Origin: Geosiphon pyriformis uo1
Lineage: Eukaryota > Fungi > Glomeromycota
Assembly: GCA_016748015.1 (NCBI GenBank)
Contig: JAAOMT010000492.1
Coordinates: forward strand, 4,747 to 57,655
Direction: 5' to 3'
Length of the DNA: 52,909 nucleotides
Below, in pieces: positions 1-52,909 of the stretch; position 1 is the first letter of the stretch, and every line of letters starts with the position of its first letter. The notes under the pieces were generated by a model. That model worked only from the letters and a program-made list of their open reading frames with translations, had not been told where the DNA came from and ran no database searches. The position numbers were made by a program, and so were the translations under genes.

Positions 1-85
1 CTGATTAATGTAATTTCTTAAATTTTTTATAAATTGATGTAGATTTTTAATATCCTGTATATTATTAATTAAAGCAATGAAATAA

Positions 86-237
86 TCAATATAAAAATAG
101 ATAAACTAACCTGTTGAAAAATCTATCATTTGCAAACTTAAAACACGACTTGTATAAACCGCTCCTGGATAAATTCGCGTTGTTTTTTGTCATTGTCGTT
201 GTTGTTGAATAATTTGTTGTCGAGTCGGCGCCTTCCG
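86..237 (-). pseudogene. Detached 3' tail of a TKL kinase paralog
   Basis: Matches 24910-25057 (DSTTN..TTT, then PGAVYTSRVLSLQM after a frameshift). Similarity stops abruptly at ~237. Confidence 0.75.
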
Positions 238-916
238 CACTTTTGATTTTTAAAATCTTTTGATTCAAAGATTTATTTTTAAAAGGATTAATGACTAAGA
301 TTCTAAAGGGGGTTTAATTTTAATTTCATAGAGGGTTAATGCTCGACTTTAAATTAATCAAATCACATGAAAATAACATTGGCATTTTGCAATATTAAAA
401 TCACAATGTTAATGCTGATGAACACGACATTTCTAAAGCTAAGAAGAAAATGATTCAATATAAATATTATATTAACATATTAGATAATTTTAATTTAATC
501 TTCAAGCAATAATTTAAATTCTTTTATTTATAAGTTTTTATTAAAGAATATATTCAAAGAATTGAAAATTGAATAGGTAAAATTTATCAGAGCGGCTTGT
601 CACGTTTATATAATGGTGGGACTCCACTCGTTTATGATGATAAAACAATTTAAAATTTAATTAATGTTTTTGAAATACGTGAAAAATAAAGTCTAAATAC
701 TTTATTATATTAAAACTTAATAATAATTTTTAAATAAATAATGAGTAGAAAAGGCATTTTATCACATTGATCATCTATCAGATTAATATAAAAAAAATAC
801 TACTTTACGGAAGGTAGATAAAGTCTATTTGAAAATTCCAATAAAAGAAAGTTAGCATATTAATTTACTTAATAGATTCATCAATTGAAAAGCTTATAAC
901 TTATAACTTGTATGAA

Positions 917-2348
917 CTAACCTTTTGATTCTTCAATCCTTTGCCAACTTAAAGCACGACTTTTATAAACTGCTCCTGGATGAATGTGCATTGGAGTTGT
1001 TGTTTCCGAGTCGTTTTTTACCATTTCTTTTACATATTTATCTGATTCTAAAAACTCGAAATTCCCATGTGAAATTTCACCCAACTTCTGTCTAACTTCT
1101 TTCGCAGTAGGACGATTATTAGGCTTAACATCCCAACACATTTCAATTATTTCGGCAATTGAAGGTGGAATAAGGGGAGAAGTAATCACAGGTCTCATAC
1201 TATTAAAAACAATGTCAAATATGAGATCGAGGTCATGAGGAAGATCATGAAAGGGTGGCTTTCCTGTTGCTAATTCCCATAATAACATGCTAAAACTATA
1301 AATATCACCAGCTGTTGTAAACTTTTCTCCTCTTAAAACTTCTGGTGAAATGTATGGAATCACTCCATAAATAATTTTTTTCTTTTTTGCTTTTCCTGTT
1401 GTTTTTCCTTCATGGCTTACTGGTTGACATAATCCAAGGTCTCCAATATTTATATAATCATTCCTCAGTTGTAAAATGTTGCCCGAGTGTAGATTACGAT
1501 GAACCATATCAGAAGAATGAATATTATCAAGTCCAAAAGCTATATGACGTGCGATACGTAATTTATCATCCCAACTCGTAGAATGAAAATTTTTTGATAA
1601 ATATTTTCGCATGTCTCCATGTTTAGCAAACTCCATCACAATTCCATACTCGAATGTTTCAGCTTTTTGCGTAATCCCCCATATTGACGTGATACCAATG
1701 TTTGAATGCGGACCCCTGTGATTATACATAGGTCTTTGAATATTTAACTATTAACAATGTATAAAAGCAAATAGATAATATGATAAATCGAATAATAGAT
1801 AATATAAATAAATAGACAATAATATACAGTAAATAAATAATAGGCAAATATGAATTAAATATAAATATAAATAATAATAGTTTGTTTACCTCTTTAATCA
1901 CTTCTGAGCTGTTCCTTTTTATGATTTTTATTGCTAGTTCATCAATCTTTTGTCCCTTATTATCAGTTCTTTCTCTTTTATATTCCATTCCACCATGGTG
2001 TTTTATGGTATATTTATCAATGAATCCATCAATTAGGGTTGCTTTATAAATTATGCCGAACCCTCCTCTAGCAATTTCGTTGATATTCGACAGACCCTCC
2101 CATGGAATCCATTCATAGTAAACCAATCTATTTTTACAATTATCAGGTCGAATATAGATTGGATTCTTAATTATTTCATCAACTGCTTTATTGCCGCTTG
2201 AAAAGTTGCGGTAAAGTGTTTCAAAAAATATGAACCAGCATGCTCTACAAGAATTAGGGCCATTTTTTTTAATGCACTCTTGACAGTGTGAGCATAGGTT
2301 GCAATCATGAGTCTCTGGACGAGTTCTTTTAATTTCTTTGTGTCTCAT
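917..2348 (-). CDS. TKL-family protein kinase with Cys-rich N-terminus, probable pseudokinase (HRN). Exon 1 2348-1890, intron 1889-1748, exon 2 1747-917 (or spliced onward from a donor at 921)
   Basis: Joining ORFs 1722..2480 and 917..1729 through a phase-0 GTAAAC...TAG intron gives EIARGGFG, LAIK, HRNLHSGN, GDLGL, YGVIPYISPE, DIYSF, CWD..P..RP. The ATG matches the start codon of the paralogs. Confidence 0.88.
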
Positions 2349-2495
2349 GATGTAGATAAGTGCGGATAAGGTAATAAATGTGAAAAAAATAATATTCGAA
2401 GAGGGATTTTTTAAAGCTTTATTAGGTAGTACGTTTAGAAAGTAAATCTTAAAGGCGGCGTTCCTATTTATATTGTTCACATAATTTAATAAATC

Positions 2496-3645
2496 AATTT
2501 AACCTTTAAAAAATGGCATTACTAAACAGGTTAACTATGAATAAATTTAAGTAGCTATAGGGCACAAATTACGCCAAACAAAGTCTAATTTGTAGAATAA
2601 CAGCAACAACAACAATAATGATAAAAATGATTTAGCAAAAAAGTTTCTCAATTTCTCTCTAAACTAAATTCGGTCTAATATATATTAAGGGAATTTCTTC
2701 TCTTACATTATCTATAGGAAAGTTTTTATAAAACAAACTAATTAGCAAGCCTAAATAGGTTGGGCGCAAAAACACCTCTTTTCACAAAAAAAAAATCCGT
2801 TCAGCCAATCCCGAAAGATCGCTCTGTAAAAGTCAAGATTAGGTTATATTATTTCTCGCAAACAATGAATGTCGAAATGTATGTTGAAATGCTCAACGAA
2901 CATCTTTACGAGATTCAAGAATTAATTGGAAAAGGTAGCGGGTCTAGAATAGAAGTAATCTTACTCCAGAATTTATTAAGGATAATATTTTCCAACTTCT
3001 GAAGGAAAATTAAAAAAAAGGTCAAAAATTTTTGGGGAATAGTTTTAGAGGAATATAAATTGCTAAAATCATTATAAAATACCAAGTAAATATGTAGCTG
3101 CCAAAAATTTATGAACGCGATACATGATAATAGTTATTATTATTATTATTACTTTGTTGCTGTTTTTTCTTACTGGTAACAACAGACAAAGAGTCTCAAA
3201 TGATACAGTTGACAGAATCAGAAACTATATAAAGACATATTAAAATAATGTCGCAACAATGACAACGGTAGAAATTCATTGTGTTTTGACTCATTGATTT
3301 AATTATTTATAAAGTATATTAAAAATTTTATTTTAATTTACTTTTTTTTTATAAAGGAATTTAGTCTATTTGCCAAATGTAATAAATAAAATTTAATATG
3401 TACTTTATGCTTGTGTTAATTTTTAACACTTATTTCTTTTAATATTTATTATATATTAGACAATTATTAATAGATTTAATTGTGATCAGACATTTGAATT
3501 TTCTTGTTTTGTTACCCCAACATCTCCTTATTCCATCTTGTATTGCCAAAATATCTGAAAAGCGTTGGGATGCTAATCTTGAGAATCGTCCTACTGCCAA
3601 AGAAGTTGACAAAAAGTTGGAGGAGCTTTACTGTATATATATGGT
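2496..3645 (+). repeat. Local segmental duplication, copy 1
   Basis: Highly similar to 20512-21470 (e.g. GGTTGGGCGCAAAAA..CAGCCAATCCCGAAAGATCGCTCTG); copy 2 lacks ~2940-3130. Confidence 0.9.
3240..3645 (+). pseudogene. Shuffled C-terminal kinase fragments (tail, microexon, C-lobe)
   Basis: LIPSCIAKISEKRWDANLENRPTAKEVDKKL aligns with the C-lobe of the full genes. Microexon GAATTTAGTCTATTTGCCAAA at ~3357. Confidence 0.7.
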
Positions 3646-3647
3646 AA

Positions 3648-3767
3648 AAAATATGAACTGGCATGCATTACAATAATTATTCCAATTGTATTTAATAGAA
3701 TCTTGACAAAATTCACGTTGCAATCATGAGCATATGGACGTGTTCTTTTAATTTCTTTGTTTTCCAT
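3648..3767 (-). pseudogene. 5' fragment of a kinase paralog; its upstream region extends to ~4400
   Basis: MENKEIKRTRPYAHDCN followed by a frameshift. The upstream sequence matches 26345-26820. Confidence 0.8.
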
Positions 3768-5229
3768 GATGTGGATAAAGAACAAAGGATAAAGAAGGAT
3801 AAAAAGGGAATAAGTTATTATTCGAAAGAGGGTTTCTTTAAAGGTTTATTTGATAGAACGTTTAGAAAGTTATTTGTCTAAAGGCGAATTCTTATTTATG
3901 TTGTTTCTTCTATTTTAGCATAGTGTAAAAAATTAATCTATTAACCTTATTCATCAGACTTCGAGAAGCTACAAATCATACTAAATAGGTTTAACTATGA
4001 ACAAATTTAAGTAGCTATAATACACAAAGACCCCAAACAAGTTTCCCATTATCTCATTGTCATTTTGCCTAAACGAGTTATTCAATTTATTTGTAGAACA
4101 ATAATAACAATAATAACAGTAACAAATAACACGATTTAGGCTTTGTGAAAGCAAAAAAATATGATCTGCTTGTATTAATCAATTGTGATTTTATCTTTGG
4201 ATAAAAGTATTAACACTGTTTCTTGAATGTTAGGCTAAATATCATAAATTTACTTAGATACTGTATTAAGGCTTTAAATGAAATCAATATAGGTATCAGA
4301 GATAAACGTAATTCAATGCTAAAACAAATCTTATCTTTATGCTTTTAACTTAAAATTTAATATTAAATCCAACATAACTAATATAGTTATCTTTTATCCC
4401 TTGAATTTTAGAGTTAAATATTAATATTGGGGTTTGAAAAAATTACAAAAACAGCTCTTTATAACTTTTAATTTAACTTTGGAAAATATTTCTTAAGATA
4501 AACTTTATAAATAATTAAAGAAATATTAGTTTCTTATTTCGATCTGTAAATATAATGAATACAAACCTTTGTACACTTTTTCGAAATTAAGTTATTTATC
4601 TTCTCATAATTGTATGCGATTATTCTTAATAATAATTTTTTTTATTAAAAAATTTTTGGTTATTATAATTTAGAATAGAAACCTTTTATTAGCGGCTGTT
4701 TTTAATTTTTGTTTTTGCTAGCTCTCTGTTTTTCTTTAAACTAAGTTTGGATGCTCCAACTGTAAACTTTCGAATCACTTCTCTTATCAAATTAATTAGG
4801 CTAATTTCTCATTTAAATATTCTAAATTTGGACCTACAGTGAATGTATCTTGAAACCAAGATTTAATAATAAAATTAAAGATTTAGTGAAAACTTAACCA
4901 TCCCTTGAGCATACACTACCAGTTGATAGTAATATTGGTATTTCAATTGAAACTTCTAAATATGTAAAAAAATATTTTTCATTACATCTGAAAAATTAAT
5001 TAGAATTTTAAGCCAGTATTAATTCTTCATATAACTTATTGCAAAACCAAATTTTTTTGGGTTAAAAATATAATTTCTCCAAAGTATATATTTTTGATAA
5101 TGAAAACAAAAATCTCAACAAATCATAAAAGAATAAATATTTTTTTTATTGACTACTTTTTTTACATAGTTGTTTTTTACTAAAATCAAATTCACATAAA
5201 TAATAGAGAAATTAGGTTTTAAACCTTAT

Positions 5230-6110
5230 ATTCACATGATATTAACCGCTACCCTTGAGCAACAATCACAGTATATAGATTAAGATCATGCAATTGATTT
5301 TTTTAATAATCTACCTAAAATTAAGCGAGAAAATTTCATCCACAATTCCTTCAATAACACCTTAGCTAAATCTCAAAACGTCTTCCATTGCATTGAAAAT
5401 TCTACAGAAATTGGTTTGCGAAATAGCTCCAGATATCACGAAAAGATTTCACAATATCCGTTAATTCTTTAATGATTTCTTCGATAGACATTATTTAGTA
5501 TCGTTTTCGTTCAATAATACCGAGCTTTTGTTTAAGTTCCTTCCTTTTTTGACAAAAAGTTTTTGTTTTGTTCCAACCCTCTAACAAGGTTTTCAAACCA
5601 CAAGTTCAAGCTAAAATAGAAATAATCCAAAGAATATTACACAGAATAAGTTTAAATTACAAGTAAATATTCTCTAAGTCATCAAAAAGTGTTTCCAAAA
5701 CGTTCTTCAAATTTCGATTATTGATTTATATGAAGTTATTCATACTTGCTTTACTTAATAAGTTCATTTTGTATTTCATCAATTTTCTTGAGAGAGTGGT
5801 TTTACCCTTAAGACTATAATTCACCTCTTATTGAGCGAAAAACAGGTCAACCTTATCACTAAGAAGCTCAATTCGCTTCGAATACTTGATGTTTCGAGGT
5901 TTTTCTCTTTAATTATCTAGGTGAAAGTGAGAAAACTACAAATTTACACTAATTCTTTGAGTGCCCTAAATTAGAAAAAATTTCAATACATAATCTTGGA
6001 AATTTAATTAAAGAGAAATTATCTGCTTGAATTGTCAGCAAAATGGCATCGCTAAACCGAGTTACAAAGACGCTTAATATCTGCTTAATCTTTCGAATCA
6101 CATAGAAAAT
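5230..6110 (+). pseudogene. Possible decayed LRR-type gene
   Basis: Short LRR-like peptides (LNSLRILDVS, ECPKLEKISIHNL) in CpG-retaining DNA with many stops. Confidence 0.25.
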
Positions 6111-6467
6111 TCACCAATTTTGCTGAAGAATTGGCCAATCTATACTGTGGTTGATCAAAACTTTGATCTATCTTTGTGCTTTTAATAATCACTTTTTTTA
6201 AATCTTGTACTTTTTTTCCAGTTTTATTCTCCATTTAGATATTAATATTTCAATACAAATTTTTTTTTCAAATCTGACGGTAAAAAAAATTATATTTTGG
6301 TTAGTATTTTTAAAAAACTATTAAATAATCTGTTGTGTGGCTTTATTAACAGTTTTTTGAATAAACTATATAGCAAAAAATTCTTTAAAGTTTTTAAGTT
6401 ATTTTATTAAATCTTGAAAATCTTTTTTAAACAAAAATAAAATACTTATATTTTTGGTAATTTAAAA

Positions 6468-8635
6468 CAGTCTGTATGTCTTAAAAAATAATAATAAATT
6501 TGTTCTATCTTAAGCCATGATAAGAATTGGTGTTTGGAATAAAAAGTCTGAATTACTTAAAAAAACATCAAAAACAGATGCTGTTTAATAGCTTTTTTTA
6601 TTCTTAATTTCTAAATTTTAAACTTATTAATTTAAAACTTTAATCTCAAGAAAAAATTGACTAAAAATATTAATTAATTAATATAATTATTTTTGGTCTT
6701 AAATTTTCTTTAAAATAGACTTGATCAAAAAAATAAACAGTATATAGTTTGGTAAAAAAAAATTGAAAAAATATAAATTTTTTAAGATTGCATTTGATTT
6801 AACTATTTTCGATAAGTTTTGTGATGGTAAAAATAAAAAAAAAATTTTAGATAAATAAGAGAGTTTTAAAATTTTTTTTTGTGTATTAACTAATAGTTTT
6901 TTTTAAAACTTGTTTTTAAAATACCAACTTCAAAGCGAAAAACACAATAGCAAGTTGCATTACATTTTTAGAAAAATAAAAAAAATACAAAATAAAACAA
7001 ATATACATTTTTTTACAATCTATAATATCCTTAAACAACTCAAAAAAAAGGAACAATAAAGCATATAAATAGTAATAATCAGTCAAGAAAAATTATAAAA
7101 ATGGTTTAAAAATATTAAGACAGATTATTCATAAAAATATTTAAGTTTTATCAAAATATTTACCAATAAAATTGGTTAAAAAAAAACAAATGTTTCTTAT
7201 ATTATTATTTAAAACCATTTATTTAATTTTAATTATAAAAAAGTCTTTTTAGAATACTTTCAATACTAATCAAAAAACATAAACAAAAATGTGTAGAATA
7301 AGCCAAAAACACTTAAATAATGATTGAAAAAAAAACAGTTTTTATTAACAAAACATCTTTTCAACTTTTTTAAAACATGATAAAATATTAGTATAAAGAT
7401 ACTTAATCAATTTATCTTATAGTTTAATAAGAAAAAAATTGGAAAAATATGAATCTACTAAGATTGCATTTGGTTTAATCATTTTTGGTAAGTTTTATGA
7501 TAGTAAAAATAGAAACAGAATATTAGATAAGTGGCTGAACTTTAAAAATATTTTCTTATATATTAATTAATAGTTTTTTTAAATTTGTTTTTGAAATACT
7601 AATTTTAAAGCAAAAAATGCAATAACAAGTCATATTATATTTTTGGAAATAAGAAATACAAAAAATTAAAAAAATACAGAATAAAATAAATATACCCTTT
7701 TTTACAATCTATAATATCCTTAAAAACTCAAAAAAAAAGAACAATAAAGCATATGAATCGAAATGATTGGTCAAAAAAGATTATAAAAAGTATTAGAACA
7801 GATTATTCATAGAGATTCTTCAGTTTTATTTAAATATTTAGCAATAAAGTTAGCTAAAAAAGGAATAAATATTTCTTTTATTATTATTCAAAACCATTTA
7901 TTCAATCTTAATTATAAAAAAAGTTTTCTTAAAACAACTTTAATGCTGACTAAAAAGCATAAGTAAAAACGTATAGAATAAGCCAAAAAACACTTAAATA
8001 ATAATTGGAAAAAAACAGTTTTTATTGACAAAATATTTTTTCAACTTTTTAAAAACAAGATAAAACATTGGCATAAAGATACTTAATTAATTTATTCTAT
8101 GTTTAAAGATCAAACAAAAATTTTTACATAGAAAGATTTTTACAAAAAAAAAAGACTAGGTTATTCTGTTTTGTTAAAATAATAAATGCTCAATTTTATA
8201 TAAACATTTTTTATAATTTCTTATCTGAAATTGAGGAATAATTGACAATTTTAATAAGATAATAACTTCAAACATACTAACAAGCTTATCAAAAAGTTTA
8301 TTGTTAAAAATACAATTAATTTGTTAAGGTGATTATTAAATAGTTCTGACTTAAATCCAATAGAAAACTTTTGGACTATTGTTAAAAAAAATATAGAAAA
8401 AAAAATGCCTCAAAATTATAATAAATTAGAAAAATTTATGGAAAAGAGTGACAAGATATTTCTGAATCTATCTTAATTGGTTTAATAGGATTAATAAAAC
8501 GGTATTATGAAATAATAATTAAGACAAATAATAAAAATTTTTTTTATTAATTTTTTTTAATAAATTATATATTATTTAACTTTCTAATAAAAGTTGTTTT
8601 ATGTAATTTAGTACATTAATTAAGACATAGTAATT
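6468..8635 (+). mobile_element. Degenerate Tc1/mariner (IS630-Tc1) DNA transposon
   Basis: DDE remnants: TVFID at ~8016, F**DNNFKHT (QQDNDPKHT) at ~8250, NSSDLNPIENFWTIVK at ~8339. TIR remnants: TATGTCTTAA at ~6475 and TTAAGACATA at ~8620. Confidence 0.8.
6745..8100 (+). repeat. ~675 bp tandem duplication inside the Tc1 element
   Basis: TAAGATTGCATTTG, TTTTTACAATCTATAATATCCTTAAA and GTATAAAGATACTTAAT-like anchors recur ~675-690 bp apart. Confidence 0.85.
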
Positions 8636-11600
8636 ATTTTTATATTTTAATTATTTTTTTATAAAATATATATATATTATTATTTTATTATTAATTTAGA
8701 TTATTTATTAGCATATTTAATTTAATTTGTTTTATAAAATTATATAATAATTTTGGTAATTACAAATCCATATTAATTATGTAATTTAATAAATTTTATT
8801 TTAATTATTATTTTTTAAAACTTAGATTAGTAGATAATATTTTACAATAAAGAAATTAATATAAAAGTATTATTTAAATTAACAAAATTCAAATATGTTA
8901 ATATTATTAAATTTAATTTAAAACATATATTTAGATAATTTTAATAATTTTATCTAATTTATATAAATATAAAAGTTTAAACAAATAAATTAATTCACAT
9001 GTAAAATTTATTACTACATAAAAACTTAAAAAAAACATTTATAGAAATACATAAAATATAATTTTAGTCTTATAATTAAATACTTATTAACAATACAATA
9101 AATTAACTAAGACTTAATATATATTTTGTAATATTTTTTTAATCTTAAAATATTAGAATTTTTTTCTATTATTAGCTATTATTTATATAATAAAGTTTTT
9201 AATCTAATTTATTTTTTTATATTTTATATTAATTTTATTTGAATTTGTATTTTTAAAAGTTGTATTAAAGTTAATATTAGAAAAAAATATTTATTATAAA
9301 TTACAATTATAAATTAAAAAAATCTTACTTAAAAAATATATATTAAAACTATTTATAATTTTCTAATAAAGATAAGTTCTTAATTTTTACATTTAACAAA
9401 AATTAATATTGTTAAAAAAAGCTTATAAAACCACTTAAAAACCACTTTGAAAATTTATTAAATTTTTTGTACTAATTTATATGTAAAATATTTTTGTTTT
9501 TTAATATTTTTGAATTTAATAAAATATTTACAATTTTATTTTAAAAAATACCAATGTTTTAATAATTAAATTAACAATATAAAAAAAATAAAAATCAAAA
9601 AACTATATTTTATATTTAATTAATAAAGCTTAATTTTGATATAAATTGAAAAAACAAAAAATTAATGGCTAAAAAAATTAAATAATCAATTAAATAATCA
9701 ATTTTCAAAATTAATATTAAAATTAATAATGTCAAATAAAATAAATTACTTAATAAACAGGTTTTTATTATTAAATTATATTGTTATAAATTATTTAGAG
9801 CTAATCATATTTTGATTATTAATGTTTTTTAGTAAAAACCAGTAAAAAATAAATATATAAAATAAAGTTTTGCTTTTAATACTCTTTGTTTATTAAACAA
9901 TAAACCACAATATAACTAATTATAAATTTTTTTACTTATTCTATAAATATATAACAATATTATTTATCAAAATTAATATTAAAACTATATTATTTAAAAA
10001 AATTATAAAACTTAATTACAAAAATATTATGTAATAAAAACTTAAAACAATTTTTAACTTTTTAATAGAAACAAAAATAATTGCTTATAAAAAATAAAAA
10101 TGTTTTAAAACAAAAAAATATATAAAATGCTTTTTTTTAATATTAATTATATTAAGATAATGTTTTTGGTAATAAATTTTCAAGCTAATAAAAAAGACTA
10201 TTTATAATTAATAAAGTATTAAACAATAGATTTTATATTTTGTAAAATTATTTGAAATAATATTTAATAATTAATTTGTTTATAATATATAAATTAAAAA
10301 ATATTATAAAAAACTTAATTAATAAAACATCAAAACAATTATAAATAGAGTTATTTTAATCTTAAAAAACATATATATTTGTTTAATATAAAAAATATTT
10401 CTTTAATTAAAATATGCAAAATAATTTTTTTATATTATATAAATATTAAATAAAAAATAATTTATATAATTTACTTATTATTGAAAAATAGCTAATAATT
10501 AAAAATAAAATCAGAGTATATTTTATTATTAATTTGCAAAAAACTAACAGAAAATTAACATTAAAATAGAAAAAAATATATTTAAATATATAACTGTTAA
10601 AATACTTTTTTTTTTTATACTTAAAAGAATAATAATAAAGATTTTGTTAATAAATAAAAAGTTGTTATTATAGAAAACTTGGTAAAATTATAGAAAATAT
10701 AAAGCTTTTAAAAAAAATAATTTTAAATAGAAGTCTTAAATATTGTATAATAAAATATTTTAAAAGTTTTAACAATTGTAAAAAAAGTTAAAACACTTAA
10801 ATAAAAGTTTGGTTTTTTGGAATAAAAATTAATATAACTACAGTTATTATATATTATTATTAAAATATTTTTATAAACTAATTAGTTTTGAAATAAAAAT
10901 TCTAAAACTTTACTAAATAATTTTATTTTACTAAAGATTAATTTTTTTTAAAAGAATAATATTATGATTAAAACTTTTACTTTTTACTTTTATTTATTAT
11001 TTAGCTATAATTAGTTATATGTATTAGTTATTAATGCTATTATATTTTAAATAATTTGTTAACTTAATTATTAATTTGATTATAACTTAATTATTAACTT
11101 AATTATTGATTTTTTTTATCAGTATATAAATGAGACTTTTTAAAGCTGTAAAAATTCATTTACACTTATATTAATTTATTTAAAACAAAAACTAATACAA
11201 TAATATTAATTATTTTATTTATTTTTCACTATTTTTTCCTTTTCTTAATTTGTATAATTGTTAGTTTTTGTGAAGTATATTAAATAAATTTTTACTAAAA
11301 ATTACAATTAATATCTTATATTGAATTCTAAAAATGTTAATATAAGGCATAGAATTATATCCGAGTATTTTTTTCTATTAATAGTATGGACTATTTTCTA
11401 TTTTCAAATTTCTTTGTTATTTTTTGAAAAAAATAATGATTGAGATATTTATGAGACTGATTTTGTATATTAAATTCTTACTAATTTTATTTACTTATTA
11501 AAGTTGAATTACTTTTTGATTATTTTTATCACTATACAATACTGTTTTTTTTTGCTATCTATTAGCATGTTACATCTGACTATAACAATATAATTTAGAA

Positions 11601-14542
11601 ATAACTTTTTGAAATTGTATAATTTGATTTAATATAAATTAGTATTAAATTTATTAAATTGTATAGTTTAATTTAATATAAATTAGTATTAAACTTATTG
11701 AAATACATTTTTATAAAATCTTAGTTTTTTTATTCAAAAATATATGCCAGTTAAATGACGCCGTTTAAGCATAATATCAAATTACCGTGAATTATTAATA
11801 TTTAATTAAATTTGGAAATCTATCAAAGACTTTTAATTTGACTTTAAACCAAAGTTTTTTAAATTAAATTTATATTAATTTAAAATTATTACATTTATTA
11901 AAAAAATAAGTATATCGAAAAATTTGAAACTTAAAAAATTCAATATTTAATAAAAATTTTAAATTAATTGAAAATTATTAATATAAAGAGATATGCGAAT
12001 TTAAATATGTTTTGAAATAAATAAATTGCTTTAAAATATTACTTACTGAATAGTTTATCAAAAATCTTTAAAATAAACTGTATTTTCAAATATTTATGAT
12101 AAAATTAAATCATGTGAATACAAATCTACTATAATAATGAAACCATAAAATTTAAAAAAAAACCAGAATATGTTAAATTATTAAAATATTTTTTATTTTC
12201 ATTCTAATATAAATTAAGTGAACATACAAAATAAAACTTTTCAAGTGGCACCTAATAATAATAAAATAAATACTATAGTAGATATTTGTTTTGAATAGAT
12301 TTCATAAGAAAATTTGTCAATTAATATTTTGGTTTATATAAAATTTCATTTTTATAAATTTTTAGAAAAATCTAAAAAGTTTTTAATTACATTATTTCTC
12401 AAAATTTTCGCATCAAAAAAAAATTTTGAAAGTTTTAAATTTAATCAATCGAATATTATACTACGTTTTTGAAAATTTCCAAGGCTTTTTTTATATATTA
12501 AAATATTAAACAATAAAGTTTTACTTTTAGTATTGTATTAATTTATAAGATTCTAGGAAATTAAATAGAATAGAAATACGGTTGCATTTTTTTAAAATTA
12601 AAAAAGGAATGATAAATAAATAAATATAATTTTGCAAAATCATTTTTAAAATTGAATTTATTATTTGTTTGATAAATATTTTTAGTATCTTTTTTTAATT
12701 GACGAAATTAAAATAATATTAGCAAATTGAAAATAAATAAAAAAACTTCATAGGCTTTGTAAATCCTTATGATAATAATTATAACTCATTTAAAATTTAT
12801 ATTAATTAGATCGAAATAAGTTATATAAACAACCATCCGATATCACACTTACCTGCAAACTTGAAACAAAACTGTAAAGTACTTCAATGGCTAATATGAT
12901 AAATTATATTTGAGTAATTTTATCAAAAGCCATTTACTATAATCTTTGTAAAGATCCTTTTTAACTATAAGAATTTTTCAAAAAGGGTGAACCTCTATTT
13001 TGACTCGATATTCGCCGAAAGGAGATTAATTAAACATTACAAAAATGATTGATAAAACCTTTCTCTCTATTTATTATTTATCATATTACTAGTTTTAGCC
13101 CTCAGATTTAATATTCCCTTGATGAAATTAATTATAATCATATTATCACTTAAATCTCTAGCTAAAAAGATTTAAATTAAGTAATATTCTAAGTAATTAT
13201 AATTTAAAAACTTTTTACAAAGAATCGGGCTACGAAAACGAATTGATAATTAATCAAATTTAATATCTAGTATACAACATCAGTGTAGGGTATCTTCAGT
13301 TAAAGTAATTGATATATTTATTGCTTGTGAAATAAAACAATAGAGAGAACTAGAAACAGCAAATAAAAAATTATTCGAATAAGAATATTTTAAAATACTT
13401 AATAAAAACTTTATTCTCATTAATTAAAAATATTAAAAAGTTTAAATATTTAGAATTTTTATATAATTGTTTTTTATGAATTTTTAATGCCAGGAAAAAC
13501 AATTTTCGTTAATGTAAAATTTTAATTAACTTATCATTACAAAAAAGCTGATAAAAATATTAAAAATCAATTTTTCTACAACTTACAAAACCTATATATA
13601 TTGTCTTTAGTAGTTTAATCTTCAACTTTTTTTGAAAATCAATTTTATTATTAATAAAAATTATATACAAATATATAGAAAATCAAAATTTATTAAACTT
13701 AGAGCATTATTTCATGCTAGAATAATGAATGTGATATCAATTTTAAAAATTTTTACATTATAATAATTTTTTTTTGAATAGTAATTTAATTATCAAGTTT
13801 ATTTGATTTCAAAAACAAAATCATTCAAGCCCCATAATTAATATTTATGTATATATTTTAAAACCCCAAAAATACTGACTTTATAATAAATTATACGGAT
13901 AATAAAACCAGTTACAAATTCCAAAACACTTGGTTCCAATTTAAAAAAATTCCAACTGATTTTATGAAATATCAGATTATTCTCCAATTGACTTTTCTGA
14001 GATAAAAGGAAAAATATCTTTTTTGATATTTAATATTTTTTACCAATTAATGATGTATGCTCAAATGATGATTAAGTTTTTAATTAATATTTAATTTCAT
14101 TACAGTTGTGAGATCACACTCCCATTTAGCCTAATCAATTTGATAAGAGAAGAGATTACGAAATTATGGTTGAAGCGTCCGAAATTGAAACCGAAAGCTG
14201 AAAAAAACAGATATGAAAAGCGGCCGTTAATGAAACTTTTCTGTTTTAGTTTTGAACAACTACAATACCAAAATTTATTTTAATAAAAATTTTTATAGTT
14301 AAGTCATAACTTCAAAAATGTTTTAATATATAGAGAATGTAAAATAAATTAAAGACTTAAACATCTAGGTAAATTTATGATTTTGTATTTAATTCAAAGA
14401 TGTGTTAAAAGTAAAACACCGTTAATTAAGAACTCGCTTTTAGACAAATAACTTTCTAAACGTACTATCGAATAAACCTTTAAAGAAATCCTCTTTGAAT
14501 AATAACTTATTTACATTTTATCCTTTGTTCTTTATCCACATC

Positions 14543-14742
14543 ATGGAATACAAAGAAATTAAAAGATATTGTCCATATGTTCATGATTGCAACGAATGTA
14601 AACGGTGTCAAAGGAGTATTAAAGATAATAAAGATTATATTTCGTGTACGGCATGCTGGTTCATATTTTTTTGAAAAACATTATAAATACTTCTTAAGCG
14701 GTAATGACGAGGTTGATGAAATAATTAAAATTCCAATCTATA
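14543..14742 (+). pseudogene. 5' fragment of a kinase paralog, closest to the 26343 gene
   Basis: MEYKEIKRYCPYVHDCNECKRCQRSIKDNKDYISCTACWFIFF, then an extra T creates a frameshift and stop. Truncated at ~14742. Confidence 0.85.
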
Positions 14743-14866
14743 ATAATAGAAAAAGTATCTCAGATTGAAGTTTACACATATGGTGAACCTTGATTCGGAA
14801 ACTATCAACTCGCACATTAGCTAAATTCCTTTAAGAATCTAAAAATATATAGAGTGACATATTATA

Positions 14867-15085
14867 ATGATTTCATGCCCGGGCCCCAAAACCCCGAGCG
14901 GGATAAAGTTGGAAAGCCAAGTAAGTTGTTATGTTTTTAATCCGAAAAATTCTTTAAAAGTTATTAACCATTTTTTATATATTTAGGAATGCAATGGTAG
15001 AACCGAGGCTGCATCGAATGAAGAAGCTTTCCCATCACATCTTGGTCCTTATTTAGGACAAATAATGTCACAATGTCCTCCTATG
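14867..15085 (+). CDS. Possible small spliced gene or fragment of unknown function (exons 14867-14920 and 14987-15085)
   Basis: Locally higher GC; a 66-bp GTAAGT...TTTAG intron keeps the frame: MISCPGPKTPSGIKLESQ|ECNGRTEAASNEEAFPSHLGPYLGQIMSQCPPM. Confidence 0.35.
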
Positions 15086-16068
15086 GTAACAATCAATCAT
15101 TCTTAAATGGCCATTTTTTTTACTATTAAAAATAAGGATACTAAAATTAAATTTTTCAAGAAAATATTTATTTAGATATATTGTCTATTGCCTTTTTTTA
15201 ATAAATTTTTTTATGAATATTCTAATTATTTAACTAAATTTAAGGCTTCGCTATTTTTAAATGAAAAGGTTCAAAAAATTGAAGTAATTAAAATTTTATT
15301 TTGGCCTTGCCTTCATTGAATAAGTATTTCAGCGTGGATTTAATTTGAAGTAAAATTTCCAAATCCCAATAAAATTTGTTTTTCAATTTAAAAGTCTGGT
15401 TTTAATTTAAAATAAACATTCAAATTTTTCTCATTTAAAACTTATGGACATAAAAATAATTTCGAATTAATACTAACCATAAAATTTTTTATTCGTGCTG
15501 ATCAAATTAATATATTTCGATAGCAAGGGCAGAGGATTTAAGCTAATATTAACAATTCTTAAAGTTATTGCCGAACTATTATCATTTAAAAATACTTATA
15601 TTAATTACAATAGTTTATTATACATTAGGTTTTTTAAATATTTTATATCGATCATTTCAATTTCTGAATTAGATTTCAATGGGCTTAAACAATAAACAGT
15701 AAATAACAAGAGTTTATCAGAATTGGCAACGGGTGAACAATTTTGCCATTGTAAAAACCCTTCCCTGATAACTTTGTTATATACTGATAAAGTTTTATTC
15801 CTATATAGACTAGATGGATATAGAAAAGATAATTGACAAATGTGGCTACCTCCTCCCGCTCTTCACTCTTGTAAGAAATCTTAAACTACAACTACCCCCT
15901 CCCGCTTTTCACTCTTGTAAGAAATCTTAAACTACCCCCCTCCCACTTTTTATTCTTGCCAGGCATAAATAACAGACTAACAATTATCAATTCCTCACCA
16001 CCTAACCCTAAAATTTAATTCAGTTATTTGATGATCGATTGTTCATGAGTTTCTATTCCGTATTCATT

Positions 16069-16400
16069 GGTTATTCGAATGTTGAATTGCGAATTGCTGG
16101 TGAGTGTGGTTATTCGAATGTTGAGTTGCAAATTACTGTTGGGTGATGGTTATAATTGAATGTTGAATTCACGCATTTTTGGTGGCCGGTGGTTATTCGA
16201 ATGTTGAGTTGCGAATTATTGGTGGGTGGTGGTTATATTCGAATGTTGAAGCGCGAATTATTGGTGGGTGATGGTTATTCGAATGTAGAAGCGCGAATTA
16301 TTGGTGGGTGGTGGTTATATTCGAATATTGAAGCACGAATTATTGGTGGGTGATGGTTATTCGAATGTTGAATTCGCGAATTATTGGTGAGCAGTGGTTA
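16069..16400 (+). repeat. Minisatellite, ~8 units of 39-43 bp (GGTTATTCGAATGTTGAA..CGAATTATTGGTGGGTGRT)
   Basis: Units start at 16069, 16108, 16148, 16191, 16231, 16273, 16313 and 16355. About 11 decayed units at 44841-45290. Confidence 0.92.
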
Positions 16401-16415
16401 TCCGTCAATTGTTGG

Positions 16416-16996
16416 TGTCAAACTAGAGTCAATCTCAATAGGGTCTTCTTTTCCCGCCGATTTTGCCAAGCCCGTTCCGTTCACTAGATAGTAGATAGGA
16501 ACAGTTTAACCCATGATGCACATCAATAACCATAAGTGGAAACAGACATTTAGCTGGAATGCGGCAAGCACAGAGGTTAAATAACAATTCATGTCATTGA
16601 CCGTAAGTGGAAGCAGATATTCGGCAGAATGGGTACATGCACAGAGGTATAACAATTCATGTCATTGACCGTAAGTGGAAGCAGACATTCGGCAGAATAG
16701 GTACATGCACAGAGGTATAACAATTCATGTTATAGACCGTAAGTGAAAACAGACATTCGGCAGAATGGGTGCACGCACAGTGGTTAGAGAACACCACATT
16801 TGGCGATATAAAGGAGTTGGAAACCCCGTGCTTGGTTGAGTTTCTTCGGTTAAGGTTGGGGTTCTTTCCGGTAAAGGATGCCCCCCTCCCTCACCCAACA
16901 CTTAGAGCTAGAAGAGATACGTCAACACCCTTACCTGGATTGTTCTATCAACTAGAGGTTTTAACCTTGGAGACTTGCTGCGATTATCAGTACGAC
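16416..16996 (-). pseudogene. Patchy fragments of eukaryotic LSU (28S) rRNA
   Basis: Matches the reverse complement of conserved LSU motifs, recalled from known sequences: AACTAGAGTCAA..GGGTCTTCTTT..GCCAAGCCCGTTCC..TAGATAGTAGATAGG (16416-16504), CCCGTGCTTGGTTGAGTTTCTTC (16825-16847), ACCCAACACTTAGAGC (16893-16908), TTCTATCAACTAGAGG..CCTTGGAGAC..ATCAGTACGAC (16928-16996). Confidence 0.85.
16530..16785 (+). repeat. 68-bp tandem repeat, ~3.7 units
   Basis: ACAATTCATGT occurs at 16584, 16652 and 16720. Only ~1.7 units in copy 2. Confidence 0.92.
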
Positions 16997-19900
16997 TGGA
17001 GACGAGAATGAATCTCTCTTATATTTTTTTAGTGTTCTTTAGATTCGTGAGTCGTGAGTGGTGAGTCGTTAGTCGTACTGGTTATAGCTGTTGTGTTCGT
17101 GAGTTAGTGGACGTCGGTAATTTGTCGCCGATAAAGATAAGAGTAATCCCATATAGGATAAAATTTTGCTTAAAGCAGAGAACACCTCATTATATATGTT
17201 ACTGCCTCTAAGTTGTTGATTTTGAGATCAAAAATTACGCGTTTGTTTTTCACGCGAAAACAAGAATCCAAGAATACAAGGGTGGGGTTAACTAGACATT
17301 TTTAGTAAAATTGATTTGAAGATAACCTCCTGAGTTTTTAATATGTGGTCATTAAAAACAAAGCGTCACTTTTTGAAACCTTGGTACTTTCTGGAAATTT
17401 TTTATATTATTACGCGGATCCTCATGACTCATTTTTTTTTGTCTCGGCTATCCTAAAATGGCTAAATACAATCAGTATGGGAAATCACTTTAAAACCGTG
17501 GAACCCATATCTCTTATTCAAAAATTAATCACTAGACTGACTAATGTAAATGGCCACAGCATAAAGAACATGGTGTTTATATTTCATAGCCGAGTCCAAA
17601 TAGATGTTTCCCCTTCCTTTTTTGATTGTCCATCGAAACAGACCCCCTTTTTTTAAAGCATAAATTTCATATTCTTTTTCTAACTCCCTTCATACTAAAT
17701 TCTTTAATTAGCTTATCTATCAAACATCTAGACTATCAATTTTTTGAGTTAATTGCGTCATTTATTTACTTAATAAAATTGGAAAAAGCTCTTATTTGAA
17801 TAATAATAAAAAATTTAATTATTATCATTCCACAGAGGACGGCTAAAATTATGCGACCACGTTATTCTTGTTTATAATTGATGGCTCTATGCTATCATAT
17901 CTGTGTACTTTGTATAGAAATCTATTTCTGAACATAAAATGGATTGTAATCTTATATTCCAATGTAAATCTGCAATGACTAACACACATCATAAGAAACA
18001 AGTCAAATTATAAAACTTAAAATATCAAAAAGATTCTTTTTCCTGAAAAAATATTTTCACACAATTCTGACAAGGACTTAATGGAAAATATTTTACACAA
18101 GAAAATATCGTTTCATATGATTCCAAAGTTGACAGAGCTGGAATTGTGATAATACCATGGCTCGATTGAAAATCTTTGAAAGTTATGATTGTTGTCGTAC
18201 TTCACACTACTATTTAATCATCCAGAACTTAATAATGAAAATTTGATCGGAATTATGTAATTGCTGCAAATAGAAGCACGATCAAATAGTGTTTTTTGTA
18301 TAAAATCAATAAATACCTTGATTAATTTATGCACAAATAAAAAACGTGATTTAAAATATATCTGTATATTTTCTATAAATACTTTTTAAAAATTGTATAT
18401 CAAAGACCAAATTTTCAAATAATATTGATTTTGATTTATTAGTTAATCAATAAATGAATCTTTGATTTAATTTAAATTGGAACTAGTAAGTAAAAACATA
18501 TATGAAGGATTAAAAACAATAAAATAAGTGAGATAATAAAAAAAAAGAGCTTTGAATTTAATATTGTAAATTATTCAATAAAAGAAATCAATTCAATCAA
18601 CAAAGATTTAAAATTACAAATAGTTTTTATTAATTTTAAGCTGATTATATTTAATATATTTTTCTAAAAAAGTTTAAACAATTCAATAAACAAGTCAACA
18701 ATTTATTTTTAAAATAAAATATTACTCTGTATAATTAACATATAGTAGCTGAATAGAAAAATAACTATAACACTATTATTGTTAGCAAATCTAAGGAGTT
18801 TGGTAAAAAAATTTGATTTTCAATAAAACTTAAAGTGTAAAATATTCTAAAAATTTTTATGCTGCAAGATCATTTTTAACAAAAAATAATTGACAACTTT
18901 CACATTCAAAGAATTATTTTTTTTCCATATAACTTTCCAGTGATAATATGCTCTTGATCGAAAGTAAAGTATTGCATTGTTTATTTTTAAAAGAATAATA
19001 AACAGGATTCTAAATCAAAAAACTTCATTAATTTCGACAGAGATTTTTTTATAAAACAAAATCTTAAAGAAATAGATTGAGATAGGCATTTTATAAGGGC
19101 CTTGCTCGGGTTTTTTTATTTCTTAAATATTTCTTGCACTTTAGCGGGGAATTTAATTATAATTTTTTTTCCAAAAGGAAACTACTTTTTCACATACAAT
19201 CTAAAACTTAAAACCTTACATCTTACATCTCTTATACAATCCCTCTTTGAGGCAATAAATTTTAGAGAAGATAGAAATCAAGTTTCTGCAATTACTTTTT
19301 TTTTAATTTCCATATTGTCAAAATTAACTTGATAAGTTATTTAGACAAGGTTTAATCTTTATTTGATGTTTTCATAATGGATCAATCCTAGATGACATTT
19401 TTATTTTTACATTAATTAGTTAATTATTGATTATTTAACTATTTATATATTTTATCTTATTAAAATCCAATTTGTAATAATTTAAAAGTATAACTAAAAA
19501 TTATAGTTAATTAATATAATATTCTAAATTATGTAATAATAAAAAATTTGCAAAAATGTTAATAGTAACCTCCCAATATTTAAAATTTATTTTGAAAATT
19601 TTACTTTTTCAAAAAAGTATATAAAAGAATACCATTTTATAACAGACAAATTAAAAAATAAAAAATATTATATAAGAAATTTTTTAATTTTTTTATCAGC
19701 TACTTCATAGAATTGGTTTAAAAATTGAATTTAAAAAAGATTGAGAATATTTTTTTTTATAAATTGAAATTTATTTTAACTGTTAAAGAAAATGATAGTT
19801 TTTTTTTAAATGAAAGTTAGAGAAAATAATAATGATAATAATAAAATAAGATTAACATTTTTTTTATTACATATATAATTATGTTAAAACTACTATCTTT

Positions 19901-20511
19901 GACTTAAAAGATGAAGATTTTACCAAAGCTACTGATAAATATAAAAACAATATTTCAAAGAATAAAATAAATTATGATGATAAATCTATTTGATAATAAA
20001 TAATAAGTATAATTTTTTTAGGTTTTTATTGTCATAATTCATGTTAATAAAGTTAAAAAATAAAAAATAAACCAATATTGTAATAATTAAATTTATTTTT
20101 CTTCTAAAGATTTCTGTTTTTTATTGGATAATAGCATATCTTTATTCTGTTTTCTTTTCTTAATGCTTATTATTATTATTTTTGGTAAATTTCATAAGTA
20201 ATCTTTTCTTTTCTTAAATAAGTTTCAAGTGTCTCAGTATTATTTATTTTGAAAATATAATGAGCAATTTTCTCATCTTGTTCTTCAAATACTTCTAATG
20301 GTGTTGTAATTTTTGGGATCTATAGTAGATTTGATATAAATGAGTTTCATATTAACTATTTTTTTATAGAGGTGATTCTATATATCACTTAAGATAAAAG
20401 ATGGCATATTATAAAACTGATAATTATAAATATTACAAATGACTAAATTTGATCCCTGAATCTTTGGTGACACCAATGTTCATTTTGCCTAGTTTTGTTG
20501 CAGTATGCCCC

Positions 20512-21470
20512 AATTTAACCTTAAAAAATGGCATTAATAAACAGGTTAAGTAGCTATAAGGCACAAATTACGCCAAACAAAGTCTCATTTGTAGAACGAC
20601 AGCAATAAGAATAATGATAAAAACGATTTAGCAAAATAGTTTCTCAGTTTCTCTCTAAACTAAATTCGGTCTAATACATGAAAGTTTTTAGATATTAAGG
20701 GAATTTCTTCTCTTACTTCATCTATAGGAAAATTTTTATAAAACAAACTAATTAGCAAGCCTAAATAGGTTGGGCGCAAAAATACCTCTTTTCACGAAAA
20801 AAAATCCGTGCAGCCAATCCCGAAAGATCGCTCTGTAAAATTCAAGATTAGGTTATATTATTTCACGCAAACAATGAATGTCGAAATATATGTTGAAATG
20901 CTCAACGAACATCTTTACGAGATTTAAGAATTAATGGGAAAAGGTAGCAGTAGTTATTATTATTTGTTGCTGTTTTTTCTTACTGGTAACAACAGACAAA
21001 GAGTCTCAAATGAAACAGTTGATAGAAACAGAGACTATATAAAAACATATTAAATAATGTCCCAACAATAAAAACAGTAGAAATTCATCCAGGAGCAGTT
21101 TATAAAGAATTGTGTTTTAACAATGCTTATTTTAATTGACTCATTAATTTAATTATTATACAGTTTATATTAATTTACTTTTTTTCATAATGGAATTTAG
21201 TCTATTTGCCAAAGGTATGAAATTATAATAAATAAAATTTAAAATGTACTTTATGCTTGTGTTATTTTTTTCTTTTAATGTTTATTATATTTAGAGAATT
21301 CTTAATAGATTTAATTGTGAATGGTCATTTTAATTTTTTTGTTTCGTTATCCAACATCCCTTATTCCATTTGTATTGCCGAAATAATTGGGATGCTAATC
21401 CTGAGAGTCGTCCTGCTGCCAAAGAAGTTGACAAGAAGTTGAAGGAGCTTTACTCTATATATATGGTAAG
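20512..21470 (+). repeat. Local segmental duplication, copy 2
   Basis: See 2496-3645. Confidence 0.9.
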
Positions 21471-21580
21471 AATCACTCGACAACAAAAACTTCAACGACA
21501 ACGAGCATTAATCCAGGAGCAGTTATACAAGTAGTGTTTTAAATTTGCAAATGTTTGAAGCAACAAAAAGTTAGTTTATC
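20990..21580 (+). pseudogene. Shuffled kinase C-terminal fragments, sister of 3170-3645
   Basis: Contains IHPGAVYK, the microexon at ~21193, C-lobe remnants and a second PGAV..VLNLQMFE tail. Confidence 0.7.
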
Positions 21581-21749
21581 TAAATTATAAGTGATAAACT
21601 TTATAATTAAATAATCTATTGTTTAATTTAATAAGCGAAACTTTTTTTTATTTTAATTTTCAAATATCATTTTTAAAACAGAAATTATTCACTTACAAAA
21701 GACGACTATTAATACACCCAATCACTTAATCGTGATCGATAATCTTCTT

Positions 21750-22483
21750 AGCAAAAAGTATATCGCTAATGGCCTTTGTTCAATTCATTATTCTGGTATA
21801 GTTCATCGTGACCTACACTCGGGCGACATCCTACAATTAGAAAAATATAGAGTAAATATTTGCGACCTTGGATTATGTCAACCCACAAACCATGAAGCAA
21901 CAACGACAGGTAAAGACGCGAAGAAAAAAAAGATATATTGAGTGATTCCATGCATTCCACCAGAAGTTTTAAGAGGAGAAAAGTTTAGAATGGCTGGTGA
22001 TATTTATAGTTTTGCATTGTTATTATGGGAATTAGCAACAAGAAAGCCTCCTTTTCATGATCGTTCTCATGACCACTTTCTCGTGATGGATATCCTTTAT
22101 AATGACATTAGACCTAAGATTACTCTCACTTATTCCACCTTCTATTGCCGAAATAATTGTAAAGTGTTGGGATGTTAATAATGAGAATCGTCCTACTGCG
22201 AATGAACTTAGGTTGAAGTTCGAGGGCTCGTCCACGGATTCCGAGTATATAGGATTAGAGAAATACGTAGAAGGAATATTAAAGAACGGCTCAACAATAA
22301 CAACAACAACGCCAACGCGTATTCATCCAGGAGCGGTTTATACAAGTCGTGTTTTAAGTTTGCAAATAATTGAAGAAACAAGAGGTTAGTTTATCTATTT
22401 TTATATAAATATTTTAATTATTATACATATTAAAAATTTATATTAGTTTACTTCATAAAAGGATTAGTGTATTTCTCTGAAGG
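21750..22483 (+). pseudogene. TKL kinase C-terminal half, frameshifted and 5'-truncated
   Basis: HRDLHSGD, CDLGL, PPEVLRGE, CWDVNNENRPTA and IHPGAVYTSRV are split over three consecutive ORFs. Microexon-like segment at ~22461-22482. Confidence 0.88.
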
Positions 22484-24906
22484 TAAGAATATATATGCTA
22501 AATTAAATTTATAAGCGATATACTGAATTCTAGATAGGCTTTATTAGATAATAAAATTTAATTTACAGTATATTAATTATAAAGGTTATTAGATGTTAAA
22601 ATAGATAATTTTAAAAAGGATATGCTCTCTTCTACCTAATCTCAATCATGTTATTGAGTGTTGCCCGAGTGTAGGTCACAATTATCAGTTTTTCTTTTAT
22701 ATTCCCTTTCTCTTTGAACAATTATTGCTTAACTATGAATAATCTAAGTAGCTTTCGTACACAAAGATATCAAGTTAGTTCCCCATTGTCTTTTTGCCTA
22801 AATGAGTAGTTCTAACAGATCTGTGAATAAGAGCTTAATCACTGCTACTTAAAAGTATTAAACTGATTGAAAAACATAAAACTGAAACAATATCATAAAT
22901 TTACTTAGAAAAATGAAATTAATATAGGGATCAGATATTTAAAATTTAAACGTGATTCGATGCATTTTATTATTTTTATAATTTGGAAATTGAAAAACTC
23001 TAAATGCATTTTTCCTTTCAAACAAACTTTAATAAAAACACCAAGTTTTTTTTAAAAATTTTCAGATATTTTCATTTGGAATTTCTAAATATTTAAATTT
23101 TTATTTATAATTTTTTCTTTATAGTTTTAATTTTTTCAAAATTAAAATAAAAAAGTTTTATTAACGCTCAAAAATAACTTTAGATTTTCAAAAAAAATTT
23201 TTGATGATTAATTCAAACATATTTTTCGTTAAACATAAATTTAAGAGAAATATTAAATCAACTTAAATACACAATACTATATTTCTTTATTAACTATATA
23301 TTATGTGATTATTCAAATTATATATATTTTAATTAAACTATATGTGATTTACTTACAAAAATTCATGTTTTAATAGATTAAAAAAATATATTTTGCTTGG
23401 TAAAACAAATTTTTTATTATTGAATCATATTTTTATTAATTATTTAGAGTTAACTTGATTCTGATTTTTTTGAAATCATCAAAAATTTGGTTTAATTTTA
23501 CTTCTTTTATATAATTAATTTGTTGCATACTTTTATATTTCTTATCTTAAATTTTTATTTGATTTTTGAAGAATATTTCAAAGATCTCTATATAAATAAT
23601 TTATATTTTAAGTGTTATTGTGATTATAATAGGTCAAATATTATTACTACTTCTATGATCATTTTTATTCTTGATAGATTTTAGGAAAATAAAATGCGAG
23701 CTAAATTATTTATTTAGTTCATCTTTTTAGCATAAATTGAATCTAAAAAAAATTATTTTCTAAAAATTGTGGAATATATATATTTTATTATTGGCTATTC
23801 TTTCAATGCATACTTTCTCTAAGTGCATAAATATATTTGGCTCCAAGGGTGTGCACATATAGGAATATTATTGTAATTTAATAAAAATTAATTTTATATA
23901 TATTTAGTTTTGGTATTAACAAATAAATAATGAAGATTTAATGAATTAATTAAAAAATGTATCATATTTATAGAATGGTTTGTTAAAATTATACTTGCCC
24001 ATGAACATTTAGTATATTTTATTTTAATTGTTAATAGTTTGCATTATTTTATGTACTAACGAAAATATTATTTTTTAATTTATTAAACACTGAAATTGTG
24101 AGTAAATCAAATAAAGTTTAATTAAAATATATAGAATAAAAATTAACTCAAAAATATATAATTTGAATGCTGTCACACAGTGAGGAGGTATATTATCGTG
24201 TATTTGAGTTGGTGTTAATATTTCTCGATTGATGGTGAACATTTACTGTTAAATTTTGGTCTAACAGAAAATCTTTTTGAAATTAACATATTAACATGGT
24301 CAACGAGGACGAGTAGTAGTTATGATATCACTTTACTATTAAGTTATTAATTCATTTTAGCCTGTTAACTTTAAAGTTTGAAAGAAAAAATAAAGTTAAA
24401 AATTTTTAAAATTTGATACCTCTCACTTTTAGTGAGTAGCTAAGGATAATAAAGATTCCTCGAAATGTTGATATTATAAGCAAAAGAGGTTTTGAAATTA
24501 AATCATAACTATTTATCGGCGTCTTTGTGTACTAAAAATCTACTTAAAATTAATTATATTTAAACTTAATCAATAAGAGTTCAAGGGAAACTGATCACTG
24601 TGAGCTATATCTTACAACATGATCGAGATTAGATAGGAGTTTGCAAGATTGGATTCAAACAAAAGAAATATTATTTTTTATCACTTATGAAACTAAAAAT
24701 ATTAATTTCATTATAGAGTTTAAAAATTGTGATGTCCGATCATTAAGAGTCGTCTAAATATGATAGATAGTAAAATAAGCTTTTAAATCAATTGCACACA
24801 CTGTAATTATATTTTTAATTTTGTTCAACTTCTTACCTTTTGGCAAATAAATTAATTCTTTTAAAAAGTAAAATAAATTTTGTGTTAATTAATTTAAATT
24901 AATGAA

Positions 24907-26343
24907 TTAATCAATATAAAAATAGATAAACTGACCTTTTGTCTCTTCAAACATTTGCAAACTTAAAACACGACTTGTATAAATTGCTTGTGGATGAGTT
25001 TTTATCTTTGTTGTCGTTGTCATTATCGCTGTTTTTGAATGATTTGTTGTCGAGTCGTTTTTCAACATTTTTTTAACGTATTTCTCTGATTCTAAAAACT
25101 CTGAATTATAAGAAAAACGTAGTTCCCCCAACTCATTTTTAAGTTCTTTCGCAGTAGGACGATTCTTGGGATTAGGATCCCAACACTTTACGATCATTTC
25201 AGCAATTGAAGGTGGAATAAGTGGGTAAGTAATCTTAGGTCTTTGACCATTTAAAATATCCATTATAAGAATATGATCATGAGAACGATCATGAAAAGGA
25301 GGCTTTCCTGTTGCTAATTCCCATAATAACATGGCAAAACTAAAAATATCACCAGCCATTCTAAACTTTTCTCCTCTAAATACTTCTGGTGGAATGTATG
25401 GAATGACTCCATATATCTTTTTTTCCTTTGTTGTTGTTGCTTCATGGTTTACTGGTTGACATAATCCGAGGTCTCCAATATTTATAAATTGATTATCAAA
25501 TTGTAGGATGTTACCCGAGTGTAGGTCACGATGAACCATACCAGAGGAATGAATTTGTGAAAGTCCAGAAGCTATATTCCACGCGATCAATAATTTATCA
25601 GACCAACTCATAGAATGAAAATTTATTGATAAATATTTTCTCATGTCTCCATGTTCGGCAAACTGCATCACAATTCCATACTCGAGTGTTTCAGCGTTTT
25701 GCGTAATCCCCAATATTGAAGAGATCTGTTGTAAGCACCCACCGTTATTCATAAACATAGCTCTTTGAATATTTAACTGTAAAAAAGTAAATAAATAATA
25801 TCATAAATAAACGATAAGATATAATAAATAATATACTGTAAATAAATAATAGATAAATATTAATTAATAATATATATATATAAATATAAATAATAATACT
25901 TTGTTTACCTCTTTAAACACTTCTGAACTGTTGGTTTTTATAACTTTTATTGCTACTTCAGTGCCTATTCTTTCTCTTTCAAATTCCAATGAACCATGAT
26001 GTTTTATACTATATTTATTAATTAATCCATCAATTAGGGTTGCTTTATAAATTATACCGAACCCTCCTTTAGCAATTTCATTGATATTCGACAAACGCTC
26101 CCATGGAATCCATTCACAGTAATATAATTGAATATAAGGTGGAGTATAGATTGAATTTTTAATTATTTCATTAACTTCTTTATTCCCGCTTGAAAAGTCT
26201 TTATAATGTTTTTCAAAAAATATGAACCAGCATGCCGCACACGAATTATAATCTTTATTATCTTTAATACTCCTTTGACACCGTTTACATTCGTTGCAAT
26301 CATGAACATATGGACGATATCTATTAATTTCTTTGTATTCCAT
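24907..26343 (-). CDS. TKL-family protein kinase, apparently intact. Exon 1 26343-25909, intron 25908-25777, exon 2 from 25776; probable further donor at 24935 and 21-nt microexon near 24837-24857
   Basis: Same phase-0 intron as the 917-2348 gene. Motifs EIAKGGFG, VAIK, HRDLHSGN, GDLGL, YGVIPYIPPE, GKPPF, CWDPNPKNRP. Confidence 0.92.
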
Positions 26344-29300
26344 GATTTGGATAAAGAACAAAGGATAAAGAAGGATAAAATATGAATAAGTTATTATTCA
26401 AAGAGGTTTTCTTTAAAAGTTTATTTAATAGTACATTTAGAAAGTTATTTGTCTAAAGGCGAGTTCTTATTTTATATTGTTTCTTCTATGTTCCCCATAG
26501 TGTTACAAATCAATTTATTAACCTTATTCATCATATTAAATAGGTTTAACTATCAACAAATTTAAGTTTCTTAAGTACACAATATACTAAAAAAGTTTAT
26601 AATTGTCTCATTGTATTGTTGGGCTAAATGACCAGTTCAATTTCTTTGTAGAACAACAACAACAGTAACAATAACAAATTAGGCGCATAAAAATTACTGT
26701 ATGATTTAATCATATGACCCCTATCATTATTAATCATTTTCTGTTTTACTATGAATAAAAGCATAAACACTGTTTCTTAAATTTTGGCCTAATGCTAAAA
26801 CAAATTTTAGCATTATCCTTTTAAATATCATAATATCACATTTCATAATTTAAAACAGTATATTTTATTGATAGGTGAACTTAATTTTTTAAACTTTTTT
26901 TCGTATAAAGAATAACTTTGACTCGAAATAAAGCAATTTTTTTAAATAATATTTTTAATAAAAACACAATTATTTATATTCAAATAGTATATTTAAAATT
27001 CAGCAATAATACGCGTGTAAAGAAAATCAAGTTACATTATCAGTTTATCCTTAGAGATTCTTAATAAATTTTTTTTGAAATTGGCAAAAAAAAGAATCTT
27101 ATATTCTTTCTATATAAGGGAAAATGTATTTGCTTGTAATCGATGGCATTTAATAGCATAATTCTAGAAAAGCAGTTTTTAATAAAGAAATCATTAAGCA
27201 TTTGCCACACTGCAATTATGAGCATATAGATGAGTTCTTCTAATTTCTTTGGGTTCCATGATGTGAATAAGTGCGTAAAAAGCATATAATGTGAATAGAT
27301 TATATTCGAAGAGCGTAGGTTTAGAAATTTTTTTTTTAAAGCGGAGTTGGTATTTTTACTGTTTCTTCATATTAACAAATCATAAAATGTCGTTATTCAT
27401 GAAACTAGTATTCGATGCAAATCATACTAAATTGGTTTAAAGCTCAAAATGAAATAAATATAGGGAATCAAAGACATTTTAAAAATTTAAATATTAATTC
27501 GAATTTTCATAACATTAAAAAATTTATCTTTTAAAATGCAATAATATATATATTTTTATTAATAGTGTTAGTTTTAGTTTGTATAACAGTAAAACAGAAA
27601 AGTTTTATTAACAGCTCCTTTTAGTTTCTTGTTTTTATTAGCTCTTGGTTTCTTTTAAACTAACTTTGAGTTCTTCAATCGAAAACTTTCCGATTATTAA
27701 TTAATCGATTAAAGGTATTTTAAAGAGATTCTCTTAGGTATATCTATAAATAAAGCTTTATAAACCAATTAATTAGAGAATATCAAAAAAAGGTAGTTTA
27801 AATTTCAAATGCCAGAGTGATCCCACAACTGCTAAAATCAAAATTTCGCCGCTAATTTACATTAGACCTCAAAATCATTTAAATCTATCAAATTTCAAAT
27901 CATGTTGTTTAATCATTTTTAAAAGCAAGAACTCGATAATAAAATTAAAGAGTTAATGAAATTTAACCGTTACAATATTATTTAACAAAAGAATTTTAAT
28001 TTTTTAGTATAAACTCTTAAATATGTAGATATGTAGAAATGCAATTTTTCTTAACTTATAGAGAATAAGCTTCTCATAATTTAAAAAATTGATAAAATAA
28101 TTAAAAACTTAATTTTAAAAAAAGCAAGTATTTTTAAAATTTTTAAAAAAATACATAAGCAATTATAAGTTATAATGCTCGAATAATAATATTTAAATAT
28201 AAAATAAATTTAGTTATCATTTTATTGTCTTAATATTTTTTTCTTTTTAAAAAGTAATAATAAAATCTTTTAATATTAATCTAATTTTATTATATTAATT
28301 AAAGTTAAAATAAAATTAATTTTTATTGCTCAATTGTAAATTTTGTAAAATTAAATAACATTATTAAAATACCACAATATAATTTATTTTGAATTAAATA
28401 AAGATTTTTAAACAAAAGATATTTAATTTACATTTAAAATTGAATATAAATATAAAATATAAATTTGAAAAAATATATTATAAATAAAATTTTGATTATT
28501 TGTTTTATTTACTGTTTTTATTTTTTTAATGTTCTTTTTAAAATATAAAGTTTAAAACTTAATCAGTTATTTCTTTATTTTGGAATATTAACAATTTTTT
28601 TATATGAAAAAACTCGCTGCACTAATGTCATACCTCCAATCTATTGTGAAATCCTTTCATTTAAGTGATGAATTTCCTAATAAAAGATCTTGAATAAAAT
28701 ATCAAATTTAGGTAATATAGAGTAGATAATCAATTATTTAAGTAATTATTTTGCTCAACTGGCTTCCAAGTTAGAAATATTAGATTTTTACCAATTTTTT
28801 TTGAGAAACCTTTAATCTAGTTTCGCCCTTATACCGGTTCAAATAGAGGTTCACCCTTTAAAAAATTATTATAACTAAAATAAAATTTTCTTTTTAAAGT
28901 TCAAAGTAAAAGACTTTGATAAGAATTCCAAATCTAATTATATCATAATTTTTATTTAAATACTTTTCAGGTTTGAATAACCTGAAAAATATCGAACTAT
29001 TTATTTATTAATTTATTTTTTATTTATTTTATAGCCACCTCTATGTTAATTTAATTAATATGTTTAATTTCCATAAAAATTTCAAATGCTTTAGAATTAT
29101 TATCATGAAAATTTATAAAGCCGATTAAGTTTTTATTGTAATTTTAAATTTCTAAAAATTTACCAAAGTCATTTTAACTCCAATTATATAGATTAAACAA
29201 AGTTACTGAAAATGTTTATTATTAGACAAATAATTAATTCAATATAAAGTGTTTTCTAAAAAAAAAGGAATATGCAAAATAATAAATATTGATTATTTCT

Positions 29301-30019
29301 TTTTTTAATTTTTATAAAAATATAAACATATTTTTATTCTATCTTAATTTCATAAAATTTTATAAAATAAAAGTAAATTATTTTTGTTCATTATTTAAAG
29401 ATCATAAATATAAAATTTAAAATCAATTTATAAAATTTGTTAAATATTGACATTTAAAAAAAGCGATGAAAATTTTTCACAAACGCAATATAATATTTGA
29501 TCACTATCTAAATTTTTAATATTATTTGATATTAAAAACTCTCAACATACAACTTTTCTTAATACGAAATCAAATTTAAAAAATATTCAAATCAAAAACT
29601 TTTATTTTCAACTTCTTAATAATTCTGATCAATGATATATCTATTATTAAATTATATGAAAATAAACTTTTTTTAATTATAAAAACCATCAAGCTCATCT
29701 ATTAATAGAATATATTATTATGAAATGATTTTCAGTGAATAAATAAATTTAATTTACTCCTCGAATTACATTTAAAATTTTGAATATCTCTGATACTTTA
29801 TTGATTTTCATTTAAAGTCTTATTTTTTAATTTAAATTACACATTTTAACTAAAGATCTGAAAATGATTAATGAAGCAACGATTAAATTATATAGCATTT
29901 TTCATACTTCACATGAAACCTAATTGTTTTTATACTTGTTTCGCTATAAAGGAATCAAACTATTTGTTTAGAATATGAAACTTTATGATTTTTAAAAATA
30001 TAGAAACAGCCTTTAAAAA

Positions 30020-30143
30020 TCTTTCTAAACGTATTATCGAATAAAGCTTTAAAAAAAACCTCTTCGAATAATAATCTATTCACATATTATATTTTTTCCT
30101 TTATCCTCTGTCCACTGTCCACATCATGGGAAACAAAGAAATT
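30020..30143 (+). pseudogene. Kinase upstream region plus first 6 codons (MGNKEI), interrupted by the bacterial-like segment
   Basis: tctaaacgtattatcgaataaagctttaaa...ctcttcgaataataa...ccacatcATGGGAAACAAAGAAATT matches 14455-14560, then diverges. Confidence 0.8.
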
Positions 30144-30199
30144 TCATCAAGTTTATCTAAATTCTTTTGAGCTTCTTCGGCTCATATTACTTTATAAAT
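30137..30199 (-). pseudogene. RelE/ParE-superfamily toxin, N-terminal fragment
   Basis: With TGA (30182-30184) read as Trp it gives IYKVIWAEEAQKNLDKLDEIS, resembling the RelE beta1-alpha1 start. It begins ~8 nt after the antitoxin-like stop. Confidence 0.62.
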
Positions 30200-30207
30200 T
30201 TATTTCT

Positions 30208-30741
30208 TTAAGAATGAAATAATTTATTTCAATTTACTTTTTTTAATCCTAAACTTTCCAGCAAATCATTCTCGGTATGAAATTATAGATTTTTTTTTCT
30301 TTTCTTTTTTGTAATATTTTTCTAATTTACTAACCTTTCTAAATATCAAGTTAAAGTCTTTAAAAGGTAAAATTCACGAGGTTTATAGATAAGATTTTCA
30401 AACCTTTTTAAGTTTTTTTCTAAGTGTTGTTTAGTTTCTTTAGGTAAATTTATAGTAGTTAACCTAATTTGGTTTTTAATTCTTTTGAACTTTTATCAAT
30501 CTTCTCTAATGTATATTTTTTTTTAGTCTCGTTATAAAATCCCTAAAGCTTTCCAAACTGAAAATTTTTGAATATCCTCTAACTTTTCAATATACTTAAC
30601 TAAAGTTTCATAAACAATAAATTCTTTAGGTTGCTCACTAACTTTTTTAATATTTTCAAGACACCTTTCTAATTTTTTAGGAAGTTCTAATTTAATTTCT
30701 AACTTTTTTAATTTAGATTTTGTAACAATCGATTTTATCAT
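30208..30741 (-). pseudogene. RelB/CopG-like antitoxin with two tandem RHH-like units (177 codons)
   Basis: One frame without frameshifts. Unit 1 is LELPKKLERCLENIKKVSEQPKEFIVYETLVKYIEKLED; unit 2 is INLPKETKQHLE...KPREFYLLKTLTWYLERL...FHTENDLLESLGL. Contains 3 TGA and 5 internal TAA/TAG. Confidence 0.6.
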
Positions 30742-30765
30742 ATTTGTTATTATTTATATTATAGT

Positions 30766-31080
30766 TTATACTAATATAGATTTTACACTATACAGTTGTT
30801 TTGGTTTATCAATTTTTACTACTCCCACATTAGTTCTTTCCATTTAAGCTAAACTAATATTCTGACTATCTTTAATTACTGCTTTAAAATTGGGAATAAT
30901 ATTTTTAGCATCTTTAATATTATCTCATTTGCTACTTCTTAAACTAATCTTTTCTAAGTTAATTAAGTTTGATAAGTCTAGTTGAATAATACTTTTACAA
31001 TCAGTTATTCATAAGTTCTTAATTTTTTTACTCTCATCTTTATCAAATTTAAGCACTTGAACTGCTTTCTGCCAATTATT
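30766..31080 (-). pseudogene. Code-4 gene fragment with an LRR-like segment
   Basis: KIKNLWITDCKSIIQLDLSNLINLEKISLRSSKWDN; both W are TGA. One internal TAA. Confidence 0.5.
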
Positions 31081-31223
31081 CAAGAAAGATAATTAAAAGG
31101 TTTGTTTTCAGTTTTGTTTTCTAATTTACTTTATTTTTGTAGATGAGGAAAATAGGGATAAAAAAAACCACTAGAACACCAACACAAAAAGGGTGATTAA
31201 AACATTTAATTTAAAATGAAATT

Positions 31224-31990
31224 ATGGATAGAAATAATTTAGTGCAAACATTCGAAAATTTAACAATTAAAAATGATCTAGAAGAATTTAAAGAAAAGGT
31301 TATCCAAGAAATAGCAAAATTGTGAAAACAATTAGAGAAAATCAAGAACAACTTCTTGACTAAAATAAGCGGAATATTAACAACAAGAAAACTATTAAAG
31401 ATATTGAGAAATATTTAACTAATAAAAAGAAAAGGTTAAATGTTAAAAGGATTAATACTTCTTGGTCACATGACAATTATTACCATTTTAAAAAACATGG
31501 TTTAGACAGCAAGGTTAATATCCACTTTGACTATCCATTTGAGAAAGTATAAAGAAACTACAAACTAAGTTTCACTTGTAATATAAATTAACTAGTCGTA
31601 GATCTGTAAAAAAATCAGAGGATCAACAATAATCTTTTTTATGAATCTTGATATTTTATTACTACATTAGAAAATACTTATAAAAAAGTTTGTGATAATA
31701 GAAATGAGTGTCCTATTTGTGGTTATAATTGTGAAAAATATTCTTGCTCAACATTTTGTGAGTTTTGCCAAAAGAAAACCAATCTGGTTCAGAAGTGTGA
31801 TTGTCAAGCCAAAGAAGTTAAATGGGAAGTTAAAGAAGAAATAAAAAGTTAGTTCTTCCAAAAAAATTCTTCTTCTAATGACCATAATAATAGTGACAAT
31901 GATCAAGTTTATGACTATAAAGACTATGAGTATAAAGAATAAGAAAGAAAACTAATCTATATAATGACTAAAAGACAAGATATTTTATAT
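31224..31990 (+). pseudogene. Decayed hypothetical protein with a Cys-rich segment
   Basis: MDRNNLVQTFENLTIKNDLEEFKEKVIQE at the start; later ECPICGYNCEKYSCSTFCEFCQKK...KCDC. Contains stops and frameshifts. Confidence 0.45.
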
Positions 31991-31994
31991 TTAT

Positions 31995-32297
31995 TCTAAA
32001 GACAAACAAATAGTTTTCTTTTCTTATTATTAACTACTAAAACTGAACCTAAAACTGCTACTATTCTAACTAAAATTAATATATATAAAGTGAATAAAAG
32101 TTCGAATTGTGTTGTTTTCTTGTTTTAATTAAACCAACTCATTTCTTTTGTCTTTTAATTCTTGATTTTCTGCTGGGATTCGATTAGTTTTTTCTCTAGT
32201 TTTTTGTTTTAATTCTCTTAATTGTTTTTTTAAATGGTTTTTCTCCAGTACAAGTTTTTCTATCTCTTCTGTGCCTCTTATTAAATTTCATAATCTT
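31995..32297 (-). pseudogene. Coiled-coil protein fragment with a C-terminal hydrophobic segment
   Basis: RLW(TGA)NLIRGTEEIEKLVLEKNHLKKQLRELKQK...; IVAVLGSVLVVNNKKRK follows after a frameshift. Confidence 0.45.
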
Positions 32298-32618
32298 AAT
32301 ATAAAAAAAATATTTTCCCAATTATTCAAAAAAAATTAATACTTAAACAAATCAACGAGAAAAAAATCCTTGGCTCTCATGTGAGACAAAATGCTAACAT
32401 AATTGATGCACAGGTTGTTAAAAATAGCTAAAACAACTTTCTAAACTTCTTGTAAATTAATTTTCCTAGTATTTTTTGTAACATCGAGAACATGTGATTA
32501 AAATCACTGATTTGCCTTGATTATAACTGTCTCAATTCTTTAAAACTTTATAAGATAATTCATGTTTAAAAATAGGTAAAAAACAACCATGACAAATGAT
32601 AGGAATTTGTCGAGACAT
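32297..32618 (-). pseudogene. CxxC...CxxC Zn-finger protein with two predicted TM helices (code 4)
   Basis: MSRQIPIICHGCFLPIFKHELSYKVLKNW(TGA)DSYNQGKSVILITCSRCYKKY. After a frameshift: LFLTTCASIMLAFCLTW(TGA)EPRIFFSLICLSINFFW(TGA)IIG. Confidence 0.55.
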
Positions 32619-32839
32619 TTTGACAAATTATTTTTTTATCCTTAGAAATTTCCTCATTATTGCTTTGTCTCTTTCTATTTTCATTAATATTTTTATCTTT
32701 TTTTCTTACTACTTATTAGCCAAATTGAACCAATTACTAATATTACTGATCCACCAACAATTAAAGTTGGTTTGATTTAAGAATTATTTAAGAAAATAAA
32801 AGATTAAGAAATAGATAAAAAGTATAATTAAAATAAATT

Positions 32840-33088
32840 GTGAAAATAGAAAAATCGAAAGAAAAAATAAAGTTTTTTCTCACCAATTTGAAAGAAAATT
32901 TGGAGGATCAATTGAGTAATTCTATTAAAAAAAATAAAACAGAAATGAAAAAGTTAGTAGCCAAAAGATTGGCGGAAATAGAAAAAAAATGAAAAAATCT
33001 AAGAATCTTTTTATTAGTTGTTGTGTGTTTTTTAGTTCTTTTATTGATCATTGTTGGAGTATTTTTTTATTTGTCAAGAAATAGTTAA
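32840..33088 (+). CDS. 82-aa coiled-coil, tail-anchored membrane protein; open only under code 4
   Basis: GTG start; the single in-frame TGA (32990-32992) gives ...LAEIEKKWKNLRIFLLVVVCFLVLLLIIVGVFFYLSRNS*. TATAAT at 32823-32828. Confidence 0.6.
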
Positions 33089-33316
33089 TTTTAGTTGGTT
33101 GTGATAAAAGTAATTCTAGAAACTAAAAAAAAGATTAGAGAATGAGACATAAAATAAATAAAGAATGAGACATAAAATAAATAAAAAATGTGATAATAAC
33201 TAGTATCTCCTCTGTATGAGCTCTGCAATCTATATTTTTTTGTAGTTCTTATTTACTTAATAAGAAACTCACACTGAATTTGTTTTCTTCATGTTTTTTT
33301 TCTATTCTTTTAATTG

Positions 33317-35106
33317 CTATTCAATTTCTTCATTAGCTTTCCGTCCTTGTTGGAAATAGACAATTAATTCTACTAATCCTAGCACCACAACAGCCACAAT
33401 TAAGAAATCTGCTAATATTAGTGTATTTGAAGATGGTCCTCTTGGTGGTTGTTTTTCTTGAGCTTTTTTTATTTTTGCAATCTTAGCTTGAATTTCTTTT
33501 ATCAGATTTGTAATAACTTTTTTTTCAGAATCTTCTAAATTATTAGTAAATACACCATTCTGAATAGTTCCACTTTTAGTATATTCTTTTAAGTCTTTCA
33601 ATTACTTTTCTAATTGAGTTTTTTTATTTTCATTTTTTAAATTTTTTCCAGAATAATTAGGGTTGAAAAATTTAAATAAATCAATTAGTTTTTTAGCTTT
33701 ATCAACTTACTTTCTAGATGCTTAGCGAGCTTTCTCTGAGGAATAAGTTCGTTTTTAAATTTTTCTTTTTCTGTAGCCTTTAATATCATTTTCATTAACA
33801 CTATTAATTTTTGCTTTAAATGAAGCTTCATCAACAAAATCTTTGTTTCAAATCTTTCTTAAAAATTCTGCTTGCTTTTCTTTAAAAGTTTTTTGCTCTT
33901 CTTTAGTATCTGTGTATAATTTTAATCTATAGTCAGCATAACCACTTCCATCAGTATGTTTATATATATTGATCATTTCTCGGCCACCAGTTTTGTTAGT
34001 TTTAGGTTTCTTTAATTTAGTTAATTTAGCAATATCTTTTTTAGTAGCACCTTTAACTCCGCAAATTTTCTCATGATTCCCACAGCTTCAAATGCAATTT
34101 TCGCATCATTATTTGTCATGCTATTTTTCATGGCAGTCCTTTTGTCTTTATCACCTTCAATTTTGTTGATTTCAACTTCTAATTCCTTTTTAAAAAGATC
34201 AAGAAGAGAATCATCAGGTTTAAGAGGTTTGTTAATTAGTATTAAGATTTGGCTGTTTATTTCAATAATTTTATTTACTATTTTCTTCCTTCAATGTTGT
34301 TATATTTTTTTGTAGCTAGTATTGTTTTTCCCTGGGTTTTTCAACAAGTAATTGAATAATTTTGCTCTAGCTTCATTCAACTCTTTAATTTTATTAGATT
34401 GATAACTTTTGTAATTTTTTTCGAATGTTTCAATAAATTTTTTTATTATTTGGTAATTATCTTCAACTTTTTTCTTGGACCATTTAGTGCTCCGGCGTAG
34501 TTATTAAAATAATTGCTTTTATTTCAATCTTTGCCATGATTTGCTTTGCTAATACATTTGTGATGCTTCAATGTATTATAATAATTATTTAGTATTTGAA
34601 ATTTACTTATCCTGTTTTCTTCAATTTTATTAAAATAAAGTAAACATTTGTTATTATTGACATCATATCTTTCATTATTTTTACTAATTATATTTTTATA
34701 AGGTATTTTATAAAAAAGTAAATCAATAATCTTATCAATATTTGGTGCTGTTCAAGCATTTATTGTCATTTTAGAATATGGAAAATTATCTATTCCAGTT
34801 TCCAATATTTAATCATTATTGTTAATCATACTTTCAGAATGATTACCATAACTTATAATAGAAAAAGAAATAAAGTCAAAAAATTAACAGGTTTAAAGCC
34901 ACAACATTTATTTCGTTTAGTTTCTTTGCTATAGTTACTGTTATTTATTACACTAATAAAAAATTTACCATCCTAAAAGAAATCAATTAATGCTTTGTGA
35001 TATTGAGTTATTAAAATTCCTTTGTATTTCTTATCAAGACTAGAAAAATACTTTTTAATTTCACTAACATTTAAACTGTTGAAATGAATTTTCTTAAAAA
35101 AGACAT
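33317..35106 (-). pseudogene. Large Lys/Asn-rich protein with a C-terminal TM anchor (code 4), decayed
   Basis: Long near-continuous frames: TINAW(TGA)TAPN, HGKDW(TGA)NK, QHW(TGA)RK, RKIW(TGA)NK. Ends in PPRGPSSNTLILADFLIVAVVVLGLVELIVYFQQGRK. ATG at 35106 with TATAAT just upstream. Confidence 0.55.
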
Positions 35107-36779
35107 ACTAATATTATTATATAATTTAAAATTGCGATGAATTGATAATTGTATTGGGTTGTGATTAAAAAAGACAAGTTGTTTAAGCAGAAAAATGGCA
35201 TACTTTTACACATCTGATTTTCACAAAAAAAATTATTTTGCTAGCTTTACCACAATACTTTTATTTGCATAACACTCCTTTTAATATTTTTGGGATTTAT
35301 TTATTAATATGTAATTAAGGAGAGGTTTATTCATGAAAATAACTCAGATGAAAGTTATAATTATATCAAATCTAAATTATGAATTGTGAATATTTTCAAT
35401 AAAAATATTGATAGTACAATGCTGAAAGACTAAATTTTAACTCTCGATATTGGACACTAGAGAGATTAAAGTTGACATACTTTGAATATAAGAGATTTAA
35501 AACATCAATACTGGTAGAAAAGAGCAGAGTAAATAACGCAGTGAGTTTCTCATGTTGCTGAAACCATAGAATATATTCATTATTTATGCTAATCTCTATA
35601 ATTTTGATATATGCTATTAATCTACTATTGAAAAGAAAAGATATAACTAAAAAATAATGCTAATAGATAAAAATTTTTGCAGATTTTAAGGAATTTACTA
35701 AAAAAGTTGAGAGTTGTCTTTGGTAAATTATTTATTTAGATTTTATATTTTTTTAAAACTTTTGCTAACTAAAATATTGGAGCTTATGTGATTTTACCTA
35801 ATTAATTTCTACAATAAATTCATTCTTTATTATACATATAATTTAATTTTTGAAAGATAAAATAAAAATATTACTACGTTTTCACTGTGCATTATTATTA
35901 ACAGTTAAATGCTAATAACTTCTTCACAAATTAGTTTTTATATTATCTTTATTAAAAATAAAATTGCAAATGTGACAATTAAGTATTATGTTAGTTGTAA
36001 TTAATTGTAACTATATAATTTGAAATCCTCATCAAGTAAAAATTAAGCATTACTTTAATTGAAACTGATTGAGGTTTTATCTTTATTTTTTATGTATGCA
36101 ATCTTTTTTTCAATTAAATGTATTTTTATTTGACTAATTATTTATTTTACTTTTTTAATATTATATATAAATGATTTTATTATTTTTGTTTTTAATTTTA
36201 TAAAAGCTTTATAAATTTAATTGGTATGACGTTTGTTTTCTTATAAATCATGTTATATGTTTAATTTAATTTTATTTAAAGAAATAATAGATTGATCTTT
36301 AAATTTGTTTCTAAGAAAAACTTTTTTATATTATAAAGTGTTTTTTAAATAATATAAAACAAAATAGTGAAAACTATACATGTATAATAATTGATTAATT
36401 TCAAGTCAATTTTGTTAAATAGTATGTAAAAAACTTTGTCAATAAAGATAGCATTAACAAAAGTTTTTAGTCAAACTAGTTGCAAATTCCCAAACTCTCA
36501 TATATATTTTTGAATTGTTCATAAATTGCCAAATTTTAAAAACATAAATTGTCAAAAAAGTAAATAATAATAATAAAACTTAATTAATTCTGGCTAAAAG
36601 CTTAAATCTATAATAAATAATTAATCTGTTGAATTCATTTTTCTAAATTTAATTTGGATATAATTTTTTTTAGTAATGTCTATTAATTACGAATATGGAA
36701 TAGCAAGTTTGAATCCAAATGTTAAAAAAAGCTTTTAGTCTTAAAATCTTAAAATAAATTTTTAGATTCTGAATATTTA

Positions 36780-37940
36780 TAAAGCCTATAAAGTTTTTAA
36801 TTTTACTAAAAATTCAGCTAAATTGTTTTAACCCAAGTTTTATAAATGAGAAAAGGTACAAAAATGTTTATTAACCAAATAATTATTTATGAAGCTATAA
36901 CAAAAATATATTCTAATTTTAAAAAACAATTTTTATTTTATTTTTTCTTCAAAAATCTTATAAATTAATTTAATAAAATTAAATTGTTATTATTAACATA
37001 TATTATCAATCGGTTTATAAACATTATTATATTTTAGACTTGAATGAAAGCTTTGAAAATTCAAAAATGCAATATAATATGTAGACAAATTTTAAAATTC
37101 ATAAAACACTAAAAAAATTTAATCAAAATTGAAAATTTCAAAAAAAAAATTTTTTAAAAAATGAAATTTTATAATAATATTTTTAATTAAAATAAATTTT
37201 TTAACTAAATAATAATCAATAACTTTTATATATTTTAATAAATATTACGTATAATTTTTAATTAATATATAATATATTATTTTACTCAATAAAAATTAGT
37301 AATATTATATAATATTAAACTATAGATAAACTTTTAATTTGATAATAAATTATTGTAAAACTTTTAATCACGAGTTTTAAAAATTAGTCTTTTATATTTT
37401 TTATTAAATTAATTAATAGAATTTAGGTTAGGACGGTTAGATGGCTAATCAATTCCTTTAAGCTAGTTCACCTAGAAGGAATTTTTTAGCTTTATGGTAA
37501 ATGTGATTCAAATCGTTATGATGTTGGAATCGCTAATAATTGGCTACAATTTTTTGAAATTTCTCAAATTACCTGAGTCTAATTGAATTTAAATTGGCAA
37601 AAGTATAGCAAATCTGGATGATATAAATTTTATTCAAAGACTTTTTTTTCAATACTAACGATTACATATTAATATTTTTAATTATCAAGGTAATTTTTAA
37701 TAATATTTCAAAGTTATTACTTTTTATTTTATTTATACTTATAATTTGCTAGTAATTTAAATAGTGCTTAAATAAAGAGCATGCCAAATTAGAATAGGTT
37801 CTTTAATACTTTTATATATATTAATAATTGCGTTAATGATAATTTATTATGTATTACAGTACTTTGATTTCGAATGTCATAACAAAATAATTTTCGTGCA
37901 TGATTTTACTGGCTGTGAGAAGTTAACTTGTGTGAGTTAC
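36780..37940 (+). repeat. Older direct duplication, homologous to ~42070-43350
   Basis: Shared anchors AATGAAAGCTTTGAAAATT, ATTTAGGTTAGGA..GATGGCTAATCAATT, GTTATGATGTTGGAAT and CTTATAATTTGCTAGTAA. Confidence 0.8.
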
Positions 37941-38140
37941 CAGGACAATTAATATTCAGAATCTTCCTATGATTGAGAATGAGGGTGTCATAGCATTGTA
38001 GTAATGAATGGGAACACAGTTACTGTGAAAATTCAGTTGAATTGTAATGACTGTTGCGGTAAAGTACTTAAAAACTTAACAGTTCAATTTTATAACGAAT
38101 AAATAAAAATGGGTGACAGCAGAAATAAGTGAGAGATTTC

Positions 38141-38167
38141 GTGATATTGATATTGATATTGATATTG

Positions 38168-38207
<40 letters not shown>
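38141..38207. repeat. Compound microsatellite (GATATT)n-(TAT)n
   Basis: Read directly from the sequence. Confidence 0.95.
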
Positions 38208-40749
38208 GCAGGCATCTGAATTCATATTGAAACGTTTGGAATTTTAACATTAAATTAAATTAAGATAATTAAAAATTAAAAATTTTCAAAATTAATACTC
38301 TCAAGATTATTTAAAACAAATATAATAGAATCGAAAATTCTATGCTTTTTAATTACGTTTTAAATATTTTTAAAGTAGTAGCAAATTCTTATTACAACAA
38401 TAACAATTTTTGTACTCAAGAATCTAATACTCTGTAAACGAATTTCGATATCTTACATCTATTTGGTACAAAATTATAATTGAAAAATAATCTTAAAATC
38501 TTGGTTACCTATTCTAAATATAAATACTATTATTTGAACTTTTATTTATTCCCTTCAGTAGACTAATGCTAAGAAATTTGCGTGAACTAATTTAAATTTT
38601 ATATTTTTATAAATACTTTGTAAAATCAAATTTTTAAACTGTCGAAATGAAAATCTTTTAAAGCCATCCAATCACTCACACTGTGTTCAATAAATTCAAA
38701 CCGAATAAGAAATTTTAACTTTTACAAAATATTCAATGATATTCAACAAAGATTTCTTCTTTTTTATGCCAACCCTGATTAAAAAGTCCTGAATTTAGTT
38801 CGTTGTAAGCTATATTTCGACAAAAAAAATTCCGATAATAATAATTGAGAAAATTTCCAAGTTGTGAACTTTTATAAAGACAACAATATTGTTTGGATAA
38901 TCTGGATAGTATGTTATACTACCTGTGAATAAAAGTCAAAATCTTGTAAGCTTTCAATTTAAAATTTAAAATTTTAGATCAATACGTGCCTGCAATTAAA
39001 CTTTATTACCATTAAATAATTTTAGTTTTATATATCTCATATCAAATCCTTTACAATAAACTTTCAAGCATAACTAACTATCATACTTTAAAATTTTTAA
39101 AAAATTTGTTTGCTCTTATAAATATTAGTTTAACTAAATTTTTTTCTCAATTCTAGTCCCAAGAATTTTCACCATTTATATAATAGTGGCCGACGTATTT
39201 AATTGAGAAAGTTTAGGTTGCCTCAAATTAATATATGTATTAGATATTTGTTTTAAATTGAAAATTCACAAAAATAATAGTTGATATAGTATAGCTGTAA
39301 AAAAAAAAAGGTAAATACATTAGGAATTATCTTTTTTTCTATAAAATATAAAGCTATTAATATGAGTGCAATAATAGCAATCGCAATTATGTTCTCAAAA
39401 ATTAAATGAAAGAATCAATAGTTAAAGAAATAAGTATTATATGATACGTAAATTGATACAAGTCAAATATTTCCATGGATTTACCTAATGAGTCTCAATA
39501 TATTCTGTATCTTTTACAAAAGTATTATCAATAATAACAGCCACTAAATAATCTTTATCTTTTTCACTAAATTTGCTTGCTTTTTAATACTGCTTCCACA
39601 ATGACAATTCTTAAAATGCTGTAGTTTTTTAGAAAAAATGATATTTATTTTGCCCCATCCCAATATTATTAACTTGTTACAAAAGAGGGAAAGTAATTTA
39701 GCTTTTATCAAAAAAATTAAACATTACTATCAAGTCTAAATACCTTTGATATTATCTTTTGAAATTAACTAAGAATTGAATAAGAATTTATGAAAATACT
39801 TTATTCAAAGTGAATTGAATCAATCATCCATCCAAAAATATAACACAACTTTTTATATAAAGATAAAAAAATTTAAATCCCAATTTACCAAAAATATTGC
39901 CGCAATATAAAATAACAATTATCTATCAACTAAAAATAAATAGAGTTAATTTTTAAATATAGATATATAAAATAAAAATTAATAGTAATATATTATGAAA
40001 ATAATTTTATGCGAAAATTATCTACGTTTATTCCCAACCGATACTGTATATGCTTTTTTTTCTTTCTTATTTTATTTTAATAATTATCATTTATACGTTT
40101 CCATGTCATAGAATCCGTTCAAAATAATCCATTTGACTATATCTAGGTCTTTAAATTAGATTCTTAATCATTTGTTGATTACTTAAAAAATCTTTATTAT
40201 TCGTTTTCAGTTACTATATTTTTATTTCATATCTGCTGTTGAAACTAGATTGAAGTTATAATATTCAGCAACGAAAAATATTTTTTTTATACTATTTCTT
40301 TCTTTCTCTAACAAGGAAACTAATTAAAAAATAATTTAAATTCCTATTTGCTTAAAGGTTCTTCCTTGGTGGTGAGAGGGAGAAATCATTGCAAATCATC
40401 AATAATTGTCTTTTTGCTATTTTCCATATAAATAAATAAGTTTTTCTTACATCACTTTTCAAATTATATATGCTCCTATAAATAGTTGGGTGATGATTTA
40501 AATTCTAATCAGATCGAAAAAGCAATTTTAACGAAAATAATTAAGAATTCCATTTCTGATTTCGATTAGCCTGAAAAAAGTTCCTTGTTCCCCTACAAGC
40601 ACGACAGAAATCTTGGAATTTTTCAAACTTTAATTTTTAATAATAACAGATCACCTGGTAGATCACATATTTGCATAAAAGTCGGTGCCATTCTCTAAAA
40701 AACTGCATATTGAAGTATTAATATTTCATAGCTTTTTATTATCTCACCG

Positions 40750-41468
40750 ATGGGACCCCAAAAATACTTTTACGCTTTATCCAATAATTTCGGGAATCTA
40801 TTTGACAGTCAGAAGTTCTCTGATGTTTGAATTATAGTTGGTGAAGCGTCTAATATTAGAACTTTTCAAGCTCATTCGCAAATTTTAGCAGCAAGATCAC
40901 CCTATTTTGCTGTAGCACTCTCTAGTAATTGGATTAAAAGGGAAAATAATACAATTATCTTCGCCAAACCGAATATTTCCCTTAATATTTTTGAGGTAAT
41001 TCTCAGGTAAGAATTTTCTTGCTTCAAAAGTATTTTGACCAATATAAATTCACATGCTTTATTTTCCTGCACAGATATATTTATAATGGCGAGATTTCTC
41101 TTGATAAACATGAAGTAACTACCATTTTAGAATTGCTTATTATCGCTGATGAGCTTATTCTAGAAAACTTTATTGAACACCTTGAAGACTATTTGATTGA
41201 ACACCGTGCAAAAGAGTTAGAAGAAAATTTCGCTACTTTGCATAAAACTTCATTTATACATGATTCTTTCAAAAAGTTACAAAATTTCTGCACCGAAATA
41301 GCTGCTAACAATCCAGCAATAGTCTTTAACTCGCAAGATTTTACCTCCCTCAGTGAAAATGCACTTTCTTCAATTTTAACCCGGAATCACCTAAATATAG
41401 AAGAATCTGAAATATGGGAAAAAATTGTGAACTGGGAAATTTGTAACTTGTCGCCTCATACCAAATGA
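40750..41468 (+). pseudogene. BTB/POZ-BACK domain protein pseudogene (exon 1 40750-41006, intron 41007-41074, exon 2 from 41075)
   Basis: FSDV*IIVGE..FQAHSQILAARSPYF..KPNIS..FEVILR|YIYNG..LLIIADEL..EESEIWEKIVNW. In-frame TGA at 40828-40830; family similarity ends at ~41435. Confidence 0.88.
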
Positions 41469-44169
41469 AGTTATCTTCTGCTTTTTAATTATATATCTTT
41501 TACTTATCAAATCTCTATGAATAACATTTCTTTATGAAGGCAGAAAATCTCCCAGGTTAGCTTTTTTGCAAGCCATAATTTTTTTACAACCTTCATTTTA
41601 GAGAAGTTTGATTTAAGATAGTTTTTCTGTTTGTATATTCTAAAACAAGCATGTAGTCCTTTCGACCATTTGTTGCAATCCGACAAACTTTTTTTAATAT
41701 TTTAGAACCAGTTTGTATTTAATAACTCAAAAATTATTTTTTCCTGAGTTTTTGTGACACTATAAAATTTCATAATAGGTTAAACTTCTTAAAAATTGCA
41801 TCTTTATAAAATGAAGATTTATTTTAAGAGTTATATTCTATGAAAAATATATTTTGAAAGTGATAATATGAATGTGAGTTTATACTTCTTTAATAAACTC
41901 TGTCAATTCAGATGTATCATTTTTCAAAAATTGTTTTAACTGTTTCAATCCAAATCGCAAATCTTATCAATTTGGCACTAGAAGTCTTAAAGATAGTTTA
42001 GTAATATTTATTAGTTAATATTTATCCATACCTTTATAAATATGTATTAAAAAATTTAAATCTACATTTAAAAAAAGCTTTAAGGCTTAAATTTCTATAA
42101 GTCTTAATTTTAATTTTCTAAAAATTCTGTTAATTATTTTAATTCATCTTTATTTATTAAAAAAAAGGATCAAAAGATTTTTAATTATTTATTAAGCCGT
42201 CCAAAGATAGATCCTAAATTTTAAATTTTAAAAATACAATTTTGCAATTTTAATTTATTAAAAATTTAAAAATATTTTTATTCTATTTAAATTCACAAAT
42301 CTTTTAAAGTAATTTAATAAAATTTTATATTAATTATCAACATAAATTATCAATTGATTCACAAATCTTATTATATTTTAAGTTTTAATGAAAGCTTTGA
42401 AAATTTTAAACGTGGAATATAATATTTCGAATTTTATAAAACATTAAATATTTTAACTGAGACTGAAAAATTTTAAATAATTTTTTAGATATAAATCATT
42501 ATCAAAAAAGTACTATAATTGAAATAAAAAATTTTATATCCTGTTTTTTGTTAAAATCTTATAAAAAATAATGTTATTTTAAGTGAATAGAAAATTTTAA
42601 ACTATTTAACTTGTGTCTTTAAGAAATTAAAATAAATAAAAATAACTTTTATATATTTTTTTAAATATTTGTATATAATTTTTTAATTAACAAATGAAAT
42701 AGTAATATTATATATTGTAAAGTTTTGAATCACAAGTTTAAATAAATAGTGCTATTTTTTTACATACTTTATTAAATTAAATCAAACATTGTGCAAGATA
42801 TCTTCCCCTCCATAAATTTTTTCGAAACCTTTTTCTATGTTTCTCTTGACTATGCTTTAAAGATTCTAATAAAATTTAGGTTAGGAAAGTTGGATGGCTA
42901 ATCAATTACTTTAGAAAAATCACTAAAAGGAATTTTTAGCTTTATGATAAATGTAATTCAAATTGTTATGATGTTGGAATTACCAAAATTTCTTGAATTA
43001 CCTGATCTAACTGAATTTAAATTAGAAAGAGCATAGCAAATCTAGATGATATGAATTTATCCAAATACTTTTTTTACATATTCTATGTTGTTTATTTTTG
43101 ATACTAATGAATAAATAATAATATTTTAATTAATTAATAACTTTTATTTATTCAACCTTATAATTTGCTAGTAAATCAAATAGTGCTTAATTAAAGAGCA
43201 TACTAAATTAGGATAAGTTTCTTTAATATTTTTTATATTTAATATTTGTCTCAATTATGATTTATTATGCATTATAGTGCTTTGATTTCGACTGCTATAA
43301 CGAAAGAATTTTCATACATGATTTTCCAGCCATGAGGAGTTAGCTTGTGTGTCAGTTTTTTGATTTCTTTAGTCTTAAACTTTGGCTGACTAAATAGGCC
43401 CTTGTGCTGATTTAATAAATTTTAAAATTTCGCCTCTGAAAAAATTTTTATTAATATCACAAATATAATGTTAATTAATCAAAATAGCATAGCTTATGGA
43501 GAAAAAAACAGTCATTTTAAATACTTTTTACAATTTCGCAAAGTTTAAGAATGGTTTCACAGATTTTTTATATTTTTAATTAAAATTAGAATTTTTGCTA
43601 AAATTGTATTATTATAAATTGAAGTAACAAGCTAACAGATAACCAAAATAATTTAAAAAGAAATTAATAAAATAAATGCATTAAACTAAAATGAACTAAT
43701 GATCATAAAAATTTTTTGTTTTCAAAACTGTTTTAAATATTAAACTTTTATGCAAAAAATTACTATAACATGAGTTTACAATATTAATCTCTGTATTATT
43801 ACATCCCAAAATTTTGAATATATTTCTTTCATCAAATTTAGAAAGTACCAAAAATAATTTGAGCATTAAAAAAATTACTTTTGCATAAATAAATAAAAAT
43901 TTATAATTAATTGAAACGAAACTTAATTTAAAAGATTTAGATATTAGATTTTATATGACAATAAAACTCTTGTCTATTTGACCCAAGAATTATTGCATGT
44001 GATTGGTTTTGACAATAATATCTTAAGATATATTAAAGTCACTTGAGCATCAATAACTCCCAAGTAATAAATTAAGATTTCACATATTTACGATAAGAAT
44101 ATATTAAATGACCAGACTGAACATAAATTTTAGCAAGTACTTTTATTCATTGTTTTTTTTTGAAAATGC

Positions 44170-46400
44170 TAAATTTTTCATTCATAGTTAATCAAATTAA
44201 TATATTTTGATAGCAAAGGCAGAGAGTTTTCGGTTTACACATTAAAAAAGTATATTAAGTATGCTCAATAATGCCTAAATTTTAATATTTAAATTCAAAC
44301 TTGTGTAAAAAAGGTTTCAAGGATATTTAACCAGTGGTTTAAAAATAAAGTTATTATTGCTTGGACTTAAGCCAATATTAGCAATTCTTAAAGTTATTAC
44401 CAAACTATTATCATTTAAAAATACATATATTAATTACAATAGTATATTATATATTAGGTTTCTTAAATATTTTATATTGATCATTTCAAATTTCTGAATT
44501 AAATTTCAATAGACTTAAACAATAAACAGTAAATAACAAGAGTTTATTAAAATTGGCAATAGGTAAACAATTTTTCTATAAACTAGATAAATATAGAAAA
44601 AATAATTGACAAATATGGCTACCTTCTTCTGCTCTTTATTTTTGTAAGAAATCTTAAACTAAAACTACTCCTTTTTATTTTTCACTTTTATAAAAAATCT
44701 TAAACTACCTTCCTTTCACTTTTTATTCTTGCAAGACATAATTAACAAACTAACAATTATTAATTTCTCATCACCTAATCTTAAAATTTAATTCAGTTAT
44801 TTGATGATCAATTGTTTATGAATTTCTATTTCGTATTCATTGGCTATTTGAATATTGAATTGTGAATTACTGGTAAGCATGGTATTTTAAATATTGAAAT
44901 GCGAATTATTGGTAGATAATGATTATTTGAATGTTGAGTTACAAATTATTAGTAGGTAATGGTTATTCAAATGTTGAATTTGTGCATTTTTGGTGAGTAG
45001 TAATTATTAAATATTGAGTTGAATTATTGGTGAGTAGTGGTTATATTTGAATGTTGAATTCATGTATTTTTAATGGCTGGTAGTTATTTAAATATTGAGT
45101 TGTGAAATATTGGTGAGTGGTTATATTCAAATGTTAAATCACAAATTATTAGTGAGTGATGATTATTCAAATGTTAAATTTATACATTTTTGGTGGATGG
45201 TAGTTATTCAAATATTAAGTTGTGAATTATTATGGGTGGTAATTATTCCACTTTTAAATTCACAAATTATTGGTGGGCAGTAGTTATCTATTAATTATTG
45301 GTATTTAATTAGAGTTAAACTCAATAGAGTCTTTTTTTTCTGCCAATTTTGCCAAGCCTATTCTGTTAGCTGTGATTTTATTAAATAGTAGATAGGAATA
45401 GTTTAACTCATGATACATATCAATGACTATAAGTAAAAACAGACATTTAGCTAGAATGTAACAAACACAGAGATATAATAATTCATGTTATAAACTATAA
45501 GTGAAAACAAATATTCAGCAGAATAGATGCATGTACAGTAGTTAAAAAACACCATATTTGGTAATATAAAGAAGTTGAAAATTTCATGCTTGGTTGAGTT
45601 TTTTTGGTTAAGATGAAAATTTTTTTTAATAAAAGATGCTTTCTTTTTTTATCCAACACTTAGAGTTAGAAGAAATACATTAACACTTTTACCTGGATTG
45701 TTTTATTAACTAAAGGCTTTTAATCTTGGATACTGCTATAGTTATCAGTATAACTGAAAATAATAATAAATCTCTTAAATTTTTTTAGTGTTCTTTAAAT
45801 TTGTGAGTCATAAGTGGTGAGTTGTTAGTCATACTGGTTATAGCTGTTAGGTTTATAAGTTGGTAAATGCCAATAATTTGTTACTGATAAAGACAAGATT
45901 AATCTCATATAGAATAAAATTTTGCTTAAAAACAGAGAACACTTTTTTATATATATTACTGTCTTTAAGTTATTAATTTTGAGATCAAAAATTATGCATT
46001 TGTTTTTTATGCAAAATCACAAAAACAAGAATACAAGAATACAAAAGTGAGGTTAACTAATATGTAGTAATTAAAAACAAAACATCACTTTTTAAAATCT
46101 TGGTATTTTCTGGAAATTTTTTATATTATTATGTAAATTCTTATGACTAATGTAATATTAAACAGATCTTTATGACTTATTTTTTTTGACTCTGTTATCT
46201 TAAAATGGTTAAATACAATCAGTATAAAAATTAAATTTACATTTTTTTTAAAACTATGAGATTTATTATAATATTTAATTTAACTCTTCTCTTTGTTTAA
46301 AAAAACAATATAAATAGTCACAAATGAATTAGTTATTAAAAACATAACATTCATATTTTGTATTCAAAAAAAATTAATATACTAGATTGAATAATGTAAA
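44170..46400 (+). repeat. Dispersed ~2 kb repeat, copy 2 (C>T/G>A hypermutated)
   Basis: Collinear with 15480-17550; the substitutions inspected are nearly all transitions toward A/T. Confidence 0.85.
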
Positions 46401-49400
46401 AAAATGAAAAACTACCAGACATAGCCAATATATATACTTTCTGTTGTAACACAGAATCTGAAAACACAACTGTTTACTTAAACTACAGTCTTTAAATATT
46501 TAAGATTATATTTTCAGTCTAATTTCAACATTAAATACTAAAAAAAATAGAGATTTAGCAATGGGCAATAAATAACAAAGAATTAGAAAAGTATTAACAA
46601 TTAACAAATAATTAACTATCTAATTTAAAAACCTGAATAAAATTGAGTGCATATTTTAAATGAATTCTATTTTATGGAAGTATATCTCCACCTCAATTCA
46701 TGTAATAAAAAGTTTGAATATTGGTAAATATTTACATTTTTAGATAAGTAATTAATTTAATGTACTTAATTTAATCTACTTAAAGAGACTTACTGCCAGC
46801 CTGTTTACATAAGTTAGTCAAAAAATTAGGCACAACATAGAATTTTTAATTATTATAAATAATTCTTAAAAGTTGTATTCAGTAAATTATTATTTATAGT
46901 CAGCCAAAATTTATAGAGTTATTGAATATCTAGCATTCAAGATTTGTAATAGGGTTTTTATACTGGATTTTATTCTAATTTTAAATATTACAAGTAGAGG
47001 AAAATTAAAACTATAATGCATAGGTGCTAAGAAACTCAAGTTAATTATCTTTCTATAACGAAAAATTATTAGTAAATTTTGATATTTTTTTTAATAATTA
47101 AATCTTCTAATTAATATTTCTCTGGTTTTTTCTATCTCTTCGGTATAAAAATATTTCAAATGAAATTATTATTAATTTTTGGCTATATTAAACAGAACAT
47201 AAAAATAAGTATTCAGTATTAACCCATTTTAGCTGAAAATATTTAAGTATAATTCAATTTTATTCTTTTGTAATGATAAATAAAATTATGTTTATTTTCA
47301 GCATCGTTAAAAAATTACTTTTCAACAAATAGAGTAAAAAATATATAGAGAAATTTAAATTTAAAACTGTTTATTTTCATTTTTAAAAACTAATCTTTAC
47401 AAAATATTAATTAATACTTATTAATTTACATTTTTTATTATATATAAACTATGACTAATCAGATATTAATATAAATAAAATTAATATAATATTATTTAAT
47501 TGCAAAAAATCCCAAAAAATTTTGTTACCACTTTTTTATCTAATTAATTTTCACATTTTACAGTAGAAATTTAAGAATCCAAGTATTTTTCCTAAATAAA
47601 CAGTAAATTTTTTTATGTAATATAAAATACATAAATTATTTATTTAACTAAAAAAAATGTAGTAATAAATCCTTGATGCCTTTTCTAACAGTTTGAATAA
47701 AACATATTTTTCAATAAAGGTTACAAACTTTATTTAAATAAATATTTTTTGAAATATAATATAGGTTTACTATGTTTATTAAATAATTTTTGTTTATAAT
47801 TTAAACATAATACATTATTTTGTTATTTTAAATATTAAATATTATATTTTTAAAATTTAAATTATTTTCTGTTATTAATTAAAATTTTGTTAAAAATTTG
47901 TTTAATATTACACTAACTTTTTAATAAAAAATTCAAATTTTATAATATATCTTTTTTTATTATGTAATAACAAAGGCTTATGCTTAATCACATGTGATCA
48001 GCCACTCAAGCCAGCCATACCCTAAGGACCAACACAAATTCGAGATAAAGAACAAGCTCTTAACAAAACTAATATTCAGATTAATTTCTTTAACAATACC
48101 AATCTTATGAATTGCTATATTATTGTACAAAAAAACCGAACTTTTAACATCAGAAATTACCAAACCAGCATCATTAATTAGACCCCTTTTCTTATACTTT
48201 GCCAGATCAGATCTCTGTGAGCCACGATCTAATCTTAAACAAGATCAATGATATGTAGAGCAGCAATATTAACCTAACCAAACTTATAAACAGATTCAGA
48301 AAACCAATCTGCAAATAAATTGTTTTAATTAACAATATTTTTAATAACTTTTAAGTTTTAAGAACATTTATCAATTAAATTTGATTTACAAAATTTATTT
48401 TTTGAAATGCAAACTGAAGTTTTAAGAAAACAGATAGTTATAAAAAAATTTTTATTTGCATTTTTTTGAATATTAAAAAACTTAATTTTCAATAAAAATA
48501 ATGGAACAAAATTAAGTATTTCGAGTTTATTAGAAAAAAAACTCCATTTTAAAAAATACTGCATAGAAAACATCTATTTTATTCAAAGTTATCTTATTAA
48601 ATATTGATTTTAGTGTATTTTTATTTTACTGTCTGTAAAATATCAAACATTATCTAATATTTATTATTTTAATTAGTGAAGTGAAACATGATTATATATT
48701 ATAACTTTATTATCTGGCATAAAATAAGCTATAGAATATTCTGTCAATAAAAATTTCTAGAATAAGGTATTATTTTTTGAAAAATGTATGATTGAATTAA
48801 ATAAAATTAAATTTATTTATTTTTAATATAAAAAACTTCATACTTCTTGGCAAAAAAATTTACTTGCTAATATTTTAAGCCAAGCAATATGGCAGGCTTA
48901 TAATCTGTTTTTCTAAACAATAGCACTCTGAAAAATTTTAAAATCTGTTAGACAATAAGATATTCCTTCAAAAAAGAGTCTACAATCTTGTTCATTATAA
49001 GGTTTATTTTCACTAACAAAATTGCTAAGTCTAGCATTTTTAGCTTTGCTATTTCTAAGAAAAACTTTCTTTTTAATCCAACCAATTATTTCTAAAGTCT
49101 TATAATTGTGGGTTATACTTGCTAATAAGTTGGCTAGCTTCTTTCATTTTAATTCTGCTTACTGTTATTTCTTTATTATTACATAATTAATAAAAATCAG
49201 CTGGAATGAATCTGTCTTAACTGTATTAAAGTAACAATTTAAACTTATTTCCAAGTTAATATTCTAAAGAGATATTTTCAGCTTTTTTTTAAATTCAATT
49301 ATCTAATTGCTTTATATTATGCAATTTAAGAGGCTTTGAAATAATATTTAATTAAAATAACTAAATGTTTACAAATTTTTAATAACTACCTGATATGAAA

Positions 49401-49849
49401 TAATAATGTTAAAGATCTTTATATAAAGTTTTAGGTAAGATTCTTGCAAATACATTTAAACCATACCAATAATTTGTGAATATTATCAATAAAGTGTAAT
49501 TTGAGAAAAGTTTGAACAGATATATTATCAAGATATAAGATTGTCAAAATTTTGTAATAATTAATAAGAAACTTACTAATTAGCATTATTATTAGTATTT
49601 ATTCAATTTATGTTGAAAATTTTTTATAGATTACAGTTACTTGATTAATTAGCAAAACATTTAGTGGTCTAAATTGGTTATTAAAAATAAATTAATAATT
49701 AATTAAAAAAACTTATATATGTTTTAACTCATATATAACAAGCAATATTTTGGTTTTTAATATAATTATACTTTTAAAAATAACAAGTTCAATACTTTTT
49801 GACAACCTAGTGGTTTGTACCAAAAAAAAATTTCTACTTGGTACTTGTA

Positions 49850-50855
49850 ATAAATTCTCAAAAGCAGTTTCTATATAAGCATTATATATTTGGTTTTCTA
49901 ATTAATTAAAGATCACATGAAATTTTAAAGTTAGTGAAGCATAAATTGCAATTGACAAAAAAATAACAAACAAAATTATTAGAATTACTTTTTAAACATT
50001 AATTATAAATAGTCAAGAGAAAAATTTATATGGTCAATTTCTAAAAACAGTTTCCATAAAAGTATTATATATTTGGTATTCCAATCAATTAAAGATTACA
50101 CAAGATTTTCAAATTAGTAAAGCTTTAATTATAATTAATAAGAATTAAAAAACAAAATTATTAGGATCACTTTCCAAGCACTGGCCATAAATAATAAACA
50201 AAAAATAAAAATTTATATGAGTACAAAATAATATTGAGTTATTCTGGTATTAAATATATCAGCATAGAAATACAGTAAATATTAAAACGTTTTATAAAGT
50301 GCTAACAAGTCTTTTTCCAAGCATTGGCCATAGATATCTATAAAATAGAGACTTGTATAAGATAAGATAACATCAAATTATTCTGGTAAAAAGTGTCTTA
50401 GCATAAAATATAGCAAATACTATCAGGTATTAAAAAGTCTTTTTTCAAGCATTGGTTATAGATATTTATAAAATGAAAACTTATATGAAAGTAAAATAAT
50501 ATTGAGTTATTTTGGTAAAAAGCATATTAGTATAAAATACAGCAAATGCTAAAATGTCTTATTAAGTATTAATAAATCTTTTTTTAAGTATTGACTATAG
50601 ATATCTATAAAATGAAAACTTATATAAGAGTAGAATAATATCAAGTTATTCTAATAAAAAATATCTTAGCATAAAATACAGCAAGTACTATCAAATGCTA
50701 AGAAGTCTCTTTCTAAGCATCAGTCATAGATATTCATAGAATAGAAACTTATATAAAGATAGAATAAAATTAAGTTATTCTGGTAAAAAATATGTTAGCA
50801 TAAAATACAGCAAGCACTGAAAGTTCTGTCAGGTGCTAAGAAGTTTTTTTCTCAA
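49850..50855 (+). repeat. Compound tandem array: two ~185-bp units, then five units alternating ~139/128 bp
   Basis: A CAAGCA-like anchor at 50175, 50318, 50446, 50585 and 50714; CAGTTTC..TATATATTTGGT at ~49866 and ~50048. Confidence 0.85.
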
Positions 50856-52909
50856 TTTTTAGATCAATAAAGTCTTACTTTTTTTAAAAAATTAGGATAA
50901 TGAAAAATAATATAAGAGAAATAAAGCAACAATAGTAAAAATTAATTTATATTAGATATAATACTATGTAATCTTTTAGATATTAAGGTTAACTATTAGT
51001 AGATATATAAAAATTGTCAAATATAAATAGATTTTTTTTTATTTATATACAAAAGTTCTAAACATGTGCTTACAAAAGTTTAGAGATTTTTTTCAAATAA
51101 AAAAATTTAAAGACTAAAATATATCTTTTTAAGTCTTGAGTTTTTTGGTAAAACACATCTTTTTAAAGGCCTCCACAGTGGTTGAAAAATATTGTACTCA
51201 CAATCTACACAATCTTTTATTGTTTGTTAAAGACATAGATTAACAAATTTTTTTTATTATAAAATCATAGCCAAAATTATCTTAATGTTCAATATGACAG
51301 CAAAAATATTAGAAAAATTTTTCTTTACAGTTATAAAATTCTATTAATTTTCCATGTATAACTTTACAAACAAAGCTATCTGAACAGTTTATCTGTATTA
51401 AGGCCTAAAAAAAGTTTGTATTTTATTATAAATTATTTTAACTGTTCACATTTTCTGAATTTTATTTAACTTTTTTTATTAAATTTACCAACATTTTTGA
51501 AAAAATTTAGTGTTGAAAAGATTTATACACATTTCTGGAATTTTAATTAATACTATACTTATTTCAATTTATATTTCTAATGTTTCTTAATATTTAAACA
51601 TTATAGCAGTCTGTTTATAATAATTATGTATTAAATACTATATATTTTTACAAAAAACAGTAAAAATATTACTACTTGATAAATAAAAAAAGTCAAGTTG
51701 TTAAAAATTTTAAAGACTTATATTACATATATTACAAATTTTATATAAATTAAATCACAATATGATTCTTATATGTATTTTTATTATTTTCTGTATTAAT
51801 TTATCTTAATATTCTTTATTTTAATTTTAATATTAAATTGGCTTAAATATATTATAACTTTATTAAAAAACTGCAAAAAGCTAAATTAAAGAGCTTAAAT
51901 AAATTTTGTAAATTTGCAAAGCTAAAATAGTTTTTTATATTTATATAAAAAAATATACTGTGTTATAAATAAAGCTTAATATAATTATTAATAACTTCTT
52001 TGATAATTATAGCTAAATATTTTTACTGTTAAATTTATTTATTTTATTGTTTAAAGAAAAATTTTAAACTTTTAACTCTTAAATAATTTATAAAAATGCT
52101 ATAAATAAAAAAGTTTTATTTTTTATTTAAAAATATATTTTATTAATTTTTATTGAATTACATTTATTTTTTATATATTTAAAACAGTTAATAATCAACT
52201 AATTCAAACTTTTTGTCTTGAAAAAAAAAATTATTTTCAAATATAAGAAAATAAAAACATGATCTTTGTAATTATATTAATTACAAATAAAAAATACTAT
52301 TTATAATGTTATTTATTAAAATAATACTTAGAAAACAAAATATTCAAAAATTATACTTGAATAAAATAAAAAAAGTTAAAAAAATATTATACTTTTAATT
52401 TTATGTAAATTATTAACTTGTTTTTTTTACCTAAAATTTTTTAAAACTTTAGACTTTTAAAGTCATTTTCATAAGTGCTTTGCATAAAGTTTTATTTTGC
52501 TTTTTTTCTGCTTATTTAAATTATTTTTACTGTTAAATTCATTTATTTTTTAAAATAATTTATTAAAAATTTATAATAATGAAATAAAATAAAATAAATA
52601 TGTTAAAAAAACATGTTTAAATATGATAATTTGTCACAGAAAAAAGATTTGATTGTCCAATTTTATATTAAAAGTAAAATATAAAAAAAAGAGTTTAATA
52701 ATAAATAATAAGTTTAGAATAGTTAATATATAGAGTTTGTTTTTTGTATATTTTAGGATAACTATATAAAAAAACAGTTTTGTTAAAAGTGTTTTGGTAA
52801 ATTTTGATTTTACTAGAAGTATTAATTTTATCTTTAATATTTTTTGTTATTGTTATCAGCTGAAATTTAAGCCATAATTACTGTTAATAATAATAAAAAT
52901 TTAAGCCAG

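Follow-up and report, generated by a model that had tools for sequence, protein, structure and literature searches.

We identified, within a nuclear chromosome of the early-diverging fungus Geosiphon pyriformis, about 5 kb of DNA that is probably a random, non-functional fragment of the chromosome of a Mollicutes-related endobacterium (MRE; 'Candidatus Moeniiplasma'-like, genetic code 4) captured by its host. The block occupies positions 30144-35130 of the window, by which we mean the whole stretch of 52,909 nucleotides that was analysed. It is homologous to MRE genes, uses TGA within its frames, exists as a unique copy, and is contiguous across its junctions in two assemblies. The transfer from endosymbiont to nucleus that an earlier note on this DNA had proposed is largely supported, by solid MRE homologues for two frames, a TGA opposite a TGA-encoded Trp, and sharp joins to fungal repeats.

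A single-copy block joined to fungal repeats

The block measures 4,987 bp at ~24% GC and has only one copy in the 128-Mb G. pyriformis assembly, where it is embedded in a fungal contig of 80.9 kb and flanked on either side by repeats and genes of the fungus. On the left it abuts a short dispersed repeat (29996-30143), of which over 35 copies lie scattered across many contigs at 72-92% identity, every one of them stopping at 30143. The dispersed repeat units on the right (35131-36400) belong to a different family, with copies on contigs C733, C704 and C639 that begin precisely at 35131, and the portion 35316-36400 matches C733, C514, C625 and ~30 others. The limits proposed in the earlier note are exact, the repeat edges lying at 30143 and 35131. 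TKL kinase and BTB/BACK domains are present in the flanks on the same contig; the kinase at 24907-25800 (minus strand) has 99% identity to G. pyriformis G9A89_004049 and ~100 paralogues distributed over large contigs.

The continuity of the block with host nuclear DNA on both sides was observed on contigs of the probable source run. A single Logan contig (7,734 nt, depth 71.8), which comes from a second assembler and probably from the same source run as the genome assembly, crosses the left junction, traverses the entire insert and extends 360 nt beyond the right junction. It covers 29600-35491 with 0 differences, runs on leftwards, and has no loose ends at either junction. Its depth, a contig-level value, compares with 66-71 for the neighbouring fungal repeat contigs.

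Frames related to endobacterial proteins

Much of the right part of the block (33317-35130, minus strand) is a homologue of a tail-anchored MRE protein family, decayed and truncated at its 5' end. The members of this family are an ORF at 56007-58352 of G002, the MRE of Benniella sp. AD185 (CP125275), and two DhMRE paralogues of the G002 protein (E 7e-26 and 2e-9) at 211434-214715 and 396345-398393. Frame 34449-34808 (minus strand) matched the G002 ORF in tblastn with E 8e-9 and 47.8 bits, versus a maximum of 33 bits in 100 shuffles, and the reverse search gave E 5.7e-9. When a profile of the three MRE members was run against the window's six frames, it picked out this frame (E 1.3e-10) and no other, followed by a colinear weak match at 34303-34500; colinear weak matches extend as far as the C-terminal anchor of the relic, within 33320-33601. 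The conserved core of the family is present in the window copy (34449-34850), which further resembles the MRE members in having a coiled-coil region and, at its C-terminus, a membrane anchor. Unlike them, it is missing approximately the first 300 residues, which are absent at the junction, and a TAA at 34809-34811 interrupts it, as do frameshifts, one of them near 34500. No full-length open gene is present, and the copy is, as judged from its sequence, a pseudogene. A Pfam search of the MRE family found no domain, and the family has no known function.

At the left end, an intact 69-codon ORF (30532-30741, minus strand) encodes a predicted small helical RelB-like protein, which matched positions 3011-2865 of G002 (tblastn, 39% over 51 aa, E 3e-7, 41.6 bits; maximum of 100 shuffles, 31 bits); the G002 copy of this gene is itself broken by two stops. 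The ORF scored E 0.0017 and 18.6 bits with NCBIfam NF048017, whose cut-off is 50, so that no curated RelB/RHH model was matched above its cut-off. Pfam and PDB sequence searches gave no match, and the AlphaFold model (pLDDT 59.8) was unusable. A second, weaker RelB-like frame lies at 30325-30492 (minus strand; in-frame TGA at 30346-30348) and resembles the first at 26% over 47 aa (pairwise E 8e-4). Next to the junction, which cuts it, a reading frame of ~18 codons with an in-frame TGA (30144-30199, minus strand) may represent the N-terminus of a RelE/ParE/YoeB-type toxin; this stub falls below the length that a profile needs, and MRE ORFs offered no counterpart. The toxin-antitoxin pair suggested earlier is thus weakly supported, as an antitoxin scoring below the cut-off and the remaining codons of a possible toxin.

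Several other frames were read in the block. A leucine-rich-repeat (LRR)-like frame (30847-31092, minus strand), with in-frame TGA at 31009-31011 and 30925-30927, gave only weak matches to MRE LRR ORFs (E ~0.1). No homologues were found for three plus-strand frames at 31215-31415, 31364-31549 and 31610-31849, the last of which is Cys-rich with several CxxC motifs. A zinc-ribbon (CxxC...CxxC) frame at 32469-32627 (minus strand; in-frame TGA at 32532-32534) matched DhMRE ORF 3094-3624 weakly (tblastn, 36% over 42 aa, E 0.009) and ranked top in the window for an MRE zinc-ribbon profile (E 0.044), which is suggestive of a relation to the MRE protein. A coiled-coil ORF of 83 codons (32837-33088, plus strand), which ends in a membrane anchor, is open only if TGA 32990-32992 is sense: as had been remarked for 32840-33088, the standard code stops it at that TGA, and otherwise it continues through a hydrophobic tail to the TAA at 33086-33088. 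The CxxC frames described in the earlier note were recovered, and so were its coiled-coil frames with C-terminal anchors, of which there are two, each with a hydrophobic anchor.

Among the sources searched, the matches were specific to the endobacterial lineage. The earlier note had proposed a tblastn comparison with MRE and other Mollicutes, which gave solid MRE matches for the two frames described above (E 8e-9 and 3e-7); three flanking 5-kb blocks, used as controls in the MRE comparison, reached a best E of 0.001. Among 401 sampled Mycoplasmatales genomes, only G002 gave a real match. Fungal or viral best matches, which the note had named as evidence against a transfer, did not appear: the rest of the 128-Mb fungal genome contained no paralogues of the tested pieces and no match to the N-terminal part of the MRE tail-anchored protein, 1.84 billion representative proteins from public genomes and metagenomes yielded only spurious tandem-repeat matches, and plasmid and phage searches found nothing for the block. 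The available MRE genomes show low identity to the block (35-39%, ~140 residues in total), and most block frames have no detectable homologue. Overall, these comparisons place the homology of the block with the endosymbiont lineage rather than with host genes.

Composition and reading of TGA

The block contains 14 TAA/TAG-free frames of at least 80 codons in 5 kb, compared to ~4 per 5 kb in the flanks, which agrees with the tight packing reported earlier; open frames cover 0.66-0.83 of it, intron-free and on both strands. The A/T skew is strand-asymmetric within the block (-0.18 at 30-31 kb, +0.14 at 31-32 kb, -0.21 at 33-35 kb) and ~0 over most of the rest of the window, and G is enriched at codon position 1 of the candidate frames (0.21 vs 0.12). 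The GC content of 24% compares with 29.5-34% in G002 and DhMRE, the two MRE genomes with homologues, with 29-33% in MRE recovered out of fungal assemblies (PMC11423566), and with 23-25% in two Linnemannia MRE genomes. The TATAAT boxes that had been pointed out upstream of starts carry no signal, since promoter-like sites number 30 versus 35.2 ± 5.7 in shuffles, i.e., chance level.

In the candidate frames of the block (open for TAA/TAG), TGA and TGG occur 15 and 7 times, or 1.8% of codons, while the fungal ORFs of the same window contain 18 TGG and 0 internal TGA. TGA is thus preferred over TGG and the frames are closed only by TAA or TAG, the pattern of code 4. For MRE genomes, Trp makes up 1.0-1.7% of codons, and TGA accounts for 0.70-0.93 of these codons in four of five genomes and for 0.32-0.44 on the two contigs of the fifth. 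Because the in-frame TGA frequency in the block is close to the expectation from composition, the count alone is no proof of sense reading. At individual sites, three alignment modes all placed TGA 34752-34754 against a Trp that G002 encodes as TGA, in a column that reads W/I/L across MRE members, with Trp only in the closest homologue and Ile and Leu in the DhMRE paralogues; the second TGA of the same frame (34449-34808) was not aligned with Trp. TGA 32532-32534 stands opposite Trp in the weak DhMRE match, and two further aligned TGAs stand opposite T/A and K/R. The earlier claim that TGA falls at Trp-compatible sites therefore holds in one solid case (G002) and one weak case (DhMRE).

Origin of the block and alternative explanations

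We propose that an MRE fragment was captured into a repeat-rich, gene-poor nuclear stretch, most likely via end-joining at a break, which is how mitochondrial or Wolbachia DNA enters the nuclei of other hosts. Its cargo would be typical MRE accessory gene pieces, namely a doubled RelB-like gene, a toxin-like stub, LRR-like, zinc-ribbon and Cys-rich frames, and two tail-anchored coiled-coil proteins. Since the junctions run through the genes at either end, the block is no mobile element with termini of its own; with its terminal genes cut and others broken inside, it would be a piece captured at random that has no function in a nucleus using the standard code. There, each TGA, Trp in the donor, would act as a host stop, eukaryotic signals are lacking, and several genes carry TAA/TAG stops and frameshifts; such a block could not work in the nucleus and would be a fossil, presumably unexpressed, rather than a functional acquisition. 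The donor was presumably Geosiphon's own MRE, its lineage being suggested by relatives just 35-39% identical; the genome of this MRE is put at ~721 kb in a passage of PMC13315312 citing Sorwar 2024. The earlier note had read the internal TAA/TAG stops as an argument for decay in the host. They are no proof of it: pseudogenes already make up 7-35% of MRE genomes (PMC10507103), and the G002 RelB-like copy is broken too; decay may have begun in the donor or in the nucleus.

True MRE DNA from cells in the fungus might have been wrongly joined to fungal repeats, given that MRE contigs are known contaminants in Glomeromycotina assemblies (PMC10507103, PMC11423566), that both junctions lie at repeat ends, places prone to assembler mis-joins, and that the sequence is found in only one public run, the probable source run. 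We consider such a chimera very unlikely. The second assembler gave one contig over both junctions, with no differences or loose ends and at a depth similar to that of the neighbouring fungal repeat contigs; the flanking repeat copies are just 72-92% identical, so that junction reads are specific; nowhere else in the assembly did the tested pieces have an MRE-like copy, and MRE 16S primer sites were absent from it; and two independent mis-joins would be required for a 5-kb bacterial piece. Fungal mitochondria likewise read TGA as Trp, and the low MRE identity, together with a GC content lower than that of most MRE, could point to another code-4 donor, such as a mollicute outside the MRE, the mitochondrial genome of a fungus or a mitochondrial plasmid. 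This too has a very low probability in our estimate, as significant homologues occur only in MRE genomes, the sampled Mycoplasmatales apart from G002 gave 0 real matches, no tRNA, rRNA or other RNA family was found in or near the block, the block has no second copy in the assembly, and its gene content appears to have no mitochondrial counterpart.

The direction could also have been the reverse: the block would then contain ancient fungal genes that have become pseudogenes and belong to families acquired by MRE from their hosts, as with kinases and LRR proteins. There is good documentation of transfer from fungus to MRE (PMC10507103, PMC5982333), the flanking fungal TKL kinases match MRE ORFs with E down to 3e-56, and an LRR-like frame lies inside the block. 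What makes this direction improbable is that neither the 128-Mb fungal genome, in which the tested pieces and the N-terminal part of the MRE protein have no paralogue, nor the 1.84 billion proteins gave a real match, whereas the tail-anchored family occurs intact and in multiple copies in two lineages of MRE. Moreover, the fungal copy has TGA where the MRE homologue has Trp, the TGA:TGG ratio is unlike that of the adjacent fungal genes, and the packing is intron-free and on both strands. That the block is no coding relic, its open frames arising by chance in AT-rich DNA, would fit with the few TAA/TAG-free 80-codon runs expected per 5 kb at this composition, the chance-level promoter-like boxes and the many frames without homologue. 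This is scarcely credible in view of the E-values of 1.3e-10 and 3e-7 against the targeted database with clean controls and shuffles, an open-frame density 3-4 times that of the flanks, the codon-position G bias and the strand-switching AT skew.

Relation to known transfers and significance

Like the nuclear insertions of Wolbachia DNA in insects and nematodes, NUMTs and NUPTs, the block would be a random chromosomal fragment at a repeat-rich site, with cut end genes, pseudogene decay and no mobile-element termini. It differs from them in that the donor would be a mollicute-related fungal endobacterium and the host is an early-diverging fungus (Glomeromycotina), and in that its genes would be dead on arrival because donor and host genetic codes differ. 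We found no report of DNA flow from MRE to a fungal nucleus in the literature that could be searched. Between the same partners, host-derived genes have been described in MRE genomes (Naito 2015 and Torres-Cortes 2015, in the part of PMC5982333 that cites them), among them PknD/LRR kinases (PMC10507103), and the fungal TKL kinases of the window match MRE kinase ORFs. Those genes are functional in the bacterium and moved from host to MRE, whereas the block would be a non-functional relic in the fungus that moved in the opposite direction. MRE contigs mis-filed in fungal assemblies (PMC11423566) likewise represent MRE-like sequence within a published Mucoromycota assembly, but as separate bacterial contigs rather than as 5 kb inside an 80.9-kb fungal contig.

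Gene exchange between AM-type fungi and MRE has so far been described from host to bacterium only, and the block would represent bacterial DNA integrated in a fungal nuclear genome. Bacterial sequence in fungal assemblies is commonly thrown out as contamination, and the block is invisible to protein-based HGT screens because no standard-code gene model forms there; it thus sounds a caution for decontamination pipelines that judge sequence contig by contig, and offers a concrete locus for a PCR test of integration. It would also serve as the fossil of an MRE lineage, in a fungal species well known for its symbiosis with cyanobacteria, and as a natural example of a genetic-code barrier to functional transfer. 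We further entertain, more tentatively, the possibility that the Geosiphon nuclear genome holds several independent MRE DNA fossils, the block among them. If so, DNA would have flowed repeatedly from symbiont to nucleus in a fungus, and the code mismatch (TGA as Trp versus stop) would act as a one-way valve, which could explain why functional transfers are found only from fungus to MRE. The fossils would then date and type the past MRE lineages of the host.

Homologues in endobacterial genomes

Window positions 30144 to 35130 (4,987 bp) had been read, from the sequence alone, as bacterial DNA of the kind found in Mollicutes-related endobacteria (MRE), which read UGA as Trp. We located MRE genomes by scanning the genome collection with one MRE-specific 16S primer (from a preprint), which returned two genomes: the DhMRE chromosome and 'Mycoplasmataceae bacterium AD185' (CP125275; PMC10507103), which is the MRE found in Benniella sp. 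AD185 and has 615,212 bp. Their family comprises five genomes in the collection, and all five were searched by tblastn under code 4, using all TAA/TAG-free frames of the block as queries with X written for each TGA. As the earlier note had anticipated, this comparison gave solid MRE homologues, two in number and both in AD185. The main frame, 34449-34808(-), matched 57258-57503 with 35% identity over 86 residues (47.8 bits, E 8e-9), and the RelB-like ORF at 30532-30741(-), an intact frame of 69 codons, matched 3011-2865 with 39% identity over 51 residues (E 3e-7); the three other MRE genomes of the family (G003-G005) yielded no further matches. The controls showed no comparable match: three 5-kb blocks of the flanks, treated likewise, reached a best E of 0.001, and 100 shuffles per query reached at most 33 bits for the main frame and 31 bits for the RelB-like ORF. 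With phmmer, the main-frame match stood at 6.8e-8 and the RelB-like match was weaker (7.6e-5), because the AD185 counterpart of the latter is cut by its stops. Across 401 sampled Mycoplasmatales genomes, AD185 was the sole genuine match; two order-level matches (G299 and G375) were discarded, as both fell within a 680-aa protein that is unrelated.

General searches returned no relatives. Pfam and NCBIfam gave nothing above cut-offs for ten TGA-free block pieces, word-index protein searches with a 79-aa piece and the RelB-like ORF gave no candidates, and a HMMER search of a 75-aa piece against 1.84 billion representative proteins returned just two spurious tandem-repeat translations. There was no usable match in the ESM Atlas, no relative in the metagenome contigs scanned, and no match among plasmids and phages searched by DNA and by protein, where a 50-bp Peribacillus match was noise. 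An exact-protein search found no recorded protein identical to the RelB-like ORF, and no tRNA or other RNA families were found in or around the block. Most block frames are orphans for which no homologue was found.

Gene content of the block

The main frame is part of a long decayed gene running from 35130 to 33317(-), which has lost its first ~300 residues at the right junction. Its AD185 target is a 782-codon ORF (56007-58352) with a membrane anchor at its end, and this protein has two DhMRE paralogues (E 7e-26 and 2e-9). In the reverse search the main-frame match extended upstream over the TAA at 34809-34811 (E 5.7e-9). A profile built from the three MRE members picked out the main frame (E 1.3e-10) and no other region in six-frame translation of the window, apart from a weak colinear match that came next at 34303-34500(-) and implies a frameshift; weak colinear matches continue to the C-terminal anchor in 33320-33601. 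A coiled coil with a C-terminal anchor, as the earlier note described, occurs both in this gene and in the ORF at 32837-33088(+). Members of the MRE family (AD185 56007-58352; DhMRE 211434-214715 and 396345-398393) share a ~300-residue conserved core and, besides it, a coiled coil and an anchor at the C terminus. The family has no Pfam domain, was not found outside MRE and the block in the searches run, and gave no match at E <= 0.001 in 1.84 billion public proteins, which makes it a candidate for a surface or membrane protein specific to MRE.

At the other end of the block, the RelB-like ORF (predicted structure at pLDDT 59.8, too low for use in fold comparison) is followed on the minus strand, below 30741, by a second, diverged RelB-like copy (pairwise E 8e-4) and then by a toxin-like stub(-) of ~18 codons that is cut at 30144 and in which we see a likeness to the N-terminus of a RelE/ParE/YoeB-type toxin. 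Among MRE ORFs, the stub matched an unrelated coiled coil best. The proposed toxin-antitoxin pair has weak support: the RelB-like ORF has an MRE homologue, but no Pfam or NCBIfam match was above cut-offs and the toxin stub found no search support. The AD185 homologue (2865-3011, minus strand) is a pseudogene with two adjacent in-frame stops; it is flanked by genes for LRR proteins, close to where the chromosome record begins. A perfect GC-rich hairpin with a 6-bp stem (30168-30184) falls within the toxin-like stub, at a distance of 25 nt from the left junction, and terminator-like sites number 3 in the block versus 0.8 ± 0.9 in shuffles. The TATAAT boxes that had been pointed out upstream of starts proved to be at chance level (30 promoter-like sites versus 35 ± 6 in shuffles).

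Between these genes lie an LRR-like frame at 30847-31092(-), plus-strand frames at 31215-31849(+), one of them Cys-rich, and a zinc-ribbon frame at 32469-32627(-). The last matched a DhMRE ORF (3094-3624, E 0.009) and is the window's best match to the profile of that MRE family (E 0.044), a result that we count as no more than suggestive. Neighbouring MRE loci likewise encode zinc-ribbon, LRR and tail-anchored coiled-coil proteins.

Genetic code and composition

Candidate frames of the block hold 15 in-frame TGA versus 7 TGG, in comparison with 18 TGG and no internal TGA in the fungal ORFs of the window; in the five MRE genomes, TGA makes up about 44-93% of Trp codons. The ORF at 32840-33088 is, as had been claimed, open only if TGA is a sense codon: under the standard code it stops at TGA 32990-32992, and otherwise it runs on into a hydrophobic tail and then a TAA. 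The claim that TGA repeatedly falls at Trp-compatible positions stood for one solid column and one weak one, but two other aligned TGAs were not opposite Trp. In the solid column, TGA 34752-34754 aligned with a Trp of AD185 (tblastn and three MAFFT modes), a Trp that AD185 also encodes by TGA; with Ile and Leu at this position in the two DhMRE paralogues, the column is one of hydrophobic residues, not an invariant Trp. In the weak column, the low-scoring DhMRE match has Trp where the block has TGA 32532-32534. The residues opposite the second main-frame TGA (34524-34526) and that of the second RelB-like frame are T/A and K/R; pairing the former TGA with a nearby conserved Trp was supported by no aligner. 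Taken together, the aligned TGA columns, the TGA:TGG ratio and the ORF at 32840-33088 support a code-4 reading of the block. TAA/TAG-free frames of at least 80 codons are three to four times denser in the block than in the flanks, first codon positions of the block frames are rich in G, and the A/T skew, near zero over most of the window, switches sign inside the block (-0.18, then +0.14, then -0.21).

Junctions with fungal DNA

The Geosiphon pyriformis assembly comprises 128 Mb in 792 contigs. The window is very AT-rich (GC 10-42%) and has few genes, among them TKL-type protein kinases at 917-2498, about 21.7-22.4 kb (21657-22389) and about 24.9-26.4 kb (24907-26412), and a BTB/BACK protein at ~41 kb. 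The kinase at 24907-25800(-) has 99% identity to G9A89_004049, annotated as a hypothetical protein of Geosiphon pyriformis and lying on an 80,852-nt contig; ~100 Geosiphon paralogues come from contigs as long as 2.3 Mb, and the next matches are kinases of Rhizophagus, Diversispora and Acaulospora. These matches identify the host as Geosiphon pyriformis (Glomeromycotina), and the contig carrying the block is fungal nuclear DNA.

The limits of the block, 30144-35130, turned out to be exact, as repeat copies stop at 30143 and other repeats begin at 35131. On the left, 29996-30143 is a ~150-bp element dispersed over many contigs in >35 copies of 72-92% identity, of which the window's own contig carries three; the right end is common to the copies and coincides with the left junction of the block, and the element may be a MITE, a SINE-like element or a TE terminus. 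Its Logan contig depth is 360-470. On the right, 35131-36400 is a composite repeat, of which 35131-35317 and 35357-36400 are found again, in unchanged order, on another contig (C733) at 79-85% identity and parts are found on ~40 other contigs. The 4,987 bases of the block are single copy in the 128-Mb assembly, and no convincing terminal or target-site repeats surround it.

A mis-join of MRE DNA to a fungal contig would yield such an arrangement, and MRE contigs contaminating fungal assemblies are described in the literature on fungi and their endobacteria, next to host-to-MRE transfer (PMC10507103, PMC11423566, PMC5982333). In Logan, a second, separate assembly of public sequencing runs, one 7,734-nt contig (depth 71.8) spans 29600-35491 with 0 differences: it continues leftward, passes the left repeat and left junction, and runs 360 nt past the right junction to end at a high-copy repeat. 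Adjoining fungal repeat contigs have depths of 66-71, and among the loose ends listed (51 less-supported ones lie outside that list) none falls at either junction. Exactly one public run holds the block as sequence, probably the source run of the assembly, so the Logan support does not amount to independent reads; the block is absent from two other runs made from that sample, an absence that is no proof of silence. A chimera would nevertheless require two mis-joins, each repeated by two assemblers, and the assembly contains no MRE 16S primer site (<=2 mismatches allowed) and no second copy of the three tested block pieces. On this contig-level evidence we consider a chimera very improbable.

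Origin and direction of transfer

With genes cut at both ends and no element termini, the block points to the capture of a random MRE chromosomal fragment by the fungus. The parsimonious direction of transfer is from MRE to fungus, since the tail-anchored family is intact and multi-copy in MRE, absent from the remainder of the fungal genome and unmatched (E <= 0.001) in the 1.84 billion proteins, and the fungal copy is fragmentary and TGA-using; neither the three tested block pieces nor the N-terminal portion of the MRE protein had any other match in the fungal genome. The TAA/TAG stops, which the earlier note took as arguing for decay within the host, are insufficient alone, given that MRE genomes are pseudogene-rich (7-35%; PMC10507103) and the AD185 RelB-like copy is itself broken. 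The natural donor is presumably Geosiphon's own MRE, whose genome is put at roughly 721 kb (Sorwar et al. 2024, as cited in PMC13315312); the comparison here was made with relatives of low identity (35-39%). A large survey of horizontal transfer in early-diverging fungi named no mollicute donors.

The window's TKL kinases, with LRR-like parts upstream, match large DhMRE and AD185 MRE ORFs (E 1e-20 to 3e-56), and this kinase/LRR family is regarded in the literature as a fungus-to-MRE transfer (PMC10507103, PMC5982333). As these kinases flank the MRE-derived block, both directions of transfer would be exemplified <10 kb apart. In a standard-code nucleus each TGA would truncate the product, with further stops and frameshifts adding to this, and we infer that the block is a fossil, non-functional as genes. 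Fungal genes would stay readable in MRE, where TGG keeps its meaning of Trp and reading through a TGA stop merely lengthens the protein, whereas MRE genes would be truncated when read in the fungus. The mismatch in genetic code thus suggests a one-way valve between fungus and MRE.
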